A stretch of 46,799 nt of DNA from a virus (taxonomy: Duplodnaviria; Heunggongvirae; Uroviricota; Caudoviricetes), in the IMG/VR virus record IMGVR_UViG_2703718778_000015. One strand, written 5' to 3'. Both the position numbers and the translations under genes were made by a program. A model generated the notes under the pieces. That model did no database searches, was not told the DNA's origin, and was given only the letters and a program-made list of their open reading frames with translations. Below, one piece after another: positions 1 through 46,799 of the stretch (position 1 is the first letter of the stretch; every line of letters begins with the position of its first letter).

Positions 1-579
1 TTATTCCTGTGCCCAGCCAACCCTGTATGCCAGTATCTCATCCGCACTGGTCAGCTTTTCCAGCTCCTTCTTCATGGTGCGCTGGCGAACGTGGATTTCC
101 ATCCCTTTGGTGAACATCGCCTGCTCTGCAGCAGCACTCAGAGCAATCAGTGTTTCAGCGTCCATCGGTACGTCATTATTGTCCGCATCCGTCCAGAAAA
201 ACGCCTCCGGCAGTTTCCCCGCTTTCGCTGCCGCCACCGACGGCTCAAGACGCGTCTGCGTTGACTTCCCGTAGTCCCATTTACGCCCATTGTGCTCAAA
301 CGTGTAGTTCGCCGCTTCCATCGCATTACGCCAGGCGTTGATCCCGGCGGTTTTGAGTTCTCTGGCTTTTTCCGGGCTGATGGATGGCTGTACATATTCT
401 GCAATTTCACCGGCCTCTCCTCTCAGACAAGCGGCATAAATATCCCGCCCGTATGCTTCGGTATCGCTGGCTGTTGCAGTGAAAGGAACCGCCTGCTCAA
501 TGTGCTCAAACTTCACCATGCAATTCACAGCAGTGTGATCTTTATCTGCCCATTGCGGATTGCTTATTTTTTTCCACAT
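1..579 (-). CDS. Hypothetical protein downstream of the side tail fibre gene; possible tail fibre assembly/chaperone protein by position only
   Basis: 192-aa ORF directly after stf on the same strand. It does not resemble the lambda Tfa sequence I remember (no conserved Tfa C-terminus), so the function is inferred from position only. Confidence 0.4.
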   Translation of the reverse strand: MWKKISNPQWADKDHTAVNCMVKFEHIEQAVPFTATASDTEAYGRDIYAACLRGEAGEIAEYVQPSISPEKARELKTAGINAWRNAMEAANYTFEHNGRKWDYGKSTQTRLEPSVAAAKAGKLPEAFFWTDADNNDVPMDAETLIALSAAAEQAMFTKGMEIHVRQRTMKKELEKLTSADEILAYRVGWAQE

Positions 580-598
580 TCATGTCATCTCCTGTCAG

Positions 599-2125
599 TC
601 AGTATGCGCGCTGGAACAGCCCGATGCCTTCATTGTCATTTGTCGACGTAATTTCATTACACACCATCCATGAGCCCGGAACTGAGGATAGTATGCCGTC
701 AATGCCATCGGTGTTAGCTTTCATATAGTTTCCGTTTTCGTCTTTGATTAGGGCGCATCGCTTAAGGCGTGAACCCGATACAGTTTCTCCTGGCTGATAG
801 GTTCTGCCGATGTCGGTTATATACGGGCCTAGTGCGGCAATAATGTATGTTCCGATGCTGTAAATTTCCCCGGGTACCAGCCTTCCGGTTGGCCCTTGTG
901 GTCCCTGTGGTCCCTGTGGTCCTTGTGGTCCCTGTGGTCCGGTTTTACCATCCAACCCGGGCAGTCCCATCGGTCCTCGCCCTCCGGCAGGGCCCTGTGG
1001 CCCCGTTTTACCCGCAGGACCTGCCGGACCAACCGGCCCCGGAACACCCTGTACCCCCGCTGGTCCCCTTTCACCTCGTGGCCCTGCCGGGCCTGCATCA
1101 CCTTTGGGACCAGCTGCACCAGCCGGTCCCCGTGGGCCTGCGGGCCCCACTGCACCAGGTGCGCCAGGTTCCCCCCTGTCCCCCTTCGGTCCGGGGACTG
1201 CTGCCCGGGTTGCTGCCTCTTCTGCCTTCGTTTTTGCTGCCTGCACTTCTGCCATTACCGCTTTCACAGCCTTTGGGGTTGCCGCTTTTGTTTCATCATC
1301 GCTGTTGGTATCGCTGCTCAGCTGTACAACACCTTTCTGTGATGTGCTGGCATCCGGAACACTGGCGACACTGCCTGCGGGACCCGCAGGACCTGCGGGG
1401 CCGGTTTCTCCCCGAGGGCCTGCGGGACCTGCCGGACCTGTTGCGCCGGGTTCACCTTTATCCCCTTTCGGGCCGGTTTGCCCTGCCGGACCCTGTGGTC
1501 CGGGTGGTCCGGCCTCTCCACGTGGGCCGGTGTCACCTTTCGGCCCCGGCGGTCCGCCCGGGTCACCTTTATCGCCCTTCGGTCCCTGTGGACCTGTTTC
1601 TCCCCGTTCTCCCTTTGGCCCCGGCTCACCTTTTGGTCCGACCGCCCCCGTTGCCCCGGCTGGTCCCTGTGCCCCTGTGGCACCCTGTGGACCTGTGTCC
1701 CCCTTCTCGCCCGCCGGTCCCCGGGCATTCTCTGCCCGTTTCTTCGCTTCCTCTGCACTCGCCGCCGACGCTTCAGCACGCTTCAGGATTTCCGCTGCCA
1801 CCGCTTCCAGCTCTGCAAGCGCTTTCGGGTAATACTGCGCCTCATCCTGTTCCATCAGAAATTTATTCAGCGTTCCCGGCTCAGAATCCGCCTTCACCAG
1901 AATGTCACCCACATACGACGGGGCGTACCCTTCCGTGTTCAGCGTCACCCGGTACCACCCCGGCTCCACATCAAAACTGTAACTGCCGGTTTCCCCCGGC
2001 TGCCCCTGCGCCACCGTGGTGACTATCACTGTCTCTGTGGTGCGTCGCGCTTTCAGCTCTATGGTGCATCCCGGCACCGGCTTCCCGGTGCCGTCCTTCA
2101 GCACGCCCGATATTCTGACTGTCAT
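599..2125 (-). CDS. Side tail fibre protein with long collagen-like Gly-X-Y repeat region
   Basis: 508 aa. N-terminus ([17 protein letters not shown]...[19 protein letters not shown]) looks like the conserved prophage tail-fibre N-terminal domain; the centre is long GPxGxxGPxG collagen-like repeats; GGGAGA RBS upstream of the ATG. Confidence 0.85.
889..941. repeat. Tandem 9-bp repeats (GGTCCCTGT-like, about 5 copies) encoding GPQ collagen triplets inside the tail fibre gene
   Basis: Direct reading: ggtccctgtggtccctgtggtccttgtggtccctgtggtcc on the plus strand, which is the reverse complement of the GPQGPQGPQ coding sequence. Confidence 0.8.
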
Positions 2126-2138
2126 AGATTTCTCCCAT

Positions 2139-2172
2139 AAAAAAAACCGCAGTACCGGTTACCCGGTCTGCG
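2139..2172 (-). terminator. Putative intrinsic terminator between J and the side tail fibre gene
   Basis: On the minus strand, a GC-rich hairpin (cgcagaccgggtaaccggtactgcg) followed by T8, just upstream of the stf RBS. Confidence 0.5.
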
Positions 2173-2309
2173 ATCAGGGGTATAAATTGTGACTGGCTGG
2201 TGTTAAAGGGTGCCGTCAGTCAAAGGCACCCGTGGATAATGTACGATGTCCGGCTTTTGTCGTTTTCCGGCAATCACGAACAGATGGATGAAACCTCACT
2301 ATCCACCTG

Positions 2310-5300
2310 TCACGATGCGGTATCAAAATCGTCTGTATAGGATTTCAGGTAAAACAGAACCGGGTCATGGATCCGAATTTTACTCTTATCATGAAGTATT
2401 GAACCACCCATGTAAAAAAGCACATCTGCTTCATACCTGAATGTAATTTCAACCCGCACATCACCCTGTCCGGCAGGAATACTCCATGAGCCTGACGCAC
2501 TTCCGCCAACATCAGAATATACCGGCTCATATCTGCTGGCGTTTTTGGAAATCTGGACCTCCCGCTCCCCGGTTTTGACTTTGCCTGACCTGGCATGAAC
2601 GACAACTTTGTCATTTATCTTCATGATGAATTCACCTCTGGAAAATGAATACGCCATAAGCATAAGCTTGCGATCAAACGGCATGTTGTCTTTCAGCAAA
2701 ATCATTTTCTGAAAAGTCAGCTGGTTCTGAGTCATTACGCCCTGCCCCATATCAACCGTGTATCCCTTGACGATATCACCAATGATTCGGTCAGCGCTCA
2801 TCGTTCCATTAATGGTGCAGTCTTCCGCAATCGTCACGTTATTCAGCGTACCGGAACTGGCACTGATATTCCCGCTGATATCGGCATTACGGGCCGTCAG
2901 CCTGCCGTCCGGCGTCAGGGAGAATGCCGGGGGATTGCCACCGCTGGTAATGGTGGGGGCGGTAAGAACCTTTATCAGGGCCTCATTGATAAACGTCTGT
3001 CCCCCCTGCGTGACCAGTGCGGGTGTGGTATCACCATTCTCCGGATTAATGAATGCCACACGGTCCGCTGCCAGCAGTATCTGGCTCTGCATCCCGTCAG
3101 GGGTGTTCTCAATACCGGCACCGATACCGGCAATATAGCGACGACCATCCTGCATCTGCTGTAGCTTCACCGCCCACATGCTGTTCAGGTCATTATTTGT
3201 GTCCGTCTGCACACGCTGGATTTGCTGTATGGTGGCGTTCTGGTCCTCCAGCGTTTTACTGACCGTCTGTGTGATTTCATTGCGGGTTTCTGTGATGGTG
3301 GTCTGCATTTCCGCCATCTCGTCCTTCAGCTTGCTGTTGTCAATCTCTGCCCACAACGCCTCTGCCAGATGTGTTTTTCCTATCTTTTCCCGGAAAAACT
3401 CCAGATAGCCCGCAGCATCATCACTGGCCCGTCCACTGGCTTCCACAAAAGCAGATTTACCCACCAGGTTGACGCTGCGCACATAAAACCAGAAAACTTT
3501 CCCGGGTTTAATCTGGCTGCCGGAGACGCTCCACTGGCTGCCGGTCCCAAGATAACGGGCAGACGTTTCCACCTGTGCGGCGTCTGCAATTTTTGCCTCC
3601 GAAAACCAGAACTCAAACTGCACCGTCGGGTCATAAATGGTCAGTTTCGGGACTGCCGTTATCTGAAAATACCCCGGCGTCAGTTCAACACCGGCAGGCG
3701 CTGCCGGTGCGTTAATCCGGAACGTGGTGGTGGCGGGTTCGCCCTGCTGGCCATAACTGTTAATCGCCCTGACCGTCAGGGTGTATTCCCCGAGAGGCAG
3801 GCCACTGAAACGGTGCTCCGTATCGGCAGTGATGGCGGTGGTCAGCAGGCGGCTGTTCTCACCGCTTCCACTGGTCAGGCGCAGACTGAAGCGCACGCCC
3901 TTCACCACCCTCGGCGTGTCCCATTTCGCCAGCGCCAGATACTGGCTGTCAGCTGCGCTCACCTCCACCGTCAGGTGCTGCACTGCCGGTGGGATGACGC
4001 TGTTCAGGGAGCCTGACTGCGGCTCAAAGCGGGCACCGTTATCCACGATGGCTTCTTTTTCCGGTACGTGCTGCACCGCCGTGATGGCAAAGGTGCCGTC
4101 CGTGTTTTCCCGGATGGCCACACAGCGGAACAGGCGACGGCGAAGACCGGGCATTTTCAGTCCCCATACCCCGTATGTCTCCACGCCATCCGGCAAGGGG
4201 CTGACCTGTATCCGGTCCGGCGCGGGGTGTGCGGTGATGTCCACACTTACCGGCTTACCGCTGCCGTTAATCAGGTTCACCGTCGATGCACCTGTCCCCG
4301 GAAGTGTCACTTCACGGTCCAGCGTCAGGGTGCGGGTGGCAGCATCGATGGACAGGACACGTCCGCCGGTCAGGGTCCCGGCATAGTCGTTATCACAGAT
4401 TTCAATAATGTCACCGGGTGTGTGCCGCAGCCCCTGAGACCCGAGTGTGAAATCCACCGTCTGCGTTTCCAGCAGTTCGGTCTTTATCACCCACAGCCCG
4501 GCACGGTGGGCCTGACCGCGGCTGGTACAGCCGAACGCGTCCATCTTCAGCAGGTTGCGTCCGTAGCGCAGTATGGCGTCCGGGTCTTCCACCAGTTCCG
4601 TGGAGGTCTGCCAGCCGTTCTGCGGGTCGGTGTAATTCACCTCCACCGCCGTGTGCCGGTCCTTCAGGGCACTGAAGCTGTAGCGGAACCCCACGCCGTT
4701 ATCATCCACCACCACATCGCTGTTGGTGTACGGCCACACCACATCCGACGGGCGGTCCTGAACGAACGTCAGCGTCTGACCGTTCCATACCGGCATACAG
4801 CGCATCGCCGAGCAGAAATCACTGAGAACGTCCCACGCCTTACGCTGTTGTGCCAGGTACGCATTAAAGGTCATCCGCGGCTCTGTGCCCCCGAAACCAT
4901 CCGGGACCGTCTGGTCGCAGTACTGCCCGATGGCATACAGCGCCCACTTGTCCACATCCGCCGCCCCCAGGCGTTTTCCCATCCCGTAGCGCGGGTGAGT
5001 CAGCATGTCCCACAGACACCAGGCCGGGTTGTTGCTGTATGCCGGTTTCAGACTGCCGTCCCAGATACCGCTGTACGTGCGTTTTTCCGGGTCATAGTTT
5101 GACGGCACCTGGATGATGCGACCGCGGATATGGTAGTTCACCGTCATCTGCTGGCCGCCGAACTGCTCCGCATCCACCTGCAGCCCCACAATGGCCGTGT
5201 TCGGGTAGCACTGTTTCACATCGATGATTTCGGTGTATGACGACCACAGCGTCTTATTCTGCAGCTGGTCCGTGGTGCTGTCCGCCGTCTCCCTGACCAT

Positions 5301-5840
5301 CCGGATGTTAAAGGGCCGGGGAGGCAGATTATCCAGAATCACCGAGGCCAGGAACTGTGAGGTGGTCTTGCCGTTAATGGTGACGTCCTTTTCTGTCACC
5401 CAGTTACCGTTACGCTGTAACTGAATCAGCAGGCGGACGGATGCCGGGTTACGGTCACCCTTTGAGGTGGTCTCCACCAGTGACTGCACCCCGAAGGTAA
5501 CCCGCAGGCGGTCAATGTTCGCGGACGTAATGGTGCGCGTCACCGGTTTTGCCTTCGTCACTTCCACGCCCAGTCCGGTTTCAGCTCCGGAGGACTCAAA
5601 GCCTTCCGGTGGTGTCTGCTCCTGCTCCCCGGCACGCCAGACCGCGGTCACACCGTGTATCACGGGATTACCGTCCGTGTCCGTCAGCGGGGTTTTGTTC
5701 ACCAGGATACTCTGCAGGCCTTTCACCGGACCTTCAATGGGTCCCTCACCAATCGCATCAATCACGCTCATCATCTGCGTGGATTTGAGATTATCCTTCG
5801 CCTCACGAGGTGTGTGTGCCTTACCGCCACCTTTACCCAC
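2310..5840 (-). CDS. J: Tail tip host-specificity protein J (central tail fibre)
   Basis: Strong similarity along most of the length to lambda gpJ as remembered (HTPREAKDNLKST, QTPPEGFESSG, ITSANIDRLR, WCLWDMLTHPRYGMGKRLG); divergent C-terminal ~150 aa (receptor-binding region). The ORF track starts at a TTG at 5885, but a GTG at about 5840 with a GGAGAGGGGG RBS matches the lambda N-terminus (VGKGGGKAHTPREAKD). Confidence 0.93.
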   Translation of the reverse strand: MGKGGGKAHTPREAKDNLKSTQMMSVIDAIGEGPIEGPVKGLQSILVNKTPLTDTDGNPVIHGVTAVWRAGEQEQTPPEGFESSGAETGLGVEVTKAKPVTRTITSANIDRLRVTFGVQSLVETTSKGDRNPASVRLLIQLQRNGNWVTEKDVTINGKTTSQFLASVILDNLPPRPFNIRMVRETADSTTDQLQNKTLWSSYTEIIDVKQCYPNTAIVGLQVDAEQFGGQQMTVNYHIRGRIIQVPSNYDPEKRTYSGIWDGSLKPAYSNNPAWCLWDMLTHPRYGMGKRLGAADVDKWALYAIGQYCDQTVPDGFGGTEPRMTFNAYLAQQRKAWDVLSDFCSAMRCMPVWNGQTLTFVQDRPSDVVWPYTNSDVVVDDNGVGFRYSFSALKDRHTAVEVNYTDPQNGWQTSTELVEDPDAILRYGRNLLKMDAFGCTSRGQAHRAGLWVIKTELLETQTVDFTLGSQGLRHTPGDIIEICDNDYAGTLTGGRVLSIDAATRTLTLDREVTLPGTGASTVNLINGSGKPVSVDITAHPAPDRIQVSPLPDGVETYGVWGLKMPGLRRRLFRCVAIRENTDGTFAITAVQHVPEKEAIVDNGARFEPQSGSLNSVIPPAVQHLTVEVSAADSQYLALAKWDTPRVVKGVRFSLRLTSGSGENSRLLTTAITADTEHRFSGLPLGEYTLTVRAINSYGQQGEPATTTFRINAPAAPAGVELTPGYFQITAVPKLTIYDPTVQFEFWFSEAKIADAAQVETSARYLGTGSQWSVSGSQIKPGKVFWFYVRSVNLVGKSAFVEASGRASDDAAGYLEFFREKIGKTHLAEALWAEIDNSKLKDEMAEMQTTITETRNEITQTVSKTLEDQNATIQQIQRVQTDTNNDLNSMWAVKLQQMQDGRRYIAGIGAGIENTPDGMQSQILLAADRVAFINPENGDTTPALVTQGGQTFINEALIKVLTAPTITSGGNPPAFSLTPDGRLTARNADISGNISASSGTLNNVTIAEDCTINGTMSADRIIGDIVKGYTVDMGQGVMTQNQLTFQKMILLKDNMPFDRKLMLMAYSFSRGEFIMKINDKVVVHARSGKVKTGEREVQISKNASRYEPVYSDVGGSASGSWSIPAGQGDVRVEITFRYEADVLFYMGGSILHDKSKIRIHDPVLFYLKSYTDDFDTAS

Positions 5841-5887
5841 TCGATCCCCCTCTCCTGTCTGATGTCTGAATTTGTTTATGCCCAAAA

Positions 5888-5920
5888 AACAACAGGCACC
5901 CCGGAGGGTGCCTGCATCAT
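5888..5920 (-). terminator. Hairpin plus T-tract on the minus strand immediately upstream of the J ribosome-binding site
   Basis: Minus-strand reading caggcaccctccggggtgcctg followed by ttgttttttggg; the ORF-track TTG start of J falls inside this T-tract. Confidence 0.4.
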
Positions 5921-5951
5921 GACGGAATAAAAATTCTGAATATCTTCACAT

Positions 5952-5980
5952 TTTCACAAACTGACTGTGGCGCGTATAAT
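5952..5980 (+). promoter_or_regulatory. Sigma70-like promoter (TTCACA - 16 bp - TATAAT) in the I-J intergenic region, reading antisense to the tail operon
   Basis: Direct reading: ttcacaaactgactgtggcgcgtataat; the -10 hexamer is a perfect TATAAT. Confidence 0.55.
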
Positions 5981-5986
5981 TTCGCT

Positions 5987-6084
5987 GCGTTAGTGTTTTT
6001 TCTGCCCGAGTAACAAAAACAACTCCTTAACATTAATCTTCATTTGTCTGTCCCGCAGCTCCGCGATCACTGCGGGATTTTTTT
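5987..6084 (+). ncRNA. Candidate small RNA of about 100 nt (promoter to intrinsic terminator), no plausible ORF
   Basis: Bounded by the promoter above and the terminator at 6052-6084; the only in-frame start gives a 6-codon ORF; contains a CA-rich stretch (taacaaaaacaactcc). Confidence 0.4.
6052..6084 (+). terminator. Intrinsic terminator on the plus strand
   Basis: cccgcag-ctccgcgatca-ctgcggg followed by attttttt. Confidence 0.6.
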
Positions 6085-6089
6085 ATGTT

Positions 6090-6770
6090 TTATCCCTGTC
6101 GACCAATAACCACGACCTTTCCGCCCCCGCCTTCATCACGGGTACTGATGTCCTGGGATATACGGCGGGAGCCAACCAGCATTTCCCCGTAAGGCACCGG
6201 CATCGGGTTACCCTGGGCAATCATGTTGTCCAGTGACGAAAAATACGTGTTCTGTCTGCCGTTATCCGTTGCGCGGTAATCCGGTGTTTTTGCCTTCGGG
6301 GCCAGCATCTGGGCCACACCACCCAGAATCATGCTGGCTCCAAGTGAAAACAGCATCGTGGTGGCAGAAAAACCACCGGCTGCCAGGGCTGAACCCCATA
6401 ACGCCATCGATGCCCCGGCAGTGAAGAAAGAGCCCACGATGGCTGCCGCCCCCAGCACAATCTGCAGTCCACCCTTTCCGGCCCCGGCCAGTCGCGGCAC
6501 AATGTGGATGACCGTTCCCTCACCCAGCTGTTCGTGAAGACGGGCGTACACCGCCTCCGGTGCCGTGTCCTCACCGGCAATACGTATCTGGTACCAGCCT
6601 TCGTTCATCTGACGGCGGAATCCGGGCACCTGTAACGACAGCGCCCGGATGGCTTCCGCTGCCGTGTTCACATACAGGCTGAGGCGGCGGCCAAATCGTT
6701 GTAAATCCCCGTGAAGGCAGATGCGTGCCAGTGGCGGTGACGCCAGACAGAATGCGTTCGTCGTTGCCAT
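6090..6770 (-). CDS. I: Tail assembly protein I
   Basis: 226 aa; matches lambda gpI as remembered (ARICLxGDLQRFGRR, GAAAIxGSFFTAGA, NTYFSSLDNMxAQGN). Confidence 0.9.
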   Translation of the reverse strand: MATTNAFCLASPPLARICLHGDLQRFGRRLSLYVNTAAEAIRALSLQVPGFRRQMNEGWYQIRIAGEDTAPEAVYARLHEQLGEGTVIHIVPRLAGAGKGGLQIVLGAAAIVGSFFTAGASMALWGSALAAGGFSATTMLFSLGASMILGGVAQMLAPKAKTPDYRATDNGRQNTYFSSLDNMIAQGNPMPVPYGEMLVGSRRISQDISTRDEGGGGKVVVIGRQG

Positions 6771-7411
6771 TTTTCGGAATACCTCTCCCGTTTACTCAGT
6801 TGTTCAGGCAGATGGTGAAGCAGCTCACCGTTGCCACAGTAAATGGCGGCATGGTTCGGTACCGAAGCACCAAAGCAGCACAGCAGCACATCGCCCGGTT
6901 GTGCTGATGACAACGGCACCTGATACAGCCCTGTGGCCTCCAGATTATCCAGGTACAGGTTCTGGCCGTTGCGCCACCAGTCATCCTCGCGATGAAAATC
7001 CGGCATTTCAGTCCCCGCCAGATGATAAGCATCCCGGAACAGCGTGTAACAGTCCGTCACCCCGTGCTCAAAGCGCCGTCCTGTCAGATGTGGCACACAG
7101 CGGAATTTGTGAATGTCACCCCGGCTGACCAGCCACCAGGGCAGTGCGCTTTTTATCTGCAGCCGCCGGTCGGCCTCGCTCAGCCAGGGCAGACCACCGG
7201 GATGACTGTGGACCAGTGCCACAATCTCCCCCTGCATCTCTGCCCGCAGCCAGTCTTCCGGTGCGATACGAAAATACGCCTCCGGCTCTGCGGAAATATT
7301 CACACAAGGGATATACCGCTCCCCCTCCGGCGTGCTTATCACGAAGCCGCACGACTCCGCAGGCGCACACCGCCGGGCATGCGCCAGAATCGCTGATTCA
7401 GTCTGTGTCAT
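6668..7411 (-). CDS. K: Tail assembly protein K (NlpC/P60 plus JAB/MPN domains)
   Basis: JAMM motif HSHPGG and NlpC/P60 Cys motif (GVTDCYTLF). Start set at the internal Met (MTQTESAILAH) 11 bp after the L stop; the longer ORF-track extension runs antisense-like into L. Confidence 0.85.
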   Translation of the reverse strand: MTQTESAILAHARRCAPAESCGFVISTPEGERYIPCVNISAEPEAYFRIAPEDWLRAEMQGEIVALVHSHPGGLPWLSEADRRLQIKSALPWWLVSRGDIHKFRCVPHLTGRRFEHGVTDCYTLFRDAYHLAGTEMPDFHREDDWWRNGQNLYLDNLEATGLYQVPLSSAQPGDVLLCCFGASVPNHAAIYCGNGELLHHLPEQLSKRERYSEKWQRRTHSVWRHRHWHASAFTGIYNDLAAASACM

Positions 7412-7421
7412 AAAACAGGAT

Positions 7422-8120
7422 TTACTGCGAAAGTTTATTGATGGAAAGGAAACCGCCAAAATTGCCGACATTCCTGCGCAGTTCACACCCGCGCATGCAC
7501 TTGCTGCATCTGTCCTTACGGATATCCGTGGTGGGTTTATCGAACTCATCCGCCACAGCCCCGCCCGTGTAACCACACTCATCAGAGCGGTAGGTCCACA
7601 TACAGGTGTTCGCCAGCATGATACGACCGGGAAACAGCGCCCCGTCCGTCTCGGTCGGTGTGGCCAGCACAAACGAGGCCGTCATGGCCGTCAGCTCTGA
7701 CATCTGCTCCACCACCCAGCGGTCACTCAGCTCCTGCTCCGGGTCCGCTTCCGGATTGCCTGCCACAAAATTCACCGCATCCAGAAAACGCGCATACACC
7801 CGGCGACGAACCACCGTGGCCCCCACCAGGCTCTGCAAATCCTCCGCCATCCCGGTAACCAGCCCGAACAGATTCGACACCGTCAGTGACGGGCGGGCAC
7901 TGCTCCCTTTCCCGTTCATCTCAAAGCCGCTGCCGTCAATCGGGTACGCCTGATATTGCCGCCCCTGCCAGGTCACCGGCTCCCCTTTTTCATTCAGCTC
8001 ATTGCAGAAAAAATACCGCTCACCGCCCTGTACCGTCAGGTCGATTTCCCAGAGCACCACCCGCGGTGACTGCTCTGATTTAACCGACTCGTTCAGACTT
8101 TCTTCGTGAATATCCTGCAT
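7422..8120 (-). CDS. L: Minor tail protein L
   Basis: 232 aa, same length and motifs as lambda gpL; 1-nt stop/start overlap (TGATG) with M. Confidence 0.93.
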   Translation of the reverse strand: MQDIHEESLNESVKSEQSPRVVLWEIDLTVQGGERYFFCNELNEKGEPVTWQGRQYQAYPIDGSGFEMNGKGSSARPSLTVSNLFGLVTGMAEDLQSLVGATVVRRRVYARFLDAVNFVAGNPEADPEQELSDRWVVEQMSELTAMTASFVLATPTETDGALFPGRIMLANTCMWTYRSDECGYTGGAVADEFDKPTTDIRKDRCSKCMRGCELRRNVGNFGGFLSINKLSQ

Positions 8121-8449
8121 CAGTTCACCACCTGCTTAAACTCCGCGCTGAACTCAACGCGCAACATCCCGACCCGCGCAGACCACCCGGCACAGGTCAC
8201 CTTTATCTGCCGGTATGCATAGGGTGGCTTCCACAAAAATGCCTTCCAGCCACCGTGCTCTGCCAGGAACGCTTCCAGATGACGGGCCTCCTCCCGGGTC
8301 ACGGAAAGCATCACCCGGTATGTTTTCAGGTCAGCATTCAGCCCTGCCGCCATACGCTGTGAGTACCCGTCACCAAAACGCACTTCACGCACCGATGGCT
8401 GCGAGTTCACCTCCATATCCGGTTTCACTTTCCAGCGAAAGGTTTTCAT
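8120..8449 (-). CDS. M: Minor tail protein M
   Basis: 109 aa, same length as lambda gpM; immediately follows H. Confidence 0.93.
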   Translation of the reverse strand: MKTFRWKVKPDMEVNSQPSVREVRFGDGYSQRMAAGLNADLKTYRVMLSVTREEARHLEAFLAEHGGWKAFLWKPPYAYRQIKVTCAGWSARVGMLRVEFSAEFKQVVN

Positions 8450-11019
8450 CGCCCGCTCCCCGATAACAGACCGCCATCACGCAACTGCAGCCGGAGCTCA
8501 TCCTGCGCACCTTTACGGGCCATCTCATACACCGCTTTCATCAGCTGCGGCCCGGCCTGTCCGTTGATGCCGTCGTTCTGAATCACCACGTGATTGTTCT
8601 GATTAAAATTAATGCCTTCGGCCCGCCGCATCTGCGCCGGACTTCCGGCAGCACCCACATACCCCCCTTCCGCATAGCCCCGCATCAGGCGGTACAGGTT
8701 CCCGACACCAATCCGGCTGGTTGCCTCCTTCGTGAAGACAAACTCCCCGCGGTGGACAATCCCCGCTGGCTCATATTTGCCACCGGTTCCCGTAAATCCC
8801 CCGGTCGCGAAATGGAAGTTCGCCGCCGCAGCCTGAATGGCCGTCCCCGTGGAAGCGGATGCGCCACCACCGAAAGCACCACCAATGGCGCTGCCGATAC
8901 GCCCGACAATCCCCACCATCGCCTGCTTCAGAAAAATCTCTGTCAGCATGGAGAGCACGGAACGGGTGAAACCACGCCAGTTCTGTTCGCTGCCGGTCAG
9001 CATCGCTGCCATATTCTGTGCAATACCGTCAAAGGTCTGCGTGGCCGCGCTTTTAACCTGCGAAAAACTGTCCGTCGCACTTTCCGCCCACTCGCCCCAG
9101 CCGGACTTCAGACCCGCCATCCAGCTTCCACGAAGCTGCTCCTCCGCAGACCAGGTGTTCTTCAGTGCAGATGTGGCCTTCGCCAGCGCATCCGGATTAT
9201 CACCGTACACGTCACGAAGGCGCTGCTCTTCCGACTCCCGCTGCGCCTGACGGTCGGTGAGGCCGCGGGCTTTTGCGCTGATGGCGGCCTGCTTCGCGCT
9301 CTGCTGCTGTTCAAACCGCGCCGCCTGCTGTGCCAGCTCATTCAGCCGTTTCTGGTGTTCAACCTTGTCGCCCAGGTCAGCCAGCTGGCGTTTGTACTCC
9401 AGCGTCTCTTTCTCATGGGCCAGCAGGGATTTTTCCTGCTCAGATAACTGCCGTTTCGTGGCGGCCTCTTTCAGGACCACATACTGATTTTCCGCTTCCC
9501 ATAAATCCCGGCGCTGCTGGCTGATTTTCTCATTCACACCGCTGTGTTTTTCCAGCGTCCTGAGCTCGGTTTCAAGCGCCAGCATGGCTGCATGCGCCCG
9601 GTCTTCCTGGCGCTCACCGGCAGACACCTTCACACCGGACGGCTTTTTCTGCGTCGACTCATAATCCTTTTTTGCCGACGCCATCAGCGTGTTGTAATCC
9701 GCCTGCAGGATTTTCCCGTCTTTCAGGGCCTTATTCAGCTCTTCCTGCCGGGCGGTATATTTCTCCAGTGGCGTCAGCAGGCGCTCATACGCCTTCTGCG
9801 CCTCTCCGGTATACTTCAGCTGTGACGACTCACGCTCAGCCCTGTCCCTTGCCGCCAGTTCACCGGCTTTTTCCATATCCGACTGCAGCGTTGCCGCTGC
9901 CAGACCCAGACGGGCATTTTCCCGGTCATCCCATGCGCCCTGAAGGTTGGCCCGGAAAGAGGAGGTTTTACCGCGGCGCTGGCTCCGGCTCTGGTACCAC
10001 TGCCATTTTTTATCCGCCTCATCAAATGCCTTCTGCGCACTGGCGAGCATATCCGCTGAGGATTCCGGACGACCGATATCCAGAATGGCATCCCACATCG
10101 ATTTGAATGCCTTCCCTGTTTTATCCGCCCAGGTCTCCAGTGTTCCCATGTTTTCTTTCAGGCGACGGGTCTGCTCATCAAAGCCTTTCGTGGCGATATC
10201 GTTCGCCGCCTGTAAGGCCCCGGCCTCGTCTCCGGAACGCTGCAGTTGTGCAACATACGCAATCTGCTCTGCCGTCACGTTACGGAACTGGCGCGCCATC
10301 GCCATCAGTCCCGACGTCGGGTCAGTGGTCAGCTTCCCGAAGGCTTCAGCGACTTTATCCACCTCCACACCGGATGCAGACGCAAAACGCGCGACACTCT
10401 GGTTAATGGCATCAAACTGTTCACCACCACGCACACCGGCATTCACCAGGGCTGCCAGTGACTCTCTCGCCTGGTTAAACGTCAGCCCTGCTGCCTGCCC
10501 GGCTCTTGAGAGCGTCAGCATACGATCGGCAGTCAGTCCGGCCTGATTGCCGGAAAGGACCAGCGTTTTATTAAATTCTGAAAGCGTGGAATCCCCCTGG
10601 TACCAGGCGTACGCCAGCGCACCTGTCGCCACCGCCAGCGAGGTGACCCCGACCATCGGCAGGGTGATCGCACCGGCAAGCCCCCTGAACATGGGGATCA
10701 TCCCGCCGAAGGAGTCCTTCACCTGACCGCCCTGTTGCAGCAGGATGAGCCAGGGATTCTGACCACCGGCAAGCTGCGTGGCGATATCCGTAAACTGTGC
10801 GGGCAGGGTACGCATGGCTGCTTTATACTGCCCGACGGAAATCCCGGCTTTTTGTGCGGCCAGCGCCTGACGGTTCAGACTCTGCTCAACGGCACCGGCG
10901 GTTTTTCTGGCGTCGGTATCCAGTCCTGAAAAATGACGCCTTACCCGGCTCATCTGCTCATCGAAACGGACAGCATCCAGACTCAGGTCAATAACAAGAT
11001 CACCAACCGGCTGGGACAT
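8446..11019 (-). CDS. H: Tail length tape measure protein H
   Basis: 857 aa (lambda gpH is 853); coiled-coil centre, Gly-rich C-terminal region, position between G-T and M. Confidence 0.93.
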   Translation of the reverse strand: MSQPVGDLVIDLSLDAVRFDEQMSRVRRHFSGLDTDARKTAGAVEQSLNRQALAAQKAGISVGQYKAAMRTLPAQFTDIATQLAGGQNPWLILLQQGGQVKDSFGGMIPMFRGLAGAITLPMVGVTSLAVATGALAYAWYQGDSTLSEFNKTLVLSGNQAGLTADRMLTLSRAGQAAGLTFNQARESLAALVNAGVRGGEQFDAINQSVARFASASGVEVDKVAEAFGKLTTDPTSGLMAMARQFRNVTAEQIAYVAQLQRSGDEAGALQAANDIATKGFDEQTRRLKENMGTLETWADKTGKAFKSMWDAILDIGRPESSADMLASAQKAFDEADKKWQWYQSRSQRRGKTSSFRANLQGAWDDRENARLGLAAATLQSDMEKAGELAARDRAERESSQLKYTGEAQKAYERLLTPLEKYTARQEELNKALKDGKILQADYNTLMASAKKDYESTQKKPSGVKVSAGERQEDRAHAAMLALETELRTLEKHSGVNEKISQQRRDLWEAENQYVVLKEAATKRQLSEQEKSLLAHEKETLEYKRQLADLGDKVEHQKRLNELAQQAARFEQQQSAKQAAISAKARGLTDRQAQRESEEQRLRDVYGDNPDALAKATSALKNTWSAEEQLRGSWMAGLKSGWGEWAESATDSFSQVKSAATQTFDGIAQNMAAMLTGSEQNWRGFTRSVLSMLTEIFLKQAMVGIVGRIGSAIGGAFGGGASASTGTAIQAAAANFHFATGGFTGTGGKYEPAGIVHRGEFVFTKEATSRIGVGNLYRLMRGYAEGGYVGAAGSPAQMRRAEGINFNQNNHVVIQNDGINGQAGPQLMKAVYEMARKGAQDELRLQLRDGGLLSGSGR

Positions 11020-11871
11020 ATCTCACACCTCCGGAAATCCCCGCTGAAGCCATCATTAATGCAACATCATCCTCGCTGACATCCACCACATCTGCAGAAG
11101 GTGAAATATCGCCCCCTCCCTCCCCACCGAACCGGACGCCTCCGGCAAGTCCTGCCGCTTTCTGCATCAGCATGTCTTCCTCATCCGGCATCTCCGTCTG
11201 CGCTTCCTCTCGCCGGGGAGCCAGCAGACTGAAATCCGAGGGATGCATATCCGGATCGCAAAAAAACAGGCTGAGTACGGCGTACATCAGCCCGGAAAAA
11301 TGCATATCCAGTTGGGTATCCTGAAAATAATGCGTGCGGTAAAAATGTCGCCAGTCGGCATATTCGGTGGATGTCATCCCGGCAAGCATGGCGCGCCAGT
11401 CAGGCCTCCCCATCTCACGCGCCAGTCTGAGGGCAAAATTCAGCTCGCCGTCGAAAACTTTCCCGCAGAAAAATCATCATCAGTAAGCGCGTTATTTTTC
11501 GCCACTTCGGTGCTGTCAGTATCCGCATGAACAGCCCCGCTCATCCCGGACAGACGTAACACCACCTCTTCCGCCCGGGCAATGGCATCGGCAGGCCAGG
11601 TGGTGAGCACTTCCTGCTCTATCTTCATCACGGCCTCATTCATTGACGGTGACTGCGTTTTCTGTGGATGGTTATGCCACAGGGACATCGCCACCAGAAA
11701 CGCGCCGGTTCTGACAAGATCTTCCACACTCACCTGCAGGTTGCCGCTGGCTTCAGCCTCTTCTGCCCGCCGTTTCAGGAGGGCAAGATGCTCAATACGC
11801 TGCAGCGCAGACAGCTCAGAAAGCATGACGGATACACCGTTATATTCAAATTGTTCTGTTTTCAGAAACAT
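11000..11871 (-). CDS. T: Tail assembly chaperone G-T fusion made by -1 programmed ribosomal frameshift
   Basis: The slippery heptamer G GGA AAG sits at the end of G (zero frame ...SAGKFSTAS*). Reading from the -1 frame gives ...VFDGELNFALRLAREMGRPDWRAM..., which continues into the T ORF ending at 11000. Confidence 0.85.
11440..11871 (-). CDS. G: Tail assembly chaperone G
   Basis: 143 aa; close match to lambda gpG as remembered (MFLKTExFExNGV...LSELSALQRIEHLAL...WHNHPQKTQ). Confidence 0.93.
   Translation of the reverse strand: MFLKTEQFEYNGVSVMLSELSALQRIEHLALLKRRAEEAEASGNLQVSVEDLVRTGAFLVAMSLWHNHPQKTQSPSMNEAVMKIEQEVLTTWPADAIARAEEVVLRLSGMSGAVHADTDSTEVAKNNALTDDDFSAGKFSTAS
11458..11464 (-). promoter_or_regulatory. 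Slippery heptanucleotide GGGAAAG for the G to G-T -1 frameshift
   Basis: Plus strand ctttccc; minus strand G GGA AAG in the G reading frame. Confidence 0.85.
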
Positions 11872-11884
11872 GTATTACCTCCGT

Positions 11885-12637
11885 TTACCCTGCAGCGCCC
11901 GCTTCAGTAACGGTGACTTCAGCTACCGTGGCAAACTGACCATTACCGGAAATCACGGGGATACTCACTTTTCCGGCCTTAATCCCCGTCACAGTGATCA
12001 CCATATCTTTCACAGCAATGGTTCCCGTTGACGGATCGGCGGAAACCGCTCTGAACGTCTTGTCGGTTGCACTTTCCGGCTCAAAAGAAACCGTCAGGGT
12101 GGTTGTTTTTCCTTTTTCCACGGTACCGGATGTCGGTGTCACCTTAATTGCAGTGACCGGCGTAATTTTGCTGCGTTCTTCCGCCACGGAAGGTTTGCCC
12201 ACGTTGGTCACTTTCACCGTGCGGGTGATCACTTCTTTCGCCGTCACGGCCTTACCGATACTGCTGACCCAGCCACGAAACACATCCACCGTGCCGTTCG
12301 GAAAACGGATTTTATAGGCCCGCACATCCCCGCTTTCAAACCAGCCTATAAGCCCTTTCTGACCATCTTCTCCCGGTTTCCAGGCCAGCGTAAAACTGGT
12401 ATCTCCTGCAGACTTCTGCCCCTGCCCGGTCGCGGTCCAGTCCGCGTCTTCATCATCCAGGTAGTTATCATCGTAGGGTTCTGCCGTCATCTCGCCCGGC
12501 GTCAGATCCTTCACCTTAGCCAGTCGCTGCCAGTCATCGTCTGACAACGGGTTTGCATAAGCATCACCCTTGCCGTTGTAAACCCACAGAGTGGTACCGG
12601 CACCTTTTACCGGCTCCAGGGGATTTGGTGTTGCCAT
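11885..12637 (-). CDS. V: Major tail protein V
   Basis: 250 aa; position and length as lambda gpV, with a C-terminal Ig-like (Big_2-type) region. Confidence 0.9.
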
Positions 12638-12644
12638 ATCGTCC

Positions 12645-13040
12645 TCACATCTCGTATGTAATGGAATAAGTCAGATCCGCAGAGCTCCATAACGCCATAT
12701 CGTCATCACGACGATACTCATAGCCCTGCGTAACCATCGTGGTAATCAGTCCTGCCAGTGCAGGGATCGCAGTCATCGCCGGATAAATCCGGCTTTCCAT
12801 CCACTGATCGAGCTCCGAATCAGGTACCTGTGCCGGTAAAAACACCTCAATATGCAGTGTGGCCCGCCAGGTATCTGCATCCAGCTCTTCACCGGTATAC
12901 TCTGCATCCGTCAGATAAACCGCGATCGCAGGAAAATCCTCTTCGTCAAAAACAACGGGGCGACCATCAAACAGCGTCGCCCCGTGTTCATGCTGCTCGA
13001 GTGCATCCAGCACTGCGGCACGAATGTCAGTGTGTTTCAT
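12645..13040 (-). CDS. U: Tail terminator protein U
   Basis: 131 aa, same length and position as lambda gpU. Confidence 0.88.
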
Positions 13041-13612
13041 CGTTTTATCGCAATCCTCAGTTGTTGTTTCAGCGCGTATGCCAGTTCTTTAGGCAGGCGT
13101 TCACGCCGGATACGGTCAACATTCTCATCAAATGCCTGTTTCAGTGGGGCCGCCATCGGGATTTTCACCACCTGAATGGGAAGGCGATTACGCTTTTTCC
13201 TTCCCTTGTCGTCATTGCCCTCCTCATATCTGGCCTGGGGAAGACGTTGCATAACATGCCAGCGCCCATTATTTAATCGCTGGATAAATGCCCGCTGATA
13301 ACGATGCTGACCGGCTTTGAGTATGCTGTCCGGACGACGCCCCAGCATTCTGATCCCCAGCTTAATCACAGGGAGATCACCGCGGTTAACGATAATTTTT
13401 GCATTCGGATTTCTGACCGTGGCCCGTTTCAGTCTGGACCGTTCCTTAACCAGTTTCCGGCGTACCTTTGTCTCCCGGGCAACCTGTGATGAAGACTGAT
13501 TAATCGCCGTTGTGGCCACGCGGTTAATCGTCATTGCTGAAGCCGCCGGAATGGCGTTTTTACGAACCCGGCTCAGATTATCAATCGCCTGATCAAGCCC
13601 TTTTATCGCCAT
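13037..13612 (-). CDS. Z: Tail completion protein Z
   Basis: 191 aa; position and length as lambda gpZ; start overlaps FII stop region. Confidence 0.85.
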   Translation of the reverse strand: MAIKGLDQAIDNLSRVRKNAIPAASAMTINRVATTAINQSSSQVARETKVRRKLVKERSRLKRATVRNPNAKIIVNRGDLPVIKLGIRMLGRRPDSILKAGQHRYQRAFIQRLNNGRWHVMQRLPQARYEEGNDDKGRKKRNRLPIQVVKIPMAAPLKQAFDENVDRIRRERLPKELAYALKQQLRIAIKR

Positions 13613-13627
13613 AATTTCACCCTGCGT

Positions 13628-13981
13628 TTATCGTCGCCGGTTAACAGCGGGTGGTTGCCCACGGTTGAGCCAGAGATAACAGCTTCCCCCGTCATCCGGA
13701 GAAACACGATCCACCCAGAACATCTCGCCGTTAATGGTCAGCGTGTCACCACGCCGCACGGCACGCACCGTATCCGTCCGCACAAATAATGACGGGCTGC
13801 TTCCTTCAATACGGACCCCGCCACCGGCAAAACCCAGCGACTCCGGATCGTCAAAAACCCCCTGAACTTCGCCGCCACGTTGTGCTCCGGAGGTGAACTG
13901 CGCACGGATCCCCATCACTTCAACGATCGTACTGTCCACCCCGGCGAGGGCAGCATCAAAGGCATTCTGAAAATCACGCAT
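13628..13981 (-). CDS. FII: Head-tail joining protein FII
   Basis: 117 aa, same length and position as lambda gpFII. Confidence 0.85.
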   Translation of the reverse strand: MRDFQNAFDAALAGVDSTIVEVMGIRAQFTSGAQRGGEVQGVFDDPESLGFAGGGVRIEGSSPSLFVRTDTVRAVRRGDTLTINGEMFWVDRVSPDDGGSCYLWLNRGQPPAVNRRR

Positions 13982-14357
13982 ATTCAGCCGTTCCGTGCTG
14001 TATCATGGCCGTTGCCAGTGATGATGGCACCAGAACACGCATACCCCGTAACGCCAGCTCAACGGGACGACCTGTCTCCGGGCAATACCCCATTACTTGC
14101 AGGCACTTCCGTACCCGGACGGCTTTAACATCATCCGGAGCATCCGTGTTGTTCAACTGCTCACCATCGTCTGTGTGATTTTGATCAGCCCCGCTCTCAT
14201 CAGAGTGCATAATGCCCTCCGGGGAAACAGCAACCTCCTCTTCCCACTCTGCCACACGCTGTGCGATATCCGCTGCACTCCCCGACATATCCGCCTCGCG
14301 CCCCAGCAGGCCAGCCAGTTCACGAAGACGTTTCTGATTTTCTTCTTTTGTTGCCAT
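13974..14357 (-). CDS. FI: DNA packaging protein FI
   Basis: 127 aa between E and FII; acidic linker region as in lambda gpFI. Sequence is divergent, so the call is by position and architecture. Confidence 0.65.
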   Translation of the reverse strand: MATKEENQKRLRELAGLLGREADMSGSAADIAQRVAEWEEEVAVSPEGIMHSDESGADQNHTDDGEQLNNTDAPDDVKAVRVRKCLQVMGYCPETGRPVELALRGMRVLVPSSLATAMIQHGTAEYA

Positions 14358-14409
14358 ATCCAGCCCCCTGTGAAAAAAGACACGGGGGCATTTCGCCCCC
14401 GCTCCCGGA

Positions 14410-15438
14410 TTATTTCACCTGTACCACCACAAACTCATCCGGATCCGGCAACACCATCAGCGGTGCGGACTGCGTCATGGTAAATTCACGGGCAGGATCC
14501 CCCACCGTCAGCCAGTGTTTCGGATAACGGGAAGAGGCCACCACACCTTCGGACAACGCCTGCGCATCCTGAATGGCACCATAGCAACGAATGCCTTCTG
14601 CTGCCGTATTCCCCAGGACCAGTGTACCCTCCGGCAGATAACGTTTTTCGGTACCGTCTTCTGCCACATAAGACGTTTTCGCCACCACAATGGCCAGATC
14701 ACCGTAATACCCTTTGAAAGACACCACCGCCCCCAGGTCTTTCACTGCCGTTTCGAGTTGTGAATTTGAGCCGCGACGGGTATCCAGTTTTTCGCGGAAA
14801 AGCTTAAAGCCATTCAGCAGACGCCAGACAGTACCGTCCATAATGGCAATATTCACAAGACCGCTGGCCTGATCGCAGTAAAGGTCAATATCATGCGTCG
14901 GATCAAACGTATCACGGTCCTGCTCAGACCATTTTTTACCGTCGGCCTGCTCAATGTTATTTCCTTCAGAGCGCCCGAAATCCACCTCAACCGTGTCAAA
15001 CTGTTCCCCTTCCATGGTGTATTTGCCATACAGCACGGCATTCACCGCCTGCATTTCTTCCACCTGCACAATAGCGTGCTCTTCCTGTTTGAGGTTATCA
15101 GTAATGATACGCAGACGACGGTAGGCCGGGTCGTTCAGCTGAGCCGGATCTTCACCGGGAAGGCGCTCAACCGCCTGCTGGTAATTAAATTCGTGTTTCG
15201 GCTTGACGTAGCCCGGACGCAACACGCGGGTTTCACCACCACGATGACGAAGCACTTTACCTTCAACGACCGGGGAGACATAGGCCGCCACCGGCGTTTT
15301 TCCGGTAATTTTGTCCAGCATCACCTCTTCGGTGTGGAAATTCACCGTACGGCGGAAAAATAGTTCCAGAAACAGCGCACGAAATTTCACTTTTTGTTCG
15401 GTATAACCGAGCAACTGGCGGGTCGTAAACAATCCCAT
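14410..15438 (-). CDS. E: Major capsid protein E
   Basis: 342 aa; strong match to lambda gpE as remembered (KLDTRRGSNSxLETAVKDLG, YPKxWxTxGDPAREFTMxQSAPLM). Confidence 0.95.
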   Translation of the reverse strand: MGLFTTRQLLGYTEQKVKFRALFLELFFRRTVNFHTEEVMLDKITGKTPVAAYVSPVVEGKVLRHRGGETRVLRPGYVKPKHEFNYQQAVERLPGEDPAQLNDPAYRRLRIITDNLKQEEHAIVQVEEMQAVNAVLYGKYTMEGEQFDTVEVDFGRSEGNNIEQADGKKWSEQDRDTFDPTHDIDLYCDQASGLVNIAIMDGTVWRLLNGFKLFREKLDTRRGSNSQLETAVKDLGAVVSFKGYYGDLAIVVAKTSYVAEDGTEKRYLPEGTLVLGNTAAEGIRCYGAIQDAQALSEGVVASSRYPKHWLTVGDPAREFTMTQSAPLMVLPDPDEFVVVQVK

Positions 15439-15495
15439 AAATCAGTTCCTTTCATTCAGAAATCAGTCAGGCCACCGCGGTGGCCTGATAACGTG

Positions 15496-15843
15496 TTACG
15501 GCAGCGCCGCGTGACTCAGGGCAGTGCCAGCAAAGGCATTTGCCTTTTTGTGTTCATCCACACTTTCAGGCCAGCGGATTGCCTCCGTCGCAAAGGTCCC
15601 CGACTTGTAATACGTCAGCACCGTCTCTGTGCCTTCAAGCGGCAGTACCAGTATGCCAGCCGCACTACCGGCTTTCTGTCCGTCCCAGACCACCAGTTTC
15701 CCGCTGGCTTCATCCAGCATCAGGGGCGTCAGTGCCTGTGTTGCCTGAGAAATCCCGCTGCTGCCTGTGGCGGTATGAGCCGGATCATTACCGGCAAAAA
15801 TACGTACTTCTGCACGTTGTTCAGTGATGGTTTTCGTTACCAT
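15496..15843 (-). CDS. D: Head decoration protein D
   Basis: 115 aa; gpD-like length and position. Confidence 0.88.
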   Translation of the reverse strand: MVTKTITEQRAEVRIFAGNDPAHTATGSSGISQATQALTPLMLDEASGKLVVWDGQKAGSAAGILVLPLEGTETVLTYYKSGTFATEAIRWPESVDEHKKANAFAGTALSHAALP

Positions 15844-15879
15844 ATTGTAAAAACCTCATATTGATAGTCAGCACTGACT

Positions 15880-17385
15880 TCATGGCATGGCCATGAGCAT
15901 TTTCACGTCCGCATCACCGTCTGCCGACGTCTGTGACACGCCACCCTGCACGGCTGCCGGTGAATGGTTCGCCATGATGCGTTCAAACATGGCGGTTGTG
16001 GATGCAGAAACCGGTTCTGCTTTATCCGGCGATGAGGACAGAATGTCGCGGGCAGCCTCCACCGTCATTCCGGGAAACGCCGCCAGTTTTTCAGCCTGCG
16101 CCTCAGCCCCTTTTGCCTCATCCAGAGCCATAATCTGATCACGGAGTGAGGGTCCGGCATCCGCCTGCGGTGAAGCCGCCAGGATCGGGCGGGCTTTTTC
16201 CACCGTCATATCCGGCATCGCCGCCAGCGTTGCCGCCAGTTGTTCACGACCTTTAGCTTCTTCACACGCCATAATGCGATCGGCTTCACTCTGCGTGGAT
16301 GCCACCGGCTGCTGTGGTGCTGCCGCGGTCAGAATCGCCCGGGCCTGTTCAACGCTCATGCCCTGTTGTCCTGCCAGCATCGTGGCAAGGTGTTCACGTC
16401 CTTTCGCTTCCTGACACGCCAGGATCCCCATCACTCGCTGGTTCTCCTGCGCGGCAGCTTCCGTTGCAGTTAATTGCGGCATAGTGCCTCCTGTATCATG
16501 TGTGTTCAGCGCCGCAGCCATCACGCTGATGGCATCCGACGCATTGATTAATTCATCCGCCAGCCCGGCCTCAATGCCGGACTGACCTTCAAAAACGGCG
16601 GCCTCTGTTCCCGTGACTGCATCAACAGACAGACCGGTATACATCGCCACTTTTTCGGCAAACATCCGGCGCGCCGCATCAATCCGTTGCTGCATGTCCT
16701 GGCGAACCTCTTCCGGCAACGCTTCAAACTGATTGCCATCCACCTTGTGCGCCCCTGAGTAAATCAGCGTGATATCCACACCGGCCTGCGCCAGATGACC
16801 GGCATAGCTGACATGGCTCATCATCACGCCAATGGAGCCGATACGGGATGTCTGGGTAACCAGCCGTCGGGAGCAGGCCGACGCCAGCAGCATGGCTGCA
16901 GAACAGGCCGTGTCATTGCACAGTGCCCAGACCGGCTTCTGCTGACGGAGGCGGTAAATCATGTCAGCACAGTCAAACGCACCGGCGGCCTGCCCGCCCG
17001 GACTGTCAATGTCCAGCAGTACACCCCGCACCTGGCTATCCGCCATTGCCTGCTGAAGACAGGCGACAATGCCGTCATAGCCTGTCATTCCGGAAAATGG
17101 CCGCATACCTCCCAGCCGGTGCACCAGCGTGCCTGTCACCGGCAGTACAGCAATACCGTTCACCACCCGGTAAACACGGGCCGGTCGTTTACCTCCGGCC
17201 ATGTACTCGTCCGTTTCAGCCAGCATTCCGGGTGCATCAAGCTGTACCTGCTGTTGTGGTACCGAAAGACTTGCTGCCCCCATCTCGCGCCCGAGCGCGC
17301 AAAAGAAAACCCGCGCATAGGCGGGCTCCAGAAGCAGCGGTTCATTGAATGCTGCGGCAATAATGTGTGAAAGATTACGTCTCAC
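15880..17385 (-). CDS. C: Capsid assembly protease C with nested scaffold (C/Nu3); S49 peptidase family
   Basis: 501 aa; S49/ClpP-like core (DSPGGQAAG, Ser in CNDTACSAAM); C-terminal third has three roughly 40-aa repeats (EAKGxE...MTVExARxIL). Confidence 0.88.
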   Translation of the reverse strand: MRRNLSHIIAAAFNEPLLLEPAYARVFFCALGREMGAASLSVPQQQVQLDAPGMLAETDEYMAGGKRPARVYRVVNGIAVLPVTGTLVHRLGGMRPFSGMTGYDGIVACLQQAMADSQVRGVLLDIDSPGGQAAGAFDCADMIYRLRQQKPVWALCNDTACSAAMLLASACSRRLVTQTSRIGSIGVMMSHVSYAGHLAQAGVDITLIYSGAHKVDGNQFEALPEEVRQDMQQRIDAARRMFAEKVAMYTGLSVDAVTGTEAAVFEGQSGIEAGLADELINASDAISVMAAALNTHDTGGTMPQLTATEAAAQENQRVMGILACQEAKGREHLATMLAGQQGMSVEQARAILTAAAPQQPVASTQSEADRIMACEEAKGREQLAATLAAMPDMTVEKARPILAASPQADAGPSLRDQIMALDEAKGAEAQAEKLAAFPGMTVEAARDILSSSPDKAEPVSASTTAMFERIMANHSPAAVQGGVSQTSADGDADVKMLMAMP

Positions 17386-18967
17386 GTGGTGTTGTCTCCT
17401 CTTCCGGCCTGCGACTCTCCGCTATCTGCTGCTGATACGCCTGCGCTATCCACACCGGACGTGAGAGTCCGGCTTTTTGCCGCTCAGCAGATTCCCTGAC
17501 CTGCTGGCGGAAAATGTCCTGATAATCCTCGCCCATCAGCGCCAGCTCTTTCTCATACGTGCTCAGTCCGGCCTCAATGCGCATCACTGATTCCTGGACT
17601 TCCTTGAGCCCGTCAATGGCCATTCTTCCGGCACCAATCCACTCTGCCCGTGACCAGGCTGATCGCGCCTGATAAAAATCAAAACGTGCCCGTGGCGGAC
17701 GAATAATCCCCCGAAGAAGTGCCTCTTCCAGCCAGCAGGAAAACATCTGCGTGGCCAGCCGGGCCGCAATAAATTTTCGCCGCCCCATAAAATAGCGCCA
17801 CGACTCATTGGCGGAGGCGCGGGCACTTGAGTAACTGACCTTCGAGTAATCACGGGACAACTGTTCGTAGGAAACGCCAAGACCGGCGGCGATATACCGC
17901 AGCAGCGCCTGTTCAAGCGCAGAAAATCCATTGTCTGAATCCTGCGCAGTCTGTAGTTTCAGATCATCACCGGGGAAAAGGTGCGGAATTTTGACACCGC
18001 CCAGTGTCACGTTATTCGTGTCATACCAGCTGGAAAACTTCTCCAGAATATTAATAAGCGGATTATCCTTCTGCTCCTGTGGCGCGCCGGCGATATATTC
18101 AAAGGCCTTTTCGGTATCAAGTTCACTTTCAATCGTCGCTGCATACATGGCTTTAACAATGGCCGACTGAAGCTGTGTTGCCTGCAGGGAATCGAGCATC
18201 TTCAGCCGTTCCATGACGCTGTAAAACTGGTTGGCCCCACGGGTCTGCCCGTCCTCCACCGGCTCGAAAATATGCAGCATGGCCGGACGCCCGGTGGGAA
18301 GTTCACGCGGGATCCGTTCCCATCGTCCACTCCCGGAGCGAGGAAAATCATCCTCACAGATATGGTACGCAACGGCACGGCCATATCGATCAACCTCCAC
18401 CCCGGCCCGCAGAAAACGGTTCCCGATACCGTGTCCTGGCGTGTCCACCCGTTTCGGACTCACGGCTTTAAAACGCGTACGAAACAGTTGCGTGCTCTCC
18501 GTATCCCAGACCGGCTGCACAAAGATTTCGCCGTTAAACGCATGAACGCCCACACCTTCACGGATAAATTCCGTAAACGTGCGTTTCCCTTCCACGTCGA
18601 TCTCACCAAACATCCCTTCTGCGTATTCTGACCAGGCCGCCTCCACCTCATCGACAAAACTTTTTGCCGCGGTCTCCCGCATCCCCAGCCAGCGCCAGTT
18701 CGGACGGTAGCTAATCAGAAACATATGCCCGACAATGTGATCCTTATGCAGGGCCACCGCATTGGCCGCTATTCCGTTATTGCGCACCAGATCATCTGCA
18801 CGGGCATTCCCCAGACGCAACGCGGGCAGCAGGGCCGCATCGGCACTCTGCGAGGGTGGCAACCACTCTGCCATTTGCCCGCCAAATCCTGCACCGCCCC
18901 CGTTGTAGCTGAGGCTCTCCCGAAGCGGAACGCCGTTCACATCAATCAGGACAGGCTTTCGTTTCAT
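17375..18967 (-). CDS. B: Portal protein B
   Basis: 530 aa (lambda gpB is 533); located between W and C. Confidence 0.93.
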   Translation of the reverse strand: MKRKPVLIDVNGVPLRESLSYNGGGAGFGGQMAEWLPPSQSADAALLPALRLGNARADDLVRNNGIAANAVALHKDHIVGHMFLISYRPNWRWLGMRETAAKSFVDEVEAAWSEYAEGMFGEIDVEGKRTFTEFIREGVGVHAFNGEIFVQPVWDTESTQLFRTRFKAVSPKRVDTPGHGIGNRFLRAGVEVDRYGRAVAYHICEDDFPRSGSGRWERIPRELPTGRPAMLHIFEPVEDGQTRGANQFYSVMERLKMLDSLQATQLQSAIVKAMYAATIESELDTEKAFEYIAGAPQEQKDNPLINILEKFSSWYDTNNVTLGGVKIPHLFPGDDLKLQTAQDSDNGFSALEQALLRYIAAGLGVSYEQLSRDYSKVSYSSARASANESWRYFMGRRKFIAARLATQMFSCWLEEALLRGIIRPPRARFDFYQARSAWSRAEWIGAGRMAIDGLKEVQESVMRIEAGLSTYEKELALMGEDYQDIFRQQVRESAERQKAGLSRPVWIAQAYQQQIAESRRPEEETTPRET

Positions 18968-19170
18968 AACCTCACTCCCAGCGGACGACGGCGACGGCGG
19001 GTTGTCCCCAGTACCAACTCAGCATCATTGATCGCCCGGTTAAGCTCATCCAGAGAGGCCGCCGTATATTCAATTCTGCGACCATCTTTCTGGACAGACA
19101 CCACCCGTTTACCGGTTAATAAATCAAGGCGCGCCTGACGCAGCGCCTGCAGTTCAGCGACTGTAACCAT
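18964..19170 (-). CDS. W: Head-tail joining protein W
   Basis: 68 aa, same length and position as lambda gpW. Confidence 0.88.
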   Translation of the reverse strand: MVTVAELQALRQARLDLLTGKRVVSVQKDGRRIEYTAASLDELNRAINDAELVLGTTRRRRRPLGVRL

Positions 19171-21082
19171 TCACTCCTCCGGACAGCTTCGCTGCCAGTT
19201 CTTTAAGGGTTGGCCGGGTCGTCTCTTCTTCCCGGGATTTTGCCAGTACAGCCAGATCAAGTTGCCAGCGTTGCACGGACACACGTAATGCCGCGTAGGC
19301 ATACACCAGGCAGTCCAGCGCTTCGTTACGCCGCTTTTTGTTATCCCACAGCAGACGCATCTTTCCTTTTTCCCACTTCTCCACAAGCTCTTCCGCCACC
19401 AGTTGCTGCGCCTCTGTCTGCGAAAAAATCTCCGGATCATCAGGAAAACGGATGGCATACGACGTGGCTTCATCCGCAGGCGTGGGATCGGCTTTCATAC
19501 GGGCATAGAGAATTTCTTTTGCGGTGTCCGTCCCCACTTCGCACAGATACACGCCCCGCTGATTGCGGGTTTTTGGCATGGTGATCACCGGCTTGCCATA
19601 AACAGATGCACCTTTTACCGGCAGCACCCGGAAAACACCGTGTTTTTTTGACCTCTGATAGACAATTTCGCCATCGATCCCCCCGGTGTCCCAGCAGACA
19701 CGGGAAATGGTCATTTCGGTTCCGTCTGCATGGCGGTATTTTTTGTTGATCGCCACATCCACACGTAACAGCGTCTCTTCCTCATCGGGACGCCCCATAA
19801 TGATGATTTTATCCACCAGAAAGGCTTCCTCTCCCGGAGCCCATCCCCAGACATACATCTCAAAACGGTTTCGCTGCGAGTCAATGCCCGCCGTCAGATA
19901 AACCACCCGGGAAGGCACCGCAGCCGTGTAACGCACAACCTTATCCATCAGCACCTGGTGATCGAGTTTTTCGCCCACGGCCTCTTCCCAGGTCTCGCCC
20001 AGCGTGGTGTTCACAAATGTTTTCAGGCCGTTGGGATCTTTCAGTGCATCCAGCCAGTCATAGACAATCTGTACCCAGGTGGTGAACGGACTGTACGCCG
20101 TCCAGATATGGAATGTGATGGAGCGCGGCGGCGGAATTTCATTATCCGCGGCGCTGAAAAACGTCAGACCGTCGCGGGTCCACATGCCCGTGTTTTCACA
20201 GATCCACCGCCCGTTGCTCTGGTCAAGCTCAGACTGATGGATCACGCAGCCATGATGTTCACAGAGGTAGAAAACGCTTTCGGGGCTGTCCTTCTCCCAT
20301 TTAAGGCCAAAAGGCGTGGACTCATCGCCAAATTTCAGATACTGCGCCTCCCCACAGTGCGGGCAGGGCACATAAAAACGCATGAAATGCGCCGACTCGT
20401 TGGCCGCTTTTTCGATCTGGCAGGAGCCTTTTATTTTAGGCGTCGAGCCGCGAATGGATTTTGGCCATACCGAGCCCTCAATACGCTTATCCCCCAGCAG
20501 GGTTGGCGAGCCCTCTTTTTCGACATCCGGCTCGAACGAGGAAAGTTCGTCATAGCAGACCACGTCCACGGATTTTTCACGGTAGTTTTTGGCGGCAGCG
20601 CCGCCCAGGCACCAGAAGCCCACACCCGATGAAAAGCGTTTCAGCGTGATGGTATTATCACGATGTTTACGTCCCAGCCAGGGAGAAAGTTTTTTCAGGC
20701 AGGGAACATCGCGAATCGTCGCCTCCACGTGAGACTTCATAAAATCTTCAGCGGCAGAATCCGTGGGCTGAAAAAGCAGACTGTTTCGGGATTTATGCTC
20801 AATAAAATACCCGGCGACTCCCAGCAACATCTTTGTATAGCCAACACGGGCAGATTTAATCAGATTAACAGTCCGGATCTGATCATTCCCCATGCTGTTC
20901 ATGATGGCGATCTGGAACGGCAGCGTTTTCCATTCTCCCTCACCATATGAAGATTCTTTAGGCAGATAATAATTTTGATCAGCCCATTCAACTGGCGTCA
21001 CCGGCAATGCCCTTATCAGGGGCTGTAATGCTGTTGTGACAGCACTCATCATATTATTCAGTTGTTGCTCTGATATATTCAT
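19154..21082 (-). CDS. A: Terminase large subunit A
   Basis: Extensive match to lambda gpA as remembered (YYLPKES, KSARVGYxKMLLGV, KSVDVxxYDEL, GSVWPKSIRGSTPK, TxxIWTAYSPFTTWVQIV, WDxKKRRNEALDC). Start set at MNISEQ (about 21082), not the upstream ATG of the ORF track. Confidence 0.95.
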   Translation of the reverse strand: MNISEQQLNNMMSAVTTALQPLIRALPVTPVEWADQNYYLPKESSYGEGEWKTLPFQIAIMNSMGNDQIRTVNLIKSARVGYTKMLLGVAGYFIEHKSRNSLLFQPTDSAAEDFMKSHVEATIRDVPCLKKLSPWLGRKHRDNTITLKRFSSGVGFWCLGGAAAKNYREKSVDVVCYDELSSFEPDVEKEGSPTLLGDKRIEGSVWPKSIRGSTPKIKGSCQIEKAANESAHFMRFYVPCPHCGEAQYLKFGDESTPFGLKWEKDSPESVFYLCEHHGCVIHQSELDQSNGRWICENTGMWTRDGLTFFSAADNEIPPPRSITFHIWTAYSPFTTWVQIVYDWLDALKDPNGLKTFVNTTLGETWEEAVGEKLDHQVLMDKVVRYTAAVPSRVVYLTAGIDSQRNRFEMYVWGWAPGEEAFLVDKIIIMGRPDEEETLLRVDVAINKKYRHADGTEMTISRVCWDTGGIDGEIVYQRSKKHGVFRVLPVKGASVYGKPVITMPKTRNQRGVYLCEVGTDTAKEILYARMKADPTPADEATSYAIRFPDDPEIFSQTEAQQLVAEELVEKWEKGKMRLLWDNKKRRNEALDCLVYAYAALRVSVQRWQLDLAVLAKSREEETTRPTLKELAAKLSGGVNGYSR

Positions 21083-21563
21083 CGAGTAAATCCGGTAATT
21101 TATCCCCCGCCCGCGCACACTGATTTGCCCCCTTCGCAATAAGGGTTTTCAGATGGTCAAGATGGCGCGGTGTTAAATCAGGAAACTGTCGCTGCATGGA
21201 TAAAGGGATGGAATCAAGCGTACTGGATAACGCCATTGCCAGCTTGCTGAGGGCAAAAATACAGAACCCGGTGTCAATAAGTTTTCCTTTTGACACCTCA
21301 TTTTTTAACTGCTGTGTAACAGCCTGTTCTGCTGTCAGTTCCCATCTGGCAATAAGCAATTTCTCCTCATAGTCGTCTTCGCTATCGCCATCAGGCACAT
21401 CGTTTTTACTTCTTCTCAGATACGATATGTAAAAATCGCGCCAGGCATCCAGATCCAGTTGCCCTCGCTTATTCGATATCGGGGCACCCGGCAATTTCTG
21501 CAATCTGCGAAGCTGGCGATCGGTCAGACTTAAATGCCTGGCAACTTCAGTCTGCGTAGCCAC
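21054..21563 (-). CDS. nu1: Terminase small subunit Nu1
   Basis: 169 aa; C-terminal half matches lambda Nu1 as remembered (TxFCxFxLSxxAxxxSxLDxxPLSxQRxFPxLxxRHxDxLK); N-terminal HTH; overlaps the A start as in lambda. Confidence 0.88.
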   Translation of the reverse strand: MATQTEVARHLSLTDRQLRRLQKLPGAPISNKRGQLDLDAWRDFYISYLRRSKNDVPDGDSEDDYEEKLLIARWELTAEQAVTQQLKNEVSKGKLIDTGFCIFALSKLAMALSSTLDSIPLSMQRQFPDLTPRHLDHLKTLIAKGANQCARAGDKLPDLLDEYIRATTE

Positions 21564-21746
21564 TCCTCACCTCGCAAAAACTCTCACCTCACAATCACAA
21601 CAAAACCGGTCATGTCCGGTTTTAGTGTCTATTTTTTGCGCATGTCCGGTTCATGGAAAGCATGTTTTTATATTTTTCATATGGTTAACTTGCATAGAAA
21701 CCGGACATGGATCCCGGAAAATTTTCATAAATAGTGAAAATCCGCG
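21564..21746 (-). promoter_or_regulatory. cosB region (terminase small-subunit and IHF binding region) between cosN and nu1
   Basis: Position between cosN and the Nu1 start, as in lambda; individual R and I1 sites were not mapped. Confidence 0.6.
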
Positions 21747-21758
21747 AGGTCGCCGCCC
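21747..21758 (-). other. cosN: 12-nt cohesive-end site (GGGCGGCGACCT on the minus strand)
   Basis: Plus strand aggtcgccgccc. Flanks match both lambda genome ends as remembered: minus-strand GCGGGTCCTTTCCGG.GATCCG...GTTACG before it and CTCGCGG.TTTTC.CTATTTATGAAAATTTTCCGG after it. Confidence 0.85.
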
Positions 21759-22018
21759 CGTAACGGCCCGGATCGCCGGAAAGGACCCGCGAAAATGATA
21801 ATGGTTATCAGTTGCAACAAAATCCAGTTTCTTCCACCATCGCACCGGACCAGCGACCATGAGGGGACAACGCCGCGCTCCGTTAACGCGGTAAACCCCG
21901 GTGTGTATCGTTTTTGATTATCCCCGCACACTCGCGCAGAGGAGTCTCCCTGTCGGGCTGCGGCCTCTGTTAATACGGGAATACGGCGACAATACCGCGC
22001 CATGGATAATAAGGTCGC

Positions 22019-22243
22019 TCAACACACTGGCTGTAATGCAGCCGATACCATGCGGCATTTAGCGGCATTCACAGCACACTCCACGGTTAGCTCTTCATTC
22101 GAGGCATCCACCCGAAAGACCCGGGAGTATGATTGCGTACATTTACCACTGAACGTACCTTCAACAAGAACACGACCAGGCTGCAAAACACGGAACGGAA
22201 TTGTTCCCTGAAAAGGCTTTACGGTTACCAGTAATTTCTTCAT
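22019..22243 (-). CDS. Hypothetical protein (74 aa) between Rz and cos
   Basis: ORF with GGAGGA upstream of the ATG; no recognisable motif; does not resemble lambda Bor as remembered. Confidence 0.35.
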   Translation of the reverse strand: MKKLLVTVKPFQGTIPFRVLQPGRVLVEGTFSGKCTQSYSRVFRVDASNEELTVECAVNAAKCRMVSAALQPVC

Positions 22244-22266
22244 ATATCCTCCGGATAATAAAAAGA

Positions 22267-22743
22267 CTACTTAATGCACTGAGTACGGATATATTCCTGC
22301 GCCCCTTCCAGTTGCTTCTGCATCGTCATCAGCCGCTCTCTGAGGGTGAAATAATCCCGTGTAACGGTGTCTGCCAGTTGGGGGCCGGTTGCATTATCCA
22401 CGCGGGCGGTGCCGGTGGCTTCACGCACGGGACCTGGACAGGTGGCGTTGATACGCAGGCGCTTACGACCAGCGGCAACATCAGCACGCAGAGTTTCATT
22501 TTCAGCTCTCGCATCGGCTAATTCCCTCGAGTATTTTGCATCGAGCGCAGCAACATCACGCTGGCGCACCTGCATGTCAGTAATGGTGGCATTCGCCTGT
22601 TCCAGCTCTCTGGCTTTTTTATCGCGCTGCGCTTTGTAGGTGATGGCGTTATCGCGGTAATGATTCAGCCCCAGACTAAGCGCACCACAGACCACCAGCA
22701 GAATAACAGTAAACGCGGAAAGAATTCGGTTTATGCTCACCAT
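22267..22743 (-). CDS. Rz: Spanin, inner-membrane subunit Rz
   Basis: 158 aa; close match to lambda Rz as remembered (NHYRDNAITYKAQRDK, MQxRQRDVAALDAKY, RDYFTLRERLxTMQKQLEG). Confidence 0.92.
   Translation of the reverse strand: MVSINRILSAFTVILLVVCGALSLGLNHYRDNAITYKAQRDKKARELEQANATITDMQVRQRDVAALDAKYSRELADARAENETLRADVAAGRKRLRINATCPGPVREATGTARVDNATGPQLADTVTRDYFTLRERLMTMQKQLEGAQEYIRTQCIK
22329..22514 (-). CDS. Rz1: Spanin, outer-membrane lipoprotein subunit Rz1, embedded in the +1 frame of Rz
   Basis: 61 aa; lipobox LVVSAC and Pro-rich core (CVKPPAPPAWIMQPAPNWQTPLHGIISPSE) closely resembling lambda Rz1 as remembered. Confidence 0.88.
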   Translation of the reverse strand: MRELKMKLCVLMLPLVVSACVSTPPVQVPCVKPPAPPAWIMQPAPNWQTPLHGIISPSESG

Positions 22744-22751
22744 GCCCCCTG

Positions 22752-23519
22752 TCAGAAATTGCAGATTATCAGCTCGCTGACACTGCTTGTCTTACCACGT
22801 GGTACAGTATAACGATGAGCAACATGATGAATATTCATCCCCTCAAACAATCGTCTCATTTCCTGCGAATCGTTCAGGGATATAATCATTTTGCCTTTTA
22901 TTGTGCGGGCAAGTTCTGCCATGCGCTCATAATTGCAGAATGAAAAATCAATGCCGTAACCACCATCCAACCAATACGGAGGATCGCAGTAAAACAGCGT
23001 TGTCGGGCGGTCATACCGTGCGATACAGACCTCCCAGTCAAGGTGTTCAATAGTTGCCCGCGCCAGCCGATCACGGGCTTCCTGCAATAACTGCTCTGTA
23101 TTCCCGGGGATTATCTGCGGTCTGTGAGTTTTAACTCCAAATGCCCGACTGTATGCTCTTCCGCCATACGCGCACTTCTGGATAAAAAAGAAACGGACAG
23201 CCCGCTGGATATCCGTCATGTACTCCGTGTGCTGATTTATCACCTCATTCCACATCTCACGACTGGCGAGCATCCACTGAAACTGGCGGGAAAATTCCTC
23301 CTGGTGGTACTTCACCACACGGTAGAGATTAACGATATCACTGTTTATATCGTTGATGATTTCAGCGCAGCTCGGTTTTTTCATAAAGAACAGTGCCGCA
23401 CCGCCACAGAACGGTTCCACATACAGAGTGTGCTCAGGAAATAACGGCAGAATATGTTTTGCCAGACGACGCTTCCCTCCTAACCACGGGAGAAACGGTT
23501 TTGCAGAGTTATTATTCAT
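22752..23519 (-). CDS. DNA N6-adenine methyltransferase (Dam-like, D12 class), orphan
   Basis: 255 aa; motif I FCGGAALFF and catalytic DPPY (YCDPPYWLDGGYG); no adjacent restriction endonuclease candidate. Confidence 0.85.
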   Translation of the reverse strand: MNNNSAKPFLPWLGGKRRLAKHILPLFPEHTLYVEPFCGGAALFFMKKPSCAEIINDINSDIVNLYRVVKYHQEEFSRQFQWMLASREMWNEVINQHTEYMTDIQRAVRFFFIQKCAYGGRAYSRAFGVKTHRPQIIPGNTEQLLQEARDRLARATIEHLDWEVCIARYDRPTTLFYCDPPYWLDGGYGIDFSFCNYERMAELARTIKGKMIISLNDSQEMRRLFEGMNIHHVAHRYTVPRGKTSSVSELIICNF

Positions 23520-23788
23520 TTCACCACCAGCGGATTTCCCGGATTAGAACCGCAATTGCCACAATGCGAATGGCAAATGCCGTTGCCCGAATAAATTCAG
23601 TACTCATCTGTTTAAATAAATTGTCGTCATCAGTCACTGTCACCCCACCAGCCCTGCCGAAGTCAACGCCATCCAGGCTATGGAAAGAAAAAGAGCAACC
23701 ATCATTAGCGAAAATGAAACGCCGACAATCACACAGATGGTCTTCGCCAGCGTTATGAGTTTGCCTGATATCATTAGACGCCACTCCA

Positions 23789-24358
23789 TCAATCCGTCTT
23801 TGTGATTTTTCCTTTGCCTGTATCAGCCAGGACAAAACCAATCAGCAGATTCGCTTCGTTTATCAACGTGCGAATTTTTGATACATGCGCGGCTTTAACC
23901 AGTTTCCATTCGTTTAACCCTGTACCAAACAGACTGGCAATGTTTTTATCCCGTTTCATGTCAGCGCATGCCTGGTTGAGTTCTTCCATCACGCTCATTT
24001 GACGAGGATTAACGACAAAACCCTTCGTCCAGTATTCATAGAGAACATCGTCGCACTCTTCCTGATACTGGATAACCTTGTCGCGGATTCCGGGTTTTAC
24101 TTTGTTGGGATTGATGGTTTGTAACCAGCCTGCAAGTTTTCGAAGTGGCAGGGACACCATATTGCGTCGTTTCCCGTCCTCAGCAACCATAACGATTTCC
24201 GTTATAGTTGACGCAAAACGCTGTCTTAACTTAGCCAACTGTGATTGCCAGGCCAGCCCCATCCCCGCAACGACAGGTTTCATGGGAACGTATGGTTCGC
24301 CGTTATGGTTAACCACATAAAGAGAATCGCCGTGAAACGGCACGGTTATCATATTCAT
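23789..24358 (-). CDS. Putative antirepressor (Ant-like N-terminal domain protein)
   Basis: 189 aa; the N-terminus (ITVPFHGDSLYVVNHNGEPYVPMKPVVAGMGLAWQSQ) resembles the AntA/AntB-type N-terminal domain of phage antirepressors as I remember it; sits between R and Rz. Confidence 0.6.
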   Translation of the reverse strand: MNMITVPFHGDSLYVVNHNGEPYVPMKPVVAGMGLAWQSQLAKLRQRFASTITEIVMVAEDGKRRNMVSLPLRKLAGWLQTINPNKVKPGIRDKVIQYQEECDDVLYEYWTKGFVVNPRQMSVMEELNQACADMKRDKNIASLFGTGLNEWKLVKAAHVSKIRTLINEANLLIGFVLADTGKGKITKTD

Positions 24359-24631
24359 CGGTTATTTCCTTTTAGTGATGAACCCTGCGCACAGGAATAA
24401 CCAGCCCAAAGAGGGTTAACCAGACCACTGCCGGTTATCCACCAGGGCTCATCCTGAAAGGTTCTTTGGTTTATTTACGCTTGTGCGAAGCGCAGAAATG
24501 CCAAAGGCACCATTACGGTGCCTCTGCGTGAAACAATGTTCCTGACTTTATTCACTTAGGTTTTGCCAGTTCGCAGGATTTCGTGTTATCCGTCCGCGTT
24601 GGTCAACGTCATTTTTCAGCAAAATATTCTG

Positions 24632-25165
24632 CTACCTGTCGATACCCCAGCATGCCAGCGCACTCTCCTGGTCGCGACGGGATACCTGACCGTAGCAATT
24701 ATTTGAGCGAATACGGCAGTCTCTGCCACCGTCCTTAATCCACCAGCGAATCGCTTCGCAGGCACCTTTTCGATCGCCTGCATTAATTCGTTTATAAAAC
24801 GTCGACGGGAAACACTTACCGGGGCCAATGTTGTAAGGACAGAATGACGCAATTCCCGCTTTCTGGGGTTCGGTCAGCGGCACTCTGATGTTTTTCTCCA
24901 CCCACGCCAGCGCTTTATCACGCTCAATGGCGTTAACCTGGTCGCATTTTTCCTTCGACAGTTTCATGCCAGGAACAACAGGTTTGCCATCCACCACCGT
25001 GGCACCCCGGCAGATGGTCCATATACCAGAACCATCACGGTATGCTGTGGTGTGGTTACCTTCTTTTTCATCCAGAAACTGGTCGAGAATATCAGGCGCA
25101 GGCGCCCCTGCGGCAATCAGCGCCAGAACGGCAGCCGACAGGCCGTATTTGATTTTGGTGTTCAT
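24632..25165 (-). CDS. R: SAR endolysin R (T4-lysozyme-like muramidase with signal-anchor-release N-terminus)
   Basis: 177 aa; Gly/Ala-rich weakly hydrophobic N-terminus (YGLSAAVLALIAAGAPAP) followed by the E-x8-D-x5-T catalytic triad (EGNHTTAYRDGSGIWTICRG). Confidence 0.88.
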   Translation of the reverse strand: MNTKIKYGLSAAVLALIAAGAPAPDILDQFLDEKEGNHTTAYRDGSGIWTICRGATVVDGKPVVPGMKLSKEKCDQVNAIERDKALAWVEKNIRVPLTEPQKAGIASFCPYNIGPGKCFPSTFYKRINAGDRKGACEAIRWWIKDGGRDCRIRSNNCYGQVSRRDQESALACWGIDR

Positions 25166-25296
25166 GGATATTTATCAGGATTTATCGGTTCCGAATCCCT
25201 GGATATGTTAAGCCTTCACCCCACCAGTGGTGGGCACTGGCGGGTTCTTAATTTCCCCGGATGATCGTGGATTACATTCCACCAGGAGATTACTTA

Positions 25297-25928
25297 TGCT
25301 TATCTATCCAGCGGCAGACCTCCGTTTACAGGGACGCAGAGCACAACCATGGGATAAAACAACCACTCATAAATATCGTCCCGGTCAATATTATGACTTT
25401 CGTAAACACCCGGAACTGATCGAGACACACCTTGAGGATTTTGTTGAATATTCAGACAGACAAGCGATTCAGACCTTTTTTTCTTTTGTTAAGTGGATCA
25501 ACAGCAATTCATCTGCATTCGAGAGCACGGACTGCATGTTTTCAGGAACACCAAAGGTTGATGAATACGCCCCGGTATTTGGTTGCACCCATGCGTCATC
25601 TGGCCGCTTCGAATTTTTGTTTCGCGATACGAAAATAAACCAAAATGAGCGAGCTGTCGGATGGGTACTTAACAAACTATCGCTCTACCTTCAGAAAGAA
25701 CGGCCCGATTTTTGTAAAGGAACCTTTGGCATCGTTCCCCTCATGACGGAATATACCGACTCCGGCAGTAACGAGTTCACCGGTTATCGTATTTGTGTCT
25801 ATTTCGATGCTTACGGGAATGGAACAGAGGATACCTGGACTTCTCTCAACATCATGTTTGATGGCCTCATGAAAGCCACCAAAAGAATGAGCAATGAAAC
25901 AATCACTGGCGAGATGCGTCCCCTTTAA
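25297..25928 (+). CDS. Hypothetical protein (about 210 aa), plus strand, in low-GC insertion between S and R
   Basis: Long ORF with AGGAGA RBS 6 nt upstream of the ATG; no recognisable motif; its 3' end overlaps the convergent ORF at 25677-26468 by about 250 bp. Confidence 0.4.
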
Positions 25929-26468
25929 AAAATTATCCAGAATTTCACTATTTGCAGAGCGCTCTCTGTTTTTTTGAATACGGAAACACTCTGCGAGATT
26001 TCTGCTCATCACTTTCCGGCAATAATCGTAAAACGCCGCGAACTGCTCATCACGGCGTTTTTTTTCACCTTCGGAAGGGATCTGCACCGACAGTTTTTTA
26101 TTCAGTTCAACGACGCTGTTCTCCAGTTTTTCAATGCGTGATTCGATATCATCTTTTTCTGACTGTATCGTGTTATATGCATTGTTAATTTGTATGGTAT
26201 ACCGCTCTTCTGAACAAAGGCGCTTTTCCGGCAACGGTTCGTTCCCTTCACATAACCCGGCAGCAATATCCATGAAAAACTGCTTCGCCTTCTTTTTCGC
26301 CTCAGCTTCGTAAAACTCCAGCGGGGCACCTTCAACACGATCAAGATCAATCACCACATTTGGCAACAACAGTGACGTATACCCACCAGTTTCCAGCGCC
26401 ACAGTAACAGTAATCTTATCCGGGTAAATATTTATCCCTTTAACAACCAGTTCGTATTGTTTATTCAT
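25677..26468 (-). CDS. Hypothetical protein (263 aa) immediately downstream of holin S
   Basis: ATG 3 nt after the S stop with a GGGAGAG RBS; predicted coiled-coil centre (IESRIEKLENSVVELNKKL); low-GC region; no recognisable catalytic motif. Confidence 0.5.
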   Translation of the reverse strand: MNKQYELVVKGINIYPDKITVTVALETGGYTSLLLPNVVIDLDRVEGAPLEFYEAEAKKKAKQFFMDIAAGLCEGNEPLPEKRLCSEERYTIQINNAYNTIQSEKDDIESRIEKLENSVVELNKKLSVQIPSEGEKKRRDEQFAAFYDYCRKVMSRNLAECFRIQKNRERSANSEILDNFLKGTHLASDCFIAHSFGGFHEAIKHDVERSPGILCSIPVSIEIDTNTITGELVTAGVGIFRHEGNDAKGSFTKIGPFFLKVER

Positions 26469-26471
26469 CGT

Positions 26472-26687
26472 CTACTCTCCCCGCGCCGCCTTACGCCGGT
26501 CTTCTTTAATTTTGAAATACAGGTTCGTCAGATATGTCAGCAGACCAAACAGCAGACTCCCCAGCACGCCTATTGCCGCCCACTGAGACGGGGAAACCCT
26601 GTCCAGCAACTGCAGGAACCAGTAGCCCGTTCCCACCGCTGACGTGGTGTATGACACACCTGTTGTGATTTTTTCCATCTGGTACAT
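26472..26687 (-). CDS. S: Pinholin S (phage 21 S21-type), dual-start motif
   Basis: 71 aa; near-identical over most of the length to S21 as remembered ([25 protein letters not shown]...[22 protein letters not shown]); Met1 and Met4 (MYQM) give the antiholin/holin dual start. Confidence 0.9.
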
Positions 26688-26762
26688 ACCCCGTCTCCCG
26701 CAATCCGGAAGCTCACAACAACAAGTGGGGCATCAGCTCACACCGACACCCCCTGCGCATGG

Positions 26763-27033
26763 TTACATCATCATTTCGCCGTCAGGCTGAGGCTCTTCAC
26801 TACCGTCAGGCTGAGACCCGACGCCATCTGAAACAGCACTGTCATCCGCAATGCCTTCCGGCTCCGGAACAGTCGGTGCGCCCAGCAGTTCATCCAGAAT
26901 GGCATCCACTTCTGCATCAAGACGCGCCTCAAGGTTCTGCCGAAGTTGCTGTTTCAGTGCGCTTCTGACTTCTTCAGAGCGCAGGACTTCCTTCACTGCC
27001 TCAGCAGTGACCAGCGATTTTATTTCTGACATA
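26763..27033 (-). CDS. Hypothetical acidic protein (about 90 aa)
   Basis: ORF from the internal Met (MSEIKSLV...); the longer ORF-track start overlaps the upstream gene; acidic C-terminus. Confidence 0.4.
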
Positions 27034-27057
27034 GGATTTTCTCGTTGAAAGGGGTTA

Positions 27058-27252
27058 TTAAGAAGGTTGTTCCGGAATGAGTGGGGCTTCTGTTTTTGCT
27101 CCGGCTGACTGACTGGCGCTGATTTTCTCTGCGGCCCTTTTATCAATCTGCCTGCGCCAGGAATCGCGCACTGCCCTGTACCCACCCGAAAGAAGATACA
27201 GCACACAGACCGCCGTACAGAAGTACAGCATCACCTGATGAATAAATGTCAT
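27058..27252 (-). CDS. Hypothetical small membrane protein (64 aa)
   Basis: N-terminal hydrophobic helix (VMLYFCTAVCVLYLL); function unknown. Confidence 0.35.
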   Translation of the reverse strand: MTFIHQVMLYFCTAVCVLYLLSGGYRAVRDSWRRQIDKRAAEKISASQSAGAKTEAPLIPEQPS

Positions 27253-27270
27253 AGTTTCTTACCGTTATGG

Positions 27271-27299
27271 TTGACAATGAGAACTGTTTTCATTTAAAA
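27271..27299 (+). promoter_or_regulatory. Sigma70-like promoter with perfect -35 (TTGACA, 17-bp spacer, TTAAAA/TAAAAA -10)
   Basis: Direct reading: ttgacaatgagaactgttttcatttaaaaa, in the intergenic gap between nanS-p and the 64-aa ORF. Confidence 0.4.
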
Positions 27300-27305
27300 A
27301 ACCAA

Positions 27306-27387
27306 TGTACGAAAGCATCTTTTCTTTACATTCTCCATTGGGATTACCTCCGCCAGCTTCCGTTCCTGCCGCTGGCGGTTTTTTTTT
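27306..27387 (+). ncRNA. Candidate small RNA of about 80 nt (promoter to intrinsic terminator), antisense orientation relative to the late operon
   Basis: Promoter above plus the terminator at 27349-27387; no ORF in the interval. Confidence 0.35.
27349..27387 (+). terminator. Intrinsic terminator on the plus strand
   Basis: ccgccagc-ttccgttcctgcc-gctggcgg followed by T9; no T-tract on the minus-strand side. Confidence 0.6.
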
Positions 27388-27392
27388 GCCGG

Positions 27393-29372
27393 TTATGCTG
27401 ATGCCCGGCTTTCGTTAACGTTGACAGTGACCGTATCAAGCAGTACCGGATACGTCGCTTTTGTCCCCGTGATATCTGTCAGCGTCAGCGTATCTGCTGT
27501 AAAGCCATCATTTGTCCACATCACAAGGTCAAATGCCGTCTGCTCTGCACCATCAATCACCGGAACAACTCTTTCGCTGTTATTTCCCGCAAAGCGGAAA
27601 ACAACCGTATGCCAGTTATGGTCAAACGTACCAAATGTACCCAGTTGTGCATTCGAGGAGCCCTTCTGGTGCATCAGATTAAGATTTGATGTATCCGTCT
27701 GAAGGAAGAATGATGCCAGCATACTGTTTGCTGTCGCGCCTGACGCCCACTGCGACACCGGCCAGTAGATACCAAAGACAAACTGTCCGTTCACCAGCTC
27801 GCTTCCATCCGGAATTTTGAACCGTACGGCAATTTCCCCCCCCTTGCTGAGAAGATTTTTTGCCTCCTCCACTGCAATAGTACGGAACATTTTCCAGGAC
27901 GTCAGTTTACCGGGCTGTTTTTCCAGTCGCAGCGCTTTCCGTCCACCGTCATCAGTCACAGTGCCTTTGCCGCCGGAAGCGCCCCACTGCTGCTCTGTCA
28001 ATGCACCATTTCCACTGTTCGCATCATATTCAGCCACCGTCCTGGTACTGCTCACGGCCTCATCATGACCAGTACCAGCAACACCGCCATCCTGCGGTTT
28101 CTCAACATCCGGTGTCCCCGGACTGACAGGCGTTGTACCACCCGACTGCGGTGCGCTCTGCCCGGTAAGGAACGATAATGTCCGCCCGGCGTACTGCAAA
28201 ATGGCACCTGCCAGGCGGTCTGAAACAAGGCCTCTTCGCGCCCATGAACTGAAGTGCGTTTTACGATCGGCTGCCGTCCAGTTACTGGCAGTGCGTGACG
28301 CAGCGCCATAGTATCCCGCCGGGATAATGTCCGGATCTTCTGACGGCTCGTTTGTCGGCACATTCACACCATGCTCATCCGTCATCAACGGCACAAAGTG
28401 AATATTCTGCGCAGCTTTTCCTTTATACCCACCGTAAACCGCCTCATACGGCACTGCATACCTTTCCTTCCAGTAGTACGTGGTATCACCGCAAATCCAC
28501 GGGACGCTGGCCGTTGTCCCGCCAGTACACTGCTCTGCCACATCTGCCAGTTCCGTACGGAACTGATTTACCATGGCAAGGAAAAGCGCATTGTGTTCTG
28601 CATGTCTCCCCGAACTGACATCTTTTTCTCCCTGCATCCAGATCACTGATAACAGCACGTTCTTCGGATTTTTCTTCAGGGCCGCACGGGTTCTGCTGAC
28701 CAGGTCATGATACAGCGGTTTATCCGCCCCCCACAGGGACGAGCCTGCGGTCGCTCCCGACGCTTCGTTAAACGCCCCCTCGGCCCCCGCAGTAAATCCC
28801 GAATCGCCACGGCCACATGGAACAAGAAGGATACCCGCATTCGCAGGCATAAACGGCAGCAGCTTTTTGGCAACATGCAGAGCATGCCCCACACAACCGT
28901 ACTGTCCCTTACTCAGGTCTGCATGAGGATGATTCAGGTTACTCATATCCTGCACATCATGCAGACAGTGGTCTGCCGGAATGATGTCGTTATATTTACA
29001 GGCGGCACCACCCGGCGTCACCGTACTGCGACGCGCCAGCTGTTTAATACGCGGGTCCGGACGGTCATATGTCTCCGGCAGCGGCAGCCCTTCACCAAAA
29101 GACATTGAGTTTGACTGCCCCGCCAGAACAACAACAAAGTAATACTCCGGTTCGCTGGTGGTGCTGATAACTGTGCCTTCTCCATCCGACGGCTTCACCA
29201 CCACAGGTGTGGTGACATCACCTTCCGCCGCAATGGCCTGCATCAGGGTATAAGGCGTGATGGCCACCGGGCTGCCAAATGGCTGCCACCCCTCCTTCAG
29301 TTTTTGAGTCAGTCGCTCCGCAAGGTCTGACGGCGACGCCGCCCTGACCACATCGTAGTGTTTAAATGTCAT
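27393..29372 (-). CDS. nanS-p: Sialate O-acetylesterase NanS-p-like protein (prophage-encoded)
   Basis: 659 aa; recognised as the esterase found between stx and the lysis genes in Stx-type prophages. The family call is from memory of those proteins and of the locus position, not a motif scan. Confidence 0.75.
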   Translation of the reverse strand: MTFKHYDVVRAASPSDLAERLTQKLKEGWQPFGSPVAITPYTLMQAIAAEGDVTTPVVVKPSDGEGTVISTTSEPEYYFVVVLAGQSNSMSFGEGLPLPETYDRPDPRIKQLARRSTVTPGGAACKYNDIIPADHCLHDVQDMSNLNHPHADLSKGQYGCVGHALHVAKKLLPFMPANAGILLVPCGRGDSGFTAGAEGAFNEASGATAGSSLWGADKPLYHDLVSRTRAALKKNPKNVLLSVIWMQGEKDVSSGRHAEHNALFLAMVNQFRTELADVAEQCTGGTTASVPWICGDTTYYWKERYAVPYEAVYGGYKGKAAQNIHFVPLMTDEHGVNVPTNEPSEDPDIIPAGYYGAASRTASNWTAADRKTHFSSWARRGLVSDRLAGAILQYAGRTLSFLTGQSAPQSGGTTPVSPGTPDVEKPQDGGVAGTGHDEAVSSTRTVAEYDANSGNGALTEQQWGASGGKGTVTDDGGRKALRLEKQPGKLTSWKMFRTIAVEEAKNLLSKGGEIAVRFKIPDGSELVNGQFVFGIYWPVSQWASGATANSMLASFFLQTDTSNLNLMHQKGSSNAQLGTFGTFDHNWHTVVFRFAGNNSERVVPVIDGAEQTAFDLVMWTNDGFTADTLTLTDITGTKATYPVLLDTVTVNVNESRASA

Positions 29373-29553
29373 GAATCCTCCCGGTCGGGATAATGTTGTG
29401 AGTCAGATAAGGAGCGAGCTGAAGTCCGGAAGTTACAGGACAATGGCAGGAGGAAGACTACAGCCCGCAATACGAAAAAGGCCGCGCAGTTGCGCAGCCT
29501 TATGAATTCTGGTTAAAATCCATTCGATTATAAAAATGTATATCTCATGCTGT

Positions 29554-29580
29554 TGCCCGAACCCACTCGGGCTTTTTTTT
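29554..29580 (+). terminator. Intrinsic terminator on the plus strand, within a cluster of GC-rich stem-loops
   Basis: gcccgaacccactcgggc followed by T8; the adjacent hairpin gcccctccggagaggggc (about 29595-29612) has a U-rich tail on the minus strand, making the pair bidirectional. Confidence 0.5.
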
Positions 29581-29944
29581 GCCCACAAGAAAGCCCCTCC
29601 GGAGAGGGGCTAAAGCCGCGTATCTGTATCATCATGCACATGGTGCCGGGTGCCTCCCGGTGAGTTCAGCCCGGTGCCACTAAACCCGCGTCATTCTCGT
29701 TTTGATAATCAGAGATTATACCGTCACCAGTCGCCCCTCCGCTCAGGGGGATTCACCATGCCAGTTTCTTTTAACAAACTCCCCGCAAACCAGACAACAG
29801 TCAACCGCCTGAATTGTGAGGTATTTAAAAATTTCAACGGGTAACTGATACCCTGCTAATCGCCTGATGCTTTCTTTTTCAGCAACGGGAAAGCAACAAC
29901 CACCACACCCATCAGCCGCCCATTTACCACAAATAAAAAAGCCT

Positions 29945-30142
29945 TCAGGACTGAAGGCGTCTGTAACAACCGAACTGATAGTCTGCCAGCCCAGCCATAA
30001 CAAGCTGGGTCAGTATTAACTGACAGCGTTCGCGTGAAAGGTACGTATTCTGTGCAATCTCCCCGACTGTCGCCGGTTCGGTGACGCTTAATTCATTAAA
30101 CACCACTCTGGCGGTTTCGGTCATATCCTGCTGTTTCAGCAT
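29945..30142 (-). CDS. Hypothetical small protein (65 aa), possible winged-helix fold, between tR'-like terminator and nanS-p
   Basis: ORF from the internal Met (MLKQQDMTETARVVF...); the upstream part of the ORF-track version overlaps the terminator hairpin; occupies the slot where stx genes sit in Stx phages. Confidence 0.4.
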   Translation of the reverse strand: MLKQQDMTETARVVFNELSVTEPATVGEIAQNTYLSRERCQLILTQLVMAGLADYQFGCYRRLQS

Positions 30143-30263
30143 GTCTTTTTCCCTTTTCCGGTTAACGTGACACACCAATAACTCTTGTCGAAAAAGCCAG
30201 CAAGCTGAAAGAACGGTATTAATAACCACCAGCGAATTTATTGCGCTGCTGTATATTACGGAC

Positions 30264-30288
30264 ACAAAAAAACCACCTTCCGGTGGCT
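30264..30288 (-). terminator. tR'-like intrinsic terminator about 75 bp downstream of the Q-like gene
   Basis: Minus strand gccaccggaaggtggc followed by T7; preceded by a second stem-loop (gcgaaa...tttcgc). Confidence 0.6.
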
Positions 30289-30359
30289 TCCTTGTGCGAA
30301 AAAAACTTGCATTTCGCCTCGCGATACAGCCTTGCGAAGCTTATACGGATTGAAGCAGT

Positions 30360-30932
30360 TTATTGATCAGTTTGCAACATTTTTTTCTCTGTAACAAAAG
30401 CCATACGCATGGGGGCATGTAACATAAATTCAGATATCCCCAACCACTGATCAATTCGGCGTCTGCACGTAACCAACGTCCACTCAGGATGATCTGCATT
30501 TAACCTTTCGGCCATTTTCAGTTTGCTCATTCCCCGTCCTTCGTACCTTTGCCGGAGAATATTGATTAGTCCGGGATATTCCCCAAGCACCTCACTGATA
30601 ACGCGATCAATAATCAACGCCTCTGTGTCTGTACAATGTGACAACCAGCTCTTCTGCTTCCCTCTGGTCATATCCCGAAAAAATGCCTCAAGTTCCGGTT
30701 TTTCCAGCCCGGATTTCTTCATTCTGCGTAAAACCTCATTAACTGCTGTTTTCGTCAGCTTTTTCGAAACCAGTAACCGGTTAAACATATTTCCGGATTT
30801 ACCCCCACCGATATACGACCACCGCCCCCACATCCGTAATTTCCCCTGGATCCAGACTGCTTCCAGCGTGTTCAGACGTAAATGTTCGCCGCTTTTGCCT
30901 GTAATTTCCGGATATATCATATTTACGCTCAC
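30360..30932 (-). CDS. Putative late-gene antiterminator (Q-like), assigned mainly by position
   Basis: 190 aa; sits between rusA and the tR'-like terminator/lysis region; does not resemble lambda Q as remembered, so family membership is unverified. Confidence 0.45.
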   Translation of the reverse strand: MSVNMIYPEITGKSGEHLRLNTLEAVWIQGKLRMWGRWSYIGGGKSGNMFNRLLVSKKLTKTAVNEVLRRMKKSGLEKPELEAFFRDMTRGKQKSWLSHCTDTEALIIDRVISEVLGEYPGLINILRQRYEGRGMSKLKMAERLNADHPEWTLVTCRRRIDQWLGISEFMLHAPMRMAFVTEKKMLQTDQ

Positions 30933-31288
30933 TCACTCTCAATTTTGTAAATCTTCACACCCAGCCGTCCACCAGATACTGGCTGACCACGTACAATATT
31001 GATTTCATCAAACTGCTCGTCATCAATGAGCACTCCCGCATGCGTCAGCGCATCCAGCGGTGCTTTCAGAATGTTGTCCAGGTCGCGACGACGCTTATCC
31101 GGTGGCTCTGCAATCACCTTTATCACCAGCCTTCCGGACAGGCTTAATTTCAGCCGCTGCTGGCGAACAATAAGCGCCACAGCCCGGCGATAACGCTTTC
31201 CCTCCTCCGAGATAAAATATGTGCTGCCACGGCGTCGCCAGTAAGTGTTCACCGTCGGCGGGTAAGGTAAAACCAAATCTATGAGCAT
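30929..31288 (-). CDS. rusA: Holliday junction resolvase RusA
   Basis: 119 aa; RusA-like motifs (PPTVNTYWRRRG, DKRRRDLDNILKAPLDALTHAGVLIDDEQ). Confidence 0.88.
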   Translation of the reverse strand: MLIDLVLPYPPTVNTYWRRRGSTYFISEEGKRYRRAVALIVRQQRLKLSLSGRLVIKVIAEPPDKRRRDLDNILKAPLDALTHAGVLIDDEQFDEINIVRGQPVSGGRLGVKIYKIESE

Positions 31289-31300
31289 CAGTCACCTCTT

Positions 31301-32350
31301 TTACCCAAGCACGCCAGTTGCAAAGGCGTGATCAAGAAAACGAAAAATTAAATCAATCTGAGAACCATGCTTTTCTTCGAACGCCAGCGGATCCGCATGA
31401 AGTTCGTTGTGATGTTCCCGGCACAACGGTAGCGTGAAAATATCGTGGGCCTTTGTTCCCATCCCTCCCTGACCGTGACCAATCAGGTGATGGGGATCGT
31501 CGGCTGGCTGACCACAACACGCACACGGCTGTGTCTTCACCCAGCGCGTATATTTCTCATTTACCCAACGGCGACGTTTAGGTCGCCTCATGAAAGATTC
31601 CGGAGACTCCGGATCAACGGTGATGCATACCACCGTCTTTTCCTGTGGTGGGTTCTGTTGCTGGCGGGCGTGAGACGGCGGCGCAATATTTTTTGTGCGC
31701 TGCTTCAGTATGCTGGTGGCGGTCTGCTCTCCCGGTATGATGTCGCTTTCGCGATACACCGAGCGGATTTTTTCCGCACGTAACCCCAGAGAACGACGTA
31801 ATACTGCCTCCGGAAGCGCGTCCGCCACCTGATTGCAGACCGCCCACCAGGATAATTCAGCCAGCGACAATTCCCGCTCCTGCGTGCCATTCATTGCATG
31901 GCGTATGACGTCAATCATCCATGCTGACAGGTTTTGATGAGCAAGTTGCCCGAGTGATTCGGATGTCTGGTCACGCAGCTGGTTGTCACAGTGCCAGCAC
32001 AACACCATCGCGCCAGCGCCATAACGGTGAATGACGGTTTCACTGTGGTGATAATCGCCGTGTGGCCACTGGCAGGATTTAACATGGCGCAGTAACCAGT
32101 CAGACAATGCGCCAGCGCCACCAGCAGCACGAATCACTCGTTCGTCGCTGAAAAATGGCAGTAATGATTTATCCTCCGCCAGCGGCTGGCGAACGGCAGG
32201 AACGCCCCCGGACGGCATATTACGCATGCTTTTCGGTTCCGGCTCCACCAGTACCCGGGTATTTTGGAATACCGGCATGGATTCATGGCCCGGCTTAACG
32301 ATCACCAGCCCGAGTTCTGGCACAAGAACAGGTCGAAGTAATACCCGCAC
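31301..32350 (-). CDS. DUF968-family protein (YdfU-like) with C-terminal HNH-like Cys/His cluster
   Basis: 349 aa; C-terminal CACCGQPADDPHHLIGHGQGGMGTKAHDIFTLPLCREHHNELH is typical of the DUF968 proteins of lambdoid nin regions. Confidence 0.75.
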   Translation of the reverse strand: MRVLLRPVLVPELGLVIVKPGHESMPVFQNTRVLVEPEPKSMRNMPSGGVPAVRQPLAEDKSLLPFFSDERVIRAAGGAGALSDWLLRHVKSCQWPHGDYHHSETVIHRYGAGAMVLCWHCDNQLRDQTSESLGQLAHQNLSAWMIDVIRHAMNGTQERELSLAELSWWAVCNQVADALPEAVLRRSLGLRAEKIRSVYRESDIIPGEQTATSILKQRTKNIAPPSHARQQQNPPQEKTVVCITVDPESPESFMRRPKRRRWVNEKYTRWVKTQPCACCGQPADDPHHLIGHGQGGMGTKAHDIFTLPLCREHHNELHADPLAFEEKHGSQIDLIFRFLDHAFATGVLG

Positions 32351-32351
32351 G

Positions 32352-32630
32352 TTACCTCCAGATACGTTGCTGGAATGTGCGGGATGGACGCGGTGGGCGC
32401 TCGGAGTAAGGAAGCCTGACGGAGATTATCCAGTGACGATAATCGAGGCTGAGGGCTTTCTTAATCTCGTATCCGTGTCTGCGGTAGCACTGAATTAGCC
32501 ACTCGGCCTGTTCTTCAGTGCATGGGGGATGCTGGAACCAGTCAGATTTGAAAGTGCGGGAACGCCGCCCGTGCCTGCTGGCAAAGACGGCAGAATCATC
32601 AGAATTGTGTAATTTGGTATCGTGCGCCAT
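32352..32630 (-). CDS. Hypothetical protein (about 92 aa)
   Basis: ORF from the internal Met (MAHDTKLH...) downstream of the hok terminator; stop overlaps the DUF968 start; weak RBS. Confidence 0.4.
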   Translation of the reverse strand: MAHDTKLHNSDDSAVFASRHGRRSRTFKSDWFQHPPCTEEQAEWLIQCYRRHGYEIKKALSLDYRHWIISVRLPYSERPPRPSRTFQQRIWR

Positions 32631-32702
32631 CGGTTGTCTCTGCTGGCGCAGCAGGTGCCAGTTGTTCAGGCTGGCGTGCGAATTGTAAACCAGAATGCCA
32701 GG

Positions 32703-32728
32703 AAAAAACAAAACCCGCCGAAGCGGGT
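32703..32728 (-). terminator. Intrinsic terminator downstream of hok
   Basis: Minus strand acccgcttcggcgggt followed by tttgtttttt. Confidence 0.65.
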
Positions 32729-32797
32729 TACGTGCGGGTGCGTTGAGGATGCCTGACACATCAGAGGTGGCGAGGGATTTCTCCCTCGCCGGGTCTC

Positions 32798-32953
32798 TTA
32801 CTCCTCAGGTTCGTAAACTGTGAAGACAGCGACCTCCGTCTGGCCGGTTCGGATTCGTACCTCGCAGAGGTCTTTCCTCGTTACCAGTGCCGTCACTATG
32901 ACGGTTAAACAGATGACGATCAGGGCGATTAACATCGCCTTTTGCTGCTTCAT
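32798..32953 (-). CDS. hok: Hok-family type I toxin (small membrane peptide)
   Basis: 51 aa, MKQQKAMLIALIVICLTVIVTALVTRKDLCEVRIRTGQTEVAVFTVYEPEE, one residue from HokD/RelF as remembered; strong AAGGAGAAG RBS. Confidence 0.9.
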   Translation of the reverse strand: MKQQKAMLIALIVICLTVIVTALVTRKDLCEVRIRTGQTEVAVFTVYEPEE

Positions 32954-33244
32954 AGCCTGCTTCTCCTTGCCTTTCGGCACGTAAGAGGCTAACCTAGATT
33001 TGCCGTTCATAGATTGAGCCTCAGATTAATGTTAAGCGTCTTGCAGGACGCGTAATGTTAACTGGGGCTTTTCTCTATCTGCCTTTTGGTATTCATGCCT
33101 GAGACAGATAGCCTCAAGCACCCGCAGCAATTCTACTTAACTATCCTTTCCCCGCAAATCGTTTTTATCCCCAGCGACAAATCGAATACACCACCAGCGC
33201 CACCGCCATTGCGATCCCTACCGTTGTGAATGCCTCAGGCCAGG

Positions 33245-33589
33245 TCATCGTAAAACATCCTCTGCGCTTATCAGTCCGTTTCGCTTCAGGTAGTCCATCG
33301 CCTTACCCGGCAATTTACAGTCCGGCTTCGTTTTCCTCAGTTGCCAGGTTAACTGCTTTACCAGCATGGTTAACTCGTCGACCAGACGCTGATGTCCCAC
33401 TGGTTTGTATTCATGCAATTTACCGGCTGGCTCTGCTGCCAGCGATGCCAGTGCGATTTCCAGAACAGCAATATCCATCTTATATGTGCGGATGATGTCA
33501 TGGTCGTTTGTGCCCGGTATGCACAGTCTCTGTGCTTCAATAGTCTCCTCTGCGTGAGCTATTAACTGCTCTCTGGTAAAAGTGGTCAT
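33245..33589 (-). CDS. Hypothetical protein (114 aa), paralogous to the ORF at 34103-34528
   Basis: N-terminal segment [15 protein letters not shown]...[12 protein letters not shown] resembles MTELTKEQLIEEAKL...FKIALTSLEAEP of the neighbouring ORF. Confidence 0.5.
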
Positions 33590-34101
33590 GCCGCGCTTCC
33601 TTCTTGCTTATTAACGATTACACCGTCATATATTTCATTAAGGTGTCCCCTCAACTCCATGCGCCTTAATGCAGACAACATGTAATCGCATTCAACCTGC
33701 TTATTTCCAGTAAATGGCTTATCGTCAGGATCACCCCAACAGCAATTACCCTTGGGCCACCCATGTACTTTCCGTACTCTTCCGTTAACAACGTGAAGTA
33801 ATCCCCAGCCAGGTGGTAAATCCTCAATTGAAATAATTCCCGGCTCACTAATAAAGAATCTCCAGTCGCCCATGCCAAGAGAGGGATTTTTACGGAAACG
33901 CTTTTTTCTATCTGCCAACAAGTCAGCACGAGAACACTTCGCCTCTATCAGGCATGATGCTGAATTTCTGAATCCCATAGCATCTGGTTGTTCTCCAGTA
34001 CTGGTTACAGCAACAAAGCGGTCATGAAAGCAAACCTTGAACCCGTTGCGCTTAAGGAACCTGTACGCAATCTGACAGAGTTCGCGGTGTGTTAACGCCA
34101 T
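33586..34101 (-). CDS. Hypothetical protein with possible PD-(D/E)xK nuclease motif
   Basis: 171 aa; candidate motif ...PDAMGF...CLIEAKCS (D...E-x-K). Weak, motif-only evidence. Confidence 0.4.
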
Positions 34102-34102
34102 C

Positions 34103-34528
34103 TCATTCTCCTTTGATGCGAATGTTTACAACCTGACAAACCTCTTTGAGTACCCAGTCAACAGCGTCTTTCCACGCTCCAGTCTCAACTGGCGGATTCT
34201 CACGTTTTACTTGTTCATAGAAGTGCACAGCTTTAACCAGTCCTTCAGGTACTACAGGCACTGGCGGCATGCGATACAATGGAGTAACACAACGCGAAGC
34301 CTCATATTTATCTGACGGACGCTGAAATATCTCACCGAACCCATATTTTTCAATATCTCGCAGTTCCTCGTCGTCAGTCCATGCCACCGGTTCTGCTTCC
34401 AGCGATGTCAGTGCAATTTTGAATAACTCACCCTCTACTCGTGCCACGCCTGAATTGGGATGGCATTTCGCAATCGCTATTTTTAATTTGGCTTCTTCGA
34501 TTAATTGCTCTTTTGTTAATTCAGTCAT
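34103..34528 (-). CDS. Hypothetical protein (141 aa), paralogous to the ORF at 33245-33589
   Basis: Shared N-terminal module with 33245-33589; C-terminus differs. Confidence 0.5.
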   Translation of the reverse strand: MTELTKEQLIEEAKLKIAIAKCHPNSGVARVEGELFKIALTSLEAEPVAWTDDEELRDIEKYGFGEIFQRPSDKYEASRCVTPLYRMPPVPVVPEGLVKAVHFYEQVKRENPPVETGAWKDAVDWVLKEVCQVVNIRIKGE

Positions 34529-34623
34529 TTTTCATTACCGCTCTTTCGGGCGGCCTCCTGATGTTCTGAGGGTGCAGAAATCCCTCCGGCTAAGGATTAA
34601 ATTTTTAACAGTTCTAAATTTAA

Positions 34624-34980
34624 CTATTCAGTTCTGGATTTTGTCGCCCTGCGTATCCGCGCTTTCGCGTTACGCTCAATCTGAATTAGCTTTTCTATAT
34701 TTTTTCGCCTTTCCCGCTCCTCCTGGCGCAAGTGCCTTACATCATCTGCCAGTCTGGTTTCTCTTTTCGCCACAGAGAGCATCCAGTCAAATGGCTCCAC
34801 AACTGCACCGCAGATTTTACAGCGGACCTGACGCTCTTTTTCGTCAACCAGGACAGAGGCGTGATGACAATATGGTCTTTCCGATGGCTCATAAAGAAAA
34901 TTAACCTGATTACGAGGGTCATCCTCTTTTACCGGAAATAAAACGATATTGCTTAACTCATCCTCTGGTTTTATTTCCAT
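34624..34980 (-). CDS. Hypothetical protein with Cys/His cluster (possible zinc ribbon)
   Basis: 118 aa; CHH...CKICG arrangement; basic C-terminus. Confidence 0.45.
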   Translation of the reverse strand: MEIKPEDELSNIVLFPVKEDDPRNQVNFLYEPSERPYCHHASVLVDEKERQVRCKICGAVVEPFDWMLSVAKRETRLADDVRHLRQEERERRKNIEKLIQIERNAKARIRRATKSRTE

Positions 34981-35419
34981 GCTCCTCTCCTTTGATGCGA
35001 ATGCCAGCGACGCGTAATGCGTGTTCTAGGTCAATCAGGTAAAGCCAACTGCCATTTTCTTTAGGTATCATGACATGTCGCTCATCTGCATTTATCGGGT
35101 GTCCATATCGAAGGTCGTAGCGAGTCGGTAATTGAACTTCCCGCGCTTCCAGTTCAGCAATACGCTTGCTCCCATCAGAGATAACGCCTTCGTAATACTC
35201 ACGCTGCTCGTTGAGTTGTGATTTTGCTTCTTCCAGTCCATCCAGCAAATCAGCGATAATATCCGCTTCCCGATGACGGATGTGACGCTTAAACGCAGCA
35301 AGAGCCGCATCACAATCCCGTTCAGCATTTTGGCTGTCCGGGATAGCCTGATACCACGCCAGCGTCGACTGATAGTTTTGTGCTGCCTCACGAAGCGCCT
35401 CATAGTTAACCTCTCTCAT
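34958..35419 (-). CDS. Hypothetical protein (153 aa)
   Basis: ORF in operon context; predicted coiled-coil centre; no motif recognised. Confidence 0.45.
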   Translation of the reverse strand: MREVNYEALREAAQNYQSTLAWYQAIPDSQNAERDCDAALAAFKRHIRHREADIIADLLDGLEEAKSQLNEQREYYEGVISDGSKRIAELEAREVQLPTRYDLRYGHPINADERHVMIPKENGSWLYLIDLEHALRVAGIRIKGEEHGNKTRG

Positions 35420-35712
35420 TGAGCCACCTCCTGATAAATCACCGCATGCCCCAGTTTCTCCGCCAGTGCCAGCTCTGCCTTAGCGCCCGCTGACCGCTGC
35501 CAGCCATTCAGCATGTAAATCGCATCCACACAACGAATCATTGCCATGCAAATATCCATGTAGTGCGGCTGTGTCAGCCCGTCCGGAAGTACTGCCGGGT
35601 TTAAGACGGTATGCCCTTCCCGTTTCAGTTCCTCTTCCGCCTTGTGAAACGCCTCACGGTTGAAATTTTCATATCCCGTCATTGGACCGGCAATATAAAC
35701 TCTGACCCTCAC
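35416..35712 (-). CDS. DUF4406-family protein (nucleoside 2-deoxyribosyltransferase-like fold)
   Basis: VYIAGPMTGYENFNREAF...GHTVLNPA...MLNGWQRSAGAKAELALAEKLGHAV matches the DUF4406 pattern as remembered; probable GTG start overlapping the upstream stop. Confidence 0.55.
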   Translation of the reverse strand: MRVRVYIAGPMTGYENFNREAFHKAEEELKREGHTVLNPAVLPDGLTQPHYMDICMAMIRCVDAIYMLNGWQRSAGAKAELALAEKLGHAVIYQEVAQ

Positions 35713-36116
35713 TCCATCACCTCCTGAAAGTTTCCCCGATAGAACGCCAGCACACGCTGCATAACTTCGCTCTGGCGGCACTCACGACAAATTATGTTCT
35801 GCCGTCTGTTGTAACGACGTATTTCTCCGTCAGGTAACTTTCGAATCAGTGTCGGGTCAGCAGCCTTCTCCGGTGTCTTACGCCATACGCGATACGCCTG
35901 CTCTGATGGAAATACCCCGCAACCAGAGAGCCAGACATCACCACTGGCCGCAAGCGCACCAGATAAACGACGAATAGCGGTCTTACTGACACCCGTTTTA
36001 TCTGCCAGTTGTCGAAAAGTTTCTCGTCCGCTCAGGCGCACGAATTCCACAATGCGCGCCTTCACTTCTTCCCGCTCTTCTGGTGTAAATACTTTTGCCA
36101 TAAGCGCCTCCGGCAA
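35709..36116 (-). CDS. Hypothetical protein (135 aa)
   Basis: ORF in operon context; Cys pair (CRECRQ); no family recognised. Confidence 0.45.
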   Translation of the reverse strand: MPEALMAKVFTPEEREEVKARIVEFVRLSGRETFRQLADKTGVSKTAIRRLSGALAASGDVWLSGCGVFPSEQAYRVWRKTPEKAADPTLIRKLPDGEIRRYNRRQNIICRECRQSEVMQRVLAFYRGNFQEVME

Positions 36117-36911
36117 TCACTTTTCCGATACAACACGGCGGGAAGAATCAGCAATCTGTCGAACAATATCCCGGTGCTTGTTCAGCTCCCGCAGCGCGGC
36201 GCAGACTCGCTCCCACTTCTGAACATCACTTTTCGCCCTGCGCAGCGCCAGGTTTGCCCTGCGAAGGGACGGAAAAATCAGCTCATCTGCTTGCGTTTCG
36301 GTAAACGATGGCAACGGCTGCACAATGTCCGCCACAGTTTCTGTTTTAATTTCTTCCTGTGTTGCGGCTTCCCGGACTGGTAACGCAGCACCTGCTGGCT
36401 GAGGAAAGGCCTTACCATCACTTTCCGTTACCAGCGCGGCTTTCGGCTCTGCTGGTAAATTATCGCCCGGCATGCAGTAACGAAATTTACCGTTCTGATT
36501 AACGCGTGCCAGCCGCCCCGTTGCGGTTACCACCGCCAGCGTGGAGGCAACCTTGCGAGTACTGACGCCGAACTTACCCGCCAGTTCCTCACACGTTTTA
36601 GCACCATCCTGACCGATAAACTCAATCATCATGTCTGCGGTAACTTTTTGTTCGACCTCCCCAGTCAGCATATCCTGTGCTTCAGATTTTACTGGCCGCT
36701 CTTCGGTTACCCGGGATTCACCTTCGCCAGCCAGAAACCAGGTGTGACCAGTTTTATCAACGACGCCATTTCTTTTGAGTTCCCACAGCTCGTTGAGAAC
36801 CTCTTCACGACTGATATCAAGTCGCGCGGCCAGTTCTACCGATGTGGCTTTTCCCATTGCTTTCAGTGCGTCAAATACGGTTTCCATTAAAATTTCCTCC
36901 GACAAAATCAT
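36117..36911 (-). CDS. Hypothetical protein with N-terminal winged-helix-like DNA-binding region
   Basis: 264 aa; N-terminus ([31 protein letters not shown]) looks like an HTH; real start may be the internal Met at about 36887. Confidence 0.5.
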
Positions 36912-36920
36912 TTCTCAAAT

Positions 36921-37463
36921 TCAGACAAAACCAGCCGCTTTCCGGCGCTCATATTCCTGTTTCAGTAACTCAATTGGCGTTGGCCCTGGCGGGTGTTTTG
37001 GCCCTTCCAGTTGTCGTCGCACTGGCGGAACACTCATGCCGTTACCAACATTCTTTGCCCATTTGGTCAACAGTCGTTCTGCAAGTCGTTTCAGCTCACT
37101 TTCAGTCATCTGACGTTCAATCCCTCTGGTGCGCATCTCGAGGCAAATGTGGTACAGCACAGGCTGTGGCCACGGGTATTTATCACTCCCGTCGTATCGC
37201 CAGGATTCATTGCGCCAGCGCCGGTACTCTTCCATCACTGCATCCACCGTAAGACCAAATGGATTTGCCCCACTCTCCGAAATCAGTGCAACAAACTCAG
37301 CCAGGTCCGGGGGCCACGTTTCACCCGCCCGGCAGCGGTCCATGCACTGACGACAGACCAGACGGATTTGCTGTTCAGTCATCGCACCAATCTGGGCAAT
37401 CCAGAGCTTCGAAGGTGCGGCCCCGTTCTTCTGAGTCCAGCGGTTCGAATACACCTCCCCCAT
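36921..37463 (-). CDS. P: Replication protein P-like (helicase loader)
   Basis: C-terminal half resembles lambda P as remembered (YPWxx...Y...L, relaxed similarity); sits after the O-like gene. Start is uncertain: the ORF-track start overlaps the O-like gene by about 200 bp. Confidence 0.6.
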   Translation of the reverse strand: MGEVYSNRWTQKNGAAPSKLWIAQIGAMTEQQIRLVCRQCMDRCRAGETWPPDLAEFVALISESGANPFGLTVDAVMEEYRRWRNESWRYDGSDKYPWPQPVLYHICLEMRTRGIERQMTESELKRLAERLLTKWAKNVGNGMSVPPVRRQLEGPKHPPGPTPIELLKQEYERRKAAGFV

Positions 37464-38385
37464 AAGCTCCCACAGCTTCCAGGCCGTTTCCGTTGCTGAT
37501 AAATCCGTTTTCACGTTCCCACTGTTCGCGTGCTGCCCGGATTTCCTGAACTGCCCGTGATGCCGTGCCACCTGATGCTGCATGGCTTACCCCCTTGCTG
37601 ACTGGTTTTGCCTGTGCCCTGACGTGCTGCACGTGGCGGGCAAATTTCTGCTCCCACTGAACCTGCGTGAAAACCTTCCCCTCCGCCATCCAGTAATCCC
37701 GGAATGCGGCAAGCTCTGCAGGTGTAAATTCCGGCTCAGGCAGAGCCATACCCCACACAGCTGCCCGTTGTCGAAAATCCGGCGACGGCTGCCAGACAGT
37801 GGTCATCGAAAATTTCCCGATCGGTTCGCTCAGGCCGTCCAGGTATTCAGGTTCGGCTGTCTGCAACGGCGCACCATGCGACTCACTGGTAGGAATACTC
37901 TCGCGTTCACGCACGTTATGTGTGGGGTTTAATTCTTTTAGATCTGTATCTTTATTAGTTGCTTTTGTGTTTGCGTCATGTTCAAACACAACACCAACAT
38001 TTGTTTGAACACCTGTTAAATCTCTCTCTTGTTTTGTTTGAACATATGCTTCCTTTCTGCTTCTTCTGGCCTGAACAGATGCTTTTCCGGCGGCTGATTT
38101 TTTGGTCAATTTTTCCCTGACTGATGCCAGATCTTCCTCAATCCGAAGATGCACCCATTCATCGCCGTTATCGCAAAAAAACTCCCGCAAGGATGGTTCC
38201 ACATCAGCCCATCGCTCGTTAGTCAGACGGGAAATTTTTGCCAGCCTGTTTTTAGGTATTGGTTTCCCTGTTTGCCAGTAATTGAACATCAGCAACAAAT
38301 ACGCACCGTGCTCCTCTGCGGACAAATGCATGGTGTCAGCCAGGTAATCAGCTATGTACAGTTGCATGTATGGTAATGCGGCCAT
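37375..38385 (-). CDS. Replication initiation protein (O-like position; YdaU/DUF1376-like N-terminal domain)
   Basis: 337 aa from the internal Met (MAALPYMQLYIADYLADT...EEHGAYLLLMFNYW); lies between the YdaT-like and P-like genes. Confidence 0.55.
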   Translation of the reverse strand: MAALPYMQLYIADYLADTMHLSAEEHGAYLLLMFNYWQTGKPIPKNRLAKISRLTNERWADVEPSLREFFCDNGDEWVHLRIEEDLASVREKLTKKSAAGKASVQARRSRKEAYVQTKQERDLTGVQTNVGVVFEHDANTKATNKDTDLKELNPTHNVRERESIPTSESHGAPLQTAEPEYLDGLSEPIGKFSMTTVWQPSPDFRQRAAVWGMALPEPEFTPAELAAFRDYWMAEGKVFTQVQWEQKFARHVQHVRAQAKPVSKGVSHAASGGTASRAVQEIRAAREQWERENGFISNGNGLEAVGAYGGGVFEPLDSEERGRTFEALDCPDWCDD

Positions 38386-38471
38386 AATTGCCTCATCTTG
38401 TGACGAACCATCCTCTGGTGATATTCTGTGATTCCCCAATCAACAGAATCAGCAGGGGTATGGCATAAATA

Positions 38472-38909
38472 TCAATGCACCACAACAGACTCGCCGGATG
38501 ACCCGCCGTCGCTGAAATACGCTTTCCGGTAAACTGCCTGGACTGCATCATCATGCGCATCAATTGCCGTGCTCAACGCTTCCTGGGCCGCCAGTAATGC
38601 ACGGCGCTCAACAGTGTCAAAAATACTGAGGTGATAACGCAGTTCACGCGGAAGAACAGTCAGGATAGCTGGAATTAGTGCCTGAATTTTTTCAACAGCA
38701 TCAGGCGTATCCTTTTCAAGCCAGCGAAAAATATTTTGTATGTTCAATCCAATACCCTCTGTCGTAGAGGTGTCATGCATTGGTGGATAAGTCATTTCAA
38801 GCTGAAAATATGCTGTCGCTATATCATCAGCGATTTTTTTGCGCCCTACCCTCGGATAAAGCAGCCACGCATTCATCGCCATGCGGATGTGCTCATGCTT
38901 GATTTTCAT
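38472..38909 (-). CDS. YdaT-like protein (CII-analogue of Rac-type prophages)
   Basis: 145 aa; the C-terminal half (LIPAILTVLPRELRYHLSIFDTVERRALLAAQEALSTAIDAHDDAVQAVYRKAYF) resembles Rac YdaT as I recall it; position immediately after the cro-like gene. Confidence 0.55.
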   Translation of the reverse strand: MKIKHEHIRMAMNAWLLYPRVGRKKIADDIATAYFQLEMTYPPMHDTSTTEGIGLNIQNIFRWLEKDTPDAVEKIQALIPAILTVLPRELRYHLSIFDTVERRALLAAQEALSTAIDAHDDAVQAVYRKAYFSDGGSSGESVVVH

Positions 38910-39166
38910 GAATCAACTCCCGCCGCTGCTTGTGCGTTAGCCTGATACTCAACAGGTAAACCATCGGTTGGATTAGGGTATTTATCAGGGCGCAATTCAT
39001 GCGGAGTTACTCCCCAGTCAAGCGCCTCACATGCTGGTATAACCTCCTCCGCTGGCACTCGTTTTTTAAACCACCCACTTATGGTTTGCGGTGTTTTACC
39101 AAGACGACGCCCTAATTCTGATTGGCTCATTATTGACAGGATTTTCACTTGAGTACTTTTTTGCAT
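38906..39166 (-). CDS. Cro-like HTH regulator (YdaS-like)
   Basis: 86 aa HTH protein (QSELGRRLGKTPQTISGWFKKR) divergent from the cI-like gene across an operator region. Confidence 0.6.
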   Translation of the reverse strand: MQKSTQVKILSIMSQSELGRRLGKTPQTISGWFKKRVPAEEVIPACEALDWGVTPHELRPDKYPNPTDGLPVEYQANAQAAAGVDS

Positions 39167-39194
39167 GTTTCCCTCCGAACTTTACGATGACACC

Positions 39195-39245
39195 GATAAT
39201 TACAAATTTAAACTTAAATTTCAACTTCTATTTGTAATGCCACTT
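39195..39245. promoter_or_regulatory. OR-like operator region: inverted TTACAAAT / ATTTGTAA repeats with inner AAATTTAA...TTAAATTT palindrome
   Basis: Direct reading: ataattacaaatttaaacttaaatttcaacttctatttgtaatg between the divergent cro-like and cI-like genes. Confidence 0.55.
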
Positions 39246-39286
39246 ATCAATTTTTTCTGTAGGATCGCGGAACTAGTTTACGAGGG

Positions 39287-39685
39287 GTGGTGATGATCTT
39301 TGTAAAACGCCTTCAGCAGGTGTTGCAGGAATTGAATATAAACCAGTCAGAGCTGGGAAGACGTCTTGGTGTAAAACCCCAATCCGTGCAAGGTTGGTTG
39401 AAAGGCGTGATGCCAAGAATGGATAAACTGGAAAAATTAGCAGAGCTCTCACAACATCCCGTCCATTGGTTCTTTATGGAAGAAGAAACTCTCGGCGATA
39501 AAATGGCTGTATCCAGTAATGACAACCAACCGCAACTTACAGAACAACAACGAAAAATCATATCGCTTTTAGATGAGTTACCTCAAAGCGACGCAGAGCA
39601 GATCATTCGTGATATGGAGCAAAAACGCGATTTCTATAAACGGAAACTTGAAGAGTTACTGCGGCAGAAAAACAAAACTGCCTGA
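39287..39685 (+). CDS. CI-like prophage repressor (short HTH repressor, RacR-like; no S24 peptidase domain)
   Basis: 132 aa; N-terminal HTH (NINQSELGRRLGVKPQSVQGWLKG), coiled-coil C-terminus; divergent from cro-like gene. Confidence 0.6.
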   Translation: MVMIFVKRLQQVLQELNINQSELGRRLGVKPQSVQGWLKGVMPRMDKLEKLAELSQHPVHWFFMEEETLGDKMAVSSNDNQPQLTEQQRKIISLLDELPQSDAEQIIRDMEQKRDFYKRKLEELLRQKNKTA

Positions 39686-39731
39686 TGCATTCCTTTTCTG
39701 GAACGAGCATCAGGCAAATGACTAGCAGATT

Positions 39732-40091
39732 TTATAATCCAACCAGGCTTTCCAGGGGGATACCAAATTGATTATGAAGACGGCGAATCATTGGTAACGT
39801 AAGGCTTCTGGTACCATTCAACACCTCATAAACCCGATTTTTTTTCCCAATTGCGGGTTCCAAATCTTTCACAGTCAGCCCCTGCTGTTCCATGCGAAAT
39901 CTTATAGCTTCAATTGGGGATGGTGGCTCAATGGGATAATGTTTTTTTTCATATTCCTCTATTAGCAAACACATCACCTCAAAAAAATCCCCCTCAGGCG
40001 TGTCAATTTCGGGCTCATTGTCGAACATGGGTTCAACAGCACGCAACGCGGCTTCATAATCTTGCTCTGTACGAATAGGTTTGATGTTCAT
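39732..40091 (-). CDS. higA: HigA-like antitoxin (HTH/XRE)
   Basis: 119 aa; HigA-type architecture with C-terminal HTH (GLTVKDLEPAIGKKNRVYEVLNGTRSLTLPMIRRL); immediately downstream of higB with a 2-bp gap. Confidence 0.75.
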   Translation of the reverse strand: MNIKPIRTEQDYEAALRAVEPMFDNEPEIDTPEGDFFEVMCLLIEEYEKKHYPIEPPSPIEAIRFRMEQQGLTVKDLEPAIGKKNRVYEVLNGTRSLTLPMIRRLHNQFGIPLESLVGL

Positions 40092-40093
40092 GC

Positions 40094-40396
40094 TTACTCC
40101 AGTTCGATGGTATCAGCATCAATAGCATCGTATTCCTTGTGGTTTCCGATGAATTTAACAAATACCCATCCTCGCTGATACGCAATTGCAACAATTAAAC
40201 GGTAATGATTACCTTTTATGTTGAATACCACGCGCCGGTTTTTCAATATACTGGCCGTTCGGTATTGTACCTTTATGTCTGCTGGGCTTTTCCAGTCAGC
40301 TTTTGCCGCCTCATCCACCCATGCCCTTAGCGGTTGTTCTGCATCAGGATTCTCCGCCCAAAAATCCCTGAGTGTTTTAACTGAGATAATCTTCAT
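40094..40396 (-). CDS. higB: HigB-like toxin (RelE/ParE superfamily)
   Basis: About 100 aa from Met (MKIISVKTLRDFW...VFNIKGNHYRLIVAIAY...FIGNHKEYD), typical HigB motifs; toxin-first order. Confidence 0.75.
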   Translation of the reverse strand: MKIISVKTLRDFWAENPDAEQPLRAWVDEAAKADWKSPADIKVQYRTASILKNRRVVFNIKGNHYRLIVAIAYQRGWVFVKFIGNHKEYDAIDADTIELE

Positions 40397-40440
40397 AACT
40401 GTATAGTAGTCCCATTTTGGGACTGATGCAACAGCTCGCA

Positions 40441-40495
40441 ATTACAAATTTAATAATAAACATGTTGACCAGTTAAATTTTAATTTGTAAATTGT
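40441..40495 (+). promoter_or_regulatory. OL/pL-like region: sigma70 promoter (TTGACC - 17 bp - TAAATT) flanked by TTACAAAT / ATTTGTAA operator half-sites
   Basis: Direct reading: attacaaatttaataataaacatgTTGACCagttaaattttaatttgTAAATTg; same 8-9-bp motif as in the OR region; the higB promoter must be divergent from the same interval. Confidence 0.55.
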
Positions 40496-40672
40496 ATCCA
40501 TAAACCCACCCCGCCCCACAGAACGCAGGGCAATACTTCGAGTTACCCGGCAGTGGTCAGGGGTTAAGTAGCCAGCCCGAGGCGTAAGAACATGACGGCA
40601 GGGTTCAACTTTAATAACTATGCAGCAGGTTTTTGTTCCGCTACCCCGGCGTTAAGGGGAAATGAGGTCAGC

Positions 40673-40828
40673 ATGGATACTATCGATCTTGGCAACAACG
40701 AATCTCTGGTATGTGGCGTGTTCCCCAACCAGGACGGTACGTTCACCGCGATGACGTATACCAAAAGCAAAACGTTTAAAACCGAAAATGGTGCCCGTCG
40801 CTGGCTGGAAAGAAACTCAGGTGAGTGA
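40673..40828 (+). CDS. Hypothetical small protein (51 aa), first gene of early-left operon
   Basis: ATG preceded by GAGGT RBS (MDTIDLGNNESLV...). Confidence 0.4.
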   Translation: MDTIDLGNNESLVCGVFPNQDGTFTAMTYTKSKTFKTENGARRWLERNSGE

Positions 40829-40829
40829 T

Positions 40830-41135
40830 ATGGATTTCGACACAATCATGGAAAAGGCTTACGAAGAATACTTCGAAGGCCTTGCCGAAGGCGAAGAAGC
40901 TCTCAGCTTCAGTGAGTTTAAACAGGCACTCAGAATAAGAATGTGCTCTCACAATGACGCGGAGCACAAATATGAGAAGCAAAATCAGACCGCAGAAAAT
41001 TTTGTTCTGGAACCCGGAGAAACGCTTTTCAAAATTCCCGTTACGTGCCCCATTTGCGGTTTTACATCAGAAGAACTTGACGACTCCTGTAACAATCAGG
41101 AAACAACCAAGTATGTCGAAGATGATACCGAGTGA
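40830..41135 (+). CDS. Hypothetical acidic protein with CxxC zinc-ribbon-like motif (101 aa)
   Basis: ATG overlapping the upstream stop (TGATATG), AGGTGAG RBS; contains CPICG. Confidence 0.4.
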   Translation: MDFDTIMEKAYEEYFEGLAEGEEALSFSEFKQALRIRMCSHNDAEHKYEKQNQTAENFVLEPGETLFKIPVTCPICGFTSEELDDSCNNQETTKYVEDDTE

Positions 41136-41387
41136 GCACGAAGAACGGTTATATCCACGAGCCCAAACTCCAGGACCAATAAATCTCACTTTGAGAGGGT
41201 GGTTAATCCACTCTCCCAAACCAATAAAAAAGATGCCGGAGGACAAAAAACCCAATGGAACAACGGGATATCTGTCGAAAAAAGACGTTCCATTAAAGAC
41301 AAACAACGCAGCGCCAACAACTGTAAGCGCTTTATACCAGTAATCAATTTTCATGTTCTTAAGTGGATTTATTGGTGGTTGCGACAT
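41067..41387 (-). CDS. Putative small membrane protein (possibly superinfection-exclusion SieB-like)
   Basis: Two predicted hydrophobic helices (ALTVVGAALFVF, GIFFIGLGEWI, ...ILGCFLIVTGVV); SieB assignment is by position in the imm-left region only. Confidence 0.35.
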   Translation of the reverse strand: MSQPPINPLKNMKIDYWYKALTVVGAALFVFNGTSFFDRYPVVPLGFLSSGIFFIGLGEWINHPLKVRFIGPGVWARGYNRSSCSLGIIFDILGCFLIVTGVVKFF

Positions 41388-41895
41388 TGCTTAATGAATC
41401 CTTAAAACTGTGGTGATTTTAAGGATACCACCTCGCCTGACGTGGTTAAAAGCAGGCACACAACACGAAAGCGCACGGCGAGGTTTCTGGTTCATAGATG
41501 GCTTGTCGTTAAATTTTCGTCGACCGTGCGCTCCCGGTTGTGGCAATCCGCGAAACGGCGCGGCGGTAAGTATGGCGGGGGTACTCTTCTCCCCCTGTGG
41601 AGCACCGGGTTGTCAGGTTGACCATACGCTTAAGAGACAACCACGCTGCAACGCCCTCTGTTATCCATTTTCTGGTGACGTTTGGCGGTATCAGTTTTAC
41701 TCCGTGACTGCTCTGCCGCCCTTTTTAAAGTGAATTTTGTGATGTGGTGAATGCGGCTGAGCGCACGCGGAACAGTTAAAACCAAAAACAGTGTTATGGG
41801 TGGATTCTCTGTATCCGGCGTTAATTGTTAACTGGTTAACGTCACCTGGAGGCACCAGGCACCGCATCACAAAATTCATTGTTGAGGACGCGATA

Positions 41896-42084
41896 ATGGA
41901 AACGTTATTACCAAACGTTAATACGTCTGAAGGTTGTTTTGAAATTGGTGTCACTATCAGTAACCCTGTATTTACTGAAGATGCCATTAACAAGAGAAAA
42001 CACGAACGGGAGCTATTAAATAAAATATGCATTCTTTCAATGTTGGCCCGTTTACGTCCGATACAAAAAGGATGCTGGCAATGA
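41896..42084 (+). CDS. Hypothetical small protein (62 aa)
   Basis: ATG with GAGGA RBS (METLLPNVNTSEG...); followed by a 15-codon hydrophobic mini-ORF with stop/start overlap. Confidence 0.3.
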   Translation: METLLPNVNTSEGCFEIGVTISNPVFTEDAINKRKHERELLNKICILSMLARLRPIQKGCWQ

Positions 42085-42365
42085 ATACAGCATTTGCACT
42101 TGTTCTGACAGTTTTTCTTGTTTCCTGAGAGCCAGTTGATATTGCAGTCAGTGTTCACAGGACAATGCAGGAGTGTGTGACTGCAGCAACCGAACAGAAA
42201 ATTCCCGGTAACTGTTACCCGGTCGATAAAGTTATTCACCAGGATAATATCGAAATCCCGGCAGGTCTTTAAAACAGTTCCGTAATAAACATCCGATTTC
42301 ATTCTTATATGCCAGCAATGGCAGGGATTTGTTCATCCTTAAATCTGTCATGAGGTTAAAACAAA

Positions 42366-44837
42366 ATGAGTAAAGTCTTTATTTGCGCCGCTATTCCTGA
42401 CGAACTGGCAACAAGGGAAGAAGGCGCTGTGGCTGTAGCCACAGCCATTGAAGCTGGCGACGAACGCCGTGCTCGAGCAAAATTTCACTGGCAGTTCCTG
42501 GAACATTATCCGGCTGCTCAGGACTGCGCTTATAAATTTATTGTCTGCGAGGATAAACCTGGCATACCCCGCCCTGCCCTCGATTCATGGGATGCTGAAT
42601 ATATGCAGGAAAACCGCTGGGATGAGGAGTCTGCTTCTTTTGTCCCGGTTGAGACTGAATCCGATCCGATGAACGTCACTTTTGACAACCTAGCCCCTGA
42701 AGTACAGAACGCTGTCATGGTTAAGTTCGACACATGTGAAAACATCACTGTTGATATGGTGATTAGCGCACAGGAATTGTTGCAGGAAGACATGGCAACA
42801 TTCGACGGCCATATCGTTGAAGCGTTGATGAAAATGCCAGAAGTTAACGCTATGTATCCGGAGCTTAAGCTGCATGCCATCGGGTGGGTTAAGCATAAAT
42901 GTAAGCCTGGTGCCAAATGGCCCGAAATTCAGGCAGAGATGCGCATCTGGAAAAAACGTCGCGAAGGTGAACGCAAGGAAGCCGGAAAATACACGTCTGT
43001 TGTTGATCTCGCCCGCGCCAGAGCCAATCAACAGCACACTGAAAATTCAACAGGAAAAATCAGCCCGGTCATTGCTGCCACTCATCGCGAATACAAGCAG
43101 ACATGGAAAACACTGGATGACGAACTGGCCTACGCTCTCTGGCCTGGTGATGTGGATGCCGGAAACATTGACGGCAGCATCCATCGCTGGGCAAAAAATG
43201 AAGTTATCGACAACGACCGCGAAGACTGGAAGCGTATCTCGGCATCAATGCGCAAACAGCCTGATGCCCTTCGCTACGACCGCCAGACTATTTTTGGCCT
43301 TGTCCGTGAACGTCCGATCGACATTCACAAAGACCCTGTGGCACTGAACAAATACATTACTGAATACCTGACTACAAAGGGCGTGTTTGAAGATGAAGGA
43401 ACAAATCAGAGCGCAACTGATACTCTCTCGTCGCCAGTACCAGAAACTGATGCAGTGGAAACGGCAATTCCGGACAACGAAAAAACCGAATGCAAAGTGG
43501 AAGTCGAACCATCTGTAGAGCGTGAAGGGCCGTTCTACTTCCTCTTCACCGACAAGGATGGCGAAAAATACGGTCGCGCAAACAAACTTTCTGGTCTGGA
43601 TAAGGCACTGGCTGCAGGGGCTACTGAAATCACGAAAGAAGAATATTTCGGCCGCAAAAACGGTACATACTCAGGTTCACAACAAAATACTTGTGCATCT
43701 GACACGACCGCACAACCTGGGCCGGTAAAAGTTACCGCTGACGAAGTAAACAAAATTATGCAGGCAGCCAATATCAGCCAGCCTGACGCCGATGAACTGC
43801 TTGCAGTATCACGTGGTGAATTTGTTGCAGGGATTAGCGATCCGAATGATCCGAAATGGGTGAAGGGGATTGAAACCCGCGATTCTGTGAACCAGAACCA
43901 GCAAGAAACGGAACAGAACGACCAGAAAGCGGAACAAAACAGCCAAAATACGCAACAAAACGAGCCAGAAACGAAACAACCTGAACCAGTAGTGCAACAG
44001 GAACCGGAAAAGATCTGCACCGCCTGCGGTCAAAGCGGTGGCGGCAACTGCCCTGATTGTGGTGCAGTGATGGGCGACGCAACATACCAGGAAACATTCG
44101 ATGACAAGAACCAGGTTGAAGTTCAGGAAGACGATTCGGAGAAAATGGAAGGCGCTGAACATCCACACAAGCAGAATGCTGGCAGCGCTCTGGGTCACGC
44201 CAGCGATAGTGAAACTGGCGAGACGGCAGATCCCTTAATTACGGTGAACGGTCATCACGTTATCATATCCACCAGCAGGACGTGTGACCATCTAATGATC
44301 GACCTTGAAACCATGGGAAAAAATCCTGATGCCCCGATTATCTCAATAGGTGCAATATTTTTCGATCCGCAAACCGGAGATATGGGACCGGAATTTAGTA
44401 AGACTATCGATCTGGAAACTGCTGGCGGAGTCATTGATCGGGACACCATTAAATGGTGGCTTAAGCAATCACGCGAAGCGCAATCAGCCATTCTGACCGA
44501 TGAAATCCCGTTGGATGACGCACTGTTGCAATTACGGGAATTTATCGACGAAAACTCCGGTGAATTTTTTGTTCAGGTCTGGGGAAATGGAGCCAACTTT
44601 GACAACGTAATTTTACGCCGTTCATATGAACGGCAGAGGATCCCCTGCCCATGGCGTTACACCAATGATCGCGATGTAAGAACGATGGTTGCTCTGGGAC
44701 TGGTGATGGATTTCGATGCTCGAAGTGTCATCACATTTGAGGGTGAGCGCCATAATGCCCTGCACGATGCGCGTTACCAGGCAAAATACGTTTCAGCTAT
44801 CTGGCAAAAACTGATCCCGAGTCAGGCTGATTTTTAA
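42366..44837 (+). CDS. Large early protein with C-terminal DnaQ-like (DEDDh) 3'-5' exonuclease domain
   Basis: 823 aa; C-terminal motifs Exo I (MIDLETMG), Exo II (VWGNGANFDNVIL) and Exo III (HNALHDARYQAKY); upstream CxxC-x10-CxxC zinc ribbon (CTACGQSGGGNCPDCG) and a Q/E-rich low-complexity stretch. Confidence 0.75.
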   Translation: MSKVFICAAIPDELATREEGAVAVATAIEAGDERRARAKFHWQFLEHYPAAQDCAYKFIVCEDKPGIPRPALDSWDAEYMQENRWDEESASFVPVETESDPMNVTFDNLAPEVQNAVMVKFDTCENITVDMVISAQELLQEDMATFDGHIVEALMKMPEVNAMYPELKLHAIGWVKHKCKPGAKWPEIQAEMRIWKKRREGERKEAGKYTSVVDLARARANQQHTENSTGKISPVIAATHREYKQTWKTLDDELAYALWPGDVDAGNIDGSIHRWAKNEVIDNDREDWKRISASMRKQPDALRYDRQTIFGLVRERPIDIHKDPVALNKYITEYLTTKGVFEDEGTNQSATDTLSSPVPETDAVETAIPDNEKTECKVEVEPSVEREGPFYFLFTDKDGEKYGRANKLSGLDKALAAGATEITKEEYFGRKNGTYSGSQQNTCASDTTAQPGPVKVTADEVNKIMQAANISQPDADELLAVSRGEFVAGISDPNDPKWVKGIETRDSVNQNQQETEQNDQKAEQNSQNTQQNEPETKQPEPVVQQEPEKICTACGQSGGGNCPDCGAVMGDATYQETFDDKNQVEVQEDDSEKMEGAEHPHKQNAGSALGHASDSETGETADPLITVNGHHVIISTSRTCDHLMIDLETMGKNPDAPIISIGAIFFDPQTGDMGPEFSKTIDLETAGGVIDRDTIKWWLKQSREAQSAILTDEIPLDDALLQLREFIDENSGEFFVQVWGNGANFDNVILRRSYERQRIPCPWRYTNDRDVRTMVALGLVMDFDARSVITFEGERHNALHDARYQAKYVSAIWQKLIPSQADF

Positions 44838-44898
44838 TGTTCAACCGTCGCCAGTTGTCGTTGGTATTCTGCAACTGGCGCGTTCCGGAGTGATAGCC

Positions 44899-45168
44899 AT
44901 GAGCGAACAGTACCTGATAACGCTCGACGAGTGGAAACCAAAACGGTTCAGTCTCCCAATAACAAACACTACCCTGGTGAAATACGGAAAACTAGGATAC
45001 ATCGTTCCAAGACCACAAAAAATTCGTGGGCGTTGGCTGATAGATCGCCGAGCAGTATTTGTTGGGCCTGGTGAAACGGGAATTGCGCCGGAAATTCATA
45101 CTGGCGATGATGATGCACTGAAGGAGATTTTAACTCATGTCACCGAGGCCACGAAAAAACAGCACTGA
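44899..45168 (+). CDS. xis: Excisionase (Xis-like)
   Basis: About 89 aa from MSEQYLITLDEW...; lambda Xis-like pattern (YLTLxEW ... PxPxK.GRxxL); GGAG RBS; overlaps the int start. Confidence 0.65.
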   Translation: MSEQYLITLDEWKPKRFSLPITNTTLVKYGKLGYIVPRPQKIRGRWLIDRRAVFVGPGETGIAPEIHTGDDDALKEILTHVTEATKKQH

Positions 45169-46255
45169 CGTAGCCGGTCTTTACGAAAAGTTTGATCGCA
45201 GAACTGGCAGAGTTTACTACCAGTATAAAAATCCTGTGACTGGAAAATTTCACGGACTCGGAACAGACAAAGGTAAGGCAGAAAAAATCGCTTCCACAGC
45301 CAATCAGCGGATAGCTGCAGCAGAAGCTGAATATTTCATGCGCAAAATTGATGAAAGTCCGTCAGCAACAAAACGTCGGGGTATCAGATTAAAGGCATGG
45401 GTTGATCGATATCTGAAAATACAGGACACGCGACTGAAAAATGGAGATATTGCAGCTACAACTCACAAAGAAAAAGCCCGAATGGCTGCATACCTGGTTT
45501 CCCGTCTGGGAAACCACCCATTGAAAGAACTGGAAGTAAGAGACTTTGCATTAATACTGGATGAGTGGCTGGATAAAGACATGGTCAGCACAGCGAGAGT
45601 AAATCGTGGATTATGGGTTGATATTTATAAAGAAGCACAGCATGCAGGGGAAGTTCCTCCTGGATGGAATCCTCCGGAGGCTACCCGTAAACCGATCCCT
45701 AAAGTAACTAGAGCCAGGCTCACCCTGGAAGACTGGCAAAAAATTTACAACGCAACGCCTGAAAAACACTTTATCCGTAACGCAATGCTTCTTGCGATTG
45801 TTACTGGTCAGCGCCGTGATGACATTTGCCACATGCGTTTTTCAGATGTGTGGAACGAACACTTGCATATCACCCAGGGAAAAACCGGAATGCGTCTGGC
45901 GTTACCGCTTACACTACGCTGTGATGCCATTGGGATAACGTTAAAAGAAGTTATTGATGGGTGCCGAGACAGAATATTAAGTCCATATCTAATCCATAGT
46001 CGGCACCAGAAACAACCAAAGCCGATGAGTAAAGACAACCTGAGCGACTACTTTGCCAAAGCACGGGATCTGGCTGGGATAACTCCACCAGCAGGAAAAA
46101 CTCCGCCAACATTTCATGAACAACGCTCCCTGTCAGAACGACTGTACCGCGCGCAGGGTATTGATACAAAAACATTACTGGGACATAAAGTCCAGGCAAC
46201 CACCGATCGTTATAACGATACTCGTGGTCAGGAATGGGTTAAATTGGTTGTTTGA
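45137..46255 (+). CDS. int: Tyrosine integrase (lambda Int family)
   Basis: 372 aa; matches lambda Int as remembered along its length, including TGQRxxDxCxMxxSDV, PPTFHExRSLSxRLY and LLGHKxxxxxxxYxDxRGxEW (catalytic R, H-x-x-R, Y). Confidence 0.95.
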   Translation: MSPRPRKNSTDVAGLYEKFDRRTGRVYYQYKNPVTGKFHGLGTDKGKAEKIASTANQRIAAAEAEYFMRKIDESPSATKRRGIRLKAWVDRYLKIQDTRLKNGDIAATTHKEKARMAAYLVSRLGNHPLKELEVRDFALILDEWLDKDMVSTARVNRGLWVDIYKEAQHAGEVPPGWNPPEATRKPIPKVTRARLTLEDWQKIYNATPEKHFIRNAMLLAIVTGQRRDDICHMRFSDVWNEHLHITQGKTGMRLALPLTLRCDAIGITLKEVIDGCRDRILSPYLIHSRHQKQPKPMSKDNLSDYFAKARDLAGITPPAGKTPPTFHEQRSLSERLYRAQGIDTKTLLGHKVQATTDRYNDTRGQEWVKLVV

Positions 46256-46300
46256 CGAAATAAATGCAGCTGAAAAATGTTGATATTGCTTTGCTAGTGT

Positions 46301-46323
46301 AAAAACCCCGGCATCAACCGGGG
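46301..46323 (-). terminator. Intrinsic terminator for the convergent gene at 46332-46799
   Basis: Minus strand ccccggttgatgccgggg followed by T5, 8 bp after the stop. Confidence 0.55.
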
Positions 46324-46331
46324 TTCGGAGA

Positions 46332-46799
46332 CTAATCTTGATCAGGTTCCTGCTTAGAATAATGTTTTCCAACAATAAATGCCGTAACCAATGCAACAAG
46401 ATCTATTGAAACGAGAGTTCCGGCAAGAACTGTCTCCCCCATGACGCCAAAGACAGTGGCAGCTAAGATGATCAATATTGCCAACCAAAAAGCCTTTGTT
46501 TGACCATCTCTGGCAATATCAATGCTATCAGCCACTGTTTTATGGCGATGAGCCTGCTCTTTTTCGGTCAACTCAACAAGTCGATTTGCAAGCCCAGGCA
46601 CCAGTTGATCATACTTTTTAAGCATTGAAGGTGGCGGAACAGGCCCCTGAAAATGCTGGCAAACAATAGCCCGCACCTGCGGACTATCCAAAACCCTGTT
46701 TAAGACCTCTGGATTTTCGATTACTCGAGAAACCAGTTCATTATCCTTTTGTTCTTCACAAGTGAGTTTGGTGTTCTCACTTTCTTTTTGATCTGGCAT
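46332..46799 (-). CDS. Hypothetical membrane protein (two C-terminal TM helices); host or flanking-element gene, possibly truncated by the window edge
   Basis: 155-aa ORF whose start codon coincides with the last bases of the window; hydrophobic C-terminus (AFWLAILIILAATVFGVMGETVLAGTLVSIDLVALVTAFIV). Confidence 0.45.
   Translation of the reverse strand: MPDQKESENTKLTCEEQKDNELVSRVIENPEVLNRVLDSPQVRAIVCQHFQGPVPPPSMLKKYDQLVPGLANRLVELTEKEQAHRHKTVADSIDIARDGQTKAFWLAILIILAATVFGVMGETVLAGTLVSIDLVALVTAFIVGKHYSKQEPDQD

What the first reader, a model, noticed from the sequence alone, without database searches (positions are those of the whole stretch)
39167..40500. higBA toxin-antitoxin module embedded in the immunity region, flanked by operator regions sharing the same TTACAAAT motif
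Between the cI-like repressor gene and the pL-like promoter (the position occupied by rexAB in lambda) lies a toxin-first higB-higA pair on the opposite strand. Its promoter must lie in the same 60-bp AT-rich interval as the pL-like promoter (TTGACC-17-TAAATT). That interval carries inverted TTACAAAT/ATTTGTAA half-sites that recur in the cro/cI intergenic region. The shared motif suggests that either the prophage repressor or HigA (or both) bind at both sites, coupling TA expression to the lysogenic switch; this could be an exclusion or prophage-stabilisation arrangement.
Basis: partly seen in the sequence, partly recalled or inferred. Interest (0 to 1): 0.6.

Follow-up and report, generated by a model that had tools for sequence, protein, structure and literature searches.

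The report
HigBA toxin-antitoxin inside a prophage immunity region
An ordinary, self-regulated HigB/HigA toxin-antitoxin pair sits in the "rexAB slot" of an E. coli lambdoid prophage, and the TTACAAAT repeats on either side of it are most likely the phage repressor's left and right operators, not HigA sites.

Summary
All four TTACAAAT copies in the window form two inverted pairs, at 39200/39230 and 40442/40483. They bracket a short HTH repressor gene and a toxin-first higB-higA pair on the opposite strand.

The window is a DicA/PaaR2/RacR-type lambdoid prophage: ydaT, ydaS, OR, repressor, then OL/pL driving ydfABC-DicF-dicB. Motifs shared between OR and OL are the normal design of such switches. 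Repressor relatives in Sodalis, Serratia and Arsenophonus have no higBA, yet keep the same motif layout at OR and OL.

HigA appears to have its own operator, AGTCCCA-N3-TGGGACT (40408-40424). It lies in the 17-nt spacer of a promoter (TTGCAT-17-TACTAT) that ends 6 nt before the higB ATG. This layout recurs in most of 70 higBA relatives outside prophages; none of them has TTACAAAT.

higBA is therefore an autonomous cargo module. It has its own promoter, operator and terminator, and is under purifying selection. TA modules in this slot are already documented (paaR2-paaA2-parE2 in CP-933P).

One link to the switch stays open. The OL-left operator is centred at -50.5 of the higBA promoter, where 12 of the 14 closest relatives carry a second HigA operator.

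The parts
38472..38909 (-). ydaT-like gene (CII analogue)
   Evidence: Pfam YdaT_toxin, E=1.2e-10. Annotated 'toxin YdaT family protein' in identical RefSeq copies.
38899..38916 (.). Perfect YdaT-type inverted repeat TTGATTTTCATGAATCAA at the ydaS/ydaT junction
   Evidence: The only match in the window to TTGATT-N6-AATCAA, with 0 mismatches. The site was defined for CP-933P YdaT in PMC9986795 (abstract).
38906..39166 (-). ydaS-like gene (Cro analogue)
   Evidence: Pfam YdaS_toxin E=1.7e-08 and HTH_3.
39198..39239 (.). OR: AATTACAAATTTAA (39198-39211), central TTAAATTTCAA (39214-39224), inverted copy TTCTATTTGTAATG (39226-39239)
   Evidence: I7: 40-bp imperfect palindrome. Nearly invariant in 10 cassette variants. 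The same layout is kept in 7 diverged repressor lineages.
39196..39224 (-). pR candidate for ydaS: -35 TTGAAA, 17 nt, -10 AATTAT; the -10 overlaps the left TTACAAAT
   Evidence: Promoter scan. The design parallels pL, with ATTTGTAA reading into the -10 (my reading).
39237..39265 (+). pRM candidate for the repressor: weak -35 ATGCCA, 17 nt, -10 TAGGAT
   Evidence: CTGTAGnAT is conserved in six of the seven diverged OR regions (TTTGTAGTAT in L114, TTTGTATGCT in L122). This is an inference; no TSS data.
39293..39685 (+). Prophage repressor, 130 aa, HTH only, DicA/PaaR2-like, no S24 peptidase domain
   Evidence: HTH_3 E=6.6e-09. NCBIfam DicA model E=2.7e-13, below its cutoff. Aligns end to end with Qin DicA at 22% identity. 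tblastn hits to CI of Gifsy-1/2 and SPN3UB.
39679..39716 (-). Hairpin followed by GUUUUGUUUUU on the minus-strand RNA: intrinsic terminator of higBA
   Evidence: 10-bp perfect stem (I15). Fold -23.5 kcal/mol, z=-2.9.
39732..40091 (-). higA antitoxin, 119 aa, C-terminal HTH; GGAG Shine-Dalgarno 5 nt before its ATG
   Evidence: (5IFG/5YCL HigA, E~3e-09). dN/dS 0.02-0.04.
40094..40396 (-). higB toxin, 100 aa
   Evidence: PF09907 E=1.6e-32. PDB HigB 5IFG/5YCL. The alignment to K-12 HigB starts at M1. dN/dS 0.07-0.10.
40403..40431 (-). P_higBA: -35 TTGCAT (40426-40431), 17-nt spacer, -10 TACTAT (40403-40408), then 6 nt to the ATG (predicted leaderless mRNA)
   Evidence: The pattern TTGnnn-16..18-TAnnnn-5..8-ATG fits 44 of 70 homologous loci against 0.3% of control positions. 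TTG and TA..AT are kept in the cassette variants compared.
40408..40424 (.). Putative HigA operator O1: AGTCCCA-TTT-TGGGACT
   Evidence: Only copy in the window. Half-sites are invariant while the loop varies in 10 variants. Present at the same position (centre about -20) in relatives from several bacterial classes; changes on both arms to GACCA-N3-TGGTC in alphaproteobacterial relatives.
40440..40453 (.). OL-left operator AATTACAAATTTAA, between the divergent -35 elements of P_higBA and pL
   Evidence: Core CAAATTTAAT is invariant in 10 variants. An equivalent element is present in higBA-less Sodalis and Arsenophonus OL, with a related AT-rich element in Serratia.
40465..40493 (+). pL (dicBp analogue): -35 TTGACC, 17 nt, -10 TAAATT, overlapped by OL-right TTAAATTTTAATTTGTAA (40473-40490)
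   Evidence: Promoter scan. TTGAC and the 17-nt right operator block are invariant. Same layout in relatives.
40503..40828 (+). pL leader (conserved among heteroimmune prophages from 40503 on) and ydfA-like DUF1391 gene (annotated start 40673)
   Evidence: about 3,700 E. coli genomes and several phages match only from 40503 on.

Best explanation
The locus is the immunity region of an E. coli lambdoid prophage of the DicA/PaaR2/RacR type. A short HTH repressor, and most likely the Cro-like YdaS, bind AT-rich operators built on TTACAAAT(TTAA). These occur at OR (controlling pR and pRM) and at OL (controlling pL, the promoter of a ydfABC-DicF-dicB-ydfD operon).

Between the repressor gene and OL, where lambda carries rexAB, sits an autonomous type II higBA module that was acquired as cargo. 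It is read from its own promoter (TTGCAT-17-TACTAT). It is autoregulated by HigA, or the HigBA complex, binding a different dyad (AGTCCCA-N3-TGGGACT) in the promoter spacer. It ends at its own hairpin terminator, which abuts the 3' end of the repressor gene.

The higB message probably starts at or very near its AUG (leaderless), whereas higA has a Shine-Dalgarno. That would keep antitoxin in excess despite the toxin-first order.

Any gene between OR and OL is inherited with the immunity specificity, so the module hitch-hikes with the switch. Its likely benefit is exclusion or abortive infection of other phages, and/or addiction that stabilises the immunity region.

Shown here: gene identities, the motif architecture and its statistics, the comparative separation of the two DNA motifs, and purifying selection. 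Inferred: who binds what, the start of the higB message, toxicity, and biological role.
For: 1. Context.
- ydaT, ydaS, HTH repressor and a DUF1391/ydfA gene.
- DicF RNA at 41670-41721, 76.7 bits.
- RefSeq annotation of an identical copy: ydfB, ydfC, dicB, ydfD, exonuclease, xis, int, next to ompW.
- The repressor aligns end to end with DicA.
- A perfect YdaT site lies at the ydaS/ydaT junction.

2. Published relatives have the same logic.
- PaaR2 and YdaS protect overlapping operators at OR, and similar operators lie at a PL analogue that both repress in reporter assays (PMC8630535).
- The dicA-dicC and dicA-dicBp intergenic regions each contain three operator sequences, and DicA represses dicBp (PMC10448788).

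3. The TTACAAAT motif travels with the repressor, not with higBA.
- OR layout is conserved in repressor homologues whose slot holds a PLD-family gene (L116), nothing (L118), paaA2 (L120) or other ORFs (L121, L122).
- OL layout, including the exact AATTACAAAT in Arsenophonus, is kept without higBA.

4. The GTCCC-N5-GGGAC dyad travels with higBA.
- 80 HigA-homologue loci were collected (55-91% identity). None has the repressor or ydaS within 3 kb.
- None of the 70 loci with a mapped higB start has TTACAAAT upstream of higB, and nearly all show a dyad of this type in the spacer between the -35 and -10.
- Both arms change together (GTCCCA/TGGGAC to GACCA/TGGTC) between clades.

5. Nucleotide homology to non-phage higBA runs only from 40424/40431 to 39731. 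That covers promoter core, higB and higA, and stops short of OL-left and the terminator.

6. The module looks functional.
- dN/dS is 0.02-0.10.
- Both proteins match the solved E. coli/Shigella HigBA pair over their full length.
- A terminator hairpin is present.

7. Linkage. Repressor and higBA co-occur in 148 of 148 E. coli genomes and 23 of 23 IMG/VR contigs, despite different flanks.
Against: - No binding, transcription-start or toxicity data exist for this locus. All protein-DNA assignments are comparative inferences.
- P_higBA matches the sigma-70 consensus in only 7 of 12 positions and was not reported by the generic promoter scan.
- The exact operator unit of the repressor is unclear: an 8-mer, a 12-14-mer, or AAATTT-centred pseudo-palindromes.
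- OL-left lies only 8 bp upstream of the higBA -35, so the module may not be regulated fully independently of the switch.
- A two-gene HigBA of this subfamily has not itself been shown to defend against phage. The related PD-lambda-2 system needs three components.
Confidence: 0.8

Rival explanations
1. Dual control. The prophage repressor bound at OL-left also regulates P_higBA, by repression or by pRM-like activation. TA expression would then track repressor occupancy and change on induction or on loss of the immunity region. The coupling would run through the repressor, not through HigA.
For: - OL-left spans -57 to -44 relative to the higB ATG (centre -50.5), 8 bp upstream of the -35.
- 12 of the 14 closest non-phage higBA relatives carry a second HigA dyad centred at -50 +/- 3. 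The prophage copy lacks it and has OL-left there instead.
- The 18-nt distance from O1 to the TACAA core is identical in the 89%-identity E. coli repressor lineage and the 74%-identity Salmonella lineage. In the Salmonella lineage the OL-left to pL distance differs by 2 nt.
- P_higBA sits relative to OL as pRM sits relative to OR.
Against: - OL-left exists in the same place in relatives without higBA, so it was not created for higBA.
- Single-operator higBA promoters also occur outside phages (L008, L012, L022-L025).
- A centre at -50.5 is not a classical activator position.
- The absence of indels may simply reflect short divergence times.
- There are no expression data.
Confidence: 0.25
2. 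One reading: HigA, alone or with the repressor, binds the TTACAAAT repeats at both OR and OL and so ties the TA module directly into the lysis-lysogeny decision.
For: HigA is an HTH protein encoded next to OL, and the motif is shared by both regions.
Against: - None of the 70 higBA relatives with a mapped higB start has TTACAAAT upstream of higB, whereas the repressor relatives without higBA do have it or a close variant.
- A distinct, clade-covarying dyad sits in the higBA promoter.
- That dyad has no copy at OR, even allowing 3 mismatches.
Confidence: 0.04
3. The higBA pair is a decaying, non-functional remnant that merely hitch-hikes between OR and OL.
For: Its linkage to the repressor is explained by position alone: anything between OR and OL is inherited with the immunity specificity. 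No function has been shown.
Against: - Both ORFs are intact in the cassette copies translated (26 here and 4), apart from one copy with a partial HigA match (L101), and both genes are annotated in the complete-genome hits listed.
- dN/dS is 0.02-0.10, with dS up to 0.33.
- Promoter, operator arms and terminator are conserved.
- The pair is retained in a Salmonella lineage whose repressor has diverged to 74% identity.
Confidence: 0.05

Closest known systems
paaR2-paaA2-parE2 in the immunity region of cryptic prophage CP-933P, E. coli O157:H7 (Jurenas et al. 2021, PMC8630535)
   Same: - A TA module between a short, peptidase-less CI-like repressor and PL.
- Divergent ydaS/ydaT as Cro/CII analogues.
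- Operators shared by OR and OL.
- The authors propose that the TA stabilises the immunity region.
- A 72%-identical homologue of our repressor in Salmonella Javiana is followed by a paaA2 gene, so the two belong to one immunity family.
   Different: - There the TA is co-transcribed with the repressor from pRM, and the antitoxin has no DNA-binding domain.
- Here the TA is a complete HigBA on the opposite strand, with its own promoter, its own operator and its own terminator.
- The toxin family differs: ParE there, a RelE-fold HigB here.
DicA/DicC switch and dicBF operon of cryptic prophage Qin, E. coli K-12 (PMC10448788)
   Same: - Short repressor of the same length and architecture (22% identity end to end).
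- The same pL operon: ydfA-ydfB-ydfC-DicF-dicB-ydfD.
- Operators at both dicCp and dicBp.
   Different: In Qin, dicA is followed directly by dicBp, 166 bp before ydfA, with no gene in between. Here about 0.75 kb of higBA is inserted.
E. coli K-12 / Shigella flexneri HigBA (YgjN/YgjM; PDB 5IFG, 5YCL, 6KML)
   Same: - Same two families, same toxin-first order, full-length matches to both chains.
- HigA has a C-terminal HTH.
   Different: - Only 27% (HigB) and 33% (HigA) identity.
- The K-12 promoter uses different palindromes (TTGCCA-type) and has a leader.
PD-lambda-2 anti-phage system (Vassallo et al. 2022, PMC9519451), and the HigB / long HigA / SecB-like module between cI and N of Stx phage BP-4795
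   Same: - HigB matches PD-Lambda-2_A (E=3.5e-40). HigA matches the N-terminal HigA-like part of PD-Lambda-2_B (E=1.7e-42).
- BP-4795 carries a related module in the same slot.
   Different: - PD-lambda-2 needs a peptidase domain fused to B, plus a third gene. Both are absent here.
- The BP-4795 module is co-directional with cI and has a chaperone-like third gene.
rexAB of phage lambda
   Same: Same map position (between cI and OL/pL), and a prophage cargo expressed in the lysogen.
   Different: No sequence relationship. rexAB is co-transcribed with cI; higBA is convergent with the repressor gene.

Membership tests
Type II HigBA toxin-antitoxin (PF09907 HigB + HTH-Xre HigA, E. coli K-12 type) | Toxin with the HigB_toxin (RelE-fold) domain | tested here: met
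   PF09907 E=1.6e-32, profile positions 1-74 of 74. PDB HigB 5IFG/5YCL, E~1e-06, over residues 1-93.
Type II HigBA toxin-antitoxin (PF09907 HigB + HTH-Xre HigA, E. coli K-12 type) | Adjacent HTH antitoxin downstream of the toxin (reverse gene order) | tested here: met
   higA starts 2 nt after the higB stop. HTH_3 at residues 63-115. Matches HigA chains 5IFG_B/5YCL_A, E~3e-09.
Type II HigBA toxin-antitoxin (PF09907 HigB + HTH-Xre HigA, E. coli K-12 type) | Palindromic operator in its own promoter (autoregulation) | tested here: inconclusive
   The dyad AGTCCCA-N3-TGGGACT lies in the promoter spacer. It is conserved and changes on both arms together across relatives. Binding by HigA cannot be tested with these tools.
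Type II HigBA toxin-antitoxin (PF09907 HigB + HTH-Xre HigA, E. coli K-12 type) | Toxin arrests growth and is neutralised by the antitoxin | not testable with these tools
   Indirect only: dN/dS of 0.02-0.10 on both genes.
PD-lambda-2 defence system | Component B is a HigA-like HTH fused to a C-terminal ImmA/IrrE peptidase | tested here: not met
   HigA is 119 aa and covers only positions 1-119 of the 402-position PD-Lambda-2_B profile. The domain description comes from PMC9519451.
PD-lambda-2 defence system | Third component C (related to a P4 antitoxin), required for defence | tested here: not met
   There is no third gene. higA is followed by a terminator and the convergent repressor gene.
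Lambdoid immunity region of the DicA/PaaR2/RacR type | Short HTH repressor without an S24 self-cleavage domain, divergent from ydaS (Cro-like) and ydaT (CII-like) | tested here: met
   The YdaT site is at 38899-38916.
Lambdoid immunity region of the DicA/PaaR2/RacR type | Related operators at OR and at OL, overlapping pR and pL | tested here: met
   Conserved in 7 diverged lineages. Occupancy by the proteins was not testable.
Three-component paaR2-paaA2-parE2-type TA | TA genes co-transcribed with the repressor; antitoxin lacks a DNA-binding domain | tested here: not met
   higBA is on the opposite strand with its own promoter and terminator. HigA has an HTH.

The most novel reading that the evidence does not exclude
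The prophage's OL-left operator has functionally replaced the distal HigA operator found in most free-living relatives. The higBA promoter would then be read jointly by HigA (at -20) and by the phage repressor (at -50). HigBA would act as a sensor of repressor occupancy, firing or shutting down when the repressor is inactivated, titrated by an incoming homoimmune phage, or lost by recombination.
Probability: 0.2. Interest if true: 0.55.

Novelty: new member of a known kind. Interest (0 to 1): 0.3.

Why it matters
It adds one more case, with a different toxin family and a different wiring (convergent and self-regulated), to the emerging picture that the slot between the repressor gene and OL in lambdoid prophages is a cargo site for TA and defence genes. 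Within this single repressor family the slot holds higBA, paaA2, a PLD-family gene, other small ORFs or nothing.

The comparison separates the two DNA-recognition systems cleanly and gives testable operator sequences for both proteins. The cassette is present in 148 of 5,426 complete E. coli genomes, including O26, O103, O45 and O111 Shiga-toxin-producing strains. It could therefore influence superinfection or prophage stability in those lineages. None of this overturns current understanding.

Tried and rejected
- I looked for a natural copy of this repressor allele without higBA in E. coli, by megablast and by sensitive blastn. There is none: 148 of 148 are linked. IMG/VR gave 23 of 23 linked. 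The separation appeared only among protein-level homologues of 52-72% identity.
- The generic promoter scan did not report the higBA promoter. An alternative minus-strand promoter inside the AT-rich interval (TTAACT-17-TTAAAT) was considered. I rejected it as the main promoter because it is not part of the DNA shared with other higBA loci, and the TTGnnn-dyad-TAnnnT-6nt-ATG layout is what is conserved.
- I tried to define the repressor's operator unit (8-mer, 12-mer TTACAAATTTAA, AAATTT-centred 10-mers). A 12-mer search with up to 3 mismatches is not enriched window-wide (32 found against 34 expected). Only the matches with 0 or 1 mismatch cluster at OR and OL. The unit stays undefined.
- Filing the pair under PD-lambda-2 was rejected because two defining features are not met.
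- Rfam found no known RNA in 39167-40600.
- A Bradyrhizobium paper that mentions higBA gave nothing relevant on operators or leaderless starts.
- In the S. diarizonae locus I could not locate OL within the DNA fetched.
Full report
**What is in the sequence**

From left to right, window 38472-40828 holds the following.
- A ydaT-like gene (38472-38909, minus strand).
- A ydaS/cro-like gene (38906-39166, minus).
- A 120-bp intergenic region.
- A 130-aa HTH-only repressor gene (39293-39685, plus).
- higA (39732-40091, minus) and higB (40094-40396, minus).
- A roughly 100-bp intergenic region.
- A conserved leader and a DUF1391/ydfA-like gene.

An identical copy in E. coli ECO2947 is annotated the same way. 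There it continues with ydfB, ydfC, dicB, ydfD, an exonuclease, xis and int, next to ompW. Rfam finds DicF at 41670-41721. The element is therefore a lambdoid prophage whose leftward operon is a dicBF operon, as in Qin.

**Check of the observation**

The identity extends to a 14-mer (39198-39211 = 40440-40453), and with mismatches to 17-21 nt. I shuffled only the two AT-rich segments, preserving dinucleotides. A shared 14-mer arose in 2 of 5000 trials. A shared inverted 8-mer pair arose in 0 of 5000. The pL-like TTGACC-17-TAAATT is at 40465-40493.

**What the shared motif is**

The repressor has an HTH domain only, with no self-cleavage domain. It aligns end to end with Qin DicA and hits the NCBIfam DicA model below its cutoff. 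Its divergent partners are YdaS and YdaT. A perfect copy of the published YdaT site, TTGATT-N6-AATCAA, lies at the ydaS/ydaT junction (site from PMC9986795).

In the two characterised relatives, related operators lie at both the right and left promoters.
- PaaR2 and YdaS footprint on overlapping operators at OR. Similar operators lie at a PL analogue that both proteins repress in reporter assays (PMC8630535).
- The dicA-dicC and dicA-dicBp intergenic regions each contain three operator sequences, and DicA represses dicBp (PMC10448788).

A motif shared by OR and OL is thus the expected design. Both lytic promoters here have the same layout, with ATTTGTAA reading into the -10 of pR (TTGAAA-17-AATTAT, minus strand) and of pL.

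**Natural experiments that assign the motif to the repressor**

Within E. coli, the repressor allele and higBA never separate.
- 148 of 148 complete genomes carry both, by megablast and by sensitive blastn.
- 23 of 23 IMG/VR contigs carry both.

Protein-level homologues of the repressor do separate.

| Lineage | Repressor identity | Gene(s) in the slot | Source |
|---|---|---|---|
| E. coli lineage, L112/L113 | 89% | higBA | |
| Salmonella enterica, L114/L115 | 74% | higBA | |
| S. diarizonae, L116/L117 | 71% | PLD-family gene | |
| Sodalis, L118 | 71% | nothing | |
| S. Javiana, L120 | 72% | paaA2 | |
| Serratia, L121 | 58% | two small ORFs | |
| Arsenophonus, L122 | 52% | a 103-aa ORF beyond OL/pL (slot itself empty) | |

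All of these keep the same OR layout: AATTACArAT, then TTAAATTkCAA, then AwTTGyAATG, then CTGTAGnAT. Sodalis, Serratia and Arsenophonus also keep an OL with an upstream element, a TTGACn -35 and ATTTGTAG over the -10, with no higBA nearby. Arsenophonus has the exact AATTACAAAT. The motif therefore belongs to the switch.

**HigA has a different operator**

Directly upstream of higB, on the minus strand, the sequence reads TTGCAT, then cAGTCCCAAAATGGGAC, then TACTAT, then ACAGTT, then ATG. This is a -35, a 17-nt spacer filled by the dyad AGTCCCA-N3-TGGGACT, a -10, and then 6 nt to the start codon.

I collected 80 loci encoding HigA relatives of 55-91% identity, from Enterobacterales, Burkholderiales, alphaproteobacteria and others.
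- None has the repressor or ydaS within 3 kb.
- None of the 70 with a mapped higB start has TTACAAAT upstream of higB.
- Nearly all show the same layout, and 44 of 70 fit a strict pattern against 0.3% of control positions.
- The two arms change together between clades, from GTCCCA/TGGGAC to GACCA/TGGTC. That is what an operator co-evolving with its protein should do.

In ten variants of the prophage cassette the arms are invariant while the loop varies. The dyad has no second copy in the window, even with three mismatches, so there is none at OR. The idea that HigA binds at both OR and OL is not supported.

**The module is autonomous and looks functional**

- Nucleotide homology to non-phage higBA runs only from 40424/40431 to 39731. 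It covers the promoter core and both genes, and stops before OL-left and before the terminator.
- Downstream of higA, a 10-bp perfect stem followed by GUUUUGUUUUU on the minus-strand RNA is a good intrinsic terminator (-23.5 kcal/mol).
- The alignment of HigB with K-12 HigB starts at M1, and no Shine-Dalgarno precedes it.
- The -10 to ATG distance of 6-7 nt is conserved across the family. The higB message is therefore probably leaderless, while higA has GGAG 5 nt before its ATG. This is an inference, but it would explain antitoxin excess in a toxin-first operon.
- dN/dS is 0.07-0.10 for higB and 0.02-0.04 for higA within the cassette lineage.
- Both proteins match the solved E. coli/Shigella HigBA pair over their full length, at 27% and 33% identity. 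The K-12 promoter uses other palindromes.

**What remains of the coupling idea**

OL-left (40440-40453) lies between the two divergent -35 elements, 8 bp from that of P_higBA. It spans -57 to -44 relative to the higB ATG. In 12 of the 14 closest non-phage relatives, a second HigA dyad is centred at -50 +/- 3. The prophage copy has OL-left there instead.

The O1 to OL-left spacing is the same in the 89% and 74% repressor lineages. A repressor dimer at OL-left could therefore influence P_higBA.

Against this, OL-left is present in higBA-less relatives, and single-operator higBA promoters also exist elsewhere. I rate this dual-control reading at about 0.2-0.25.

The perfect linkage of higBA with the repressor needs no special mechanism. 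Any gene between OR and OL is inherited with the immunity specificity. Recombinants that split OL from its repressor would presumably derepress dicB, DicF and ydfD, which are a cell-division inhibitor, a toxic sRNA and a lysis protein (PMC10448788).

**Function**

- PADLOC matches HigB to PD-Lambda-2_A, and HigA to the N-terminal third of PD-Lambda-2_B. PD-lambda-2, however, is a three-gene system with a peptidase fusion (PMC9519451), so this locus is not a member.
- Stx phage BP-4795 carries a related HigB, a long HigA and a SecB-like protein between cI and N.
- The P1-like phage D6 encodes an orphan HigA that is 93% identical to ours, with no cognate toxin.

These facts, together with the slot's varied cargo, fit a role in inter-phage conflict. 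The addiction role proposed for paaA2-parE2 is equally compatible. Neither role is shown.

**Verdict**

The locus is a new member of a known kind: a TA cargo in the rexAB-equivalent slot of a DicA/PaaR2-type immunity region. The flanking TTACAAAT repeats are the ordinary OR and OL operators of the phage switch.

Noticed in passing
L004 2501-2860 (Escherichia phage D6, MF356679.1 68282-68641): The P1-like phage-plasmid D6 encodes a stand-alone HigA that is 93% identical to the window's HigA. It follows a terminator hairpin, and no PF09907 HigB or GTCCC dyad lies upstream. The neighbouring D6_70/71 genes are a different RelE/HigA pair. It could be an anti-defence antitoxin aimed at this prophage HigB.
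   Followed up: partly
window 38899-38916: A perfect TTGATTTTCATGAATCAA lies at the ydaS stop / ydaT start. It matches the published YdaT (CII-analogue) recognition site TTGATT-N6-AATCAA of CP-933P, and it is the only such site in the window.
   Followed up: partly
window 34597-34623: Two adjacent operator-like AT-rich elements (TTAAATTTTTAA and TTCTAAATTTAA) lie in an intergenic gap of the nin-like region. They are one and two mismatches from TTACAAATTTAA. This could be chance or a third repressor target.
   Followed up: no
window 40503-40672: The pL leader is conserved in about 3,700 of 5,426 E. coli genomes, in several phages and in Sodalis. The conservation begins a few bases after the predicted pL -10, so the immunity-specific DNA ends at the transcription start. 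Rfam has no family for it.
   Followed up: partly
window 41670-41928: DicF sRNA (76.7 bits) is followed immediately by a sub-threshold STnc100-like match (38.7 bits against a gathering score of 47).
   Followed up: no
L116 3506-4780; L120 3454-3645; L005 2693-4034: The slot between repressor and OL is a variable cargo site in this and related immunity families. It holds a 424-aa PLDc_2 protein in S. diarizonae, and paaA2 with what looks like a truncated parE2 in S. Javiana. In Stx phage BP-4795 it holds a HigB / long HigA / SecB-like (PD-T4-9_C) triple.
   Followed up: partly
L006-L085, upstream of higB: This HigBA subfamily has a conserved promoter with the operator dyad in the spacer and only 6-7 nt between the -10 and the start codon. 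An SD-like motif upstream of the start was found in only 12 of 70 loci. This suggests leaderless toxin mRNAs across several bacterial classes.
   Followed up: partly
L001 4932-6030 (E. coli A34 copy of the prophage): In strain A34 the pL operon downstream of the same cassette also carries a 'tRNA-OTHER' and a second TA pair (Phd/YefM with RelE/ParE).
   Followed up: no
L001-L003, L086-L108: Within the cassette, the Cro-like YdaS varies more (82-100% identity) than the repressor (92-100%) or HigA (97-100%). The ydaT alleles also differ in length, so the left recombination boundary of the immunity cassette seems to lie inside ydaS/ydaT.
   Followed up: no

What the first reader, a model, noticed from the sequence alone, without database searches (positions are those of the whole stretch)
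41400..42365. Structured non-coding interval with mini-ORFs between the early-left small genes and the exonuclease gene
This kilobase has no convincing long ORF (the 201-aa minus-strand ORF is Cys-rich and composition-odd) but contains a GC-rich hairpin (gggggtactcttctccccc) and several RBS-preceded mini-ORFs: a 62-aa ORF, a 15-codon hydrophobic peptide (MNTAFALVLTVFLVS) overlapping its stop, and a 35-codon ORF. No N-like antiterminator gene is evident. This is where kil/cIII/nutL-like small functions lie in lambda.
Basis: seen in the sequence. Interest (0 to 1): 0.35.

Follow-up and report, generated by a model that had tools for sequence, protein, structure and literature searches.

The report
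Known DicF–DicB–YdfD prophage locus

Summary
It is collinear with, and about 96% identical to, the dicF–dicB–ydfD segment of E. coli K-12 prophage Qin.

- **DicF:** Rfam finds the DicF sRNA at 41670-41721 (76.7 bits).
- **62-aa ORF:** this is an intact DicB (Pfam E 1.7e-37).
- **15-codon peptide and 35-codon ORF:** these are the two halves of ydfD, the lysis-protein gene. An in-frame TGA replaces Gly16. The allele occurs in 9 of 5,426 complete E. coli genomes, against 3,830 with GGA. RefSeq marks it "internal stop".
- **Long ORFs:** the 201-aa antisense ORF and the 107-aa plus-strand ORF are not conserved and are spurious.
it lies in the untranslated DicF precursor and is only modestly supported.
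- **The real structure:** the 174-nt dicF–dicB spacer folds with z = -5.5. Of its 37 base pairs, 24 show compensatory changes across Enterobacteriaceae. Its closing helix holds the published RNase III cut that gives 72-nt DicF. It is a below-threshold relative of Rfam STnc100 and also precedes kil and terB/tciA genes.

Verdict: already known, low interest. The spacer domain is a modest extra.

The parts
41448..41668 (+). Untranslated leader of the DicF precursor, conserved with K-12 Qin and phage Tritos
   Evidence: Homology with Qin and Tritos starts at about 41448. Positions 41521-41668 are 94-100% conserved in 102 unique relatives. The 107-aa ORF across it is open only in this window (1 of 102). 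Published work shows a 190-nt DicF precursor whose 5' end is made by RNase III (PMC10448788).
41470..41532 (+). Leader stem-loop with conserved arms (41470-41481 and 41520-41532) and a hypervariable tip; candidate RNase III site for the 190-nt DicF form
   Evidence: Predicted in the minimum-energy fold. The arms are conserved while 41481-41520 varies and is replaced by different sequences in different lineages. Counting 190 nt back from 41721 gives about 41532. No compensatory changes were seen, so this is an inference.
41577..41595 (+).
   Evidence: Sequence. Relatives keep GGGG...CCCC with length variation, and some variants break it. One divergent lineage has CUGGGG...CUCCAG, a single compensatory G-C to U-A change. 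No T-run follows, so it is not an intrinsic terminator.
41669..41721 (+). DicF small RNA (53 nt), identical to K-12 DicF
   Evidence: Rfam RF00039 matches 41670-41721 at 76.7 bits (gathering score 48), E 2.6e-15. It aligns without a mismatch to dicF b1574 as annotated in K-12.
41684..41726 (+). DicF 3' stem-loop (GGCGG 41684-41688 / CCGCC 41716-41720) plus UUUUU 41722-41726: Rho-independent terminator
   Evidence: Structure line of the Rfam alignment and sequence. Termination here is reported to give the 53-nt form (PMC5069750).
41722..41895 (+). Structured dicF-dicB spacer, an STnc100-like RNA domain. Helices: H1 41734-41749/41860-41875 (extends to 41728/41880 in the single-sequence fold); H2 41753-41757/41763-41768; H3 41769-41771/41814-41816 enclosing a variable hairpin; H4 41817-41826/41834-41843; H5 41845-41849/41855-41859
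   Evidence: MFE -70.4 kcal/mol against -46.8 +/- 4.3 for shuffles, z = -5.5. Alignment A4: 97.9% of cells paired, 11 pairs with changes on both sides against 3.1 +/- 1.3 (0/500). Alignment A5: 94% paired, 24 of 37 pairs with changes on both sides against 11.4 +/- 1.8 (0/500) and 6-14 when slid. Rfam STnc100 scores 38.7 bits, below the gathering score of 47. Helix coordinates.
41740..41741 (+). Inferred position of the published RNase III cut that gives 72-nt DicF, inside the 5' strand of helix H1
   Evidence: The 72-nt form is reported in PMC5069750. 41669 + 71 = 41740. The position is arithmetic on a published length, not mapped here.
41884..41888 (+). dicB Shine-Dalgarno (GAGGA), predicted to pair with CCUU 41720-41723 at the foot of the extended helix
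   Evidence: Single-sequence folds of this window, K-12 Qin and L016. Rac-type leaders pair their own GGAG with the same CCGCCCUUUUU strand in another register. Prediction only.
41896..42084 (+). dicB, cell-division inhibitor, 62 aa, intact
   Evidence: Pfam PF05358 DicB, E 1.7e-37, full length. Annotated as dicB in 100%-identical RefSeq genomes. The protein is identical to the second commonest variant among relatives.
42081..42272 (+). ydfD (DUF1482, lysis protein) pseudogene. Its start overlaps the dicB stop (ATGA). In-frame TGA at 42126-42128 replaces Gly16
   Evidence: With TGA read as Gly, Pfam PF07358 gives E 9e-26. K-12 and Tritos have GGA. RefSeq notes 'internal stop'. The TGA allele occurs in 9 of 5,426 genomes and GGA in 3,830. 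Gly is kept in nearly all relatives, including divergent YdfD variants.
42165..42272 (+). [quoted passage not shown]
   Evidence: In frame with 42081. The domain boundary at residue 29, and the requirement for an intact protein for lysis, are from PMC8835842.
42310..42333 (+). Weak terminator-like hairpin (TGCCAGCAATGGCA) followed by GGGATTTGTT, between ydfD and the exonuclease gene
   Evidence: It is the only terminator-like consensus match in the region, and the count of such matches is no higher than chance. The stretch is about 94% conserved. Function not tested.
42366..44837 (+). 823-aa exonuclease gene bounding the interval; counterpart of the truncated ydfE of K-12
   Evidence: Pfam PF16473 Rv2179c-like 3'-5' exoribonuclease domain, E 6.7e-65, residues 642-813. 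Annotated 'exonuclease' in RefSeq. K-12 has the ydfE pseudogene in this position.
41398..41426 (.). Perfect 10-bp inverted repeat (ATCCTTAAAA n9 TTTTAAGGAT) just upstream of the start of the reversed 106-aa gene, at the junction with the Qin-like module
   Evidence: Kept in the 10 relatives that carry the same insert. Function unknown.

Best explanation
The interval is the dicF-dicB-ydfD stretch of the repressor-controlled early-left operon of a Qin/mEp460-like lambdoid prophage.

Established for K-12 Qin, and carried over here by roughly 96% collinear identity:
- Transcription enters from the promoter near the repressor gene and crosses an untranslated leader.
- Most transcripts stop at the DicF terminator.
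- RNase III makes a 190-nt precursor, and RNase E then makes the 53-nt DicF. DicF pairs with ftsZ and other mRNAs.

Shown here:
- Transcripts that read through the terminator enter a 174-nt spacer.
- The spacer folds into a conserved multi-helix domain closed by a 16-22 bp helix.

Inferred:
- That helix is the RNase III substrate whose cleavage gives the published 72-nt DicF.
- The foot of the helix masks the dicB ribosome-binding site.
- RNase III processing therefore separates the sRNA from the dicB message and tunes how much of the toxic DicB is made.

dicB is intact. ydfD, which is translationally coupled to dicB by an ATGA overlap, is inactivated by a G-to-T nonsense mutation at codon 16.
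For: - **Identity:** Rfam DicF 76.7 bits. Pfam DicB E 1.7e-37 and DUF1482 E 9e-26. Collinear alignment with K-12 Qin and phage Tritos, with mean column identity of 94%. The same annotation appears in 100%-identical RefSeq genomes, including 'internal stop' for ydfD. K-12 gene order is ydfC-dicF-dicB-ydfD-ydfE.
- **Nonsense allele:** TGA in 9 genomes, GGA in 3,830. It occurs in 1 of 102 unique viral-contig relatives, this window's own sequence.
- **Spurious ORFs:**
- **Spacer structure:** z = -5.5. Covariation. G-U pairs are kept on the plus strand only.
- **Processing:** 190-nt, 53-nt and 72-nt DicF forms and the RNase III/E dependence are reported in PMC10448788 and PMC5069750. The 72-nt end maps by arithmetic to 41740, inside helix H1.
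- **Ribosome-binding-site masking:** predicted in both Qin-type and Rac-type leaders, with different 3' sequences pairing to the same 5' strand.
Against: - No expression data exist for this strain.
- The RNase III positions are derived from published RNA lengths in K-12, not mapped here.
- Masking of the ribosome-binding site rests on energy predictions, partly through weak U-G and U-A pairs. P7 and D6 copies, which lack the upstream terminator, show no such pairing.
- The leader upstream of DicF shows no compensatory changes, so its hairpins are unproven.
- The invariant 22-nt motif and invariant loops in the spacer suggest a specific partner that simple RNase III processing does not explain.
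Confidence: 0.9

Rival explanations
1. The 15-aa hydrophobic peptide and the 35-aa ORF are genuine, separately evolved small-protein genes. For example, the first could be a membrane toxin.
For: Both ORFs are present. The first starts at the normal ydfD start, coupled to dicB. The second starts at Met29, the start of the YdfD C-terminal domain.
Against: The two are in one frame and together match DUF1482 end to end. The interrupting TGA is a single G-to-T change from the Gly codon found in 3,830 genomes, against 9 with TGA, and Gly is kept in nearly all relatives, including divergent YdfD variants. RefSeq treats the gene as a pseudogene. Even short terminal deletions (1-5 residues from either end) let cells survive ydfD induction, and the C-terminal domain alone kills far less well than the intact protein (PMC8835842).
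Confidence: 0.04
2. ydfD is not dead but attenuated. Low-level readthrough of the TGA, or reinitiation at Met29, yields a little full-length or C-terminal YdfD, giving a weakened lysis function that is tolerated in a lysogen.
For: TGA is the leakiest stop codon in E. coli (general knowledge, not tested here). The rest of the reading frame is intact and identical to functional alleles. The allele is shared by 9 genomes from pig, human and wildebeest hosts.
Against: There is no recoding signal and no evidence of selection for the allele. Other sporadic nonsense alleles of ydfD also occur, as expected for random decay of a toxic gene.
Confidence: 0.1
3. The conserved dicF-dicB spacer acts as DNA, as a promoter or operator for dicB/kil, rather than as RNA.
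For: One older study proposed a promoter upstream of dicB (cited in PMC10448788). The spacer holds palindromic GTTAAC motifs and blocks that are 100% conserved.
Against: No sigma-70-like match lies on the plus strand in the spacer. Primer extension in K-12 found no internal promoter (PMC10448788). Stems vary through compensatory changes and G-U pairs that only make sense on the plus-strand RNA, while loops stay fixed.
Confidence: 0.07
4. The spacer is a cis-acting processive antitermination RNA (nutL-like or put-like) that substitutes for the missing N function.
For: No N-like gene is present. The element is a conserved structured RNA early in a long operon that must read through terminators to reach the exonuclease, xis and int genes.
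Against: It lies downstream of the DicF terminator, so it cannot help RNA polymerase pass that terminator. No boxA-like sequence occurs above chance. A paralogue sits in the Q-controlled late operon (29581-29790), and other copies sit in P7 and D6 in front of terB. These settings do not suggest a pL-specific antiterminator.
Confidence: 0.06
5. After RNase III cuts both strands of the closing helix, the ~125-nt core is released as a stable trans-acting RNA, as its relatives STnc100 and PasD are thought to be.
For: Sub-threshold but consistent Rfam STnc100 matches in every context. The loops and a 22-nt motif are invariant. STnc100 and PasD are treated as Hfq-associated sRNAs (bioRxiv 10.64898/2026.05.13.724894).
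Against: The spacer lacks the 3' terminator and U-tail that STnc100 has. No RNA of this size has been reported from the dicBF operon in the Northern blots read here.
Confidence: 0.15

Closest known systems
dicBF operon of cryptic prophage Qin, E. coli K-12 (ydfABC-dicF-dicB-ydfD-ydfE)
   Same: From 41448 on, the order, spacing and sequence match: identical DicF, the same 174-nt spacer, DicB 62 aa (55 of 62 residues identical), ydfD overlapping the dicB stop, and an exonuclease gene downstream.
   Different: ydfD carries a nonsense codon. The exonuclease gene is full length (823 aa), whereas K-12 ydfE is cut by IS2. ydfB/ydfC are replaced by a 115-aa ORF and a reversed 106-aa membrane-protein gene. 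A HigB/HTH toxin-antitoxin pair lies between the repressor gene and the ydfA-like gene.
kilS-kilR region of prophage Rac (K-12) and kil regions of Stx phages such as 75/02
   Same: Same layout: a terminator-type sRNA (KilS, which matches the DicF model at 39.1 bits), then the same structured spacer of about 165 nt, then a small division inhibitor, then an exonuclease gene. A reversed membrane-protein gene (sieB) lies just upstream, as the 106-aa gene does here.
   Different: The inhibitor is Kil, not DicB. The sRNA has a different 5' part. The ribosome-binding site pairs with the terminator strand in a different register.
Rfam RF02076 STnc100 (and its relative PasD), prophage sRNAs of Enterobacteriaceae
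   Same: A closing helix plus internal hairpins in the same order. Shared motifs are GGUGAAU..CUGAGCG and CACC(U/G)GGAGGCACC(A/C)GGCACC, with compensatory differences between them. A full copy lies in this same window at 29581-29790.
   Different: The score is below the family threshold (38.7 against 47 bits). There is no 3' terminator. It sits as a 5' leader directly in front of a coding gene rather than as a terminated transcript.
Lambda early-left region (N leader RNase III site, cIII, kil)
   Same: An analogous position in a pL-type operon, a small division inhibitor, and an RNase III-sensitive structure in front of a dosage-sensitive gene. This rests on established knowledge of lambda and was not tested here.
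   Different: No sequence or family relationship was found. There is no N, no nut-like boxA and no cIII. The Rfam scan of the interval gave no Lambda_thermo match.
Leader of terB/tciA-tciB in P1-like phages P7 and D6
   Same: The core of the same structured domain (window 41743-41866) lies about 40 nt upstream of the first gene of a cluster annotated as 'inhibition of cell division or resistance to colicin'.
   Different: It follows tRNA genes instead of a DicF-type terminator. The closing helix has a different sequence, through compensatory changes. No pairing with the ribosome-binding site is predicted.

Membership tests
DicF RNA (Rfam RF00039) | Covariance-model score at or above the curated gathering score | tested here: met
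   76.7 bits against 48, full model 1-52, at 41670-41721.
DicF RNA (Rfam RF00039) | Single-stranded 5' targeting region identical to that of the characterised K-12 DicF | tested here: met
   No mismatch to K-12 dicF across the whole RNA.
DicF RNA (Rfam RF00039) | 3' stem-loop followed by a U-run (Rho-independent terminator) | tested here: met
   GGCGG...CCGCC at 41684-41720, then UUUUU at 41722-41726.
DicF RNA (Rfam RF00039) | [quoted passage not shown] | not testable with these tools
   Known for K-12 only (PMC10448788; PMC5069750).
DicB (Pfam PF05358) | Full-length profile match above the gathering score, intact ORF of about 62 aa directly downstream of dicF | tested here: met
   127.4 bits against 27, residues 1-62 of 62. 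Position confirmed.
DicB (Pfam PF05358) | MinC-dependent inhibition of division | not testable with these tools
   Literature for K-12 DicB. 7 of 62 residues differ here.
YdfD / DUF1482 (Pfam PF07358) | Profile match above the gathering score | tested here: met
   90 bits against 25 when codon 16 is read as Gly.
YdfD / DUF1482 (Pfam PF07358) | Uninterrupted 63-codon reading frame (an intact protein is needed for lysis) | tested here: not met
   TGA at 42126-42128. RefSeq 'internal stop'. Requirement for an intact protein from PMC8835842. It is therefore a pseudogene of this family, not a functional member.
STnc100 (Rfam RF02076) | Covariance-model score at or above the gathering score | tested here: not met
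   38.7 bits against 47 for 41719-41928. Copies in P7, D6, Kp4865-4 and 75/02 score 33-43 bits.
STnc100 (Rfam RF02076) | Closing helix enclosing several hairpins, supported by covariation | tested here: met
   The window's own full STnc100 copy fits the same consensus in alignment A5.
STnc100 (Rfam RF02076) | 3' intrinsic terminator that ends the transcript | tested here: not met
   The terminator segment of the model is missing. The dicB start codon lies there instead.
Lambda-type N/nutL antitermination module | N-like protein gene next to the repressor, and a boxA-boxB site in the early-left leader | tested here: not met
   The ORFs next to the repressor match DUF1391, HigB, HTH or nothing. 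Near matches to boxA number 25 against 26.6 expected, and none lies in a nut-like setting. This is a weak test, because N proteins are poorly conserved.

The most novel reading that the evidence does not exclude
The dicF-dicB spacer may belong to a widespread, so far uncurated class of modular cis-regulatory RNA leaders related to STnc100/PasD. Phages of Enterobacteriaceae place these leaders directly in front of toxic host-takeover genes (dicB, kil, terB/tciA and others). The stems covary while a 22-nt motif (GGUGAAUGCGGCUNNGCGCACG) and two loops stay invariant. That pattern would mean the element binds a specific partner (a protein, an RNA or a ligand) and gates translation, rather than being only an RNase III processing hairpin.
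Probability: 0.3. Interest if true: 0.55.

Novelty: already known. Interest (0 to 1): 0.2.

Why it matters
For the scan, this removes a false lead. The 'mini-ORFs' are DicB and a broken ydfD, and the 'non-coding' kilobase is one of the oldest known prophage sRNA loci.

Two small points have wider use. First, ydfD decays sporadically (9 of about 3,840 genomes carry this particular stop) while dicF, the spacer and dicB stay intact. This fits selection for the division and phage-exclusion functions but not for the lysis gene. Second, the dicF-dicB spacer is more conserved than the neighbouring coding sequence and has clear covariation. It recurs in front of kil and terB/tciA genes in Escherichia, Citrobacter, Klebsiella, Raoultella and Enterobacter. 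It would be a reasonable addition to RNA family databases and a testable handle on how prophages keep toxic early genes quiet.

Tried and rejected
- **Covariation in the leader upstream of DicF (41448-41726, 33 representatives):** no pair changed on both sides. The consensus fold even competed with the DicF terminator, so nothing can be concluded.
- **Mini-ORF from the invariant AUG at 41751 (MRLSARGTVK...):** its length ranges from 12 to 45 aa and the C-terminus is not conserved across families, so it was rejected as a gene.
- **201-aa antisense ORF and 107-aa plus-strand ORF:** not kept open in relatives and no Pfam match.
- **Promoter and terminator scan of 41300-42450:** nothing above chance. 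The simple scan does not even find the DicF terminator because of its long interrupted stem.
- **BoxA-like search:** chance level.
- **PADLOC:** no match for DicB, YdfD, the 106-aa protein or the 115-aa protein.
- **Rfam at permissive thresholds on the interval:** only DicF and the sub-threshold STnc100 match, plus noise.
- **Literature that could not be read:** Faubladier and Bouché 1994 (PMC205167) is not held. The supplement of the RNase III cleavage map is not held. Exact cleavage coordinates could therefore not be checked.
- **'Positions 813/814' for the RNase III site in PMC10448788:** this uses a numbering I could not map. I used the published RNA lengths instead.
Full report
**1. What is in the sequence**

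- The GC hairpin GGGGG/tactcttct/CCCCC lies at 41577-41595.
- The 62-aa ORF is 41896-42084.
- The 15-codon ORF MNTAFALVLTVFLVS is 42081-42125 and ends in TGA at 42126-42128.
- The 35-codon ORF is 42165-42272.
- The 201-aa minus-strand ORF is 41697-42302.

The 15-codon ORF starts with an ATG that overlaps the stop of the 62-aa ORF (ATGA). The 35-codon ORF is in the same frame as the 15-codon ORF.

**2. Identity of the interval**

A scan of the window against Rfam finds the DicF sRNA at 41670-41721. It scores 76.7 bits against a gathering score of 48 and covers the full model.

The interval matches thousands of E. coli genomes. In eight RefSeq genomes it is 100% identical, and the features under the match are dicB, a 'DUF1482 family protein' and an exonuclease gene. 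In one of these genomes the DUF1482 gene is flagged as a pseudogene with an 'internal stop'.

Phage Tritos and K-12 prophage Qin carry the same order: (ydfC) - dicF - dicB - ydfD - exonuclease/ydfE. A three-way alignment is collinear from window position 41448 to the exonuclease start, with mean column identity of 94%. DicF is identical to the K-12 RNA.

Pfam confirms the two protein genes.
- The 62-aa ORF is DicB, with E 1.7e-37 over the full length.
- The 15-codon and 35-codon pieces, joined with Gly in place of the TGA, match DUF1482/YdfD with E 9e-26.

**3. The broken ydfD**

K-12 and Tritos have GGA where the window has TGA.

| Data set | TGA allele | GGA allele |
|---|---|---|
| 102 unique relatives from viral contigs | 1, this window's own sequence | most; Gly is kept in nearly all, even in divergent YdfD variants |
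| 5,426 complete E. coli genomes, allele-specific 55-mers | 9 genomes | 3,830 genomes |

A few other sporadic nonsense alleles of ydfD also occur among the viral-contig relatives.

YdfD is a characterised lysis protein that inhibits IspG. It has an N-terminal domain (residues 1-28) and a C-terminal domain (residues 29-63). Even short deletions of 1-5 residues from either end let cells survive its induction, so the intact protein is needed for lysis (PMC8835842).

The two 'mini-ORFs' are therefore fragments of a recently inactivated gene. Residual activity through readthrough or reinitiation cannot be excluded, but nothing supports it.

**4. The long ORFs**

Both long ORFs are artefacts.
- The 201-aa ORF antisense to dicB-ydfD is open in only 22 of 102 relatives.
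- The 107-aa plus-strand ORF that runs through the leader and DicF is open in this window alone.
- Neither has a Pfam match.

**5. The leader upstream of DicF (41448-41668)**

This stretch is untranslated and highly conserved. Positions 41521-41668 are 94-100% conserved, more than the coding sequence of dicB's C-terminus or ydfD.

In K-12, DicF is cut out of the operon transcript. RNase III makes the 5' end of a 190-nt species and RNase E makes the 5' end of the 53-nt RNA (PMC10448788).

Counting 190 nt back from 41721 gives about 41532. That is the 3' foot of a predicted stem with arms at 41470-41481 and 41520-41532. The arms are conserved, while the tip (41481-41520) is replaced by unrelated sequences in different lineages. 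This fits an RNase III hairpin. I found no compensatory changes in the leader, and the region as a whole does not fold unusually well (z = -1.18), so the assignment remains an inference.

Relatives keep GGGG...CCCC, and one lineage shows a single compensatory change. Some variants break the hairpin, and it is not followed by a T-run. It is real but minor.

**6. The dicF-dicB spacer (41722-41895) is the truly structured element**

It folds at -70.4 kcal/mol, against -46.8 +/- 4.3 for shuffled sequences (z = -5.5). Rfam's STnc100 model matches it below threshold (38.7 bits, gathering score 47, E about 1e-6 in that search). A full STnc100 copy lies elsewhere in the window at 29581-29790.

The same module of about 165 nt (window 41716-41880) occurs in several other settings.
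- Between the sRNA KilS and kilR in K-12 Rac.
- Upstream of kil in Rac-SA53, Stx phage 75/02 and others.
- Upstream of terB/tciA-tciB in the P1-like phages P7 and D6.
- In a Klebsiella phage.

KilS itself aligns to the terminator half of DicF and matches the DicF model at 39.1 bits.

A scan of one genome per species with the invariant motif GGTGAATGCGGCTNNGCGCACG found copies in Escherichia, Shigella, Citrobacter, Klebsiella, Raoultella, Enterobacter and Pseudescherichia. A few metagenome bins of unrelated taxa also gave hits, which are probably mis-binned contigs. The copies lie in front of dicB, kil, a TerB-like gene and other ORFs.

The structure is supported by covariation in two alignments.

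| Measure | A4: 28 sequences | A5: 26 sequences, more divergent, with the window's STnc100 copy |
|---|---|---|
| Predicted base pairs | 38 | 37 |
| Cells that form a standard pair | 97.9% | 94% (shuffled 83.9%; slid controls 31-45%) |
| Pairs with changes on both sides | 11 (shuffled 3.1 +/- 1.3; 0 of 500 reach it; slid 0-2) | 24 (shuffled 11.4 +/- 1.8; 0 of 500; slid 6-14) |
| Cells with changes on both sides | 24 (shuffled 3.7 +/- 1.6) | 86 (shuffled 20.8 +/- 4.0) |

G-U pairs occur on the plus strand, which points to an RNA read in the sense of the operon. The stems vary. A 22-nt motif and the loops AGGCA and UUGUUAACUGG hardly vary at all.

In window coordinates the helices are:
- H1: 41734-41749 with 41860-41875
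- H2: 41753-41757 with 41763-41768
- H3: 41769-41771 with 41814-41816, enclosing a variable hairpin
- H4: 41817-41826 with 41834-41843
- H5: 41845-41849 with 41855-41859

**7. How the spacer most likely works**

In K-12, RNase III processing of read-through transcripts gives a 72-nt DicF (PMC5069750). 41669 + 71 = 41740, which lies inside the 5' strand of H1. H1 is a 16-bp helix in the consensus and reaches about 21-22 bp in the single-sequence fold. H1 is therefore the obvious RNase III substrate.

In single-sequence folds of Qin-type leaders, the strand CCGCCCUUUUU pairs with GAGG..GCG, which includes the dicB ribosome-binding site at 41884-41888. This strand is the descending arm of the DicF terminator plus its U-run. 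In Rac-type leaders the same strand pairs with AAAAAUGG.A.G, which includes the kil ribosome-binding site, in a different register.

I therefore propose the following.
- Transcripts that escape the terminator carry a masked ribosome-binding site.
- RNase III cleavage in H1 separates DicF from the dicB message and sets DicB output.

The cleavage is published. The helix is shown here. The masking and its effect are inferred. P7 and D6 copies, which have no upstream terminator, show no such pairing, so masking cannot be the whole function of the domain.

**8. Alternatives for the spacer**

- A DNA promoter or operator is unlikely. There is no plus-strand promoter-like match, no internal promoter was found in K-12 primer extension, and the covariation pattern is RNA-type.
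- A leader peptide from the invariant AUG at 41751 is unlikely. Its length ranges from 12 to 45 aa and the tail is not conserved.
- A nut-like or put-like antiterminator is unlikely, given its position after the terminator, the absence of boxA above chance and its other genomic settings.
- A released trans-acting core RNA, like STnc100 and PasD, remains possible.

**9. Surroundings**

The module joins non-Qin sequence at about 41421-41448.

Just upstream lies a reversed gene for a 106-aa protein (41067-41387, minus strand) with three hydrophobic segments by my reading. It has no Pfam, PHROG or PADLOC match. It does have homologues of the same length at 34-58% identity, including proteins named from Yersinia, Herminiimonas and Reinekea. 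In three other prophages a 58%-identical homologue sits between the repressor gene and the early-left genes, again in reverse orientation. This is the position and orientation of sieB in Rac-type phages.

A perfect 10-bp inverted repeat (41398-41426) lies just upstream of its start.

**10. Verdict**

The locus is already known. The only addition is that the spacer is a covarying, widely reused relative of STnc100 that current Rfam thresholds do not capture.

Noticed in passing
window 41067-41387 (minus strand): A reversed 106-aa ORF with three hydrophobic segments sits inside the early-left operon, where sieB sits in Rac-type phages. It has no Pfam, PHROG or PADLOC match. It has same-length homologues at 34-58% identity, including proteins named from Yersinia, Herminiimonas and Reinekea. 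A 58%-identical homologue occupies the same reversed slot between the repressor gene and the early-left genes in three other prophages. It is a candidate lysogen-expressed exclusion gene.
   Followed up: partly
window 41398-41426: A perfect 10-bp inverted repeat (ATCCTTAAAA n9 TTTTAAGGAT) lies just upstream of the start of that reversed gene. It is conserved in the 10 relatives with the same insert. It could be an operator or an RNA hairpin; this is untested.
   Followed up: partly
window 40788-41135 (plus strand): A 115-aa ORF matches only positions 1-115 of a 205-residue PHROG (phrog_35040). In phage HannyBb a 205-aa plus-strand ORF is annotated across the region that holds the reversed 106-aa gene here. 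One of the two overlapping readings must be wrong. The wide distribution of the 106-aa family favours the reversed gene.
   Followed up: partly
window 29525-29790: A full STnc100 copy (29581-29790, minus strand, 152 bits) abuts an AsxR match (29525-29577, plus strand, 63 bits, exactly at its threshold). They lie between a Q-type antiterminator gene (30360-30932, minus; DUF1133 and Phage_antitermQ) and a 659-aa sialate O-acetylesterase-like gene (27393-29372, minus). No stx genes lie between them.
   Followed up: partly
window 32798-33123 (minus strand): A hok/sok type I toxin-antitoxin locus: sok RNA at 112 bits and a Hok/Gef ORF with Pfam E 6.4e-22.
   Followed up: no
window 39732-40441 (minus strand): A HigB-toxin gene (Pfam E 2.1e-32) and an HTH_3 partner gene are inserted, in reverse orientation, between the repressor-like gene (39287-39685) and the DUF1391 (ydfA-like) gene. 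A genome that is 100% identical across dicF-dicB-ydfD carries relB/relE in that slot instead. This slot next to the repressor swaps toxin-antitoxin cassettes.
   Followed up: partly
L128 1906-2003 (K-12 Rac, kilS) compared with window 41669-41726: The K-12 sRNA KilS aligns with the terminator half of DicF and matches the DicF covariance model below threshold (39.1 against 48 bits). DicF and KilS appear to be diverged versions of one terminator-sRNA module with different 5' parts.
   Followed up: partly
window 41558-41576 compared with 41684-41721: The leader contains GGCGCGGCGGUAAGUAUGG, which resembles the 5' arm of the DicF terminator (GGCGGUAUCAG). In the consensus fold it pairs with the terminator's 3' arm. 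This could be an alternative, anti-terminator-like pairing. There is no covariation to support it.
   Followed up: no
Aeromonas phage AP1 (MT713136) and Actinobacillus phage vB_Apl-pPE4 (PP818812): Records of phages attributed to non-enterobacterial hosts carry stretches 87-98% identical to this E. coli module. The Actinobacillus phage record has a whole Rac-like early region. This suggests contamination or mis-assigned hosts in those records.
   Followed up: no
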